From an uncultured Planctomycetota bacterium (GTDB taxonomy: Bacteria; Planctomycetota; Planctomycetia; Isosphaerales; Isosphaeraceae), in contig CAWGMQ010000011.1 in NCBI GenBank assembly GCA_963823665.1, positions 1,104,167 through 1,168,166 of the forward strand: a DNA stretch of 64,000 nucleotides. The letters are read 5' to 3'. Positions 1 to 64,000 of this stretch are shown piece after piece. Within the stretch, counting starts at the first letter, position 1. Each line of letters begins with the position of its first letter. The translations under genes were made by a program, and so were the position numbers. The notes beneath the pieces were generated by a model that worked only from the letters and a program-made list of their open reading frames with translations, searched no databases and was not told the origin of the DNA.

Positions 1-3000
1 TGTCGTATAGCCGGTCGCCGGCGTTGAACCGTTGTCTGTCCCCGAGGTATTGGCCGAGTTGACGTAGATCGTGGTGGGAGGCCTGGTGGCCGCGGGCTGC
101 TGTTCGAAAGCCCCGACGTCGACAACGCCGGTCGCGTACTCTGGCCGGGTGAACCCGCGCCCGTCGATTGTTGGTACGTCGACACCCGGTATGGTGCTGC
201 TTCCCGCGCCCAGGGCGAGGCTGCCGCTCAGGAGGGCGATGGTCTCGGTGGGGCCGCCGTTACTGGCCAGTCCCGCGGCCAGGCCCGGGTTGGCGGCACC
301 GACCAGAATCGGATTGATCGAGCTGCTCACCGTGCCGGTCTCGTCGACACCGACCAGGTTGTTCGAGCTGCTCGAAGTGATCCCGGTGCCCGCGATATCG
401 CCTTCGCCGGAGGCATCGGTGTTCTGAGCGACGATGGTGTTATAAAGATTGGCCGTGGCGTCTGTCAGATCGAGCCCGCCGCCGGAGCTGGTTGCGGTGT
501 TGTAGGCGATGGTGTCGTTCACCGCTGTCAGCGTTGCGGCGCCGTAGTACCAGCTCGGGACGGCGATGCCACCTCCTGAGCCGGCTGAGTTGTCCGCGAC
601 GGTGCTGTTGGTGATCGTCAAGCCGCCGCCTGGAAAATCGATGCCGCCTCCGTACCCAAGGCCGGCGCTTCCCGATGCGCCATTGGTCCCGGCCGCACCA
701 AGGACACCATTGCCACCCTGCCCACCGGCGCCTCCGGCGGCGGAATTGGCGGCGAACGTGCCGCCCGAGACGGTCACCGTGCCACCGGTGATATAGAGCC
801 CGCCGCCAAATCCCGCGCCACCGCGGCCCCCCGCAGCCCCGGCTCCGGTTGCGGCTGCGCCTGATGGGGTGGTTCCGCTGCTCCCATGTCCGCCCTGACC
901 GCCCTGACCGCCCACCGCTCTGTTGGAATTGATGGAGACGTTATTCAATGTCAGGTTGGCGCTCGATTCAAAGATTCCGCCTCCCGTGGCCGTGGCGCCC
1001 TGGCCACCGGTTTGACGCGTGCCGCCCGTCCACCCCGCCGCACCGACGGCGGAGTTGCCCGCAATCTTGCCGCCGGAGACCGTGACGACACCACCGGCGA
1101 TATAGATGCCGCCGCCCTTGGCCGCCGTGTTGTCTAGGATGGTGCTGCCGGTCAAATTCAGCGTGCCTGAATCAAAGATGCCGCCGCCGTTGCCGTTCGC
1201 GTTCTGGTTCTTCTCGATGATGTCGTCGACGAGCGAGAGTGAGTCACCGCGCTGGACAAGAATGGCGGACGAACCGGAGAAGTTCTGGATCGTCAGGCCC
1301 GAAATGGTCACGCCCAGAGCGGTGACGTCGAAGGCGGGAGCTGACTGACCGGTGCCGTCCAGGATCGGGGTTTGCCCTGCCGCGGCCTCGATGGTCAGAT
1401 CGGGTATGGAAACGGAATCGGATTCGTTGTAGCCGTCGCCGGTCTCCACCAGAATCGTGTCGCCGGCAACGGCGGCATCGATGGCGCTCTGGATTGTCGT
1501 ATAGCCGGTCGCCGGTGTTGACCCGTCGGCCGTCCCGGTGTTGGCCGAGTTCACGTAGATCGGGACGATTTCCGTCAGCGAATTCTGGCCCGAGGTGAAG
1601 TCACCGTCAGCGATAAAGAACGCGATGATCACGTTATTCCCGTCCACCAAGCTTGTCGAAGGCAAAGTGGCCGTGGCCGTGCCCGATGCGAGCATGACGC
1701 CGCCGGGCGTGAGATCGGTACCGGTCGTTGAGTCGTAGAAGTCGACCGATCCGCTCGGTGCAACGAGGCTGGGAACGCTCGCCTGGACCGCTGCCGTCAG
1801 GGTGACGTCCTGGCCCGGGAGCGGGAAAATCGCCGAGCTGGACAAGGTGATCGAGGTCGGGATGGATTCCGCGACGCCGTTCACTTCAAATGTGTCGCCA
1901 AACTCGGGCACGCTGTTGCCCGTGGTATTCCGGACGAAGTCGCCGCCACCGTTTACGTCGAGCGTGTTGCCGCCGAGATCGTCGGGAGTACCGAGGTCGA
2001 GTTTGCCGCTGCCGGTGATGCTGATGGCCGGTTCCGAGAAGCCGGTCGATGACTCGATGACATCGTTCCGCAGGATCAGGTTGCCGCCGGTGACCAGGAT
2101 GGTCGGGGAGTCCGAGTCGGTGGTGAAGGTCGCGCCGGAGACGATCACCGTTCCTTGTGTGACCACGAGCGCCGGTGAGTGGCCGGCGAACGTCGTTGTG
2201 GTGCCGTTGCCGGTCACGACCACCGTCACTCCGGCCGGAGGATTGAACGACGAGTCGTTGAAGGAGCCGCTGCCGAGGTTGACGGTGATCGTGACCGGGG
2301 TTGTCTGCGCCGTGAGAGCGTTCACGGCCGAGCTAACGGCCTGCAAAATGGTGTTCGTCGACGCCACCAGGGTGGGCGAGGACGTTGCGGTGATTGCCGC
2401 GGCGAGATTTGCGGCCGTCACGGGGCTGACCACCTGGCCGCCCGAAAGGGTGCCGGAGCTCGAGCCGAAGTTGCCGGTGGCGCTCGAGTAGACCGCCGTG
2501 ACGGCGTGAGGGCCGGCAGCCAGAAGAATATCGGAGCTGGCAGCAGTGCCGACGATCACCGGCGCCGGCGCGCCAGCTTGGTCCCGTCCACGCTGAACTG
2601 CACACTGCCGTCAGTGGCTGGACTCGTGGAGCCCGTGATGTAAACCGTGGCCGTGAAGACGACGGGCTGTGTGGGGCCCGCCGGGTTCAACGAGGTGACC
2701 ACCGTCGTGGTGGTTGCCGCGGCCGCGACGTTCAATCTCTCGTCCACGGGAACCGCTTGGAAATACGTGGCATTCCCTGGCTGCGAGGCCTCGATCACCA
2801 CCGTGCCCGCTCCGGTGATCGTGAGGACGTCGCCCGCAACGGTTGCCGGTCCCGACTTGACGGCGAAAATGGTCCCCAGGCCCGACGAGGCGGTCGCAGT
2901 GAGCGTGATGGGAGCGGCACCGAAGGTCTCGCCGGCGGGCGCAGCGAAGCTCACCGTCTGGCTCTTCGTGCCGTTCGGCGTCTCATAGGCGCCGATATCC

Positions 3001-6000
3001 ACCGTACCGTTCAAGATGCGCGGGAAGCCCGTGCCCCGCTGATCGGTGGTGATGCCTGAGGGGATCAACCCGTTATTGCCGTCGTTAATGGCCGGGCTGC
3101 CGAGAAACAAGGGCATCGTCTCGGTCGGGCCGCCGTAATATCCGAGCAGACCGAGATTGGCGGCGAGCGGCGAGGCGACGGTGCCCGTCAAGTCTTTATC
3201 GGCGCCGGAGGCGAGCCAGCCGGTGCTGCCATCCGTCTTGCCGATCAAGTTGGTCCCCTGGGAGTTAACAAATCCAGAGACATCGGGCGCGCCGTTGGTG
3301 GCCATGTTCCCCGCCACGATCGTGTTGCCGATGTGCATATGAAACCCATGGTAGTAACTTCCCCGGGTTTGAATGCCGCCGCCGTAGCGGGCGGAGTTGT
3401 CGCTTACTGTGCAGTCGATGAGGGTCGCCTGTCCAAAGGCCCACAGGCCTCCGGCGTTTGCCGAGGCGGTGTTGCCGCTGACGGTGCAGTTGGTCAGTGT
3501 GGCTACGCCTTCGAGCACGAAGACGCCCCCGCCGTCCCCAAAGGCGCCGGTGGCTTGGTTGACGCTGACAGTGCAGTCGAGGAGCGTGGTCGGGCCGGCG
3601 CCGGCGGCGAAAATGCCGCCCCCGCTTTGTGCCGTGTTGCCGCTGACGGCGCTGTTGATCAGCGTGGTCTTGGCGCCCGAGGTGTAGCCGGCAGTGCTGT
3701 CGGTATCCACGCCGCCGCCTTCGGTTGCCGAATTGTTGCTGACGGTGCAGTTGGTCAGCGTCACCGTCGTGCTCACGGCCCCGTCGTTTTCAAGGCCGCC
3801 GCCAAGGTGGGCGGAGTTGCCGCTGACGGTTGAGTCATTCAATGTGATCGTGCCGTAGTTGTAGTTCTCGATGCCGCCGCCGCGGCCGAAAGTGCCGGTG
3901 GCCATGTTGCCGCTGACCGTGCAGTTGGTCAGCGTGGCCGTACCTGGTTGGGAAGAGGCAAGGCCGACGTTGTATAGACCGCCGCCGCTGAACGCTTTAT
4001 TGCCGCTCAGGTTGGAGTCGAAGAGCGTGGTCGTGCCGAACTCGTTGTTTACGCCGCCGCCGACTCCGGCCATATTGTCGCTCAAGGTGGAGTTGGTCAG
4101 CGTGGCCGTACCCTCCTTGTTGTACAGTCCACCGCCGCCGTTGCTGGCGGTATTGCCGCTGACGGTGGAGCTGGTCAGCGTGGTTGTACCTCCATCGTTG
4201 AACACGCCGCCGCCTGCGCTCTGAGCGGTGTTGTCGCTGACGATGCAGTCGGTCAGCACGGTCGAGCCATTGTTGTAGGTCATCAGCCCGCCGCCGATGG
4301 TGGCGGAGTTGCCGCTGACGGTGCAGTTGGTCAGGGTCGTCGTGCCGCCGTAGCTGGCCAGACCGCCGCCGTCGATCGCGGTGTTGCCGCGGATGGTGAC
4401 GCCGCGGAGATAGGTCGTGCCGCCGGCATCAAACAGGCCGCCGCCGTCGCCGGCCGTTCCAGAACCGCTCGCATCGCCCCCGGAGACGGTGACATTCTTG
4501 AGCGTGAATGTGTCGCCGGCGGGCTCTTTCACGAAGAAGATACGGAACCCCGACGTGTCCGTGGGCCCGGGACCCGCGATCACGAGGCCCGGAGCCGTGC
4601 TGGCATCGATCGTCATCGGGGCCGTGATGGCCAGCGCCGAGAAACCGTCATCGGTCGCGTCGCCGACCGTCGTCAGGTAGATGGTCTGCCCGGCAAGCGA
4701 GGAAGCGAAGGTGATCGTGGGGGCGAATGCGCCGGCGTCGGCCGCGTCGATTGCGGCGCGGAGCGAGCCGGGCCCCGAGTCGTTGGTGTTCGTCACCAGG
4801 TAGGTCTGCGCGATCACGACCTGGCCGCCGGAAAGGGTGCCGGTGCTGGTGCTGAATTCGCCGGTTGCGCTCGAGAACACCGCCGTGACCGTATATGTGC
4901 CGGTGGCCAGGGACGTGCTCGAGATCGTCGCGGTGCCGGTTGCGCTCAAGGTCACCGGGGCGCCCAGGTTGGTGCCGTTCAATTCAAACTGCACGCTTCC
5001 CACGGGGACTGTTCCTGTGCCGCTCGAGTTGCTGACCGTGGCCGTGAAGGTCACGGAGTCGTCCTCGCCCGCGGGATTCATCGAGCTGGCCACCGCCGTG
5101 GTGGTTGCTGCGGGCGCGACCGTGAGCACGCTTGATGATGTGTAAGTGATGTTGTAGTTCGTGAGCCCGGTGCCCGTCGCGGCGCTGGCAACGATGGCGT
5201 AGGTGCCCGGCGCGGCCGACGCCGGCGCCCGGCGCTGGTCACGGTCACGCCGGTAACGCTGTCGCCGGTGCCCGACACCAGGCCGGTTGTCGTGAAGGTC
5301 GCAGTGCCGAAGGTCGCCACCGAGCCGTAGATCTTGCTGGAACCAGGATAGCTGACGTTGATGGTCAGAGGCGCCGGGAGAACCGTTTCACTCAGACTGC
5401 CTGAGCTGCCGAAGAAGGTCCCGGTCGGAGTGTAAACGGCGCTCAACGACTCGACGCCCACGGGCAAAGAGGAGAGGGTGAACGTCGAGGTTGCGCTGTG
5501 GCCGCTGCCGCTCAAAGCGGAACCTTGCCCGAGCTGGGTTTCCCCTTCATAGAAAGTGACGTTACCCGCCGGCACGCCGCCGCCCGAGTCGCTGACCGTG
5601 GCCGTGAACGTGACCGAGTGGCCGTAGGTCGCGGGACTCGTGGACGCCGTCACGGAGGTGTTCGTCACATAGTAACCATTGATGAAAATATCGCCGGCCG
5701 GCGCGTACACATTGAGCTGGCCGCCGATCTGCACATTGAGCGGCGCGGCGCTCGACCCGACGGCGGTTTCCGCCGTCAACGTGGTGCTGCCGGTCGTCTT
5801 GATTTGAATGCCAGAACCGGTGCCCAGGATGCTTCCCGGACTGGAGATGTTGACCGCGCCCGAGGCGGTCACCTGGCCCAGGGTCAGGATCCCGGAGGTG
5901 TCCTGAACGGTGATCGGCCCTCCGGCGGTCATGTTCAAGGTTCCGGTCGCCTTGACGAAGAGCTGGTCGTCGGGTGGAAGCACGAAGCCGGTGACCGTGT

Positions 6001-9000
6001 AGCCGGAGGGCTGCTGGCCCAGCGGCACGGTGACGGTTTGGCCTTGGGCGTTCACGGCTTGCTCGTTCACTTCGCCCGGGGCCGATGCAGCCGCGAGTGC
6101 CGCGGACTGGGTCGATGTGAGGGTCCCTGCGGCGGTGAGGGTCGGGGAGCCAGCGGCCATCGCGCCCGCCGAGAGCGTGATCGTGGTCGAGTTGTTGACA
6201 GTCTCGATCGTCGTCCCCGGCGTCACGCCGGTGCCGGTGACGGTCTCGCCGACGAACAGTTGCGCCGTGCTGCTGATCCCAGTGACCTGGGTCGAATTTT
6301 TTGTGAGCGTGCCGGTGAAGGTAATATTCTCGATGTCCCCCAGCGGGAGGAAGATCGGCGCGTTGGTCTGGCCGATGCTCGCGCTCGAGATCAGTGTCAC
6401 ATTCACTCCGGAAATATTCGGCGTCGAGACCCCGACCGGAGTGGCGAGCGGCGGGTTCACCCCCACCTGGGGGAGCGCGTCGCTCAGATCCGAACTGGGC
6501 CAGGCCGCGTTGCTCGTGAGGTTCGACACCTGCTGCTGTGTCGCCACGTAGCTGAACGATGGGTTGAAGGTTGCGAATTCCGGCAATGCCATCCAGTTCG
6601 TGCCCAGGTTCTGGATGAAGAAGGCAATAAAGCCCTGGTACTGCGAGTTGGCGTACGTCTCGATCTGGGCGTTCGTCAACTGGGCCGGTAAATAAGGTTC
6701 CGCGGTCAGAGGCCCGGTGCCGCTCTGGGTCGCGCTCGCGGAAAGCGTGATGGTGCCGGTTGTGGTTGGGGTTGAAGCAATGATACTCGCGATCGTCGTC
6801 CCGGTCGGGATGCCGGCGCCGGTGACGGTCTCTCCGACGAACAGCCCGGCCGTACTGCTCAAGCCCGTGACCTGATTCGTTCCATTCAGTGTGCCGGTAA
6901 AGGTCTCGGCCAGGGCCAGGGCTGCCGGTCCGCTAAAGAGCGACAGGCCGCCCGCGGTCAGGGTGAGAGCACCATTCTGGACGCTGCCGTTTTCGAGCAG
7001 TTGCCAGTACCCTGCGTAATTGGCGTCGACCTGGTTTTCGAAGGCGCTCACGGTCTGATTCTCGTCCGCGAGCGGGTTCGTCAGGTCCAGGAGGAGTTGC
7101 TGGCTCGGAACCGCGCCGGCCTGGGCCAGAGGTGTCGCCGCGGCACCGAAGATCTGCCCGTTCTGCACGTTGATGGTGACGTTGCCGTTCGTCGAGACGA
7201 TCTGGCCGACGTCGAGATTGCCGCCAGTTCCAACATAATAGTCCTGGTCCAGGTCGATGTCGTCGAGCGCGGTGACGTTCACGACCCCCTCCGCGAAGAG
7301 CACCAGCGGCGCGGCCGCCGATCCAACCTCGCCGGTCGCGGAGGTGAGCGTGATGTTGTTCGCGAGGATCGAGGAGTAAAGGCCGGGCGCTGGATCGAGA
7401 CCGCCGGTCGCGTTGATGACGACGTTGCCGCCGCTGTGGTAGGTCTGGACGTTTTCGATGAGCGCCCCCGAGCCCAGGTTCAAGTACACCCCCTGGTCGC
7501 CGGCCGTGACGTTGAGCACGCCGGTAGGTGTCTGGGCCGTGAGGTTCTCGGGCCCAGTGACGTTCGCGGGCGCCGAAAGCGTGAGCCCACTCGGCGCGCT
7601 CAGGGCCTGAATCGTCGTTCCAACCGGGAGGTCGGTGCCGGTGCCGGTAACGGTGTCCCCGACGGCCAGCCCCGTTGCATTGCTGATGCCCGTGACCTGA
7701 TTCGAACCGCTGGTAAGGGTGCCGATAAAGGACACTGTGGGCGTCGGCTGCGTCAGGGTCGCGTTCAAGGGTGCCAGGACGGTGAACGTCTCGGAGCTAT
7801 CGTCCATCGCGTTCGACGAGAGCGTGATCGTCGTCGAGCTGTTGATCGTCTGGATCGTCGTCCCAGCCGCGATGCCGGTGCCGGTGATGGTCTCGCCGGG
7901 GAAGAGCCCGGTCGTCGTGCCGATGCCCGTGACCTGATTCGTTCCATTCAATGTGCCGGTGAAGGTCTGGTCGATGCCGATGCCGCCGGAGGATGTGAGC
8001 GTGAGGTTGTGTGACGTGATGCTCGCGGAAGCGCTGCTGTCGGTGATGCTCGAGGCGGTGATCGTCGTGGTGCCGTTGGGATTGGCGATATTTCCAGCGA
8101 GGATGACCGGGGCATTCGGCGAGTCAATATTGACCGAGCCCTGGGCCGCGCCGGCGAAATTGATGGCGATCGGGTAGTCCGCTTCGATCGCGTCTGTCAG
8201 CGTCAGTTTCACCCGGGTGGGGTAGTAGTAAGCCCAGGGGTCGAGATCCTTGCCGCTTGAGTTTTTCACCGCGGGTTTGGTCGGCTTGAACCCGAATTGT
8301 TGATTGACATAGACCGGGTCAAAGACAAACCAATTCTGCACGCTCCCTTCAATGAGTTCACTGAATGCAGATGTGCTGTAGCCGGATAAGGCGGCGGGGA
8401 AGAGTGATTGGTCGAACGGTGTGCTTCACGGGTCGTTGGGGTTCTGGAAGGACCACGGAGAAAGAGTGTTGCTCGGAACCGACGTAACCGTCCGTGTGAG
8501 GGTTGCCTGAACCGACCAATAGTAATGCAGGTTTTGCATGGGGGTGTAAATCGTCGACGTCCCGGTCGTCCCGCTCGGGTTGCTGACGGGCTGCAGGATC
8601 GAGCCGCTGGCCAGGATCCCATCGGCCGTGGCCGCGCCCTGGTACGTCGTGATGGCCCCACCCGGATGGTAGACGTAGACTGTTTGTACGTAGAGCTGGG
8701 CGCTGTTTGGCGGGGTGGTCGTGGCGTGTTCCAGGTCTGTGATCACGACTTCGGTAGGCGGGGTCGAGCTCAGGGAGCCGATCCCGGCGTTCACGTTGTT
8801 CACAACCACGGGGATGTTCGTCTCGTTGTCGATCGTCACCTGGCCGTTGCCGTCGTTGACGTTGATGTCACCCGACAGATTGGTGCTCATGATCCTGCCG
8901 GCGAGCGACAGGTAGCCGGCGCCTGAGGAGGCGTTCACGTTATTGACGATGATCTGGTTGGTGGCCGCGTCAAACTGGGCGGTAATCTGATTGTCGCTCG

Positions 9001-12000
9001 AGGAGACGGTGCTGACCGGAAGGCTGAAGAGGGACTGCAGGGGATTGTGTGTGTAAAGGGACTGATCGGCCTGGATGGTGCTGTTCAGGGACGATGGCAG
9101 GTCGACCGACCAGTTGTTGGGCAGCCCGACATTGATGGTGCCGTCGACATCGATGATGGCGGCGGTGATGAGGACCTTTCCGGCATTGAGCGCGCTTGAT
9201 CCGGAGATGAAGGTCTCGGCGACGCTGCCATCGACCGTCGCGGCGGCGGAGAGCGAAAGCGATGTCGGAATCGCGTCGATGGTGTCGGTCATGTCACCGG
9301 TTGCGGTTGCGGCATTCGATAAGGAATAGACCGGATACCCATGGGATGTTTTGACTGTGATCGTCGTCCCATCGGGGATGCCGGGACCGGAGATGGGATA
9401 GCTTTGCCCGTCGGTCAGGCCCAGCGCCGGGTCCTCGTCAAGGCCCTGCCCATTGCTAAAGAACACACCGTCTTTTTGTCCGGAGTTCGTCTCGAGGGTG
9501 TAGGTGGGGTAGCTGATCGACTGGATTGTCGTCCCAGCCGGGAGACCTCCACTGGTCCCCGTGATGGTGACGGCCTCACCGACGGCCAGCCCCGCCGTAT
9601 TACTGCTCAGGTTCGTGATCAGGTTCGAACCGGCCGTGAGTGTCCCGGTGAAGGTCACTGGCGTCGGCTGCGAGGGAAGCGGATCAAGGGTGATGCTCTC
9701 ATCAGAACCGGTCAGGGTCTCGGGCAAGGAGAGCGTGATCGCAACATTTTTCCCATTGTTGCCGCTGGCGGTAAAACTCAGGACCGTCGTTCCCGGCTGG
9801 ATGCCGTTGCCGCTCACGGGCTCACCGTCGAACACGACCGGCCCAGTATTGGTCGTGATCGAAGTAGAGCCTTTTTTCAGTTTGGCGGTGAAGGTCTCCG
9901 ACTGTTGAAAGGTCGGCTCGACGGGGACTACGGGGAAGTAGCCCTCGTTGCTCGAGTTCATCTGGTAGTACTGCCCAACCGGACTCTCGGACTTCGCGTC
10001 CGTCTCTGTCACCGGATCGGGATTGGTGGACGAGGATACCGAAGCATTGCTACCCGTGTTGGTGCCGAAGAAAACGATGCTGGTTCCCGCTTCTGGTACT
10101 TGTGTTCCGTCGTCATTGAGGTATTCCAGAACTGGTGTCGATGGCGCATCATTTGTCCCGGCCGCCGTCAACAGTGATGAACTGGGCGTATCGCCGACCT
10201 TGCCGATGAGAGCCTTGGTGAGAGCGGTGTTGTCCGCTGCGATGCTACTGTCGTCGCCGTACTCCGGGAGATCGTTGAACATGGAGTTGGCAACGAAGGC
10301 AACGGCGAGGTTGGCGTCCAGATTGGGCCCGGGCGTGGTATCGGGATTACCGCCCGGCCAGATCATCTCGGAGTCATACTGCGAGTACGGAGACTGGCCG
10401 GTCACCACAGTCTGCCCGGGCGTGTCGATCACCAGGGCGCCGTTCGGCGCGGAGATGGCAACCTGGTTGGCTTGGATGGGCGAAAGCTGTACGACGGACC
10501 CGTTCGCGTCAGCGATCGAGACCTGCCCGCGCAGATTTTCCACTTCGCCGGAGATGAACACGGCCGGCCCGAAGCTCGAGCTGCCCACCGACTGAGTGTA
10601 CGTTTCCTGGATGTTCACGACCGGACTGGCGCCTGCGGCCACATTATTCAGACTCGCGATGGTCAACCCGGAGGATGCAGCTTGCTTGGCACCGGCCGCG
10701 CCGGTGTAGTCCACGTCGCCGGCGAGCAAGGGCGAGATGTTGATCGCGTTGACGATGAGGTAGTCAGGGCTGTTGTTGATGATGTTGATCGAAGGTGCGC
10801 CGTAGGCCGTGACGGTGCCGGTGCCGGAAAGGGTGGCGGCGTTCACCGTCACGTTGCCGCCGAAAGCGGTCAGCGAGCCGAGCTGGATGGCGCCGACGGT
10901 GTCCCCCTGCGGGACAACTTCGCCGTCGAGCACCATTTGATCCGTCGGGCTCAGGTTGCTCTGGTTGATGACCTGATAGGGGTTAAAAGTCGGATCGAAG
11001 CTTGCCGTGAAGCTCGACATCAACGAGCCGCCGGAGAAAGCAGGGTAGGCCAGGTCGGGGTTGGTAAAGGGGGCGAGATAAGGCACGTTGTTGACGTTGT
11101 TGACGTTGGGGGTCGTCACGCCGTTGGCGGTGATTTCGGTGCTAAAGATGCCCGAGTTCGCGACGTTGGGAATGTTGATGTTGAGCACGTCGAAGATGCC
11201 GGCGGTGACGGTGCCGTTGATCGTCACGGTCGAGGTGGTGGGGCTGCTGGCCGAGCTGTCGGAGTTCTTTTCCGGGATCATCGAGGTGCCGGTCGCGGTG
11301 CCGCCGGTCTTGATCGGGATGATCCAGAGCTCGTAACCGTGGCCGATTCCCGTCGCGGTTGCTATTGGGGCGCCGTGGTCCGCCGCCAAGGTGATGTTCT
11401 GCCCGCTCTCGATCTGGTCGCCCGAGCCCACGGACAGCGACGCGTTGCTGGCGAGCGTCGTGAGGGCGTGGGCGATGGGGATGCCAATAAAGCCCCGCGC
11501 GTACGACTGCGCGTTGGCGAAGCCCAGCATGCTTGTGTCGGGGTTGCTGTCGGCGGGATTAGCGTCGTCCCCGGCGGTGAGGCTGATGTTGCCGTAGGCC
11601 GTCAGGTTCGTGTCGGGGCCGAGCGTGAGGATCTGGTTCGACGTGACGTCGGTTGTCGCGCGGGCGGAGGCCAGGGCGCCGGCGAATCCGAACGTATTGG
11701 CCGTGCTTGTGTTCGCGGCGTTGACCTGTGTGTCGGTGCCGATCCCGATGTTCTGGTTGGTCGTGAAATTGTCGGGTCCCCCGGACGTTGAGCTGGTCGC
11801 CACGGTGTTAATCAGGTTGGCCGTGAGAGACGAATTGGTGCCGCCTCCCTCGAGCGCACCGCCGGCCGAGAGCGCGACCTGGTCCTGAGTGTTCAGCACG
11901 CTCGACGCCGTCAGGAAGATGCCGGACGTGCCCGTGCTGTTCGTGCTGGTCGACTCGACCCAGATCGTGACCAAGCTGCCGATCGTAACGTCGGCGTTAC

Positions 12001-15000
12001 CGGTCAGATTGGTGTCGCTCACGGCGGCCGTGCCGTTCAAGAAGCCGCCAGCCCCGGCGGTGACGGTGTTCCCGATGGTGGTCCCGTTCGTCGGGAGGTT
12101 CTCCGTGAACGTGTTCTGCGCCGTGACGTCCACGGCGGACGAGGCCATGATGACCGTGTTCGAGAGTATCGTCGCGTTCGCCGCGATGTTGTCGGTGTTG
12201 TTCGCCGCGGCACCGCTGGCGCCGGCGACCGCGGCGTTTGCGGACGTCACGTTGGGCGTGAACTTGCTATTATTATTGGCCGAGACATTGACGGTGCCGG
12301 CGAAGATGGCGGGCATTGTTCCACTGGCGAGCGGACCGCCCAAGGTCGCCGAGACGGTCGAAGTGTCGTTAGTGTCGCCGACCGAGACGTCGCCCGCGAT
12401 CAGGCCGCCGCTGCCGGCGGTGCTCGATGCGTTGTTTTGGTCCGTCCCGGTGGCGGCGACAGTGAGCGCACCGGAGCGCGAGCTACTGGTCAGCACCCCC
12501 GCCCCCAATTGGGCCGTGGTGGTCACAGACGAGTTGGCGGTGGCCGCGTCGGCGCCCAGGGCGAGAATGCCGCCGATTGCCACGCCGGTGGCCATCGCGG
12601 ACTGGTCGCTCGTGCTGGTGGCGTCGATCGAGACATTCCCGTTCGGGAGCATCACCGCGGTGCCGGTGGTCGCCTGCACCGTGCCCTCGGCCTGGGCCGT
12701 GCTGACGGTGGCGTTAATTCCCGCCAGGACCCCGCCTGCGCCGGCGTCGGCCTGTGAATTCTCCGTCGCGCTCCGCGTCGCATCGACTGAGAGCGAGGCG
12801 GCCGAGATCGAGACCGAATTGCCGAGGTAGCTCGACGTCGTTCCGGAAACGGTCGCGATGCTGACATTCACGCCGATCGAGACGCCCCCCACGTCGACTC
12901 CGATCGATTCGGCGCTCGCTTGCGGCGTCTGCTGGGCGTTTACCAGGACGGTACCGGTTGACGTGATCGTGCTGTTGTTATTGATGGCAGCCATCACGTC
13001 CGGCGCGGTTGTAGCGGTGGCGGCGGCGCCGCTGCCGGCGATGATGCCGCCCGCCAGCGCGAAGGCCAAAGCATCCGAACTATCGTTGGCCGTGGCCATG
13101 ACCGTCAGATTGGCGCAGCCGGTGACAACGCCATCGATGTGGGCGCTGGTCGAGCCATCAGCCGATGTGGTCGCGATGCTGCCGCCTATGGCGAGGAAGC
13201 CGGCGGCAATTCCAAACGTCGTGGCCGTGGCACTGTTGGTCGCGCCGGCCGTGACGGAGATATTGCGGGTGGCGCTCAAGGTGGCCCCGCTGCCTTCATA
13301 GGCGTCCACGGCGGGGTTGACCATGGCGCTGGCTCCGGCTCCGGCGCCGGCGGCGCCCAAGGCGGCCGCTACGGATGTGGCCACAGACAGCGTGTTCACC
13401 GAGTCGCTCGAGCTGGCGCCGATCGAAATCTGGCCTCCGGTGGAGGTGACGTTGGAATTATCCACGTAAGCGGTGATGTTGCTGCTGACGGTGTTCAGGG
13501 CCACGGAGAGGCCGACCGAGCCGCCGACGATGGCGGCCGCCCCGGCCACGGCAACGACTTGCGAGGTGATGGCGGCGTTTTCTGCGGCCGTGAGCGTGAT
13601 GGCCCCGGCCGCGGTGATCGTGCTCGGGGCGCTCGAGGAAGGGCCCTCGATATAGCTTTTGATCGTGTTGTCGACCGTATTGCTGGCGCCGGCGCCGCGC
13701 CGGCGAAGGCCGCGCCGATCCCGATGGCACCGGCGACGCTGGCCGCCACGCAGGTGGCCTGGAGCATGGCCGTCGTGGGCATGGTGGCGCTCAGCGTGAT
13801 CTGGCCCGCGGCGGTGATCGTCGAGTCGTCGCTGTAGGCCTCGACCGTGTCTTCGACATCGTTGCTGGCGATCGCGGCGCTCAAGCTGAAGCTGACGGCT
13901 GCGACACTGCCGGAGAGGCTCACGGCGGCGGCCACAGTGATGGCCGTGAGGTTGGGCGAATCCGTGGCTGCCAGGGTGACATTTCCGCTGTTCGTGGTCG
14001 TGACTCCGGCGCCGCCCGAGAGGTAGGCCTCCACCGTATTATCGACCGTGTTGGACGAATAACCGACGCCCACAGCGATCGCAACCCCGGCGCCGATGCC
14101 GCCCCCCACGGCGATGGCCACGGCCCCGCCGACGGTCACGGCCGTCATGCTCGACGTCTCGGCCGCGGCCACGCTCACGTTGTTGCCCGTGGCGCTCACC
14201 GACGAGTCGGACACATAGGCCAGAACCGAGTTTTGAATACTGTTGGTGGCGACGGCAAAGCCCGCGGCGAATGCGAGGCCGCCGGCGATCAAGCCGGCTC
14301 CGATGCCAACCGCCGCGGCGATGCCGCCGCCACCGGCAATGATCGTCGAGTTGTCGGTGGCATCAATGTCGACGCTGCCCGCCTGGGCGGTCACGTTGCT
14401 GCCGCCCGAGACGTAGGCATCAACATTGTCTGCGATGCTGCTGCTCGAAACCGAACCGGCCACGGCCACGCCGATACCCACTCCGACAAGCTCACCTACA
14501 CCGAGACCCAAGGATACCGCTCCGCCGATCGCCACGGCCAGGATGCTCGCCTTCTCGGTCGCGGCGACGTTCACCATCCCCGCCGAGGTCACGTCGGAAC
14601 TGACCACATAGGCCTTGACGTTGTTATCGATGCTGTTGCTGGCCGCCGCCACCCCGAGCGAGACGCCCAGGCCGGCCAGCTCGGCGCCGATGCCGATGCC
14701 GACGGCCAGCCCGCCTGCGATGGCCTCGATCGACGAGCTGTCGGTGGCCGTCACGATCACGTCTCCGGCGGAGAGGGTCTTCACCGTGCTGTTGCCCGCG
14801 ATATACGCATACACGTTGTTGCTGATGCTATTGCCGGACCCTGCGCCGCGGCGCCGACACCGACGCCAAGGAAGCCCTCGCTCACGCCGATGCCCACCGC
14901 GCCGCCGATCGTCCAGGCGTCGATCGTCGCCGACTCGGTCGCGGTCAGACTGACGTCGCCGTCGGTCGCGGTTACCGCCGAGTTGTCGATATAAGCGCTC

Positions 15001-18000
15001 ACATTGTCCTGGATGTCGTTGATGGCCACCGAGATGCCGATCGAAGCGCCAATGCCGTACGTGGTACCTACGGCCACCCCCACCCCCAGGGCCCCGGCGA
15101 TGGTCAGGATGTAGGCGTTGTCGGTGGCGCTCACGTCAATCGCGCCAGCGCTCGTTGTAACGACGCTGTTGTCGATATAGGCAAGGACCGAGTTTTGCAC
15201 AATGTCGCCCGAGCCGGCCCCGGCCCCGGAGCCGGCGACGCCCCCTGCTTGGTCCGAAACAGCCACGGCGACCGCGACGCCGATGGTTAGCGCCTCGATC
15301 GTCGGCATCGCGATGGCCGTCACGTTGACGTCGCCCGCAGAGCTCAATGTGGAGCCACTCACGTAGGCTTGGGTGGTGTTGCCAATCTCGTTGAATGCGA
15401 CCGACACCCCGACGGCGAGCCCGAGGGTCCCCGTGCTCACGGCGATGCCGACTCCGCCCGCGAGCGCTTTGATGGTCGAGGTGTCCAAGGCGCTGACGTC
15501 CAAGCCGTCCGCGCCCGTTTCCGTGGTGGTGACGCCGGTCGAGCCGGAGATATAGGCGTCGGTGGTGTTGTGGATGATGTTGATCGAGACGGCCCCGCCC
15601 ACGGCGACTGAGGCGAAGCCAACGCCCCCCGCGAACGAGCCCGCGACGGTGATGTTGTTGATCTGGCCGGCGTACGTGGCGTTCACGTCGATCTGGCCCG
15701 CCTTCAGGCTGCCGGTGACGTTCTCGATGGCGGCGCGGACGACGTTATTGTTCTTGGAGGAGGGATCGTTGGGATCGCCGCCCAGGTAATTGAAAGCGAT
15801 CGAGGCGCCAATGGCGGCCGCGATCGCCGAGGTCCCGACGCCGACAATGGCCACGGCGCCGGCCAAGGAGTCGATCGTCGAGGTGTCGCTTGCGAGAACG
15901 CTGAGCTTTCCCCCGGCCAGGACGTACTGAGGGGAGGCGATGTTGGACACCTCGGCTTCGACCGTGTTGTCGATCCAGTTGAGCGAAAGCGAGCCGGCGA
16001 AGGCGACTTTCCCGGTGGCGGCGACCGCGCCGCTGACGGCCATGGCGGCGACCTGCACGTCCAGGCCTGCCGGCAGCGTCGTGGGCTTGGCGAAGGTGGC
16101 GTAGACGAGCATGGCAGCGCCCGAGGAGGCGGTCGAGTCGTCGATGATGGCGGTGTCGGTGTCATGGATGTTGTTGACGGCTACGGCGGCCGCCCCGGCG
16201 AAGTTGCCGCTCAAGCTGGCGCCGACATTGCCCGCCAGGGTCGCGATCGAGGCCGTATCGGTGGCCAGCACCGAGAGCTTGCCGGCGGCGGTCACCAGCG
16301 ATGGCGTGCCTCCGAGGCCGACACCCCCGCTGGCGGCGATGTGGGCGTCGACCGTGTTGGTGATGAAGTTGAGGGCGAACGAGCCGCCGAAGGCGTTGCC
16401 GCTAGCGGAACCGGCGCCGCCGACCACGACGTTGATGTCCTGCGCCGCCTCGGTGGAGCTGACGGTCACGGCTCCCCCCGTCGATTGGACCGTCGACCCG
16501 TGGACGTAGGCCGTGATGATGTTCGCGATATCATTCAAGCCGATGGAGGCATTGACGGCCGTCTTACTGCCGGTCGAGATGGCCACGGAGCCGGTCCCGG
16601 AGCCGATCTTCGAGGCATCGTTGGCCTCGACCTCAATATTGCCCCCGGCCTGGACGTTCGAGTTGCTCGAGATGTGGGCATCGACGTCCATGCGGACGAA
16701 ATTCAAGTTGACGGCGCCGGCGCCGGCGCTGTTGGTGCCCCCCGCCCCGGCGGCCGCGACGCTGACGAGCTGGCCGCTGATCGGGATGGGCAAGGCCACG
16801 GCCATGCCCCCCACGACGAACTGCGTGGGCTGGACCTCCAGGCTTTGGCTCGAGCCCGTCCCGGGTGAGGTCAGAGGGATGGGCTGGTTGTTGACGGCGT
16901 CATTCTCGGTGCCAGCCAGCTTGATATGAGTCGCGTCCACCACGATGACGTAGTAGATCTGGCCGCTCGTCAAGCTGCCGATGCTCGAGCCACCGCCGTT
17001 CTCATAAGTGACGGCGTCGCCGGTGGCCAGATTGGGGTTCTTCGCGAAGCTGATCTCGTCTGCCCCGGGCGTCGTGGTCGCCACGGCGGAGGTGCCGAAG
17101 GTGAGGGCCGAGGCGGGCACGGTCGGAGTAAAGCTTTGCCCCGTGCCAAGGCCCAATGAGCTCAGAGCCAGCGCGGTGCCGGCGCTTGCGTTCGCCTGCG
17201 AATTTGCCAACTGGATGGTAAAGTCATTGACCTTGATGACGTAGTACGTGCCGCCATCGGTCAGGCCGCCGACATCGTACACGCCTTTCAGGGCCGGGAT
17301 GTCATCGATCTCTTGCTGGAGCTGAGCGGCCAGGGTCGCGGCGGTATAGGTCCCGTGGGTCAAGGTAATGCTGAACCGAGTGCCGCCGGCGGACAGGTAC
17401 AGCGTATCGTTGGTGGAATCGATTGCGAGCGTGGCGGCACTGGAGCCGGTGATCGTGCTGTCCGTTTTGGAGGTCGTGGTCTTGGGTGAACTGCCAAAGA
17501 GGCCGATCGCGGCGTCGCCGCTTACCTGAATGACCGGACCGCCCGAATCGAGAGTGAGCATGCCGTTGTTTTGAGTGACGGTCATGCCCCCGTTGCTGTG
17601 GTAAACGACCTCCTCGCCGGTCGTCAGGCCGTGGGGGCTGGCGAACGTGACCGCGTTCGTGACCGACAAACCGGCCTTGATGATGGCGGTATTGATGGCG
17701 GTCTGGACTGCCGTGGCCAGGGCGCTGGCCGTGTAAGTCCCCGCCTTCAGCGTGATGGTGAGCGGTGTGTTCTTCACGTTCACCAGCAGTGTGTCGTTGC
17801 TGCCGGCCGTGATGGTGAGATTGGCGGTCGCGGACCCCGTGATCGAGTCGCCGCTGGTCGTGGGAGCAGAGCCGAGCAGGCCGGTTTCCGCATCGCCCCC
17901 AGTCACAGTGAACTGAGGATTGTTCGAGGTGATGGTCAACGTGCCAACGTTCTGGCTGACGGTGACCGCGGCGATGGGAACCGTGGTGGCCGGCAGCGCG

Positions 18001-21000
18001 ACGCTCTGGGAGGACGGATTGAACGACGCGCCAGCGGCGACATCGAGCGGCGTGAGGGTCTGGCTCGAGCTCGTGCCGGGGGAGCTCAATGAGATGGGCC
18101 TGGACGAGGTGGGCACCAGGATTGTACCCGCGCCGGAAGAGGTCAACTCGATTGGGTTGCCATCATTGGCATCGGTCAGCGAGTCGGCCAGCACGACCTG
18201 CGTCGCGCTCGCGCTCATGACGTAGTAGGTCGTGCCGCTCGTCAGTCCGCCGATTGCGGTGCCCTTGGTTGCGACATAGACAACGGCCTCTCCGGTGTAC
18301 AAGCCGAGACTGCTCGAGGAGAGCGTGATCTGGTTGGTTGCGGTATTCACCCCGGTCACGTTTGCCTGGATCGGAGTGCCGGACACGGCGTCATCATAGG
18401 TCGCGGCCAGCTTGATCGTGTCAGGATCAAGCACGATGACGTAATAGGAGTGGCCGCTCGACAGCCCGCCGATGCTGCTGCCGCCGCCGCTGTTGTAGAC
18501 AACTTCCTGCCCCGTGGTCAGGCCGTCGGGACTGGCAAAGTGAATGGCGTCGCCGCTCTCCGTGACGCCAGAACTGGTGTTCAAGTTCAAGGTGGTGGCG
18601 CCGGGCAGCGTGGTCGGGTTATTGAAACCCGACAGGACGAGCACCTGGCCGCCGGCGGTCACGGTCGAGCTATCAATATAGGCCGTGTCGCCGCTGGCCG
18701 GCTCGGGCACCGTGAACGTCCCGGTGCCGGTCGAGGCGGTCAGGCTGATGATCTGGCTGGGGCTTCCGCTGGTGGCGTCAGCCTGAGAGGGGTCGAGCTG
18801 AATATCGGTCGCATCGACGGAGACGACGTAATAGGTGCTCCCGTCCGTGAGGCCGCCGATACTCGCGCCGCCATTGTTGTCGTACTTGACCGGCTCTCCC
18901 GTGTACAGGCCGGGGTCGCTGGCGAAGCTGACCTCGTTGCCATTCGTGATGGTGGCGTTCACGGCGGACGGGCCGAATGTGGCGGACGGGGATGCCATCA
19001 AGGCCGTGAAGGTGTGCCCCGTCCCACTACCCAGGTTGGGACCGAGCGTGATGGGGACGGTGGGCGTCGACAGGGCGCCGGCCTGGCTTGCGGCGAGCCC
19101 GATCCCGTTGTCGGGGGCCTTGATTATGTAGTAGCTGGCCCCCTCGGTTAAGCCGTCGATGCTGGTGCCGCCGGCGTTGTCGTAGACCAGCTCTTCGCCG
19201 GTCGTCAGGCCATCGTGCGTGAAGATGGCGCCGTTCATTTCCTTCTGGAGCTCGACCGCTAGCTCAGCGGGCGTGTACGTCCCGGCCGCGAGCGTGATGG
19301 TAAGCGCCGTGCCGTTCACATTCACCACGAGGGTGTTGTTGCTGCTGGTAATCGTCGTCGAAGCGGCGGCGGGGGTCGAGCCGCTGATCGAGTTGCTCGA
19401 GGCTGAAGGCGAGCTGCCAAAGAGGGCGCTCTCTGCGGAGCCGCTCACCTGGATCTTCGAGGCGCCGGCGGGCAGTGGAACGTTAAAACTCAAGATCAGC
19501 GTGCCGTTGCTTTGCTCGGCGCTGAACAGGTAGATCTCATTGCCGGAGATCGAGGAGCTCGTGGGATTGAACGTCACGGCCGGCGTGGATTGCAGCTTCG
19601 TGAGCGTGAAGTTCTGGCTCGAGGTGGCGCTGCCGGTAGACGATATCGGGATGGCGGTGCCGGCCAGGGCTTCGGCGTCGGTCGCGGCAAGCTGGATGTG
19701 GTTGGGATCGACCGCGATGACGTAGTACGTCTGGCCATCGACCAGGCCGCCGATCGGGGTGCCGCCATTGGCGTGGTAGACAACCGCGGTTCCGGTGGCG
19801 AACCCATTATTGGGTAAATCGATCTCGGTATTGACGGGGATCGGGTTATCCGCGGTCGTGCTGACGGTCGTGCTGCCGGGGAGGACGCCGCTCGTGTAGG
19901 ACAGGACGTTCGGATCCAGAGAGGACAGGCCGCCCAGGTAGTTATAGGCCAGGTCGGCACCGATGGAGCTACCGCCGCCGCTTGCGGCGACGCCCAGGGC
20001 GACCACGTACTCCGAGGCCGCTTCGCTCGAATTCACCGTGACATTGCCGGCAGAGGCCGTGACGGTCGAGCCGAGCAAGTGCGCGTCCACTGTATTGGTG
20101 ACGGAGTTGATGGTGAGGGTGCCCGCACCGGTGGAGCTCTTACCGCTGCCGCCCCCCCGGCGCCGACCGCCACCAGCAGCGGGCTCGAGGCGGCCGACAC
20201 GCTGACGGAACCGTCCGAGGAAGTGACCGTGGAATCGAAGATGTAGGCGGTGATGGCGTTGCACAAGACGTTGTAGCCGATGGACAGCCCGACGCTGTCG
20301 CTCTTTTGCGACAAGGCGACGCCGCCCGAGAACGAGGCGTCCAGCGACGTGTCGCCCGCCTGGACCGTGACGTTGCCGGTGCTGGTGACCGTGGCGCTGG
20401 CGATGTCGGCGTCGACGGTGTCCTGAACCAGGTTGATCGCCACCGAACCGCCCAGGGCGGAACCCTGGGTGCTGGCGGCGCCGGCCACCGCCAAGTTGAG
20501 GATCGAGGAGTTCTCGTCGGCCGTCACCTGGACCGCCGCCCTAGCGACGACGGTCCCACCCTCGATTTCGGCCATCGTGTTATTGGCGATATCGTTGAAC
20601 GAGAACCGCCGCGCCGATGCCGGCGTTCTTGCCGCCGGCGGCCGCGCCCGCCCAGGCCACGATATTCGTCGTCCCGGTCGCCGAGACGGTCAGACCCTCG
20701 TCGGAATTGGCCGCCGGATAACCGGTGGTTCCGACTAGCGTATTAATCGAATCGCCACTGCTGATATAGGCATCTGTCGTCTGATTGATCACGTTGACGA
20801 TGAACGACCCGGCGAGGGCCTTACCGCCGGACGCGGAGCCGACGCCGCCGGCCAAGTCGGTCGCCTGGACTGAATTGATCAGCGTGGTAAGGACCGTGTT
20901 CAGAACGCTGGATTCAGAGATCTGGGTGAGCGTCGCGGAGGTAACGCTGGATATCGCCGGCGCCGCGAGGATCAGGTAGCCGGCGGTTAGGGGCTGGGGG

Positions 21001-24000
21001 GTGGTGGCCGTGAAGGGCGCCGAAAGCGTCAGCACGGTGCCCGCCAGAGTGTAGGCGATACTCTCTATCGTCGTACCGGGTAGGATGCCGGTGCCGCTCA
21101 CGGTCTCGGTGGGGGCCAGCCCCTTGACTGTATTGGTCGTTACCTGATTGGGATTCGTCGCGCTCGGTGTACCGGTGAAGGGGATGCTGCCTGTCGCCAG
21201 GACCACCGTCCCGGTCACGATGCCGGTGCCCTGGAGCGGCTCGCCGGCGAACAGCGGCGCCGAGCTGCTGAAGCCCGTGACCACAGGCGAATTGAGCGTA
21301 AGTGTACCGGTGATGGTTGTTGGATTGTTGGGGATGATCTGGTCGGCCGTCGAGCTGGGGACCACGTCCGTCCCCGGATTGAGTGACGACTCGGAAGTGA
21401 CCTGGGTCAGGTCGGCCACATTCGCTTGAACGCCCGAGGCGAGGAATGCGCTCGTCGTGTTGTTGAGGACGTTCACATTGACAGCGGCGCCGGCGCCCGT
21501 GTTCATGCCGACGGCCAGCGTGACGGCGATGTTCTGAAGCGTCTGGTCGTTTTCGGCGTGGACGGTCAGGCCGCCAAATGACTTCACGGTCGTTGATCCA
21601 GAGAGGCTCTCGGTAACACTGAACGTCGCCGGCGCCGAAAGGGTGATGGTGCCGGACGCCGGGCCGATAGCCGTGATCGTCGTCCCAACCGGGATGCCGT
21701 TGCCGGTGACAGTCTCCCCGACGTTGAGCCCCGTCGTACTGCTGATACCCGTGACCTGCATTCCGTTCAGTGTGCCGACGATGGTGCTGGGAAGTCCGGT
21801 GATCGTCTCGAAAACGGGGCCGCCGGTGATCGTCGCGGGCGCTGAAAGCATAATGCTGCCTGGTGAGCTTGCGGTCGAACGGACGATACTCGTGATCGTC
21901 GTCCCAACCGGGATGCCGATGCCGGTGACGGCCTCCCCGTCGAAAAGCACCGCCGTACTGCTGATGCCCGTGACCATGTTCAACCCGTTCGTGACTGTCC
22001 CGACGACAGAGCTTCCGGTTGGCGTTGCGGTGAGGCTCTCGGAAACGGGGGAAACGGGATTCGATAGCGTGATGGTTCCGGGTGCTGGACCGATACCCGT
22101 GATCGTCGTCCCGGCCGGGATGTCGGGGCCGCTGACAGCCTGCCCGAGGGAGAGCTTCGCCGTGTTGCTGATGCCCATGACCTGATTCGATCCGCTCGTG
22201 ATCGTGCCGGTGAGACCGCCGATCGAGGCCTGGGTATTGATCGTGATCACGTTGATCCCGGCCGAGCCCGCGTAGCCGCTGGCCTGCGATCCGAGGGCGA
22301 CACCCAAGGCCTGTGTCGAGAAGTCGTTGGGAAGCGGCTGATTGTTGGTCCCCATGACCATCTGGGCACTGACGGTCACGCCGTCGGCCGAGATGGTGTC
22401 GCCGGCGCCGATCGTGGCCGTGTTGGTCACGGTGGCGACATTAAGGGACGCGGCGGCGCCGATCGAGTTCTGGCTGCCCGTAACCTTGGACACGGTCACG
22501 GCGGCGGCACGCCCGTCGGCCAGGGCCAGGGCGGTGGCCTGGTTGGCGGTTTGGACCGAGAGCGAGCCGCTGGTCGTTGTCACGGTGAGACCGTTGTCGA
22601 TCGACGCGACCGTGCTGGTCGAAAGGACGTTGACGGCGACGGCCGCCGCGAGACCCACCTGCGTCGCGCTTTTGGTGCCCGCCTTGGTCGTGGCCGAGCT
22701 CGAAGGCGAGGTGGTCTCGTCGCTGGATTTCGGGGGTGCCTTGACCTTGGTCGTATCGGCGGTACCCGTGGCATTGCTGTCCATCGGAGCGTCCGAGCCC
22801 CCCTCCGTGTCGGCGTAGCTGAACTGGTTCGACGTCTCCTGGTCCGCGGTCCCGCTGCTGCCGGTGGATGCAGGGGGAGGCGAAGAAGAGGAGGACGACG
22901 ACGGCGGCGCGGGCGAGCCGCTCTCGCTGGCGATGGCGGCGGCCTGACTGAACGACGTCACCGGATTCGCCGTCACGCTGATGGGGCCGGCGGCCGTGAC
23001 GTTGCGGCCCAACTCGGCGAGGAACGAGTCCTGCGACACGTTTACGACCACCGAAGCCCCGACCCCGACGCCGCCGCTGGTAGCGGCCGTGGCGTCGGCC
23101 AGCGAGCTCACCGAGTACGACCCACTCGCTCCGATCGTGAGAACCGCCCGCGAGGACCAGCGGAGTCGCACTGTCCGAGCCGACGCTGGCCGTGGTCATA
23201 TCGCTGGCGATCACGATGGCGATGCCGGCGCCGATGCCTATCTTGCCGGAGGCCCCGTTCGTTGCCGTGGTCGTGATCGTGTGGTTCGAGCTGGCGGTCA
23301 CCGTCAAGCCGGCGGCGCCCGTCAGGCCCGCGTTCTGCTGCAACTCCGACTGGGTGGTGTCGGAAATGATGTTCAGGGCCAACGACGCGCCGACGCCCGC
23401 CTCGCCGCCGGTGGCGACGCTACCCGGCACGGGTAGCGCCGACGTCGTGTCGGTCGAGTTGTTCAGGGAGGTTATCGAGACAGTGCCCGCGACACTGCCC
23501 GTGTCATTGTCGGCGGTGACAGAAGCGCCGGTCTCGATCAGGGCTTGACTGGTGTTGTTGACGATGTTGATCGCCAGCGACCCGGCCACGCCGATGTCGG
23601 TCTGCCCCGCGCCAGAGCCCGCGCCGGAGGTCGCCGAGGCGCCGTATACGTTCATCGGAGTGGTGCCGAGCATTCCCGCATTGACGATCACACCATCGGT
23701 GTCGATCGTCGCGGCCTGGATCGTCGCCTCGGTCGAGGCATCGACGAGGTTCAAGGCGACCGCGGCGCCGATTCCGGCCTTGGTGTTCCCCGCGGTCGCC
23801 GAGGCGGCGCCCGAGGCGGTCGCCGTGTCGCCGTAGACGGGGTTGGCGCTCGAGCCGGTGTCGTTGGTCGCGGTGACGGTCAAGGGACCGCCTGAGTCGG
23901 TGATGGTCAGGCCGGCGGGCACAGTCGCATCGGCCTGGCTGTCGGCGATGTTGACAGCCACCGCGGCGGCCACCGTGACCCCACCGTCGGACGTCGAGGC

Positions 24001-27000
24001 CGACGGGGTCGCGGCTTTGCCCTTGCTGTCGCCGACACCGGAGGAATCCCCTTCGCTGTCCGCGAAGTTACGCTGCTTGGCGTTCTGGCCGTCGACGGAG
24101 TTGGAATCCTTTGTATCTGAGTTGGGCCCTTCCTCGCTCGTGTTCTCGCTGGATTGCGGCTGACTCGATTCCTGCGTATTGGTCTCCCCGCCGGAGGCGC
24201 TGGCCGTCGCATTGGCGGCGCTGGCGGACGACGCGTTGGCGATGAACGAGACGCCGCCCGAGCCGGTGGCCGTGATGTTCCGCAGGGTGGTCGCGGTGGT
24301 TTGATCGGTGGCGATGTTGAGGGCGATGGCCGCGCCCACGGCGGCGGAGCCCGTGCCCATGGCCGTGCCGCCGGAGGTGCTGCTGGTCGCACTGGTGTGG
24401 GTGGCCGTCGCCGACAGCGATCCCACCGTGAGCGTGCCGCCCGTCCCCACCTCCGCCGTGGTCGTGTTACTGGCGAGCGACAGCGCCACCGCGGGACTGA
24501 CCGCGATCCCACCCGCCGCGCCCGCCTCGGCCGTCGTACTCATCGTATCGAGTGAGGTCGCCGACAGCGACGTCGCCCCGGCCCCGGTCATCATCACGTT
24601 GTCAGCCAGCTCCGCCAGGGCCGTATTGCTGACGATATCCAGTCCCAGCGAGGCGCCGACACCGACCGAGCCGCCGCTGCTGGGGCTGCCGGGCGCCGGC
24701 ATCGCCGACACGGTGGAATTCGCATCTTCCTCGGCCGTCAGCGACACGGCGCCGGTGCCGCCGGAGGTAATTGTCACCGTGGCACCGGACGTGGCCGGTG
24801 GGATGGCGTAGCTCTGACCGATGGTCGCCTGGCTGCTGGCACTCACCAAGTTGATCGCCAGGCCGCCGGCCACGCCGACGTCCGTGCCGCCCGCGCCGGC
24901 GGTCGCCGTGGCGCCGTAGGTGCTGGGCGTCTCGACTCCACTTGCCATCCACTGCTGCGCTCCCACCGTGATGGCACCGGCATTGATTGTCGTCCCGGCG
25001 CCGATGGCACCGAGCGAGCGAGACTTGACCAGGTTCAGCGCCACCGCGGCGCCAACGCTGTCCTTTGCCGTCCCGGACGCCACGCCAGTGGCGGCGGCCG
25101 TGCCGCCGGTGGTGTTCTGCGCGCTCACTGTCAGCGTGCCCGGAGCGGTGATGGTGAGCCCGTCGGGGATCGTGGCGTCGGCTTCACTGTCGGCGAGGTT
25201 CACGCCCACCGCGGCGGCCACCGTCACCGAACCGTCGGACGTCGAGGCCGCCGGGGTCGGTGCGGCGCTCTTGCTGTCGCCGGAGCCGGACGAATCGCCT
25301 TCGCTGTCAGCGAACTTACGCTGCTTGGCGTTCTGGCCGTCGACCGAATTGGAGTCGTTTGTGTCTGAGTTGGCACTTGCTCACTCTTCTCACTGCTACT
25401 CTCGGTGGACTGCGGCTCACTCGACTCGGTGGTGTTCGACGGTCCGCCCGAGGCGCTGGCCGTCGCATTGGCGGCGCTCGACGACGACGCATCGGCGATA
25501 AACGAAACGTTGCCGCCCGTACCGGTCGCGGTGATGCTCCGCAAGGTCGTCGCGGTGGTCTGGTCGCTGGCGAGATTGAGGGCGATGGCGGCGCCCACGG
25601 CGGCGGAGCCGGTGCCGGAGGCGGTGCCGCCCGACGTCGTGGAGGTCGAACTGGTGTGGGTCGCCGTCGCCGAGAGCGATCCCACGGTGAGCGTGCCGCC
25701 GGAGCCGACCTCCGCCGTGGTTGTGTTGCTGGCGAGCGACAGGGCCACGGAGGGACTGACCGCAATGCCCCCGGCCGCGCCTGCTTCGGCCGTGGTGCTC
25801 ATCGAATCGAGCGATGTGGCCGCCAGCGACGTCGCCCTTGCGCCGGTCATCACGACGTTGTTCGCCAGCTCCGCCACAGCCGTATTACTGACGATATCCA
25901 ATCCCAGCGAGGCGCCGACACCGACCGAGCCGCCCGAGGCGCCGCCGGAGGCCGGCATGGCCGAAACCGTCGAATTGGCATCCTCCTCGGCCGTCAGCGA
26001 CACGGCGCCGGTGCCGCCGGAAGTGATCGTCACCGTGGCGCCCGAGGTGGCGGGCGGGCTGGCATAGCTCTGCCCGATGGTCGCCTCGCTGCTGGCACTG
26101 ACCAGGTTAATGGCCAGGGCGCCGGCGAGGCCAACGTCCGTGGCACCCGCGCCGGCGGTCGCTGTGGCGCCGAACGTATTGACCTCCGGCGTGCCCGAGT
26201 CCTGGTGCATGGTGGCACTGAGGGCCACGGACTGGGCGCTGATGGTGGTCCCGGCGCCGATGGTGGCCATGTCGCGGGATTTGACCAGGTTGAGCGCGAC
26301 GGCGGCGCCGACGCCGAGTTTGGCGGTGCCCGCGCCGGTGCCGGAGGCCGTCGCCGTGTCGCCAAAGACCGTGCCGGAGCTGGCCCCGGTGCCATTGGCG
26401 GCGGTGAGGGTCAAGGGGCCGGCCGCGGTGATGGAAAGGCCGTCGGGGATGGTCGCCTCGGCCTCGTTATCGGCGATATTGACGGCCACCGCGGCTGCCA
26501 CCGTGACTCCACCGTCGGAGGTCGAGGCCGTCGGGGTATCGGCGTCACTCGTGCTGCTGCCGGCGTCGGCCTCGTTTCCGTCGGAGTCGGTGTCCGTACT
26601 CGCCTCGCTGTCGGCATAGCTGCGTTCCTCGGCGTCCTGGCCGTCCACGGAGTTGGGATCGCTGGTGTCGGATCCGGAGGCCGCCTCGGAGCTGCTGGCC
26701 GGGCCCGAGTCCGACTCCTGCGACTCCTGGGTGTTGGTCGGACCGCCCGAGGCGCTCGCGGTTGAGGTGACGACACTGGCGGCCGACCCGTCGGCAATAA
26801 ACGATACTCCCCCTCCCGTCGCGTCGAGGGAACGGCCGGTCGTTGCCGTGGTCTTGTCGGTGACGATGGCCAGGGCGATCGCGACGCCCGCCGAGGCCGA
26901 GCTCCCCATGCCGGACGCCGCCCCCGATGTGGTCGACGCCGAACCGATGTGGGTCGCGGTGGCCGAGAATGCGCCGGTGACCGAGAGCGGGTCATTCGAG

Positions 27001-29050
27001 CTGTCCGGGGTCCCGACCTGGGCCTGCGTCGTGTTGGTCACGAGCGTGATGGCCGCCGAAGGGCTGATCGACAACGTTCCCCCCGCCGAGCCCGCCATCG
27101 CGTCCGTGGTGACCGTGTCGCTTGAGCCGGCGGTGAACGTCAGGTTGTCGGCACCGGTCAGTTTAGCCGTGTTCCCGAGATTCGCCAGCGTGGAGTTGCC
27201 GCCGATGTCAAGCGCGATCGACGCGCCGATGCCGCCAGAGCCGGTCCCGGTTGCCCCCGTGCCGGCCGGCTGGGCTGTCGCCGCCTCGGTGGCGCTGTCC
27301 TGCGCGTTGAAAGTCACGCTGCCATTGTTTGCGTGGGTATTGTTCGTGATCGAGACGGTCGAGCCCGATGGGACCGTTGCCGCGCTCGTGTTGGACACGA
27401 TGTTCAGAGCCAGCGAGCCGGCGAGCGCGATTGCGCGCCCGAGGCCCCGGAAGTCGCGGATGCCGAGTCATTGTGAACGTCCGATGGGGACGCCATGGGC
27501 GTGGTTGCCTGAACTGTGATGGCGGGCGACGAGAGGGTGGTCGCGCCGGTCGTGCTTTCGACCGTGGCCGTGTTGCTCTCGTCGGCATCGTTGATCGCGA
27601 CCGCGACGCCCACGCCGGCTTCGGCCTCGCTTGCGGTCGCGTCGCCGCTGGCCACGGTGGTCGTATTGTTGTCTGAGGACGCGCTGATGTTGATGGCACT
27701 CGTGCCCGTGACCGAGGACGAGTCGACGTAGGCCTGGGTCGTCGGCGTGAACCGGCTCACCGCCACGGAACCGGCGACGCTTATTGGAGAGCCGTCCGAC
27801 TCGGCCGTGTCGGCGGGCGCGGATACGTCGGTGGAGAGCAGGCCTGTCGGCGGTTCGGGGCTTCCTGCCGCGGTGTAGTATGGGTCGAGGTGCCCCTTGA
27901 GGATGTTTTCAACCTGAGTGAGAATGCTGGAGCCGGCGCCGGCGATCGTCGAGCTGGCGGTCGTGGCGGCCGTGTTGGTTGTCGTGGCCGTGACATTGAC
28001 CGTGGCGCCCTTCACGGTTGAGCCGCCGGCGACATCGGCCTGGCTGGTGGTGTTGTCGACCGTCACGGCGGCGCTCGCCCCGCCGATACCGCTCGAGCCG
28101 TTCACGTCCGTCGTCACATTGGTGGTGTTGGTCGAGGTCACGTTCAGCGTGCCGGTGCCGGTGCCGGCGCTCACGGTCGAGCCGCTCACGCTCGTGACCG
28201 CCGACGAGTTGACGATCGAGGTGGCGATCGCCGCGGCCACCGGGTTGAGGCCATCCAGCCCGACCGTGACGTTGGCCGTGATCGAGACACTCGAGCTGGA
28301 CCCGATCGTGACATTCCCGCTGGTCTTATTGACGTTGATCGTAGACTCAGCAACCGTGACCGCCGCGCTCGGCTCGATGTCGGCGATCGAGGCGGCGATC
28401 CCCACGTCGTTGACGACTCCCCCGAGGGGGGCGGTGTACGTGTAGGTTGAGCTCGCACTCGCATCAAGCGTGACGTTGTCTGCCGTGATGGACGTCGTTC
28501 CCGTTCCGCCGATACTGAGGGAGGCCACCGGCGCCGACGATGCGATCAGCGTACTCGTCGGCAAGGTCGCCTCGAAGGCCGTCACGTCCACGTCGCCTGA
28601 CGTCGCGTCGATCGTGACGTCGCTGATGGTCACCGAGGTGACGCCGGAGACACTCAAGGCGGGCGTGCCCGATGCCGCATCCAGAGTGATCGTGCCGCCG
28701 GTGCCCCCGAACGTGACGCTCTGGTCGGGATCGTCCTGGCTCGAGGTGTTGGCACCGAGCACGACGATCGTGTTGACCCCGGCGAACGAATGGCTCATAA
28801 AGGCGGTGCCGACGACGGAAATGGATGAGCTCGACGGGGTGATCGTGGCCTGGTCATTGGCGGCCGACAGATTCACATCGAGCGCAGTCCCCGAGAGGCT
28901 CGCGGTCACACTGAGGAGCGTGCGGCGTTCGAGCTCCTGGAGCAGCAGGTCAGGCGATGTTCTGGGTCGACGCCTGATCGGGGAGCCTGGCCGAGCCCCG
29001 TTGCCTGGCGTCCGCTTCGCTCCCGAACGCCGGAACCACTTGCTATACAT
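1..29050 (-). CDS. Giant surface protein A (LEPRxLL/Planctomycete-extracellular leader; leukotoxin LktA/FHA-like beta-helical adhesin with Ig-like, parallel beta-helix and choice-of-anchor-Q modules); 3' end outside the window; apparently frameshifted
   Basis: Ten minus-strand ORFs (27404-29059, 25224-27398, 22441-25227, 20580-23171, 20033-20575, 14781-20264, 13495-14814, 8426-13549, 5078-8341, 2556-5129) plus an open frame from ~2570 to base 1 join into one continuous protein style. The joins need 9 small frameshifts (~27435, 25375, 23145, 20605, 20155, 14845, 13700, 5230, 2572) and one in-frame TGA (8426-8428). ATG at 29050 has GGAG 8 nt upstream. LQELERRTLLS follows an Arg-rich N-terminus. 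Confidence 0.8.
100..1560 (-). repeat. Parallel beta-helix + Gly-rich + choice-of-anchor-Q module in gene A; a further copy starts at ~70
   Basis: The module starts IYVNSANTGTADGSTPATGYTTIQSAIDAA (~1560) and restarts as IYVNSANTSGTDNGSTPATGYT at ~70. It ends YGGPTETIALLSGSLALGAG...DGRGFTRP...VDVGAFEQ. Confidence 0.7.
2985..4810 (-). other. Polymorphic-membrane-protein-like GGG[ILV] beta-helix repeats ending in a choice-of-anchor-Q domain (within gene A)
   Basis: VTNTNDSGPGSLRAAI start; many TLTNCTVSGNxAxxGGG repeats; YYGGPTETMPL...DQRG..RILNGTVDIGAYE end. Confidence 0.75.
16850..19830 (-). repeat. Seven copies of a ~55-aa GLxTGxxVxYxxxGGxxIGGLxxGxxYYV..IxLA repeat (E1-FCCH-like / phage-structural-protein-like) in gene A
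   Basis: Counted directly in the 14781-20264 translation. Confidence 0.75.
23900..27300 (-). repeat. Three tandem ~1.25-1.3 kb internal units of gene A with acidic Ser/Glu/Asp loops
   Basis: DNA ttacgctgcttggcgttctggccgtc at ~24068 and ~25316, with a related copy at ~26630; protein SVDGQxA..R.[FY]ADSE..STSDGxVTVAAAV. Confidence 0.8.
28910..28942 (-). other. LEPRxLL-type (Planctomycete extracellular, PF07595-like) N-terminal motif of gene A
   Basis: LQELERRTLLS after the basic leader MYSKWFRRSGAKRTPGNGARPGSPIRRRPR. Confidence 0.85.
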
Positions 29051-29386
29051 CGGTGCCACTCCATGTTGTGGTGCAAATTCTCAAACCTTGAGCAGGCGCA
29101 GTCGCTCAAGCTGATCACTGACCGCGCGGACCATTCGTTTCAAACATCGGCGACCAGGCGGCCTGAAGAGCCTCGCTGGCTCTCCACGCCCCGGACACGT
29201 TCAGGGTGAGTCGTTTTGCGTGAAAGCGGGTTGCGCGAGGACCGCTGCCCCACACGTGGCGCACAGCGATCCGGCACGCGCCCGTGCCTGTCTCGGCAGC
29301 GCCGCAGTTCACGTGACTCTCAAGTCGTCAACTGCTGGGCCGTCTACGACCCGAAGAGCCGCATCGTCAACTTCACATCACTGTGG

Positions 29387-29581
29387 TCATACGCTTCTCA
29401 GTGCATCGATAACAGCATCGGTGTCGCTCTTCTTTCCAACGGGGTGTGGTTCTAAATTCCGTGCGTGTAGGTCATGCACTCTTTGCTCGGACAGCTCCGC
29501 GAGCGCTCGGTGATCGGCAGCCCGGAGCTGCTCGATCAGGTGGACCATTCCACTGCGCGGGTCGCCCATGATCTTGCCCAT
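29387..29581 (-). pseudogene. Remnant of the N-terminus of a Planctomycete-type ECF sigma-70 factor
   Basis: MGDPRSGMVHLIEQLRAADHRALAELSEQ resembles the LLxRLRxGDxxALxELF start of plancto ECF sigma factors (TIGR02984-like). Similarity is lost after ~25 residues and there is no region 2 or region 4. Confidence 0.45.
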
Positions 29582-30092
29582 AACCTATGACTGGCGCACG
29601 GCCGCCAGTTCGAGACAAGAAAAATCGAATCTCCACCAAAGATTTTCTGGGCGTCCGTGAAATCGGGCCGAAGTGTTCTGCGTTTCGCAGGTTATGGCGA
29701 CCAAGGGATCGTCCGAGCACGGAAATCCTGCCGGTCGACTTCGCACCGCGGCGCCGGGCCATTCACGAGCGCGGGAAACTCTTGCCTCCACCAGCTTGGC
29801 GTTTCTCCAGGTGTCGGACAGCGACGATCGATGCGCGTTCGTTCGCTCGCTGTACCTAACGCGACGAACCGGCGCCAAACCCCTCACGCGTTAAAAAATT
29901 TTTCAGGAAATCGCGGAATCGCCCCGGACCTTCAACTCGGCATCGAACCAGGTGTGGGCGTAAGTCCCGTGGCGCTCAGCCGTTGCCGCGAGGCTTTCAT
30001 GACCTCGGCGATCTCGGCCCCTGCGCGGAACCCCGCGCTGCGGAGTGCTCCATTCCGGGCTCCGCATGCGGCGATCCGCCATCCCGCCAGAT

Positions 30093-33000
30093 CTATCCCA
30101 AAAGGGATTTCCGGCCCTTCGACTTGCCGGCCATTTGTTCGAGCGCCAGGTCATAGACCAACTGCCCAAACACATCGGTGGCATTCGCAGCCGGCGGCAC
30201 CGCGACATCGTCCGGACGGAATCCGCCGATCCGATTGTTGACAGGGCGATTGAGTGCACTTGAGAGCGCTTCGTCGACCGCAGCCAGGCTGCTCGCCAAC
30301 GAACTCGAGGGATGCACGCTCGCAGCGGAAACATCCGATTGAGCCGCTGCCGCATCATCCGGGGAGCTCGAGCTCGATCCGTTGCCTTGCCCCTGGAACG
30401 ACGTAGCGGCAAGGGCGCTCATTGTTTCGGAGACAGGCGGCGGGTCGGGATCGAAGAATAGTCCGCTCAGCACTGCATTGGGGCCGGCCGTCCGCGTGAA
30501 CGTGATCAGCACGTTCCCCGATATCGTCCAGGTCAGATACTCTCCACTCGCGAAATTCGACACACTCTGCGTATTCAGCACGGCACTCGTATTGGCGTCG
30601 GAGAGCGTCACAGTCTCCGCGCGGTGCGACGCGTCGTAGTCAAGGAAATAGAGCTCGAGGTTGTAAGCCTGGCCGGAGGCCACGTTCACATCGACCGTGA
30701 AGCTCGTGGCCGAATCCCAGACAGCCGCAACACGACTCGTCCCGGACGGCGGTACCTGAAGCGCCTGCCGGGTTGACGGCGACGGCGTCGACCACGTGTA
30801 TTCCGACTCCCCCGACGGCGTGATCGTGGCATGGGCCGGATTGACCACGCTGCTGGCGACCAGGGTATACCCATCCAATCCGTAGACGTTGATCCAGTTC
30901 CCCTGAGTCGAGGTATCGGAGCCGACAAAACTCGCCGTGGCCGAACCAGGAGGCGGAGGTGGCGGAGGTGGTGGCGGCGGCGGAGGTGGCAAAGTCGTCG
31001 TGGGATCGAAGAACAGCCCGCTCAGCACCGCATTGGGGCCGGCCGTCCGCGTGAACGTGATCAGCACGTTCCCCGATATCGCCCAGGTCAGATACTCTCC
31101 GCTCGCGAAATTCGACACACTCTGCGTATTCAGCACGGCACTCGTATTGGCGTCGGAGAGCGTCACAGTCTCCGCGCGGTGCGACGCGTCGTAGTCAAGG
31201 AAATAGAGCTCGAGGTTGTAAGCCTGGCCGGAGGCGACGTTCACATCGACCGTGAAGCTCGTGGCCGAATCCCAGACAGCCGCAACACGACTCGTCCCGG
31301 ACGGCGGTACCTGAAGCGCCTGCTGGGTTGACGGCGACGGGGTCGACCACGTGTATTCCGACTCCCCCGACGGCGTGATCGTGGCATGCGCCGGATTGAC
31401 CACGCTGCTGGCGACCAGGGTATACCCATCCGATCCGTAGACGTTGATCCAGTTGCCCTTCGTCGAGGTATCGGAGCCGACAAAACTCGCCGTGGCCGAA
31501 CCAGGAGGCGGAGGTGGCGGAGGTGGTGGCGGCGGCGGAGGTGGCAAAGTCGTCGTGGGATCGAAGAACAGCCCGCTCACCACCGCATTGGGGCCGGCCG
31601 TCCGCGTGAACGTGATCAGCACGTTCCCCGATATCGCCCAGGTCAGATACTCTCCACTGGCGAAATTCGACACACTCTGCGTATTCAGCACCGCACTCGT
31701 ATTGGCGTCGGAGAGCGTCACAGTCTCCGCACGCCCCGAGGCGTCGTAGTCAAGCAGATAGAGCTCGAGGTTGTACTCCTGGCCCGTGGCCACGTTCACA
31801 TCGACCGTGAAGCTCGTGGCCGAATCCCAGACAGCCGCAACACGACTCGTCCCGGACGGCGGTACCTGAAGCGCCTGCCGGGTTGACGGCGACGGCGTCG
31901 ACCACGTGTATTCCGACTCCCCCGACGGCGTGATCGTGGCATGCGCCGGATTGACCACGCTGCTGGCGACCAGGGTATACCCATCCGATCCGTAGACGTT
32001 GATCCAGTTCCCCTGAGTCGAGGTATCGGAGCCGACAAAACTCGCCGTGGCCGAGCCAGGTGGCGGAGGTGGCGGAGGTGGCGGCGGCGGCGGAGGTGGC
32101 AAAGTCGTCGTGGGATCGAAGAATAGTCCGTTCAGCACCGCATTGGGGCCGGCCGTCCGCGTGAACGTGATCAGCACGTTCCCCGATATCGCCCAGGTCA
32201 GATACTCTCCGCTCGCGAAATTCGACACACTCTGCGTATTCAGCACCGCACTCGTATTGGCGTCGGACAGCGTCACTGTCTCCGCACGCCCCGAGGTGTC
32301 GTAGTCAAGCAGATAGAGCTCGAGGTTGTACTCCTGGCCCGGGGCCACGTTCACATCGACCGTGAAGCTTGTGGCCGAATACCAGACAGCCGCAACACGA
32401 CTCGTCCCGGACGGCGGTACCTCGAGCGCCTGCTGGGTTGACGGCGACGGGGTCGACCACGTGTATTCCTGCTCGCCGGCCGGCGTAATCGTGGCATGGG
32501 CCGGATTGACCACGCTGCTGCCGACCAGGGTATACCCATCCGATCCGTAGACGTTGATCCAGTTCCCCTTCGTCGAGGTGTCGCTGTTGACGAAGACCGC
32601 CGACGCACCGGTCGCCGTGATCACGCCCGTCGAGACGGAGACGAAATTGTAGGCGTAGTTGTGTCCCGAGTTTCCGTCGGTGACCGTGCCGCTGGGCGTG
32701 AGCGTGAGGCCCGTGCCCGGGCTCGAGGTGTTGTAGGTCTCGATAAAGTTCGCCGTATCACCAAGGGCGACGCTGCCAACCGTGATCGTCGGAATTGCCG
32801 CAGCCGAGGTTGTTCCGTCCTGGACCTTGGTGTTGGTCACCGCGGTCACTGTAAGCGCCCGAGCCGAGATGGTGCCAGTCGAGACCGCCACGAATATGTA
32901 CGTGTAGTCGTTGCCGGAGAAGCCGTCGTTCACCGTTCCGGCGGGGGTGAGCATCAAGCTCGTGCCCACGTTCTTGGTGCTGTAGCTCTCCGTGAAGCTC

Positions 33001-36000
33001 GGCGTGTCAGTGCCTTGAATGACACCCGAGGTGACCGTCGGCGGCGTCGCGGCAGCCATGGTGCCGTCATAAGTCTTGGAGTTGGCCGCGGCGGTCACCG
33101 TGAGCGCCCGAGCGATGATGACTCCGGTCGAGACCGGAACGTAGTTGTACGAATAATTGTTGCCCGAGTTGCCGTCGCTCACGAGCCCACCGGGCGTGAG
33201 AGTCAACCCGGTACCCACGTTCTTGGTGCTGTACGTGTCGGTGAAATTGGCGGTGTCACCGGGCATCACGGTGCCGGCGGTGATCGTCGGCAACACCGCG
33301 GCGTCGGTCAATGCGTTATAGACCTTGCTGTTGTACACCGCGGTGATCGTGAGCGCCTCTTGCGAGATCGTGAAGTTCTTGGTATCGCTCGCCGTCGCGT
33401 AATCAGTGCTCCCGGGGAATGTGGCAACGACCGTGTAAGTTCCGAAGTTGCGCGGCGCGGAGCTGCCCAGATTCGTTCCGCCGGTCCCGATCCCCACGTA
33501 ATAATCAAAACTGATGCCGATTCCTTGCAGCGTGTTGTCGGGAGACCCGTCGCTGGGTGTGATGGTGGCGGATGCCATGAACGGCGACCCGGTATAGGTG
33601 TTGCTCGCATCCGTCACATGCACCGTGGGCGCGGCTGCGGCCGCGTTCACCGTGATCGTGGTGCTCGTGGCGTCGTTCGTGATCACGCTGCCCCACGGGT
33701 CGCCGCTGGGCAAAGCCGAAGCCGTCAGCGTGTACACCCCGTTGTGGGTGATGCTCAGGTCGGTGAACGTCGCAATGCCGGCCGTGGCATTGATCGGGTA
33801 CGTGCCCGAAAGCGTCCCGATGCCCGAGCTCACGTTCAGGACCAGATTGACTTGCGAGCCCGGCACGGTCGTGCTGTCGAAGTTGATGCCGAGATTGCCC
33901 GAGGCATCTTCGGCTTTCACCTCCGGCTGCTGGGCGAACTCCATGCCGAAGCCGGCCGTCGACGACGGCTCGATCGCAAACGCCAGCTTCGTGGGTACCG
34001 CGTAGAGCTCGCTCACGGTCGGATCGAAGCCGGGACCACCCCCCGAAGTATAGACACCGATCCACGGCGTGAAGCTCACGTTGGACGACACGGCCGTGCC
34101 GTTGCCGCCCGGGTTGGCGGACGTGGTCGGGCCATGCAAGCTGCCCCACCAGTTGTCGGTGGCGTTCACGGCGTCCGCAACGGCGGTTCTCGTTATTGGT
34201 CACGCCCGCCGTCGTGTTGCCCGAGAGGTCGTTGTATTGCGCCGTGACCAGGCTCGTATCCAGGGCGCCCGAGCCGACCATGATGCCGGTGGCGTTGCCG
34301 GTGATGGCGTTGTTCGTGATCGTGGCCGAGTCGCCGTACTCGACCAGGATACCGGTGCCATCGTCGCTGATCGAGTTTCCGCTGATGGTTATGTCCTGGT
34401 CCACTCCGCCCGGGAGGTTGTAGTAATTCCCAAACAGGCCGATGCCGCCGTTGGTGCCACTGATCGTGTTGCCGGCCCCGGCTGACGTCCCGCCGATCGT
34501 GACTCCGTTGTCGCCGCCGGCCAGAGCGAGCCCGGTATAGGAGCCGCCGGTAATCGTGTTACCGGTGATCGACGAATTGGTCAAAGCCAGGACATACATC
34601 CCGCCAGCGTCGGCGCCTCCGACAATCTGGTTGTTGGAGATGGTGTCGTCGTTATTGACCTCGGGTCCGCCCGTGCCGAAGGTGATTGCGTTGTCGACGA
34701 ACTTGTTGCTGTCGATCGTCAAGTTCGCCGAGCCCTGGTCCAAGTAGATGCCGTTGTCTGCGGCAGGGCCGCCCAGCGTGTTGTCTTTAATGAGGTTGTA
34801 CTGGATCAATGAGGGCAACGCGCCGCTGCTATTGGCATACAAACCCATGTTATTATTCTGAACGATGTTGTAAACGATCTGGTAACCCGAAATCGTCGAC
34901 GGCAGATAGATTCCGGCATTCAAGTCGTCGGTGACCCCTTGAATGGTGAAGCCGTTGATCGTGACATCATTTGCCTGGACCAAGAAATCGAAGTCGGGAC
35001 CGTTGACGACCGACTCTGCGCTTCGCGAGCCGGTGACCGGGTTCACACCCGCATTGGCCCCGTCGAGGATCACAGGCTGACTGATCGTCACGTCACCAGC
35101 GTAGTCGATCGCCCCTCCCTGGACGTACACCGTGTCACCGCTGCCGGCCACGTTGACCCCGCGCTGGATCGCGCCGGCGTTCGCGGCTTCGCTGCTCTGG
35201 GCGACGAAGACGGGGTCGCTCTTGAGGCTGACGTAGCCGAGCGTGGGATCGTCGAGGTAGTCGGTGATCTTGTCTTCGATGTCAAAGTAGGTGGCGAGGT
35301 CGGCGGGGATGGTCGGGTCACCGGTGGCGCCGACGAAGCCGTCGAAGCTGACCTGGCTGGCGTCGAGCGTACTGGGTGTCACGCCGCCCATCGCCCCGCT
35401 CGCCAGGACGATGTATTCGGATAATCCACCATCCGCGGCCGGACCGCCGGTCAAGTACGCCGGAAGGGTCCCGCTGAAGGCGACGCTGGCCGCCGATCCG
35501 CTGGCCTCGATGCCCGTGACCGTCGCTCCGTCGGTCGCACTGATGGTCGTATCGCCTTCGATCGTTGCGAAGACGCTCGGGTCGGTGCCGCTAAGTGGGT
35601 CGTCCTGCACGTACACGCCGATCTGGCTGGCGGTGATCGAAAGGCCGTCGACTGTCACCTGGGTGGACGCGCCGGCGTCGCTCGGGCCATAGCCGGCATA
35701 GTTGTTCACCCACACGCCGTAATCCGCGCCGCTAACCGATCCGCCGCTAATGAGCAGCGATCCCGTTGTGGGCGTATTCCAGACGGTGTAACCAGCAACG
35801 ACGTTCGACGTCGTGTAGGTCGCATCGGTGCCGTCGATCTGGTTATCGCTGAAGGTCGCGCTAACGCCGCCTTGCTGCGAGCTGATCAAGACTCCGGTCC
35901 AGTAGCGGGACAAATCGCTCGGATCGTCGGTGGCGCTTGCGTTGATTGTGTTTCCGGACACGGAGAAGGGCGATGCTGCGTCGTAGTTCAGATTGTAGAA

Positions 36001-39000
36001 AATGCCGATTCGGTACGCGGAAATCATGTTGTCCGAAATCGTCGCCGGCGTCCCTGGGTTCGCATCGGAGTAGTTGCCGGTCTGCACGCCGATACGGACC
36101 GTGTCCAGCACGTTAGCGGTCACGCTGGCATAGAAGTTGTTGTAGAGGATCACGCCCACGCCGTAACCGTATCCGCCTCCGCCCAGGTTCTGGATCAGGT
36201 TCTCCGAAATGGTGTTGCCATCAGTGGCATCGCCGGCGTTGATTCCACTGTAGGCATTCTCAAAATCGACGCCCGCGTAGGCCGTATTCTCGACGATGTT
36301 GTTTGCGATCGAGATTGAACCCACATCGACGTAGGAGGAGATCCCCTCCGATGCATCGATGTAAACGCCGTTGAAGGTTACCGAACCGCCGTCGTAATGG
36401 ACGAAGCCAGGTGTGACGCTGTTGCTCCCGTCAATTGTCATCCCCTGGATCGTCACACCGCTCGAATCGACGCCGATGATGGTGATCGCCGTGGAGTCAA
36501 ACGGATTCGGGTCGGAAGCGCCCGGCATCACGACGGCTTGATCGCCCAGAGCGGGCGTGGGATCGGTGTTCGGATCAAACGTGGGGATCGGCCCGAGCAG
36601 GGTCAAGGGCTTGTCGATCTCAATCTCGGATGTAACGCCATCCGTCGCGTCGTTGTAAGAGCCCGTCGCGACGTACGTCCCCGCCTCGACATTGACGGTG
36701 TCATTGTCCGATGCCGCGTCGATGCCGCGCTGGATGCTGGGCGCCGTCGTGCCTCCGGGCGTGAAGTAGCTGTTCGGCGTCACGTAGATGTTGGCGGCCT
36801 TCAATCGCACGAGCCCATAGCCCGATACGTCGATACCGTCGACGATCTTGTCCTCGATCGCGTAGAGGTCCGACAGCGTTGCCGCTGAGAGCGTGACTCC
36901 GTCGAAGACGTTGGTCCCGCTCGGGTCCAGCTCGCCGCTGAACTCGTCGACGATGTCGTAGATGTCGCCCGTGAATGTATTGCCGGTGATACTGACCGTC
37001 GGACTATTGAGCGAGTAAGGACCGCCCGTGCCGTCAGTCGAGGTGCGGATGCCTGTGTCCGAATTCTCGAACGTGTTGTTCGAGACTGTGATCGGGCCGT
37101 TGGTGAATGACGGATTGAAGAACGCGATGCCTGTACCGTACGAGCCCGCGGCGATGTCGGTCGCCCCCCGGGTGATGTTCTCGAAGATGTTGCTGTCGAG
37201 CGTGAGATTGCCGGTGTTGTTCGCCACCAGCACGCCGATGTCCACACCGTTGAAGGTGTTGTTGTCGACCGTTCCCTGGACGTCGGAGAAGTTCAACTGA
37301 AGCGTGCTCTGGTCGTTGGCGTCGGCGATACCCGTGAACGTGTTGCCCTCGACGTCCATGAAGTTGCTCGTGTCAGCGCCGCCTGCGTAGAAGCCGACGA
37401 TCTGGATCACCGCGCTATCCGAGGGGTTTGACCCCGTCGTCGTGATTTGGTTGTCGGTCAACGTCAGCTTTTGCGGGTTGTTGAGAATCATGTTGGTCTG
37501 CGCGCTCGCGGCCATCGCGTTCAGGTCGAGCACGTTGTTCAGAAAGCTGAGCTGGACCCCCTGAGGCTCGCCCCCGATCAACTTCGACCCGTTCGCGGAG
37601 CCCGTCCCGTCGAGGGCGAAGCCGTCGATCGTGACATCGGAGTCGTTGGCGACCGTGAACGCTGCGATGCTCGAAGAGGTCGGGCCGCTCAGGGTCGACT
37701 CGCCCGTGCCGTGCGAATGTCTGTGTCTACCGGAAACGCCGACCATCGCGCCCTCGAGCGTGAGCTGCGCCTGCGGAATGTTCAGGCCCGCCGTGATGTC
37801 GTACGCTTGCGTCCCCCCCTGGACAAACACGGTGTCGCCGCTCGAGGCCACGTTGATGCCGCGCTGGATGGCGCCGGGGCTCGCGATCTCGCTGCTCTGG
37901 GCGACGAACACGTCGCCGGTCTTGAGGCTGACATAGCCGAGCGAGCTGTCGTCGAGGTAATCGGTGATCTTGCCTTCGATGCCGTAGTAGGTCGACAGGT
38001 CGTCCGGAAGGGTGCCGGTTGCTCCGACGAACCCGCCGGTGTCGCCGGTGCTGCCGAAAACCACCTCGCTCGCGTCAAGTGTCGAGCCCGCCATCGCTCC
38101 GCTCTCGAGGACGATGTATTTCGACAAGCCGGCGTCAAGATAAACGGGAGCCGTGCCGCTGAAACTCAGGCTGGCGTTCGGGCCGCTGACCTCGATGCCG
38201 ACGGCCGAGCCCGTGATCACCGTGCTGGAAGTCACCTCGGCGGAGATCAGCGAAGGGACGGTCGTGTTGCGCGGATCGTCCTGGACGAAGATGCCCGCGA
38301 CCGATGCGTCGCTGATGCTGACGGCGCTGACAACGATCGCCGTCGAGCCGCCGCTGGACTGGTAACCGTCGTAGTTATCCACCCAGACGCCATAGTCGGT
38401 ATCAGTGACGCTGCCTCCACTGATCGTGACCGAAGACGTGGTGGTGTCGTTCCAGATCTGATAGCCAACAGTCGTCTCGGCGTCGCTCGCGCCGGTGGCG
38501 CTGATGATGTTGCCGGAGAGAGTTACGCCTGGGATTCCCCCTTGAGACGAGATCTCGATGCCGTCCCACTCCGTGCCAAGCACGAGCTCTGCACGCTCTC
38601 GTCGGCCTCGTTGATCGTATTGGAGCTGATCGTGAACGCCGAGGCGTCGGTATACGACAGGTTGTAGAAGATTCCCTGGAATGCCGAAGTGATCGTGTTG
38701 CCGGAAATGGAAGGCGAGAAGCTAAGATCCGAGTTCGCGTTCGAGAAGTTACCCGTTTGAACCCCGACGAGCACGCTGCTGATGACGTTGTCGTTCACCT
38801 GGGCGTAGAAGTTGTTATAAAGGATCACGCCGATCCCGGCGGCGGAAGGGTTGGCGGGAGTACCGAGGTACCCGTCGTATCCTACGTTTGAGATCTTGTT
38901 GTCGCTGATGACGTTGTCTGAAGTCGCGGCAGGGTTGACAGCATTGTAGAAATCAACTCCTGAATACGAAGTGTTTTCAATGACGTTGTTTTCGACCGTG

Positions 39001-42000
39001 ATGCCGCCGACGCCCTGGTAACTGGCGATGCCCTCGCCCGCATTCACATCGACGCCGCCCACGTCGATCCCGCTATCCGGGAGCGCTGAATTGTAACCGT
39101 TGATCGTGAAGCCCTCGATGGTGACGTCGGAGGACATCACGTAGAACACCTGGACGAAGAAGTCAGCGCTTGGGTCGGTGCCGGTCGCCGAGGGAACCAC
39201 GATCGCCGGCGCATTTGGGGAACCCGTATTCGGGTTCACACCCGAGTTGGGCCCGAGGATGGACAAAGGAGCGGTGGCGTCGACGAACAACCCACCGGGG
39301 CTGCCAACCGAATTGGCTTGATACGTCCCCGCCTGGACGTTGACGGTGCCCAGACTGTTGGCCTCCGCCGCGTCGATGCCGCGCTGGATGGAGTCGGGAA
39401 CATTGTTCAGGAAGGAGCCGGGGTAGTTGGTCTCGTTGAGCTGGGTGATGTAGACGTTGCCGGCTACGATCTGGACCAGGCCGTAGCTTTCGTTGTCCAG
39501 AGCGTCGATGATGCCGTTCTGGATGATGTAATCATCCGCCAGGCCGCCCGCACTCGGGGTCAAGCCGCCAAACGTGTTGTTGGTGGCGTTGACATATTGC
39601 GAGGATTGATTGTCGATGTAAGTGGTCGTGGCGGCGAACGCGTTGGCTGTCGTCGCGCCGACAGTCACTGTGCCGGCGGTGCTGTCGATCGCCAGATCGG
39701 TGGTGTTGTCGGTGGTACCGCTGAAAGTCACGCCATCGACGCTGCCCGAGCCGCCGGTCTCGAATTCGACACCGGTGGTGTTGCCGTAGATGTTGTTGGC
39801 GCTGCCGACGCGTCGATCGTCGCGCTGCCGCCGTTCTCCACCAGGATGCCAGTGGTGAAGCCCTCGATCGTGTCGCCGGTGATCGTGGCCGTGCCGCCGT
39901 CGACGTCCATGCCGATCCCCGCCGGGTCGCTCTCAATGGTGAATCCGGAGATCGCGACCGTCACTCCGGGCTCGACCGTGATGCCGGTGGCGCCGCCGGT
40001 GACCTGGATGATGGACGGACCACCGCCTGCGCCCTCGAGCGTCAAATCCTTGTCAATCGTGATCGGGCCGACGTAGGTCCCCGGCGCGACGTCCAGCGTG
40101 CTGCCGGGAGCAGCGTTGTTGATCTCGGTCTGGAGCGTGGTGACTTCGAAGGCCCCGATGTCGACAGTGCCGTTCACGATCCGCGGGTAGCCGGCGCCGC
40201 GCTGGTCGGTGGACAGGGAGTACGTGTTGGCGAGGGCGGTGCTTCCGTTGCCGATGGCATAGCTGCTGGGCTCGAGCGCGATGGTCTCGGTCGGGCCGCC
40301 GTTATGCTGGAGCTTATTCGGGTCGAGCCCCACGTTGGCGTCTGAGACGCCGACCTGGTTGCCGTTGTCGCCGTCGATCAGGCTGCCGGTATTGTCGACT
40401 CCGACCAGGTTGTACGCACTGGCCAGCGTAACGCCATTATTGCCGTCGATGTCGTCGGCCACTCCGCCGGCGGTGTTGAGGGCGACGATCGTGTTGTACA
40501 GGGTGTCGTCAATGCCGCTCGCAATTAGCCCGCCGCCGCCGTATTCAGTAACGGTGTTGTAGGCGATGGTGCTGTTGACGACCGTCAGGGTGCCGCCGTC
40601 GAAAATGCCACCGCCTGACCGGTACGCCAAGTTCGACGCGACGGTGCTGTTGAGGACGGTCAGTGTGTTTTCGTTGTAGATGCCGCCGCCGTAGCCGGAA
40701 CTGCCGTAGTTGGTGGCGCCTGCGGTGCGATCGTCGGTCGCGTCGTTGTGCGCGACGGTGCTCGCCGTGATCGTCACGGTGCCACCCGAAACAAAGAGGC
40801 CGCCGCCCAGGGCCGCCGAGTTGTGGTCGATGGTGCTGCCGGTGATCGATAGCGTTCCGCCGTTATTATTGTAGATGCCGCCGCCCCTCGAGCCGGCGGA
40901 GTTCGACGAGAGCGCGTCGCCGGAGATCGTGACGTCGCCGCCGGAGTTGAAGATGGCGCCGGCGTCCTGGGTGGCGGTGTTCTTCGAGAGCGTGCTGTCC
41001 GTGATGGTCAAGTCGCCGTACGAAACGTAGATGGCGCCGCCCGAGGCGAGGCCCGCAGCGCCGGGTTCTTCTGGTGAACCCGGCGAGCCGGCGAGCGCGC
41101 GGGAGTAGCCAGGAGAGCCCATAGTCAAACCACTGCCGCCCGAACCGGGGGCGCCGGGTTGACCTCCGGGCGCAGTATGGGTCATTCCGGCTCCGGGGCG
41201 GCCCCCGGTGACGCTATTCGAGGCCACGGCGTCGTCGGTCAACGTGACCGAACCGCGAGCGACATAGATACCACCGCCGGCGGCTTTTCCACCGTTGCCG
41301 CTCAGCCCGCCATTGCCACCACGACCGCCGGAGTTGTTGCCACCGCCATCGCCACCGAGTCCAGAGAGTCCTGGGTAGATCTGACCGAGACCAGCCGCGC
41401 CGCCGTGTCCGCCCTTCCCTCCAGTGCCTCCTTTTCCTCCTTGGGCGCCAGACCCAGCAGCTCCGCCCTTACCGCCGATCGCGCTGTTAAAGGAGAGAGT
41501 CGTGCTGGTGAAGGATGGGTCAATAATAAGGTGCCGGGCGCTCGCGTAGACGCCTCCGCCTTGGCCCGCGCCGCCGGTGCCGCCCGAGCCACCCGCTCCA
41601 CCCGGGCCTCCCACTCCACCTCGACCACCAAAACCGCCAGTCCCTCCGTTACCACCGAATTCATACTCTGAACCGCCACCTGTTCCACCCTTCCCTCCTT
41701 GACCACCCGTGCCTCCTGCTCCTCCGAGACCTCCTTGGCCTCCCGTTCCGGCTGCGCCGCCCTCGGCGTGATTATACTGGATCACGGAGCTGCCCGGACT
41801 CGTGCCGAGAACGGACACATTTGTGGTTGCAAGAATGTAGAGACCGCCGCCGAGGCCCGCGCCGCCCTGGCCGCCCGCTCCGCCACTGCCACCCGCTCCG
41901 CCCGTTCCGCCCGCTCCGCCTGTTGATCCCCGGCCGCCAGTTTGTGAAAAGGAAGGGGTGCCAGCCGGGCCGGTAGCCCCAGCGTTACCCTCGCCTCCCG

Positions 42001-43220
42001 CACCGCCGGCTCCGCCAGTGCCACCGTTGCCGCCCCGGCCGCCGAGAGCGTTATTGGAATTGACCGTATCGTTGGTCAAATTGGCGGTCCCGCTGGCAAT
42101 ATAGACTCCGCCGCCGTCGCCCGCCCCGCCGGCGCCTCCGGCGCCTCCCCGCCCACCCGGTTGACCGGCAGACCCGGGCATGCCAGGCGCGCCCGCGGTC
42201 CCAGCCGCACCCGCTGAACCCTGCCCGCCCGCGCCTCCGTGGGCGACATTGGATTCAACCAGGGTCGACGTCATGGTGAGAACGCCGGAGCCGAAGTAGA
42301 TCCCGCCGCCTTGCGCTGCACCGCCCGGGCCACCAGCGCCGCCGGGGTAGCGACCGTTGTCGCCCACGCCGCCGATGGCTGAATTGCTTTTCACGCTGTC
42401 ATGGCTCAGGGTCACGTTGGCGCTAGCCGCCGCGTAGATGCCGCCGCCGAACGCTGCGAGCGGGTTGCCCGGAATATCCTTGACTTTGTTGCCTTCGATC
42501 GTGGTGTCGCTGATCGTCAGGGTCCCGCCGGCCTGGTAGATGCCGCCGCCATTCGGAAAGGCCACGTTGTTCTTGATGAGGCCGTTGGCGATCATCACCG
42601 TGCCACTACCGCGGGCGTAGATGCCGCCACCCGACCTGGCGTCATTGGCCGAAATCGAACCGCCCGAGATCGAGAACCTTGCCTCCGCTGTCGAACACGC
42701 CGCCGCCGCTGGCATACGAGTTGCCGTCGTCCTTGATGACGTCGCTCTTCAATTTCAGTGAAGCGCCGGACTCGACAACTACGGCCGATGACAGCGTGAA
42801 GTTCTGGATCGTGAATCCCGTGATCGTGACGCCAGTGACATCCGCATTGACCGTGAAGCCGGCGGAGGGCTGCGCGGTGCCGTCCAGGATCGGGTGTTGG
42901 CCCGCATCGGCCTCGATGGTCAGGCTGTCCGTGCTGACGGTGTCGGACTCGTTGTAGCCGAGGCCGGTCTCCACGTAGATCGTCTCGCCCAGGCTTGCGA
43001 CATCGATCGCGGCCTGGATCGTCCTGTAGCCGGTGGCCGCAGTTACCCCGTCGACTGCACCGAGGTTAGCCGAATTGACGTATAACACGGCGCCGGTGAG
43101 CAGGGTCCGCGGCTCGAGCACCTCCAGGATCCGCTGCCTGCTCCGTGATGCGTCGCGCCGGTTCCGAGATTTCCGTGAGGCGAACAGATTGGAGAATCGA
43201 TGAGAGTGGCTGCGCGACAT
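30093..43220 (-). CDS. Giant surface protein B (LEPRxLL leader; right-handed beta-helix modules, PGRS-like Gly-rich region, choice-of-anchor Q, Ig, 3 YDG repeats, 4 CBM-like repeats, conserved tail); apparently frameshifted
   Basis: ORFs 42642-43277, 39728-42715, 38523-39731, 33505-38583 and 30093-34169 join at 4 frameshifts (~42680, 39805, 38585, 34188). ATG at 43220 has AGAGGAG 8 nt upstream. LEVLEPRTLLT lies at 43095-43127. Confidence 0.82.
30445..32605 (-). repeat. Four tandem 555-bp near-identical repeats (DTSTxGNWINVYGxDGY...NAVLSGLFFDP beta-sandwich/CBM-like domain + Pro13 linker)
   Basis: Shadow ORFs recur at exact 555-nt spacing (30686, 31241, 31796, 32351); the protein copies are nearly identical. 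Confidence 0.95.
32615..33365 (-). repeat. Three YDG/MBG-type Ig-like repeats in gene B
   Basis: LTVTAxxNSKTYDGT..A...PTIT.G.V..GDT..F.E.Y.TKNVGTxLTLTP.G.V.DGNSGNNY. Confidence 0.8.
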
Positions 43221-43448
43221 CGTCGGTGCTCCTCTATCTCGAGTGATGATTTCGTGTTGGTCGATCGCGGCTGGCAATCGAGTCTTGGTGTCGATCGAGT
43301 CGGGACGCTTGGGTTCGATGGCTCGTGGCTAAAGGCAATGGATGGGCGGAACGATTCGTGTACGGATTCGGGATTTTGAAGTAACCGAGTAACGCCGTCC
43401 GGGCCCTCTAGTAGCGGCTAAGGAATAATCCGGGACATCGCGAATGCA

Positions 43449-43471
43449 CCTCGCTCACGCTTCGGGTTGGT
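43449..43471. repeat. Solo half of a Planctomycete REP-like repeat
   Basis: cctcgctcacgcttcgggttggt (reverse complement accaacccgaagcgtgagcgagg) matches, from recall, the abundant planctomycete accaxcccgaagcgxxagcgagg repeat; no inverted partner nearby. Confidence 0.55.
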
Positions 43472-44130
43472 GTCGGGCATGGCGCGAAAAGACCCGCCGG
43501 AAGTTACTCTTTGTCCGGAAAAGTACGAACCGCGAACGAACCGGATCAGAGCTTTTTCAAGCGATCCGGGTTGATCAGGTGAAACAGAGAACCACGACCG
43601 CGAAACGAGGCGGTTACTGCCAGGAAGCTGGAAAGTCAGCCGGAGATCGCGACGTCATCCCCGCGCAACGGGGAAGACCACAGCTCTCCTTCGCTCCCCA
43701 CCTCGGGATCGCGGCGAGTCAATCAATCAAATGCACCGCTGCAAGGCTTCCACGCATACGTCTGCGTTGGATTCCGTGGTGAACCGCGTCGTCGGGCTCG
43801 GCTACCCGTTTGGATCAGACCTCCAATCACTGATGCCACTCGAACGGTTCGATCCGCAGGTCGAAAGGGCCAGACCATCATGGTCGCTGCCGAAAGATTT
43901 CGTCATCTTTCGATGATAGACTTGCGCTGTTGCGTGCTCTTACTTGTTTGATCGCACGACGGGTCGTGATTCTAAGCACGCTTGAACGGAGATTGCAAGT
44001 GCGCAGATGAAATAAATGAAAGACGTTTTTTGCAAAAGAGCCGAAAACGCGGAATTTCGTGCTGAAATGATTTGAGAGCGAGCCGTTGCATCGAGATGAG
44101 TCGCGTCGTTTTGCGGCAGCGTCCTGGTGA

Positions 44131-44907
44131 TCACCGGGCTGTGTAGCCGCCGTCGACAAAAAGCGTGGCGCCGGTCATGAAGCTCGAGGCATCCGAGGCG
44201 AGGAAAACCGCCGCCGGGCCCAGCTCCACGGGGTCGCCCCAGCGCGCCAGCGGCACGTTCGACTCCATTTGAGCGCGGGCTGCCGGGTCGTTCAAAAGCG
44301 GCGCGTTGATTTCGGTGGCAAACGGTCCGGGGCAGAGCGCGTTGACGTTGATACCGTCTTTGGCCCATTCAAGAGCCAGCGTCTTGGTCAGAAGCGTGAG
44401 CCCCCCCTTGCTTGACGCGTACGGTGAGCGGCCCGGCAGCGAGATTTCCCCCAGCATGCTCGAGACGTTGATCACCCGGCCCCACTTCTGAGCTTTCATC
44501 ACGGGCGCCACCGCGCGGCAGCAAAGCCAGGGGCCTTTGAGGTTCGTATCGACGACCGTGTCCCAGTCGTGCTCGGTCAGCTCTTCAATCGGGCCGCGGA
44601 TGTTCACCCCGGCATTGTTCACCAGAATGTCGATCCGACCGAGCGAATCCAGCACCTGGGTCAGCATGCTAGCCACGTCCGCCGGACGAGTCACGTCGGC
44701 AGCAATGCCTAGAGACCTTCGCCCCGAGACACGCTGAATCACCTCGGCAACGCGGGCGGCCGTTTCAAGCTGCCGCGCGGAAATCGCCAGGTCCGCGCCG
44801 GCCGACGCGAGCGCATCCGCGATCGCGCGCCCGAGCCCCCGCGAGCCTCCCGTCACAACCGCAACCTTGCCGTCGAGCCGGAACCGATCGAGCACGCTGC
44901 CATTCAT
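44131..44907 (-). CDS. SDR family NAD(P)-dependent oxidoreductase (gluconate 5-dehydrogenase/KduD-like)
   Basis: TGGSRGLG, NNAG, YASSK catalytic motif and FVDGG C-terminus; 258 aa; starts 35 nt after the gene C stop. Confidence 0.93.
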   Translation of the reverse strand: MNGSVLDRFRLDGKVAVVTGGSRGLGRAIADALASAGADLAISARQLETAARVAEVIQRVSGRRSLGIAADVTRPADVASMLTQVLDSLGRIDILVNNAGVNIRGPIEELTEHDWDTVVDTNLKGPWLCCRAVAPVMKAQKWGRVINVSSMLGEISLPGRSPYASSKGGLTLLTKTLALEWAKDGINVNALCPGPFATEINAPLLNDPAARAQMESNVPLARWGDPVELGPAAVFLASDASSFMTGATLFVDGGYTAR

Positions 44908-44942
44908 GTTGCGCTTTCAATTTGTGTTGGCATCGCGGAAGA

Positions 44943-47900
44943 TCATCCAAAAAGAGACTGCCACGCCTTGGGCTTGCCGGTCACCTGTGCGAGCGCCAGA
45001 TTGTCGATCAACTGGTCGCGCAAATCGCTGACGTCCGCAGTCGGCGGCACGATCGACACGACGACTCCCCCCGAACGGACCGTTGGGGCCCCTTTGCTGG
45101 CGGAGCTTCTCCACCCACCCAGGATCGCTTCGTCGATCGCCGCCAGGCTGCTCGCCAACGAGCTCGAGGGATGCACGCTCGCAGCGGAAACATCCGATTG
45201 AGCCGTTGCCGCACGACCCGGAGAGCTCGAGCTCGATCCGTGGCCTTGCCCCTGGAACGACGACGTAGCGGCAAGGGCGCTCAGTGTTTCGGATCCAGAC
45301 GGCGGGTCGGGATCGAAGAACAGCCCGCTCACCACCGCATTGGGGCCGGCCGTGCGCGTGAACGTGATCAACACGTTCCCCGATATCGTCCAGGTCAGAT
45401 ACTCTCCACTCGCGAAATTCGACACACTCTGCGTATTCAGCACGGCACTTGTATTGGCGTCGGAGAGCGTCACAGTCTCCGCACGGTGCGACGCGTCGTA
45501 GTCAAGGAAATAGAGCTCGAGGTTGTAAGCCTGGCCGGAGGCCACGTTCACATCGACCGTGAAGCTCGTGGCCGAATACCAGACAGCCGCAACACGACTC
45601 GTCCCGGACGGCGGTACCTCGAGGGCCTGCTGGGTTGACGGCGACGGGGTCGACCACGTGTATTCCTGCTCGCCGGCCGGCGCGATCGTGGCGTACGCCG
45701 GATCTTTCACGCTGCTGGCGACCAGGCTATACCCATCCGATCCGTAGACGTTGATCCAGTTCCCCTTCGTCGAGGTATCGGAGCCGACAAAACTCGCCGT
45801 GGCCGAACCAGGAGGCGGAGGTGGCGGCGGCGGCGGAGGTGGCACAGGAGTCGTGGGATCGAAGAATAGTCCGTTCAGCACCGCATTGGCGCCGGCCGTC
45901 CGCGTGATCGTGATCAGCACGTTCCCCGATATCGTCCAGGTCAGATACTCTCCGCTCGCGAAATTCGACGCGCTCTGCGTGTTCAGCACCGCACTCGTAT
46001 TGGCGTCGGACAGCGTCACTGTCTCCGCGCGCCCCGAGGCGTCGTAGTCGAGCAGATAGAGCTCGAGGTTGTACTCCTGGCCCGTGGCCACGTTCACATC
46101 GACCGTGAAGCTCGTGGCCGAATACCAGACAGCCGCAACACGACTCGTCCCCGACGGCGGTACCTCGAGGGCCTGCTGGGTTGCCGGCGACGGGGTCGAC
46201 CACGTGTATTCCTGCTCGCCGGCCGGCGTGATCGTGGCGTACGCCGGATCTTTCACGCTGCTGGCGACCAGGCTATACCCATCCGATCCGTAGACGTTGA
46301 TCCAGTTGCCCTCCGTTGAGGTGTCGCTCTTGACGAAGACCGCGGTCGCTCCCGACGCCGATGTGATCACGCCGGTTGAGACGGGAACGAACGTGTAGGT
46401 GTAATTGTTGCCGGAGTTGCCGTCGGTGACGGTGCCGCTGGGCGTGAGAGTCAACCCTGTACCCACATTCGGCGTATTGTACGTTTCGATGAAGTTGGCC
46501 GAATCGCCCGGGGCAATGCTTCCGGAGGTGATCGTGGGAATGGCCGCGGCGGAGGTGGTTCCGTCGTAAGTCTTGGTGTTGGTCACGGCGGTAACGGTGA
46601 GCGCCCGCGCCGTGATCGTGCCCAACGATGCCGCAACATACGAGTACGTGTAGTTCTTGCCCGAGTTGCCGTCGTTCACCGCGCCGCCGGGGGTCAGCGT
46701 CAGGCCGCTGCCCACGTTTCTGGTCGAGTAAGTCTCGATGAAGCCGGCGGTGTCGCCGGGCATCACGGTGCCCGAAGTGATCGTGGGAACCGTCGTCGCG
46801 GACGTTGTGCCGTCGTAGGTCTTGCTGTTGGCCGCGGCCGTCACCGTCAGGGCCTCGGCCGTGATCGTGCCGGAGGAAGCCGCAACATACGAGTACGTGT
46901 AGTTCTTGCCCGAATTGCCGTCGTTCACCACACCGCTGGGGGTCAGCGTCAGGCTGCTGCCCACGTTCTTGCTCGAGTACGCGTCGGTGAAACCGGCTGT
47001 GTCGCCGGGCATCACCGTACCCGCGGTGATCGTGGGCACCGTCGCTGCTGCGGTTGTGCCGCTGTACGTCTTGGTGTTGGCGGCCGCGGTGATCGTGAGC
47101 GACTCTGGCGAGATCGTGAAGCTGGTCGAGCTGCTGGCCGTCGGATAATTCGTGCTGCCAGGGAAGGTGGCGACGACTGTGTACGTTCCTTCGTTGCGCG
47201 GTGCGGTGCTGCCCAGATTCGTTCCGCCGGTCCCGGTCCCCGCGTAATAATCAAAGTTGATACCTTCTCCCTGCAGCGTGTCGTAGGGAGGTCCGTCATT
47301 GGGTGTGATCGTGGCGGAGGCCGCAAACGGCAACCCGTCATACGTGCCGCTCGCATCCGTGACACTTACCGTCGGCGGGCTCGTGGCGGTGGCGGGATCG
47401 AAGAATAGTCCGCTCAGCACCGCATTGGCGCCGGCTGTCCGCGTGATCGTGATCAGGACGTTACCCGATATCGTCCAGACCAGATACTCTCCGCTCGTGA
47501 AATTCGACACGCTCTGCGTGTTGAGCACGGCATTCGATTTGGCGTCGGAGAGCGTCACCGTCTCCGCACGGTGCGACGCGTCGTAGTCGAGGAAATAGAG
47601 CCCGAGGTTGTACTCCTGGCCCCCGGCCACGTTCACATCGACCGTGAAGCTGGTGGCCGAATACCAGACGGCCGCAACACGACTCGCCCCGGACGGCGGT
47701 ACCTCGAGGGCCTGCTTGGTTGTCAGCGACGGGGTCGACCACGTGTATTCCTGCTCGCCGGCCGGCGTGATCGTGGCATGGGCCGGATTGACCACGCTGC
47801 TGGCGACCAAGTCATAGCCGTCGGATCCGTAGACACCAATCCAGTTGCCTTGCGTCGTGGTGTCCGATTTCACGAACGAAGCCGAGGCGATGATGGGGTT

Positions 47901-50900
47901 CACGGTCAGGCTTTCGCTGCCCGTGATGCTTGACGTCACGGTATCGGTGGCGAAGATCGTCTGCGTCCCGGTGGAATTCAGGGTTGCGGTAAACGACTGA
48001 GTGCCCGCATTTCCCGAATTGAAGGTGTAGTTCGCCGGCAGGACCGCGCTTGAGTCGGAGCTGGTGAAATGCACCTTTCCGGTGTAGCCGGTAGCGATAT
48101 TGCCATAAGGATCATAAGCGGTAACCGTGAAGTTACTGGCGAGACCGGAAGTCACCGAGCCGGGAAGCCCGGTGACCGCCAGCGACGCCGCCCCGGCGGG
48201 CTGGACGACGATCCCGGTCTCGCTGCCCGCGATGCTCGACGTGGTGGTGTCGGTGGCCTTCACGTACTGGGTGCCGGCGGTCTTGAGCGTCGCCGAGAAC
48301 GTGTGCACGCCGTTATCGTTGCCTGTACCGGTTGTGAACGTATAGCTGGCCGGCAAGCCAGCCTGCGAGTCACCACTGGCGAAGGCGACGGTGCCTGTGT
48401 AGCCGGTCGCGATGTTGCCGTAAGGATCGTAGGCAGTGACCGTGAAGTTACCGGCGACGCCGGCGGTGTCGGGGGTGGGGAACCCGGCGACGGTCAGTGA
48501 CACTGCGCCGGCGGGCTGGACAACGATCCCGGTGTCGGTGCCCGTGATGCTCGACGTCGTGGTGTCGGTGACCTTCAAGTACTGCGTGCCGGCGGTTTTC
48601 AGAGTCGCCGAGAACGTGTGCACGCCGTTATCCCCGCCTGTGCCGGTCGTGAAAGTGTAGTCGGCCGGCAGGCCGGCCTGCTGGTCACTGCTGGTGAAAT
48701 GCACGGTGCCGGTATAGGCGGTATCGACGTCGCCTTCCGCATTGTAAACGGTCACGGTGAAGTTGTTGGCCGTGCCCGCTGTGTCGGGCGACGGATACGC
48801 GGTAAACTTGAACGAGGCGGCTGCGGAGTCACCAACCGCGAAGAGCGTGGCATTGTTGATCGCGTACACCATTCCATCAGGGCCGATCAAGGTCGGAGTG
48901 TACGCTTCGCCGAGCCCGGTGGTCAGCGTCGTGACCTGAGTGAACGTATTGGTCGATAAGTTCCAGCGGTAGAGTTTGCCGTCCTCGCTGCCCGCCAGGA
49001 TACTGTCCGTGGCGGGGTCGACGGCCGCCGAATTGATGCACCACTCGCGCACCGCGCCGGGGTAGTTCTGGTCGTATTCCGGGTCCGGTGTCTGGCCCAG
49101 GATCGAGAGCACCGGATCCATCACGGTCGTGCCCGTGACCGGGTCGGACTCGGTGGAGTTGGGGTCAAGAATCGCAATCTGGTTGAGCCCGTTGCCCGTG
49201 CCCAAGCCCGCGTAGTTGTTGTATTTCACCATCAGCAGGTAGGTGGAGGTCCCATGGTAGGACGGCACCATCGAGGCCGGGACCACGGACGGGGTATCAT
49301 CCCAGCCGAAGGCCCCGGGTGTCTTCGTCTGGCTCAAGTTGGCCGAGAAATGCAGCAGCCAGCCCCGGTCGTTGTTGGAAGCGAAGGAGCTCTCCAGTAC
49401 GCCGATGTAGACGTCGCCGTCCGGCCCGACCATCGGGGAGGCCGTGGCATCGTTGACGATGCTGGCGTCATTCCCCGTGTTCGGGTCCTTGAGGGTAACC
49501 TGTGCCGTGACTGCCAGCGTTTGGCTGTTGAGAGCGACGAGCTTCCCCCACCCCCAATTCCCGGTGCTCTCGAGGACGTACAGGGTGCTGCCGTCATTGC
49601 TGAGCGCCGGGGCCGAATTGGTCGCCACCTGCGACATACCTGAGACGACGGGGACCCAGGTGCCCACGCCATTGGCGCCGATCCGCGCGACGCCGGTCGT
49701 CAATCCCAGGCCGTTCCCCGCCAATGCGATGAAGCCGAAGAAGATATCGCCGCTCGAATCGCTGGTGATCGGCGTATTGATGAAAATGTTGCTGTTATAT
49801 GCGGACGAGTTGGCGTTGTAGCTGGACAGGCCGTAGAAGGCGAGGCGGCTGGTGGCCGGCGGCGACGGCCCGGCGGCATCGGGCGAAGCGACGTACATCA
49901 CTGTGCCGCCGTCCGCGGGGTAATAGAGCCCGTTCTGGGGCGTGAGCGTAGGCGAATAGCTAGGAATCCAGTCGTAGCCGTTGGTCCCGCTACTGGGCTC
50001 CAAGGCGTAATCGGAGGTCAAGGTCCATTGCAAGGCTCCGCTCGAGCCCGACCGCGCCTGGATCTCGAAGCCGCTCGTTGTGCCCGTCTTGACCGGGATG
50101 ATCACCGTATTGGCTGCCGTGAGGATGGGTGATCCATAGTGGATCGCCAATTCGCCGTTGCTGTATTGCGGCTGGAGGTCGACGGGAGTCTGCCAGAGAA
50201 TCGAATCCAGCGGCTGCGAAGCGACCAGGGATGTTGCGGTGTGCTGTGGGTTCAAGGCATAACTCGGCCAGGCGTCGCTCGAGGCCGCCGTGATCACGCC
50301 GGTTGAGACGGGAACAAATGTGTACGTATAGTTGTTTCCAGAGTTGCCGTCGGAGACGCTGCCGCTGGGTGAGAGCGTCAGGCCGGTTCCCACATTCGGC
50401 GTATCGAAGATCTCCACGAAGCTGGCCGTATCACCCGGTGCAATGCTGCCGGCGCTGATCGTGGGAATCACCGCGGCGGCGGTTGTAAAGTCGTATGTCT
50501 TGCTGTAGGTTACGGCTGTGACTGTCAAAGCCCGTGCCGCGATCACGCCGGAGGAGGTCGCAACATAGGTGTACGTGTAGTTCTTGCCCGAGTTGCCGTC
50601 GTTCACCACGCCGCTGGGTGAGAGCGTCAGGCCGGTCCCAACATTCTTGCTGGCGTAGGTCTCGATGAAACCGGCGGCATCACCGGGCATCACGCTGCCA
50701 GAAGTGATCGTGGGCGCCGTCGTGGCAGCGGTCGTGCCGTCGTATGTCTTGCTGCTGGCTGCGGCCGTCAGGGTAAGAGGCGCTGCCGTGATCACGCCCG
50801 AGGACGCCGTAACATACGAGTACGTGTAGTTCTTGCCCGAGTTGCCGTCGTTCACCACGCCGCTGGGCGTCAGCGTCAGGCCGCTGCCCACGTTCCTGCT

Positions 50901-53900
50901 CGAGTAAGTCTCGATGAAACCGGCGGTGTCTCCCGATGCCAGCGCGCCGGAAGTAATCGCAGGCGCCGCTGTCGCGGTGGTTGTGCCGTTGTAGGTCCTG
51001 GTGCTGGCAACCGCGGTGATCGTGAGCGACACCGGCGAGATCGTGAAGCTGGTCGAATTGCTGGCGGTCGAATAATCGGTGCTGCCGGGGAAGGTGGCGA
51101 CCACCGTGTAAGTTCCGACGTTCGTCGGCGCAGTGCTACCAAGGTTGGTGCCGCTGGTCCCCATGCCCACATAGTAGACAAGGTTGATGCCCTGTCCTTG
51201 CAGCTTTGTAAAGGGTGAGCCGTCGTTCGGCGTGATCGTGGCGCTGGCCGCGAACGGCAGCCGGTTATAGGTGGCGCTTGCATCGGTCACCGTCACGGTG
51301 GGTGGGCTTGCGGCGGGGTTGACGGTGATCGTGGTGCTGGGAGCGCTCGGGGCGATCAAACTACTCCAGGGATCGCCGGTGGGCAGCGGATTCGCGGTGA
51401 TCGTGTACAATCCGTGGTGGGTTATGCTCAGGTTCGTGAACGTGGCGAAGCCGCCCACGGCATTGATCGGGAAAGTGCCCGCGAGCGTCCCCACGCCCGA
51501 GGTCACGTTCAAGGCGAGATTCACCTTCGAGCCCGGCACGCTCGTGCTGTCGAAATTGATGCCGAGATTGCCCGAGGCGTCCTCGGCCTCGACCACCGGT
51601 TGCTGCGCCAATTGCGCGCCGAAGCCGGCCGAGGACGAGGGCTCGGTGATCAAGACCAACTGGGTGGGGACGGCGTAAACTGCGTTGATCGTCGGAAAAA
51701 AGCCGGGCGACCCACTGGAGGTGTATGTACCGATCCAGGGGCTGAAGTTTACAGCGCCCGAGACAGTGCCGCCGGCACCGCCCGGGTTAGCCGTGGTCGA
51801 CGGGCCGTGGAGACTGCCCCACCAATCGGACGTTGCAACCGCCGCCGGGGCGGTCGAGACCGCTGCATTTTGCACGTCATTGAGGGCCACGACGTTGCCC
51901 GAGAGGTCGTCCTGCTGGGCCGTGAGCACGGCGATGTCGCCGCCACCGTTGCCCACGAATATGCCCGTCGTGCAGCCGTTGATCGCCGATTGGGTGACTG
52001 TCGCGGTGCCGGCGTTCGCGACATAGATGCCGGTGTTGTCGCCGGTGATCGAGCTGCCGGTAATGGTCGCCGTCGAGGTATCTTCGACCGAGATGCCGAT
52101 GTCGTCGCCACTGATGGCGACCCCGGTCGCCGTCAGATTGCGCCTGAGTTCTCGGCGATACCGGAGAGCAGAGACGCGCCGGACAAGGAGAGGCCCGAGA
52201 TCGTGACCGAGACGGTCGAGCCACCGCTCAACTCGATCTGGCTGCCGCCCGTGGCGCCCGTTGGCGCACTCAGGATCGTTGAGGAAGCTCCCGCGCCGGC
52301 GATCGAGAGCGACTGGCCGATGGTGACCTGCTCGGAATAGGTCCCGGCCAGGACATTCACGGTCCCGCCGGGGGCGACGCCGTCGACCCCCCCCTGGATG
52401 GTGACAAACGCGTTCACGCCGATCGTGAGCATATTGCCGTCGAGGATAACCTGCGAGAGTTTCGTGTCGTCTGCCCAGGCCGGGTCGACGTAGACGACCG
52501 ACTGGGAGGTCGGTGTGACTGTCTCGGCAAGGGTCACCGACTGGTTCGTCTGCGTGAGCGTATCTCCGGTGTATACGGCCACGATCGAATGGGTTCCCGG
52601 CGCGAGCGAGGAGGTCGTGAGCATCGCCTGATTCGAGGCATTCAAGCTCTCTGTTCCGAGTGCCGTCGTGCCGTCGTAAAAGGTGACCATGCCCGTCGGC
52701 GCGGGCGACGTGACTCCGGCGACGCCGACCACGCTGACGGTCGCCGTGAATGTCAGGGACTGCCCGAAGCTCGAGGTGGGGCTCGAGGCCGAAAGCGCGA
52801 CGTTGGCGGCGAAGTGGTTGACAACCTGGGTGAAGACGGGCGAGGCGCTTGGCTTGTAGGTAGCCGCGTCGCCGTCGTAGACTGCGTAGAAGGCGTACGT
52901 GCCCGCCGATAGAGGGCCAGCCGGGTAGGAGGCCTGGTTGGTTCTGTTCAAGCTCACTGTGCCCAGCACGGTCGAGCCTGCGAAGAAGGTGACCGTGCCG
53001 TCTGTGGGGCTGGCGACCCCGCTTGCAGTGACCGTGGCGGTGAGCGTCACGGACTGGCCGCTCGCGGAGCTGCCGACTGCGGTGGCAAACGTCGTCGCGG
53101 TGGCGTCCGGATTGGAAAGCGCGGCCGAGCCGGCCTGTACGCCGAGCGAGGAGGCGGTGCCGGTAATCGTCGAAGTGCTGCTGTCGGTCGCGGTCAGAGA
53201 CTGAGTGCCCGATGTCTCAAAAGTGACGTAGAATGTACCCGTCCCCTGCCGCTCGGGGGCGAAGCTGTACGTGGCCGCCACCGGCGCCGCGGGATTGCTG
53301 CCGCCGTACGTCACGGGGAACGCGGCGGCGGGGTCGGTGCTCGATAAATCGACCGTTCCGCCATAGCCGGATGCGACGTTGCCGTAGGGGTCCATCGCGG
53401 TGACTGTGATGGCGAAGGGCACACCCGCGGTGGGATTGCCCGAATCACTGAGCAAAAGCGACTTGGCGGCGGCCGGCTGCACCAGGATATTGCCCTCGGT
53501 GCCGGTCTCCGCCGGCACGGTGGCCGCGGTCGCGGTGATCGACTGAGGCCCGGCCGTCTTGAACGCGACACTCGTGAAGGTGTGCGTGCCCTTGTTCGTG
53601 GAAGTGAAGGCAAAGGTGGCCGGCAGGCCGGCGACCTGCGGGTCGCTGCTGCTCAGATCGACCGTTCCCACGAAACCGGTGTCGGTACCCCCGCCGGGAG
53701 CAAGCGCCGTGACGGTGAATGAGAAGGTGGCGCCGGCGGTGACGCTCGCCGGCACGCCGCTAACCAGCAGCACGTCGGACGAGCTGCCGGAGGCCTGTTC
53801 GATCGTCTCGGAGAACTGGTCCGCCGTGGCTTCGCCGTTTGAGCCATTGCGGTTCTGGTTCATATCGTTGCCGTACCAGTCCTGCACGTCAGGGCCAACC

Positions 53901-55705
53901 TCCAGAGTATAGGCGCCCGAGGCAGACTGGTTCGGGAATGTGATGTCGAACGTATGATCATTCGAGCCCGCGACCGCGGCGACGGATATTCCGCTCAAGC
54001 TGCCGAGCGGCCCCGCGAGCGAAACCTGCGCCGGGGTGAAGGTTGCGGGGTTGATCTCTTCGTTGAACGTCACCTGGATACTGGACAAACCCGAGCCGCC
54101 TGCGATCGCCCCAGTCGGCGTGGATGAGACGACGTACGGCCCGTCGGTGTTGGCGACCGCGGCGGCTGCATTGACGATGCCGCCGCTTGTTACCATCCCC
54201 GCCAGCGCCGGATCGGGCGTCACGGTGTCCAGGACCGCGTCAATCACCTGGCTCATCGACCAGGTCGGGTGCGCGGCCTCGACCAGGGCGACGGTCGCCG
54301 TCACGAGCGGCGCCGCCATCGAAGTGCCGCTGTCGTAAGCGAACCCGTTATTCAATGAGAGGCCGTACAGGTTGTTCCCGGGCGCGGCAATCTGCACCGA
54401 TTGGACGCCGTAGTCGGAGTAGCTCGCCCGGGTGCCGCTCTCCGTCGTGGCGGCCACGCCGATCAGGTTGGGAAAATCGACGGAGTACGAGGCCGGCGAG
54501 AACCACGTGGCGCTGTTGTCGTCGTCGGTGCCGCCGGCCAGGTCGTTGCCGGCAGCGGCCACGATGATCACGCCATACTGGTCTGCATACTGGATCGCCG
54601 CTGCGATGGTGGGGTCGGTCCCACTGCCACCCCAGCTCGCATTGATCACCTTGGCGCCATGATCGACGGCGTACTCGATCGAAAGGGCCGCCGCCGTGTC
54701 GCTGCCGCTGCCCGTGCTATCAAGGAACTGCACGCCCATGATTTGCACCGACCAGTCCGCGCCGCTTGAGCCGGCGGCGCTATTGCCGACCGCCGCGATC
54801 TCGGCCGCGGTGAACGTGCCGTGACTGTCCTGGTCGATCGGGTTGTCGGTGTTGGAAACGAAGTTCCAGCCGATCAGGTCGTCGGGCGTCGCGGTGGAGC
54901 CGTCCTGGGTCGAGCCGCTCGCCCAGCCGCCGGAGGACAGCGGAGCGAGCACGGACGAACCGTTGACGACGCCGCCGGTGGCCGTGATTTTCCCCGCCCC
55001 CTGGTTGACCGCCACCCCGTTTACGGTCGCGTTCAGGTCGGCAAATGTGATCAAGCCGTCGCCATTGGTGTCGGTCAGATCAGTCCGCACACTGGCAGGA
55101 ATCTCGGCCTGGTTGATCCAGATGTTATTGAGCAGGTCTGGGCTGTTGTATGAAATGCCGGTGTCGGTGTCGGCGACGATCACCTGCGAGGAGCCGCTCG
55201 TGACGGTCCACGCGCCGGGGGCGTTGATGCCGAATGGTCCGTCGAGATACCACTCGGTGTTGTTGTCGTAGAGGGGATTGTTGGGCGCGTCTGCCGCCTG
55301 CACGGTGCGCGGCGGCGCTATATATTCGACGGCCGGGTTGCCGGCGAGCTGCGTCTGGAGCGACCCCATTTCGGCCGCCGGCGCCTGCACGAGGTAGTAA
55401 CCGGGAATTCCCGTCGCCTCGACCGACCCACCGGCATGCGCGATCAGGCCGGCGAGCGGCCCCAGAGACCCGCCGGTGCCCGGCGCGAGCACCAGGTTGA
55501 GCACAGGCCCTTCCAGTGACAGCGCTGCTGGAGGGATGCCGGTCTGCGGCGTCCCCGAAAGCAACGTCCGCGATTCCAGACGCTCAAGGTCCGATGCACT
55601 GGCTCTGCCAGGGCGGCGGTGCTTGATGCGGGACTGCGCTGCCGGACCCCTTGCCAAAGGGTACGACCGCAAGGCGCAGGCTGGACGACGACCGTCACTC
55701 GACAT
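44943..55705 (-). CDS. Giant surface protein C: S8 subtilisin-like serine peptidase with LEPRxLL leader, Ig-like repeats, beta-helix, 6 YDG repeats, propeller-like domain, 3 CBM-like repeats and conserved tail; one apparent frameshift
   Basis: ORFs 52133-55705 and 44943-51956 join via a frameshift at ~52140 (ENSG-[A]N-LTATGVAISGDDIG). AGGGAG lies 9 nt before ATG 55705. LERLESRTLLS is at 55556-55588. Confidence 0.87.
45305..47885 (-). repeat. Three copies of the CBM-like domain in gene C (~45305-45795, ~45850-46340, ~47395-47885) with YDG repeats between the first and second in coding order
   Basis: Same protein and DNA sequence family as the 555-bp repeats of gene B. Confidence 0.92.
54150..55300 (-). 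other. Peptidase S8 catalytic domain of gene C
   Basis: Triad motifs VADTDTG (Asp, ~55170), DSHGTFTA (His, 54821-54823) and SGTSMAAP (Ser, 54320-54322); oxyanion AAAGND; DTNGDGLITFADLN EF-hand-like insert. Confidence 0.92.
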
Positions 55706-56260
55706 GGCGGTGCACTCCCTTGTGAGACTAGGTTAAAGCGATTAACGAGCAAGCCGGCGCGACCAACAGATCTGCCCCGAGCCCTGACGACAGGTTTTGA
55801 AGATCACCGCAACGGCAGTCCTTGCCGCACGAAGGTCGCACCGAACGAAAGTGGCACCTTCAAGAGTCATTCGCACCCGATTCAAACCCAAGCTGACATT
55901 TGGTGATCCCGATTATTACGACTGCGTCGGCGAAATTCAACCGCCGTTGTACAAACGAAACTTCGGGCCCGTGTGCGTGGGCTCGACAAACTTTGGCGAT
56001 CCGCCGCGTCGCGCGGGTGCTGCGCGTTCGACCGACTTTGATGATAATTCAGGGTGTCTGCGTTAATGGCATAACATCTAGGTAAGGATTGCGCTTTGGG
56101 AAGATCAGTCTATTGGGAAATTTGGAGAAACTTCTTGAAGCGATTACTCGTGGAGAGACGAAGTTTAAGACTGAGTTGGCGGTCTCGTGCGCAAGGCGGA
56201 GCCTTTGGGTACGATACCGATGTGCACCAAAGTCGGTCGGGATGTAATGTGGAGCGTCCG

Positions 56261-58669
56261 ATGTTGAGAAAACTGCCGTCGGTCGCGCTTCTCGCCCTGG
56301 GATTGGGGCTGGGCGCGGTCGAGCACCCGGCGCAGGGAGCGAGTTACGCGGGTGGTGCGTCGAGTCGTATCTGTCCCGTGTCCCAGGAATGTTGCGGGCA
56401 CACCCAGTATCAACAACAGCTACAGACGGTTCTCCGCAATGTGCAGGAGACCGTTTACGACCAGCAGGTCGTTCCGGTGGTGCGTACCGTCCAAGAGACG
56501 GTGATGCAGCCTCGGACAATCACCACGATGAAGAACGTGGTCGAGCAGCGTGTGCGCGAGGAGCCGTACACGATCCAGCGGCCCCTTTATCGCACGGTCT
56601 CCCAGGAAGTTCACTACACGGTCCAGCGCCCGGTCACCCGGACGGTCTGGAAAGACGTAGCGTACACGGTGATGCGACCGGTGCGCGAAACGCACCTGGA
56701 GTCGCGGCCTTACACCGTGACGACGCCGGTTCGCGAAACCTCGTTCAAGACGTGCGCCTACAACGTGAGCCATCAGGTGCGCGACGTCTCGTACAAGGAC
56801 GTGAGCTACACGGTCTGCCGGCCGGTTCAGGAGACGATGGTCAAGACCGTGAACTACACGGTGTGCCGGCCGATCCAGGAGACCCACTACAAGACCTGCG
56901 TCTACACGGTCTGCCGGCCGGTGCAGCGCGTGCGCACCCGGTGCGTTCCCTACACGTACCAGGTGCCGGTGCAGCACACGGTTATTCAGTGCCAGGCCGA
57001 CACCGAGATGGTGCCGGTGCGTCAGTGTGCGTACAAGCAAGTGGCCTACACCGTGTGCAGGCAGGTCAAGGAGACGGCGCTCAAGGAATGCCGCTACACC
57101 GTGCAGGTGCCCGTGCGCCGGACCGAGATGCGCACCTGCTCGTACACGGTCTGCCGCCCGGTGCGTGAGACAACGATGCGGGAATGCCGCTACACGGTAT
57201 GCCGCCCGGTCCAGACCACCTCGTTCAAGACGGTCAGCAAGACCTGCTACCAGACGGTCACCGAGACCGCCTGCCGCGAGGTTTGCGAGAAGGTCTGCGT
57301 TCCGCGCACGATCTGCAAGCCGGTCACCCGCACGTTCAAGGAAGCCGTCGTCCAGCGGTACTATGTTCCCGGCAAGTCAGTTTGCATTAACGGATGCCTG
57401 TATGAGTGCCCGGGAACGTGGTGCGAAAAAACGGTCTGCTGCCCGCGCACGGTGACCGAGAACGTGATGTGCACGGTCTACGAGACCGAGATCGTCAAGA
57501 AGCAGGTGCCGTATACGATCTGCAAGAAGGTTCCCTACACCGTCTGCGAGCAGGTTCCGGTCACCACGTGCCAGCTTGTCGCCGAGGAATGCGTGAAGCA
57601 AGTCCCGGTGACAACGTGCCGGATGGTGAGCGAGATCTGCACCAAGCAGGTGCCGGTGACCGTCTGCGAATATGTGGCCCAGGAATGCGTCAAGCAGGTG
57701 CCGGTCACCACTTGCCGAAACGTGCAGGAAACATGCTACAAGACCGTTCCCTACACGGTCTGCACGATGCAGCCGCGCACGGTGATGCGAAAAGTGCCGG
57801 TCACGGTCACCACGATGTGCAACAAGACGGGGTATCGCCAGGACCCGTACACGGTCACCGAGTACGTGCCCCAGCAGTGCACCAAGCAAGTTCCGTACAC
57901 GGTGACGCGTACGCTGCGTGAAACGGCATGCAAGCAGGTTCCGTACACGGTCACGCGCATGGTGCCGCAGATCTGCTCCAAGCGGGTACCGATCACCACG
58001 TGCCGCACGGTCACCCAGACTTGCTACAAGCAAGTACCGGTGACGACGTGCCGCATGGTGAGCTCGACCTGCTACAAGCAGGTGCCTGTCACGACCTGCC
58101 GCATGGTTGCTGAGCCGTGTGTCAAGAAGGTGTGCCAGACCTATTGCGAAACGGTCACGGAGCCGTGCGTGAAGGTTGTGCCGGTCACGGTGTGTGAGAC
58201 GCAGACGATCCAGTGCGTGCGCAAGGTGCCCTACACCGTTTGCAGTCAGGTGCCCGAGACCAAAACGATCTGCTGTCCGGTGCAGGTTGCCAAGCAGGTC
58301 ACGGACTACAAGACGGTCTGCGTGCCGCGAACCGTGTGCAAGCAGGTTCCGATCCAGGTGTGCGTGGCGGTGCCTTACGTCGTCCACTGCCCGCCGGTGG
58401 TGCTGCCGTCGTCACAGAGCGTGATGGCGTCGAGTCAATCGATGCCGTTCACGACGGTGCCGCCGACCGACCCCGGCGACAAGCCGCTACCCGCTCGTGG
58501 GCGGCAACGCGCGTCTGGTGCACTGAGCCAGAAGAGAGAGACGGCAACACAGGCTGTGACCGTGCTCGACTCCGACGCCCCTCGCAGCCACTCGACAAAA
58601 CCCCGACCGACTCTCGCCCCGGGCCGCCAACCGCCCGGGGCGTTTTCATTTCGCGGCTTCGCGTGGTGA
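56261..58669 (+). CDS. Secreted Cys/Val/Thr/Pro-rich YTV-repeat protein (planctomycete cell-envelope protein family, PF07639-like); true stop may be earlier (~58526)
   Basis: GGAG 6 nt before ATG 56261; signal-peptide-like MLRKLPSVALLALGLGLGAVEHPAQGA; ~33 16-aa repeats (YTVCRPV... then VPVTTC...KQ). Confidence 0.85.
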   Translation: MLRKLPSVALLALGLGLGAVEHPAQGASYAGGASSRICPVSQECCGHTQYQQQLQTVLRNVQETVYDQQVVPVVRTVQETVMQPRTITTMKNVVEQRVREEPYTIQRPLYRTVSQEVHYTVQRPVTRTVWKDVAYTVMRPVRETHLESRPYTVTTPVRETSFKTCAYNVSHQVRDVSYKDVSYTVCRPVQETMVKTVNYTVCRPIQETHYKTCVYTVCRPVQRVRTRCVPYTYQVPVQHTVIQCQADTEMVPVRQCAYKQVAYTVCRQVKETALKECRYTVQVPVRRTEMRTCSYTVCRPVRETTMRECRYTVCRPVQTTSFKTVSKTCYQTVTETACREVCEKVCVPRTICKPVTRTFKEAVVQRYYVPGKSVCINGCLYECPGTWCEKTVCCPRTVTENVMCTVYETEIVKKQVPYTICKKVPYTVCEQVPVTTCQLVAEECVKQVPVTTCRMVSEICTKQVPVTVCEYVAQECVKQVPVTTCRNVQETCYKTVPYTVCTMQPRTVMRKVPVTVTTMCNKTGYRQDPYTVTEYVPQQCTKQVPYTVTRTLRETACKQVPYTVTRMVPQICSKRVPITTCRTVTQTCYKQVPVTTCRMVSSTCYKQVPVTTCRMVAEPCVKKVCQTYCETVTEPCVKVVPVTVCETQTIQCVRKVPYTVCSQVPETKTICCPVQVAKQVTDYKTVCVPRTVCKQVPIQVCVAVPYVVHCPPVVLPSSQSVMASSQSMPFTTVPPTDPGDKPLPARGRQRASGALSQKRETATQAVTVLDSDAPRSHSTKPRPTLAPGRQPPGAFSFRGFAW
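58615..58651 (+). terminator. Rho-independent terminator
   Basis: Perfect 10-bp stem cgccccgggc/gcccggggcg, 8-nt loop, followed by ttttcattt; lies between convergent genes. Confidence 0.8.
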
Positions 58670-59092
58670 CGCACTCGCCGGTGTCGAGGGATAGATGTAC
58701 GCACCGTCGACACTTAAACCACCGAAAGTGGCTCCGCCGAACCACGTCGGAAATCGTTTAGCATTGCGCACTGCGTAAGGGCTGGCAGGCACCGTGGGTT
58801 TGATGACTGCCGAGGCGGCCTGAGTGAGCGAGTCGCTCAATCCAATTACCTTGATCTCGAACGGGTCAATCCACAGGTCTGGCATTTTTCGAAGGGTGCC
58901 ATGAACCAGGCGATAGGCCGCCGCGGGTCCGTTATCGTCCACGGTCGAGGAAGCCAGGTACAGATACCATTTCCCCTCTTCGGTAGGCTTGGCCCAGAAC
59001 GCGACGCGGACTTCAAATCCTTCCTTCGCGAGCGCTTCAATCAGGCGCTCGCCACTCTCGGTCTGTTCGCTCAGTAGCGTGTCTTTATCCAT
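58646..59092 (-). CDS. Conserved hypothetical protein overlapping the HEPN gene; candidate antitoxin/partner
   Basis: 148-aa globular-looking ORF (GERLIEAL..GF.V.VAFW......WYLYLAS...G...AY; IDPFEIKVIG; VDGAYIY); its start overlaps the HEPN gene end by 22 nt. Confidence 0.75.
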   Translation of the reverse strand: MDKDTLLSEQTESGERLIEALAKEGFEVRVAFWAKPTEEGKWYLYLASSTVDDNGPAAAYRLVHGTLRKMPDLWIDPFEIKVIGLSDSLTQAASAVIKPTVPASPYAVRNAKRFPTWFGGATFGGLSVDGAYIYPSTPASASPREAAK

Positions 59093-59511
59093 GGCGTGAC
59101 TCCGTGCGAAGCATCGGAAATCGCGTTGTACAGCGATTCCGCCTCGCCCTGTTCCACCCTGTGATATCGCTTTTCCTCTGACCAGTCCGGTGTCAGCATC
59201 CAGTTCGCTAGCAGATCCGGATCCGCGTCTGTGGCGTTTTTCAGTGCGACTTCAAGCTTCGCGAGCCCGACTAGCTTTTCAATCGCGTGCGTATAGCAAC
59301 TCTTTGAAAACTCTTTCTCCGGAAAGGCGTCCGTCGAGAGTAGCGATTTGATGATGCACGCCTTGAGGCCAAGTTCGACGGCATACCCCGCCAGGTAGTA
59401 TGCTCCGTCCCACTGACCGTGATCGAGCAAGAATTTCGCCTCAACCAATCTCTGATCGGCTAGAGCCTGAAAGTCCGCCCGCGTGACGATCAGCTTGCTC
59501 AACTCGCGCAT
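59071..59511 (-). CDS. HEPN domain-containing protein
   Basis: RLVEAKFLL...AYYLAGYAVELGLKACI...YTHAIEKL...WSEEKRY, the typical HEPN helical-bundle signature; start could be TTG at 59502. Confidence 0.8.
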   Translation of the reverse strand: MRELSKLIVTRADFQALADQRLVEAKFLLDHGQWDGAYYLAGYAVELGLKACIIKSLLSTDAFPEKEFSKSCYTHAIEKLVGLAKLEVALKNATDADPDLLANWMLTPDWSEEKRYHRVEQGEAESLYNAISDASHGVTPWIKTRY

Positions 59512-59630
59512 CTCCCAGAGTTCGGCGTTACTTAATCATAGCCAAAGTCGCACCGTTTGCGCTGCGCGCCGGGTTAATGACAAAAAACGCGCGATGCGGT
59601 AAGCCCTCCACTGTAAGTCTTCAGCCGGTT

Positions 59631-60239
59631 CTAGCTCTGCTGCGCCACCAGATCAAGCACCGAAATCTGCCCATGAACGCTGCCGCCGAACTCGATCGGC
59701 ACCGACTCGTTCGCACGCGCATTGTAGCGGACCACATCAGTGTAGCGCGCCATCCTGCCCCGCCCGGTCGGTCCGGTCCGGACTTCGACCTGGGTGTCAA
59801 GGCCCTTGAGACGAACGATCATATAGATCGGAATGCCCGCAGTGGCGTACCGACGCCACTTCTGCCCGCGATCGCGACGGCATGTCGTGTCGGAGACCTC
59901 GACGATGAGGGCGATGTCACGCGGCCGCGGGTGCCGGGCGGCGAAGATTGCATGGGCGCCGCAGAGCACCGCGATATCGGGCTTGGGCGCCCAGTAACGG
60001 CCGATCAAGACTGGCTTTTCTTCCCGGATTGTCCAGATGTCGCGCGGAAGCATTGGCCGCAGCGCTTCGCGAAACTCACCGACGGCGAAAGTGTGAGGCG
60101 GGAGGTCGGTCATAGGATAGATCTTCCCCGCAACCAGCTCGACCTTCTGGTCGTCAAAGATGCCGGCGGCCGCCATTCGATGAAACTGACGGACGTCGAA
60201 CGGGTAGCTTCGGGCGGCGCTTGTCGAGAGGCCAATCAT
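59631..60239 (-). CDS. Uma2 (DUF820) family PD-(D/E)XK endonuclease-like protein
   Basis: FHRMAAAGIF..KVELVAG..M..PPH, PKPDIAVL, LIVEVSDTT..RDRGQK...YATAGIP; AGGAGG 9 nt before ATG 60239. Confidence 0.88.
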   Translation of the reverse strand: MIGLSTSAARSYPFDVRQFHRMAAAGIFDDQKVELVAGKIYPMTDLPPHTFAVGEFREALRPMLPRDIWTIREEKPVLIGRYWAPKPDIAVLCGAHAIFAARHPRPRDIALIVEVSDTTCRRDRGQKWRRYATAGIPIYMIVRLKGLDTQVEVRTGPTGRGRMARYTDVVRYNARANESVPIEFGGSVHGQISVLDLVAQQS

Positions 60240-60320
60240 GGGGCACATCCTCCTAGCGGAAGGTAACGAACTTCGCAATCGGAAGCAAGCCAGCCATTCG
60301 ATCGCAGCACGCACGCATGC

Positions 60321-60998
60321 TTATTTAATCTGTGCTATAATCTCCCCCGCGGCAATCATCCGCACCAGGGCAGAACGCAGCCGCGCGAAGGCCCGTGCGC
60401 GATGGCTCAACTGGTGCTTCACCAGCGCGGATAGCTCGCCAAACGTCTTGTGATATTCACGGATGAAGAAGAGCGGGTCATAGCCGAACCCCGCTTCCCC
60501 GCGCAGCTCGCGCGTCAAACGCCCGCGGCAAATCCCTTCCGTCTCGAGGCGAATCGTGCCGGCCGGGTCCGCCAGCGCGAGGGCACAGTGAAACGCGGCG
60601 CCGCGGGCCTCGTCGGGCACCTCCCTCATTGCGGCCAGCAGCTTCGCGTTATTCGCTGCGTCATTGCTGGGCTCGCCGGCATACCGCGCCGAGAAAACGC
60701 CCGGCGCTCCATCGAGTGCATCAACCGCCAGGCCCGAATCATCGGTGAGCACCCAGCAACCCAGTGCACGCGCCTGCTCGGCCGCCTTTTTGCGAGCGTT
60801 GCCTCGGAACGTATTGGCATCCTCGACGACATCGGGCACGCCGGGGAACTCATCGACCGAGCGGATGTCGAGGCGCGACAGCCAAGCGTCCGGCTCCCAC
60901 GGCGGGGAGATCAGCTCGGCCATCTCGCGGCATTTTTTTCGGTTCCGCGAGCCCAGGACGAGCAAGATCGAAGCTGCGCCGGATCGAGGTCCTGTCAT
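60321..60998 (-). CDS. rdgB: RdgB/HAM1 family non-canonical purine NTP pyrophosphatase
   Basis: SRNRKKCRE, EDANTFRGNARKKA, DDSGLAVDALDGAPGVFSARYAG, GFGYDPLF, KHQLSHRARA. Confidence 0.93.
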   Translation of the reverse strand: MTGPRSGAASILLVLGSRNRKKCREMAELISPPWEPDAWLSRLDIRSVDEFPGVPDVVEDANTFRGNARKKAAEQARALGCWVLTDDSGLAVDALDGAPGVFSARYAGEPSNDAANNAKLLAAMREVPDEARGAAFHCALALADPAGTIRLETEGICRGRLTRELRGEAGFGYDPLFFIREYHKTFGELSALVKHQLSHRARAFARLRSALVRMIAAGEIIAQIK

Positions 60999-62822
60999 GG
61001 CTTGGATTTCTTCCCGCTTGGATTTACCTGCAAATGATGGGCTTTCACATACGCGTCCGTGAGCGACTCGAGCCGTTCGTGATGCTTGGCGTAAGCCTCG
61101 ACGGAGGCACGGAACCCGTCCGGGCCGTCGATATGCTTGTCGTCACCCGTCGCGACGAACCGCTCGAGCGAGTCGAGCATCTTCCGCTGGGAAAGCTGGG
61201 CCGCGGCGAGCTCGTCACGCATCGCCAGAAGCCCGGAATTGGCGGCCGGCAGCGCCTGGATTCGAGCGGCCAGTGACTCGCTTTCCGACTTGAGGCGGCC
61301 CAGAGCATCGGTGATCTGTCTCTTGCCAAGGCGGCCCGCATTAACATCGGATTCGAGCTGCTCGATCCCCTGCTGGATATGATTGAACTGGGAGTAAACC
61401 TGCACCGACGCCGTGGCGAGTTCATGAATTGCGCGTGCCGGATCGGCCAGCATCCTGGCCTTGCTCGATGGAAGCCCGGAGTATCCCAGCACCAAGAGGC
61501 CGGCGCCCACGAGCACCGCCACGCCAGCTCGCTGCAGGGCCGTCAGCACTCCCAAGCGAGCTCGCGCATCGGCCGGCGCGACCGCTGTCATCAGCAGACC
61601 GCAGACGAACCCGGTCACCAGACCGCCCATGTGGGCCGACATGCTGATGCCCGGAATGACGGCGCTGAAAAACGTGTTGAATGCGACGAACCCGATCGCT
61701 CCGCCACGCATCGGCTTGAGTATCGCAAAGGGAACCTCGCGGTGCCTGATCGCGAGGAATCCAAGCAAGCCGCCGAACACCCCGAAAATCGCCCCAGAGG
61801 CTCCCGCGCCGGCTGTCATCGGCTGCCACCAGACACTCAGGATCGAACCGCCGAGGCCCGACAGAACGTAAAGTGCCAAGAATCCGAGATGGCCGAAGAG
61901 CCGTTCCACCAGCGGCCCCGCCGTCGCGAGGCAAAACATGTTCATGAGGAGGTGCCATAATCCGACATGGATGAACATCGATGTAAACAGTCGCCAGTAT
62001 TCATGGTCGATGATCACGCCCTTCCCGGAATCCGCGCCCCACGCGAGCAGTTGCGCCGTCTGGGGACTCTGCCACGAGACGCCGCTGGCAACCATGACGA
62101 GAAAGACCGCGGTACACGCCAGGACAATCACAGGCGTGACGATCGCTCGCGAGGCGTGCATCAAACGCCCTTCGAACTGCCGGATATCAGACTGGAGCGA
62201 TCGTGCCGCCGCGGTGGCGTGGACCAGGTGGGGCCAGACTGAGCGGGCGTGCTGCAATTCCAGCTCTGCGACTGCGTGTAATTCCCCCTCGCCGCGACTC
62301 ACAGCGCGCCTCGCCGAGGAATTTGATGAGTGCCGTGCGCAAACCGATCGAGCCTGTGGTACCAAACCACCGCCCGCCCCCAAGATTAATCGCACCACTG
62401 CCCGACTGCGCGGTGGCCGGAGGCAGCATTCCGTACTCAAGCGACTGGCATCTCGGTGGCCCTCCCCGCGTTTCACGCCTGCGCGCTCCGGGCCAGTAAA
62501 TCCGCTTCGAAGTCAGCGCGCAGCCGAGCCGGATGCCCCCGTGCTTCGGTACGCCGACCAGGGCCAGGAGAACTTCGTCGTCCTGAAGGTCGAGGTATCC
62601 CTGAAGTGCCGTTGTGAGGACGGGCGGCGGAATGTGCGTTGCGAGAAACGCGTGCTGTTCCCCCCGTTCAACCAACCGACGTGCCAGCGCGAAAAGCCGC
62701 ACGTTCAAATCCATCGAATCAGCCGGCTCGTCAGCCTCCCATTCGGCGGCGCGCAACTCCGGCCGAAATGGCTCATGACCCGGTTGCCCACCGTCCTCAT
62801 CGGTTCCACCGGGTTCCATCAT
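60995..62822 (-). CDS. Rhomboid family intramembrane serine protease with extra N-terminal soluble domain and C-terminal helical domain; apparent frameshift ~62305
   Basis: YWRLFTSMFIHVGLWHLLMNM, GASGAIFG (Ser) and AHMGG (His). The upstream frame (MMEPGG...KFLGEAR) joins AVSRGEGELH at a GCGC run. 4-nt overlap with rdgB. Confidence 0.8.
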
Positions 62823-62972
62823 GGCGCGACCACCTCGAGTTGTGTCCGACAGAATCACTTCGCACCGGCGAGACGTCTCGCAACCCGTGCGAAGCGCGTC
62901 GCGAGCGGGTACCGATTGTCGCGACCTCGGGCCGGGAAGTCCAGGGAACGAAGACCACGGCAAAACCGTGCG

Positions 62973-63385
62973 TCAGACCTTCCGCGCCAGGAAGCCGGCG
63001 AGGCCCTGGGAAGTCGCAGAGTGCCGTAGGCACGGAGGGCGCGGACTTGAAAGCCCATCGCGCGGAGAGTCGTCGTGATGGTCTCGCGCGGTAACAACCT
63101 GAGGCGGTGAGTCTCGTGACCACGCCGGTAGAGCCTGCCAACCCGGCGAAAGCTTGTAATGCGTCGCGTGACGATCTGGTTTTCTATGCCTTCCTCGCTT
63201 TCGACGAGGACCGCCCAATCCTTGCCTTCCGTGAATCCTCGGCGCGGGCCGCTGGAGCCGACTCGTCCGGGCTCGGCGATATCGAAGAGCAGAATTCCGC
63301 CTGGCAACAATGCGTCATGGATGGGACGGAAGAGCTTGTCAATGGCGGGCAGAGAGTGGCCGGCGTCCAAGAGATAGTTGTTGCA
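62973..63385 (-). pseudogene. 5'-truncated class I SAM-dependent methyltransferase (C-terminal half only)
   Basis: NYLLD...KLFRPIHDALLPGGILLFDIAEPGR...RRITSFRRVGRLYRRGHETHRLRL...GFQVRALRAYG; natural end GLAGFLARKV* is in another frame; no GxG SAM-binding motif upstream. Confidence 0.6.
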
Positions 63386-64000
63386 CCGACCCTACGTTCT
63401 GCATGGGGGAAAGAAGCTGTTGAATCGACCCGGGCCGTTTTCGCATGCCCACTTCCGGAGGGTGGTCGACCCGGATTCGAAGGGTGGAGCGCTTCGCGCT
63501 CTCCGCGGGGGAGTGTCTGCGTGGCACTTTTCAATCCGTATTGAACGATTGAACGGGCAATTCAGTATGAAATTCTCCCGATCTTAATCACTTGTGATGA
63601 TTGAGGTTGCGCTTACGCACCATCGCAAGAAAGTGCGGTCTAACGATGTGTTGGGCCCAAATCCGCGCATAATAGTATAGGAGATCAGTTGCGAGTCGGC
63701 CGTTGTCAGTCGTCGTGGGGAGGGAGCGCCGCCCGCTCTGGGCGGCCCGCTCGCTCGGCTTCCGTCCGGCGGTGCGGCGTGATGCCGGTCCGGCCCGCGT
63801 GCCGAAGCTGAGCTTAGCCTGCGCAACCAACCATGCTGGTTGGTCCGTGGCTCGAATCGCGTTTCTTTCTCGTCTCTTCCATTCACCACATCGGGGATGT
63901 GCTTTTCCACTCGTCAACATCTGATGAACGTCATTCGATCGCTCGACGTCAGGACCCGGTCGCGAGGTCGCGGGACTTCGGGCCAGGCTTCCAAGCTCAT

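Follow-up and report, generated by a model that had tools for sequence, protein, structure and literature searches.

The make-up and architecture of the planctomycete protein wall have been a question since the 1980s. YTV proteins are major wall components in published preparations, one of them is essential, and the accessible text of these papers gives no structure. The window, by which we mean the whole 64,000-nucleotide stretch of DNA analyzed here, carries a gene for a YTV protein in which two long runs of 16-residue repeats flank a short center. The locus raises the question of how such a chain folds and what it builds. A first-pass annotation had proposed a single disulfide-rich β-hairpin about 100 nm long, cross-linked into an envelope mesh or acting as a molecular ruler.

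The gene is a single open reading frame on the plus strand, extending from a TTG at 56096 to 58669. We took the ATG at 56261 as its start because GGAG precedes it, a signal-peptide-like stretch begins there, and relatives retain the upstream context; the resulting protein (56261-58669) has 802 amino acids (aa). This protein belongs to a known family, the cysteine-rich YTV proteins of the cell wall, matching Pfam profile PF07639 in seven stretches with an E value of 7e-49 (164 bits versus a cut-off of 21). Its orthologues belong to the Isosphaeraceae, and a match was present in 118 of the 121 Isosphaeraceae genomes searched. Given the Pfam match and this distribution, the repeat pattern is not a product of chance, and the original observation is confirmed. 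A search of NCBIfam profiles with the protein gave no match, and a search of solved structures by sequence gave one weak, unrelated match (E = 0.005).

Both the family and its location in the wall are already published. According to the accessible text of the respective papers, YTV proteins are main components of SDS-boiled Gemmata obscuriglobus walls (PMC5287468) and top-scoring among the wall proteins of Tuwongella immobilis (PMC8567305), and a YTV protein is essential in Planctopirus limnophila, where cysteine was suggested to regulate wall rigidity (PMC10632474). The family is reported as restricted to Planctomycetia (PMC12673574). Our sample of the phylum agrees with this restriction: PF07639 was detected in 31 of 301 genomes and in 0 of 14 controls, the positives being the source genome, all 28 of the 28 genomes sampled from four other families in its class, and two weak matches elsewhere. 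The host falls in class Planctomycetia, as expected for YTV wall proteins. Three Planctomycetota clusters without PF07639 were found in the ESM Atlas at 0.80-0.84 and are leads only; a search of sequencing runs with the YTV gene reached a best share of 0.16. The source genome also holds a second YTV gene, at about 2452.5-2454.6 kb (L003:333-1965, G000:C4), which is split by a one-base frameshift.

The protein begins with a putative Sec signal peptide (56261-56338, aa 1-26), assigned by eye from a basic N end, a hydrophobic core, and AQG-A, followed by a short Cys-containing head that tolerates indels (56339-56398, aa 27-46). The left strand of the predicted ribbon (56399-57367, aa 47-369) is made of YTV-type 16-residue units, and the right strand (57416-58384, aa 386-708) of KQVPVTTC-type units of the same length. 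Between them lies the tip (57368-57415, aa 370-385), which reads as PG, a four-residue strand, an Asn-Gly turn, a four-residue strand, and PG. A low-complexity tail (58385-58669, aa 709-802) that is longer than those of close relatives completes the protein. Asn-Gly occurs only once in the protein (aa 377-378, 57389-57394), and Pro-Gly lies on either side of it at aa 370 and 384, as the first-pass annotation described for the center. That annotation had also described strict 16-residue repeats, which is true of their spacing but not of their sequence. Tyr-anchored units of the left arm fill 13 of 14 slots on an exact 16-residue grid (aa 103-311), and VP[VYI]T-type anchors of the right arm fill 13 of 15 (aa 432-656); both grids extend in degenerate form, to about aa 55 on the left and about aa 705 on the right. 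In contrast, YTVC[RK]P occurs in only five units, [VI]TTCR in five, and KQVP in nine. The protein contains 138 Val, 66 Pro, and 62 Cys among its 802 residues, and within aa 27-718 there are 23 Cys to the left of the center versus 39 to the right.

We then examined whether residues of the two arms change together. From 83 loci (30 from the search and 53 further full-length matches, with partial and frameshifted matches left out), 81 orthologues were kept once the copy in the window itself and a single frameshifted locus had been set aside. At identities of 37-82%, these 81 orthologues are free of indels throughout aa 48-374 and 386-706; those that occur are confined to the head, the tip, and the tail, making the tip the only internal site that has them. 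An enlarged set comprised 119 distinct full-length sequences out of 233 genome and metagenome loci, the remainder being duplicates, partial or frameshifted copies, members of another length class, or copies with an arm indel. Covariation was calculated as mutual information with APC and summed along every anti-diagonal.

Among the 1184 anti-diagonal sums for 82 sequences, i+j=755 scored 23.9, followed by 757 (17.1) and 753 (16.6), and the best sum outside 751-759 was 3.3. No parallel diagonal beyond 5 residues exceeded 3.8. With 119 sequences, the same three sums rose to 27.0, 19.4, and 18.8, respectively, versus 3.5 for the best elsewhere, and 32 of the 50 top covarying pairs fell on these lines. 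This is the single anti-diagonal centered on Asn-Gly that the first-pass annotation had predicted. The irregular units, noted earlier as lying at similar distances from the center, face each other in this register (231-262 on the left and about 498-545 on the right). When 11 segments of the arm, spanning aa 45-372, were scored separately, 755 was among the top three of about 685 sums every time, indicating that the register does not shift along the arm. The diagonals divide by face, with even left residues pairing on 753 and odd left residues on 757.

Because a repeat or shared ancestry could produce such a signal, we also applied independent contrasts to closely related sequences, taken as 49 disjoint pairs. 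Positions i and 755-i had changed together 438 times versus 345 expected (z = 6.9), with z scores of 5.8 for 757 and 3.1 for 753; other sums did not exceed 3.2, and the repeat aliases at 755 ±16 and ±32 did not exceed 0.9. The 755 signal is therefore not a by-product of repetition or ancestry. The result was replicated in a separate set of 154 other YTV proteins that have longer tips and were anchored only at the tip flanks: offset 0 scored 23.2, offset -2 17.5, offset +2 11.9, and the next best 4.0. We conclude that left-arm residue i very likely pairs with residue 755-i in a single, unbroken antiparallel register. The highest covariation scores came from the tip-flank columns, aa 360-362 and 393-395. 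In the family, these flanks are Gly-x-Trp and Trp-x-Pro, which face each other, and about half of the orthologues have Trp-Trp there; the source protein has Lys-x-Ala (57338-57346) and Cys-x-Pro (57437-57445).

When given an 82-row alignment, AlphaFold modeled continuous strands at 47-369 and 386-708, each of 323 residues (pLDDT 63, pTM 0.20), with Asn-Gly closing a small hairpin at the tip. Since it shares the alignment, this model is not independent of the covariation, and at its moderate confidence it supports the strands, as the earlier prediction had required, and not the overall shape. A model from the single sequence was poor, partly helical, and unusable (pLDDT 35), and a two-copy complex prediction of aa 252-503 scored 0.01 and counts neither for nor against the fold. 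At 0.32-0.345 nm per residue, 323 residues correspond to 103-111 nm, or about 105 nm if extended. The two repeat halves very probably form one two-stranded ribbon about 100 nm long.

The same register could in principle arise between chains, as a swapped dimer or an open-ended polymer in which the ribbon is a fibre. Covariation cannot assign residues to chains, and neither can AlphaFold from the same alignment; moreover, the tip is the only variable part, spanning 35-86 residues across the family. However, Asn-Gly and Asp-Gly favor tight turns, and the tip carries this signature: residue 378 is Gly in 116 of 119 orthologues, residue 377 is Asn or Asp in 110 of 119, and the two together read NG in 84 of 119. 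Covariation also runs right up to the tip (Y368-G385), where AlphaFold closes the turn. We therefore consider pairing between chains unlikely, and a single-chain hairpin, with both arms in one molecule, quite likely. The short NG tip is particular to the present orthologues; other YTV proteins have longer tips, spanning 35-86 residues.

A long hairpin predicts that the arms of homologues change length in matched pairs. We looked for landmarks in 291 proteins of at least 250 aa; both tip flanks were found in 172 and all four landmarks in 89. Using the outermost motifs, and with eight hand-picked equal-armed seed proteins excluded from the count, arms were exactly equal in 66 of the 89 measurable homologues (permutation mean 18.8, maximum 32) and within 16 residues of each other in 88 of 89. 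Two preceding forms of this test were dropped: the first (20 of 54 equal) mis-assigned a landmark by taking the second aromatic-x-Pro, 14 residues late, and in the second (50 of 150 equal) the end profiles slid into internal repeats. Equal arms fall into length classes of 102, 118, 134, 138, 150, 182, and 294 residues. Kin are not independent, and among 24 distinct length pairs 7 are equal, with a Spearman correlation of 0.71. Among 11 shorter or divergent metagenome homologues, seven have equal arms (198 in four of them, and 180, 214, and 230), two have unequal arms, and two lack measurable arms. In the frameshifted paralogue of the source genome, measured on DNA, the arms are 182.3 and 182 codons. 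The arms of the source protein, at 294 residues between landmarks, are among the longest, compared with 102-230 in most others and 302 in one incomplete case.

A few homologues depart from this rule. L121 and L125 are short by 32 residues in the right arm only, the arms of L280 are 198 and 166 residues, those of L273 are 294 and 182, and those of P0099 were measured at 180 and 70. L280 is identical to L272 except for 96 missing bases, which points to assembly collapse as the probable cause of its one-sidedness. Where L125 is short, 2 of 16 full-length orthologues contain exact repeats, 31-43 bases long and spaced 96 bases apart. The one-sided arms of L121, L125, and L273 may be real, as tolerated loops or as intermediates of a two-step change in length. 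Taken together with the covariation and the modeled strands, the matched arm lengths bear out the proposal of one giant antiparallel hairpin.

Equal and constant arms might also mean that the ribbon is a molecular ruler, its length setting the width of the periplasm, the mesh size, or the length of an appendage. The arm is indeed fixed at 294 across orthologues at 37-82% identity. However, pairing alone already fixes the length, because a longer or shorter arm would require two matched indels. Ribbons of two lengths, 294 and 182, coexist in one genome, and no measured structure in the analyzed data correlates with ribbon length. The suggestion of a ruler thus gained no support, and we regard it as improbable.

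The two faces of the ribbon differ. Pro occupies even positions of the left arm and odd positions of the right arm 48.3 times per orthologue versus 1.1 times at the other parity, and 13.7 versus 0.07 times in the 154 other YTV proteins. A twisted two-stranded ribbon with Pro at non-hydrogen-bonded sites gives such a split of face and parity. On the other face, the 757 diagonal carries 31.5 opposite-charge versus 0.8 like-charge pairs per sequence.

This arrangement bears on whether several hairpins associate along their edges to make a long β-barrel tube or a wide tape, such as a stalk, fimbria, or conduit. The fold search of the predicted model returned no meaningful match and no solved relative; its only hits were barrel-building hairpins of the aerolysin family and lysenin, together with the phi29 collar. 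These share the extended, two-stranded antiparallel form of the source protein, yet their TM-scores were at most 0.09 on the query, with identities of 4-15%, and there is no homology. Pore-stem and phage-collar hairpins also differ in that they extend from globular domains and depend on a barrel for their stability. Against a tube or tape, about 48 Pro per chain would sit at sites whose NH groups edge pairing needs. A second covariation register for side-by-side packing, sought in the 119 sequences, did not rise above noise (best segments 4.2-4.3), and relatives in other families come from SDS-boiled walls, as far as the accessible text of that report describes (PMC5287468). Lateral assembly of this kind is quite improbable.

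We next considered the cysteines, which average 51 in the arms of orthologues (range 21-80) and which the first-pass annotation had pictured as cross-linking a disulfide-rich hairpin into an envelope mesh. An internal ladder of cross-strand disulfides could draw on the 62 Cys of the source protein, in which five Cys-Cys pairs lie on the 753 diagonal and three on 751. However, directly facing Cys-Cys pairs occur 0.01 times per orthologue sequence versus 2.0 expected, and the 154 other YTV proteins avoid them likewise (0.026 versus 0.168). Pairs on 753 are at chance (1.74 versus 2.0 expected); those on 751 number 3.2 versus 2.1 expected and join residues two steps apart. As facing pairs are avoided and 753 pairs are at chance, the protein falls outside the class of disulfide-laddered hairpins, and a ladder holding the arms together is very unlikely.

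Instead, most conserved cysteines form a row. On the ribbon, 20 of 23 lie on the proline face. Right-arm Cys recur at a 16-residue pitch from 421 to 501 and from 581 to 661, and the gap at 517-565 is filled by left-arm Cys at 218, 202, and 186 (55, 81, and 93% of sequences, respectively); in 15 of the 18 periods, one arm or the other has a Cys in at least 73% of sequences. Because these residues form a row and do not face each other across the strands, disulfides to other ribbons or to the Cys-rich ends are their most likely use. A conserved row on one face would suit links between molecules, and we lean toward the view that such disulfides give the wall its mesh. A fold built locally from the 16-residue units, either a β-solenoid or a string of short hairpins, accounts for the regular period but can be set aside as extremely unlikely, since scores reach only 2.6-3.4 on parallel diagonals offset by 16, 32, and 48 residues versus 24-27 for the long anti-diagonal and the units lack turn-forming Gly or Asn.

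The best explanation as a whole, to which we assign a probability of about 0.7, is an exported envelope ribbon that turns at Asn377-Gly378 and is welded by cysteines into a wall mesh. After removal of the signal peptide, this structural protein would fold back on itself at Asn377-Gly378, and residues 47-369 would pair with 386-708 as a twisted, two-stranded β-ribbon of 323 residues per strand. Thr-Thr, Pro-Met, and Tyr-Pro pairs would lie on one face, together with almost every proline and the majority of the conserved cysteines; on the opposite face, Val would lie across from Arg, Lys, or Glu, with diagonal salt bridges. Pro at non-hydrogen-bonded sites would take away outward NH groups and thereby limit sideways growth into a wide sheet. 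The Cys row, about one per 16 residues (approximately 5 nm), would bond to other ribbons or to Cys-rich ends. Judging from the cysteine placement and published wall preparations, the outcome may be a covalent mesh, resistant to SDS, that carries the load of a peptidoglycan-poor wall.

By eye, the N end of the source protein resembles a signal peptide. The protein shares a Cys-, Pro-, Val-, and Thr-rich composition with the YTV proteins known from wall preparations of Rhodopirellula baltica, G. obscuriglobus, and T. immobilis and from P. limnophila. Its head, tip-flank, and end motifs are also theirs, whereas its arms (294) are among the longest and its NG tip is short. In their accessible text, published accounts of YTV proteins cover motif, location, and cysteine content, not fold (PMC5287468, PMC8567305, PMC10632474, PMC12673574). 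We found no published description of YTV proteins as hairpins in a literature search of mostly open-access text. A looser likeness is to the epiplastins of protists (articulins, alveolins) and the articulin-like proteins of Caulobacter, which have a head, a repetitive Val-, Pro-, and charge-rich middle with VPV motifs, and a tail, and are predicted to form long β-strands and a meshwork under the membrane (PMC6212826). The Val and Pro richness and all-strand model of the source protein match this trait. However, epiplastins lie on the cytoplasmic side and are not described as Cys-rich, and planctomycetes are not mentioned, in the accessible text of that paper (PMC6212826). The source protein is bacterial, begins with a putative signal peptide, and has no articulin or alveolin family match at E 0.01 in Pfam or NCBIfam; the likeness is a resemblance in composition and predicted long strands only, not membership.

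A bolder extension, which we hold at a little under even odds, is that the Planctomycetia wall is a textile of single-chain β-ribbons, which here would span about 105 nm with two strands of 323 residues each. Pro edge guards would keep each ribbon at two strands, a Cys row of 5 nm pitch would weld a load-bearing net that replaces peptidoglycan, paralogue lengths would set the mesh geometry, and length would evolve only by matched indels. If so, the source ribbon is far longer than the hairpins returned by the fold search. If one chain can form a stable two-stranded ribbon of such length, the fold would be unusual and would offer nanofibre design a scaffold. The residue-level register, i with 755-i, renders the question of wall architecture testable.

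Upstream of the gene, an alignment revealed a conserved 5' leader (56165-56263, plus strand) with a covarying nested stem, a GGA triloop, and the GGAG ribosome-binding site. Among 20 sequences, 91.9% of cells in the 16 nested pairs can pair and 12 of 16 pairs change on both sides, scored on the same alignment from which the structure was derived; 0 of 500 shuffles matched this, and slid registers reached at most 47%. The leader was matched once in the source genome; of 61 family genomes, 39 had a single match, adjoining a YTV gene wherever coordinates were compared. A search of Rfam with 55700-58800 gave no match. We consider the leader a candidate cis-regulatory RNA. A GGA loop together with GGA in the ribosome-binding site resembles CsrA/RsmA targets, and the source genome holds 10 CsrA matches; that the leader is a CsrA-type control site is a guess.

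At the gene's opposite end, the tail departs from those of relatives after about aa 735 (58460-58669) and lacks their CxxC motif. Within it, a terminator-like hairpin found by pattern match (58615-58652, plus strand; 10 G-C pairs, then a T-rich run) is read through, although such patterns were no more numerous than in shuffled sequence. The divergence, the lost CxxC, and this read-through suggest that the extended tail probably reflects a lost stop or a frameshift, natural or from assembly. Three small open reading frames on the minus strand (58646-60314) separate the YTV gene from rdgB: a 148-aa protein of unknown function, a 146-aa HEPN protein with a PADLOC match to PDC-M28A, and a Uma2 nuclease. 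In 40 of 77 related loci, rdgB lies within 3 kb of the YTV gene; the 148-aa and HEPN frames are present in 1 of the 77 and Uma2 in 0. These small frames possibly include an inserted toxin-antitoxin-like pair. Divergent open reading frames occupy the minus strand upstream (44943-55705), where a 1190-aa subtilase with Ig-like domains ends at 52133 and a 2337-aa YDG-repeat frame ends at 44943. The short gap between them points to a single large secreted protein that a frameshift has divided.
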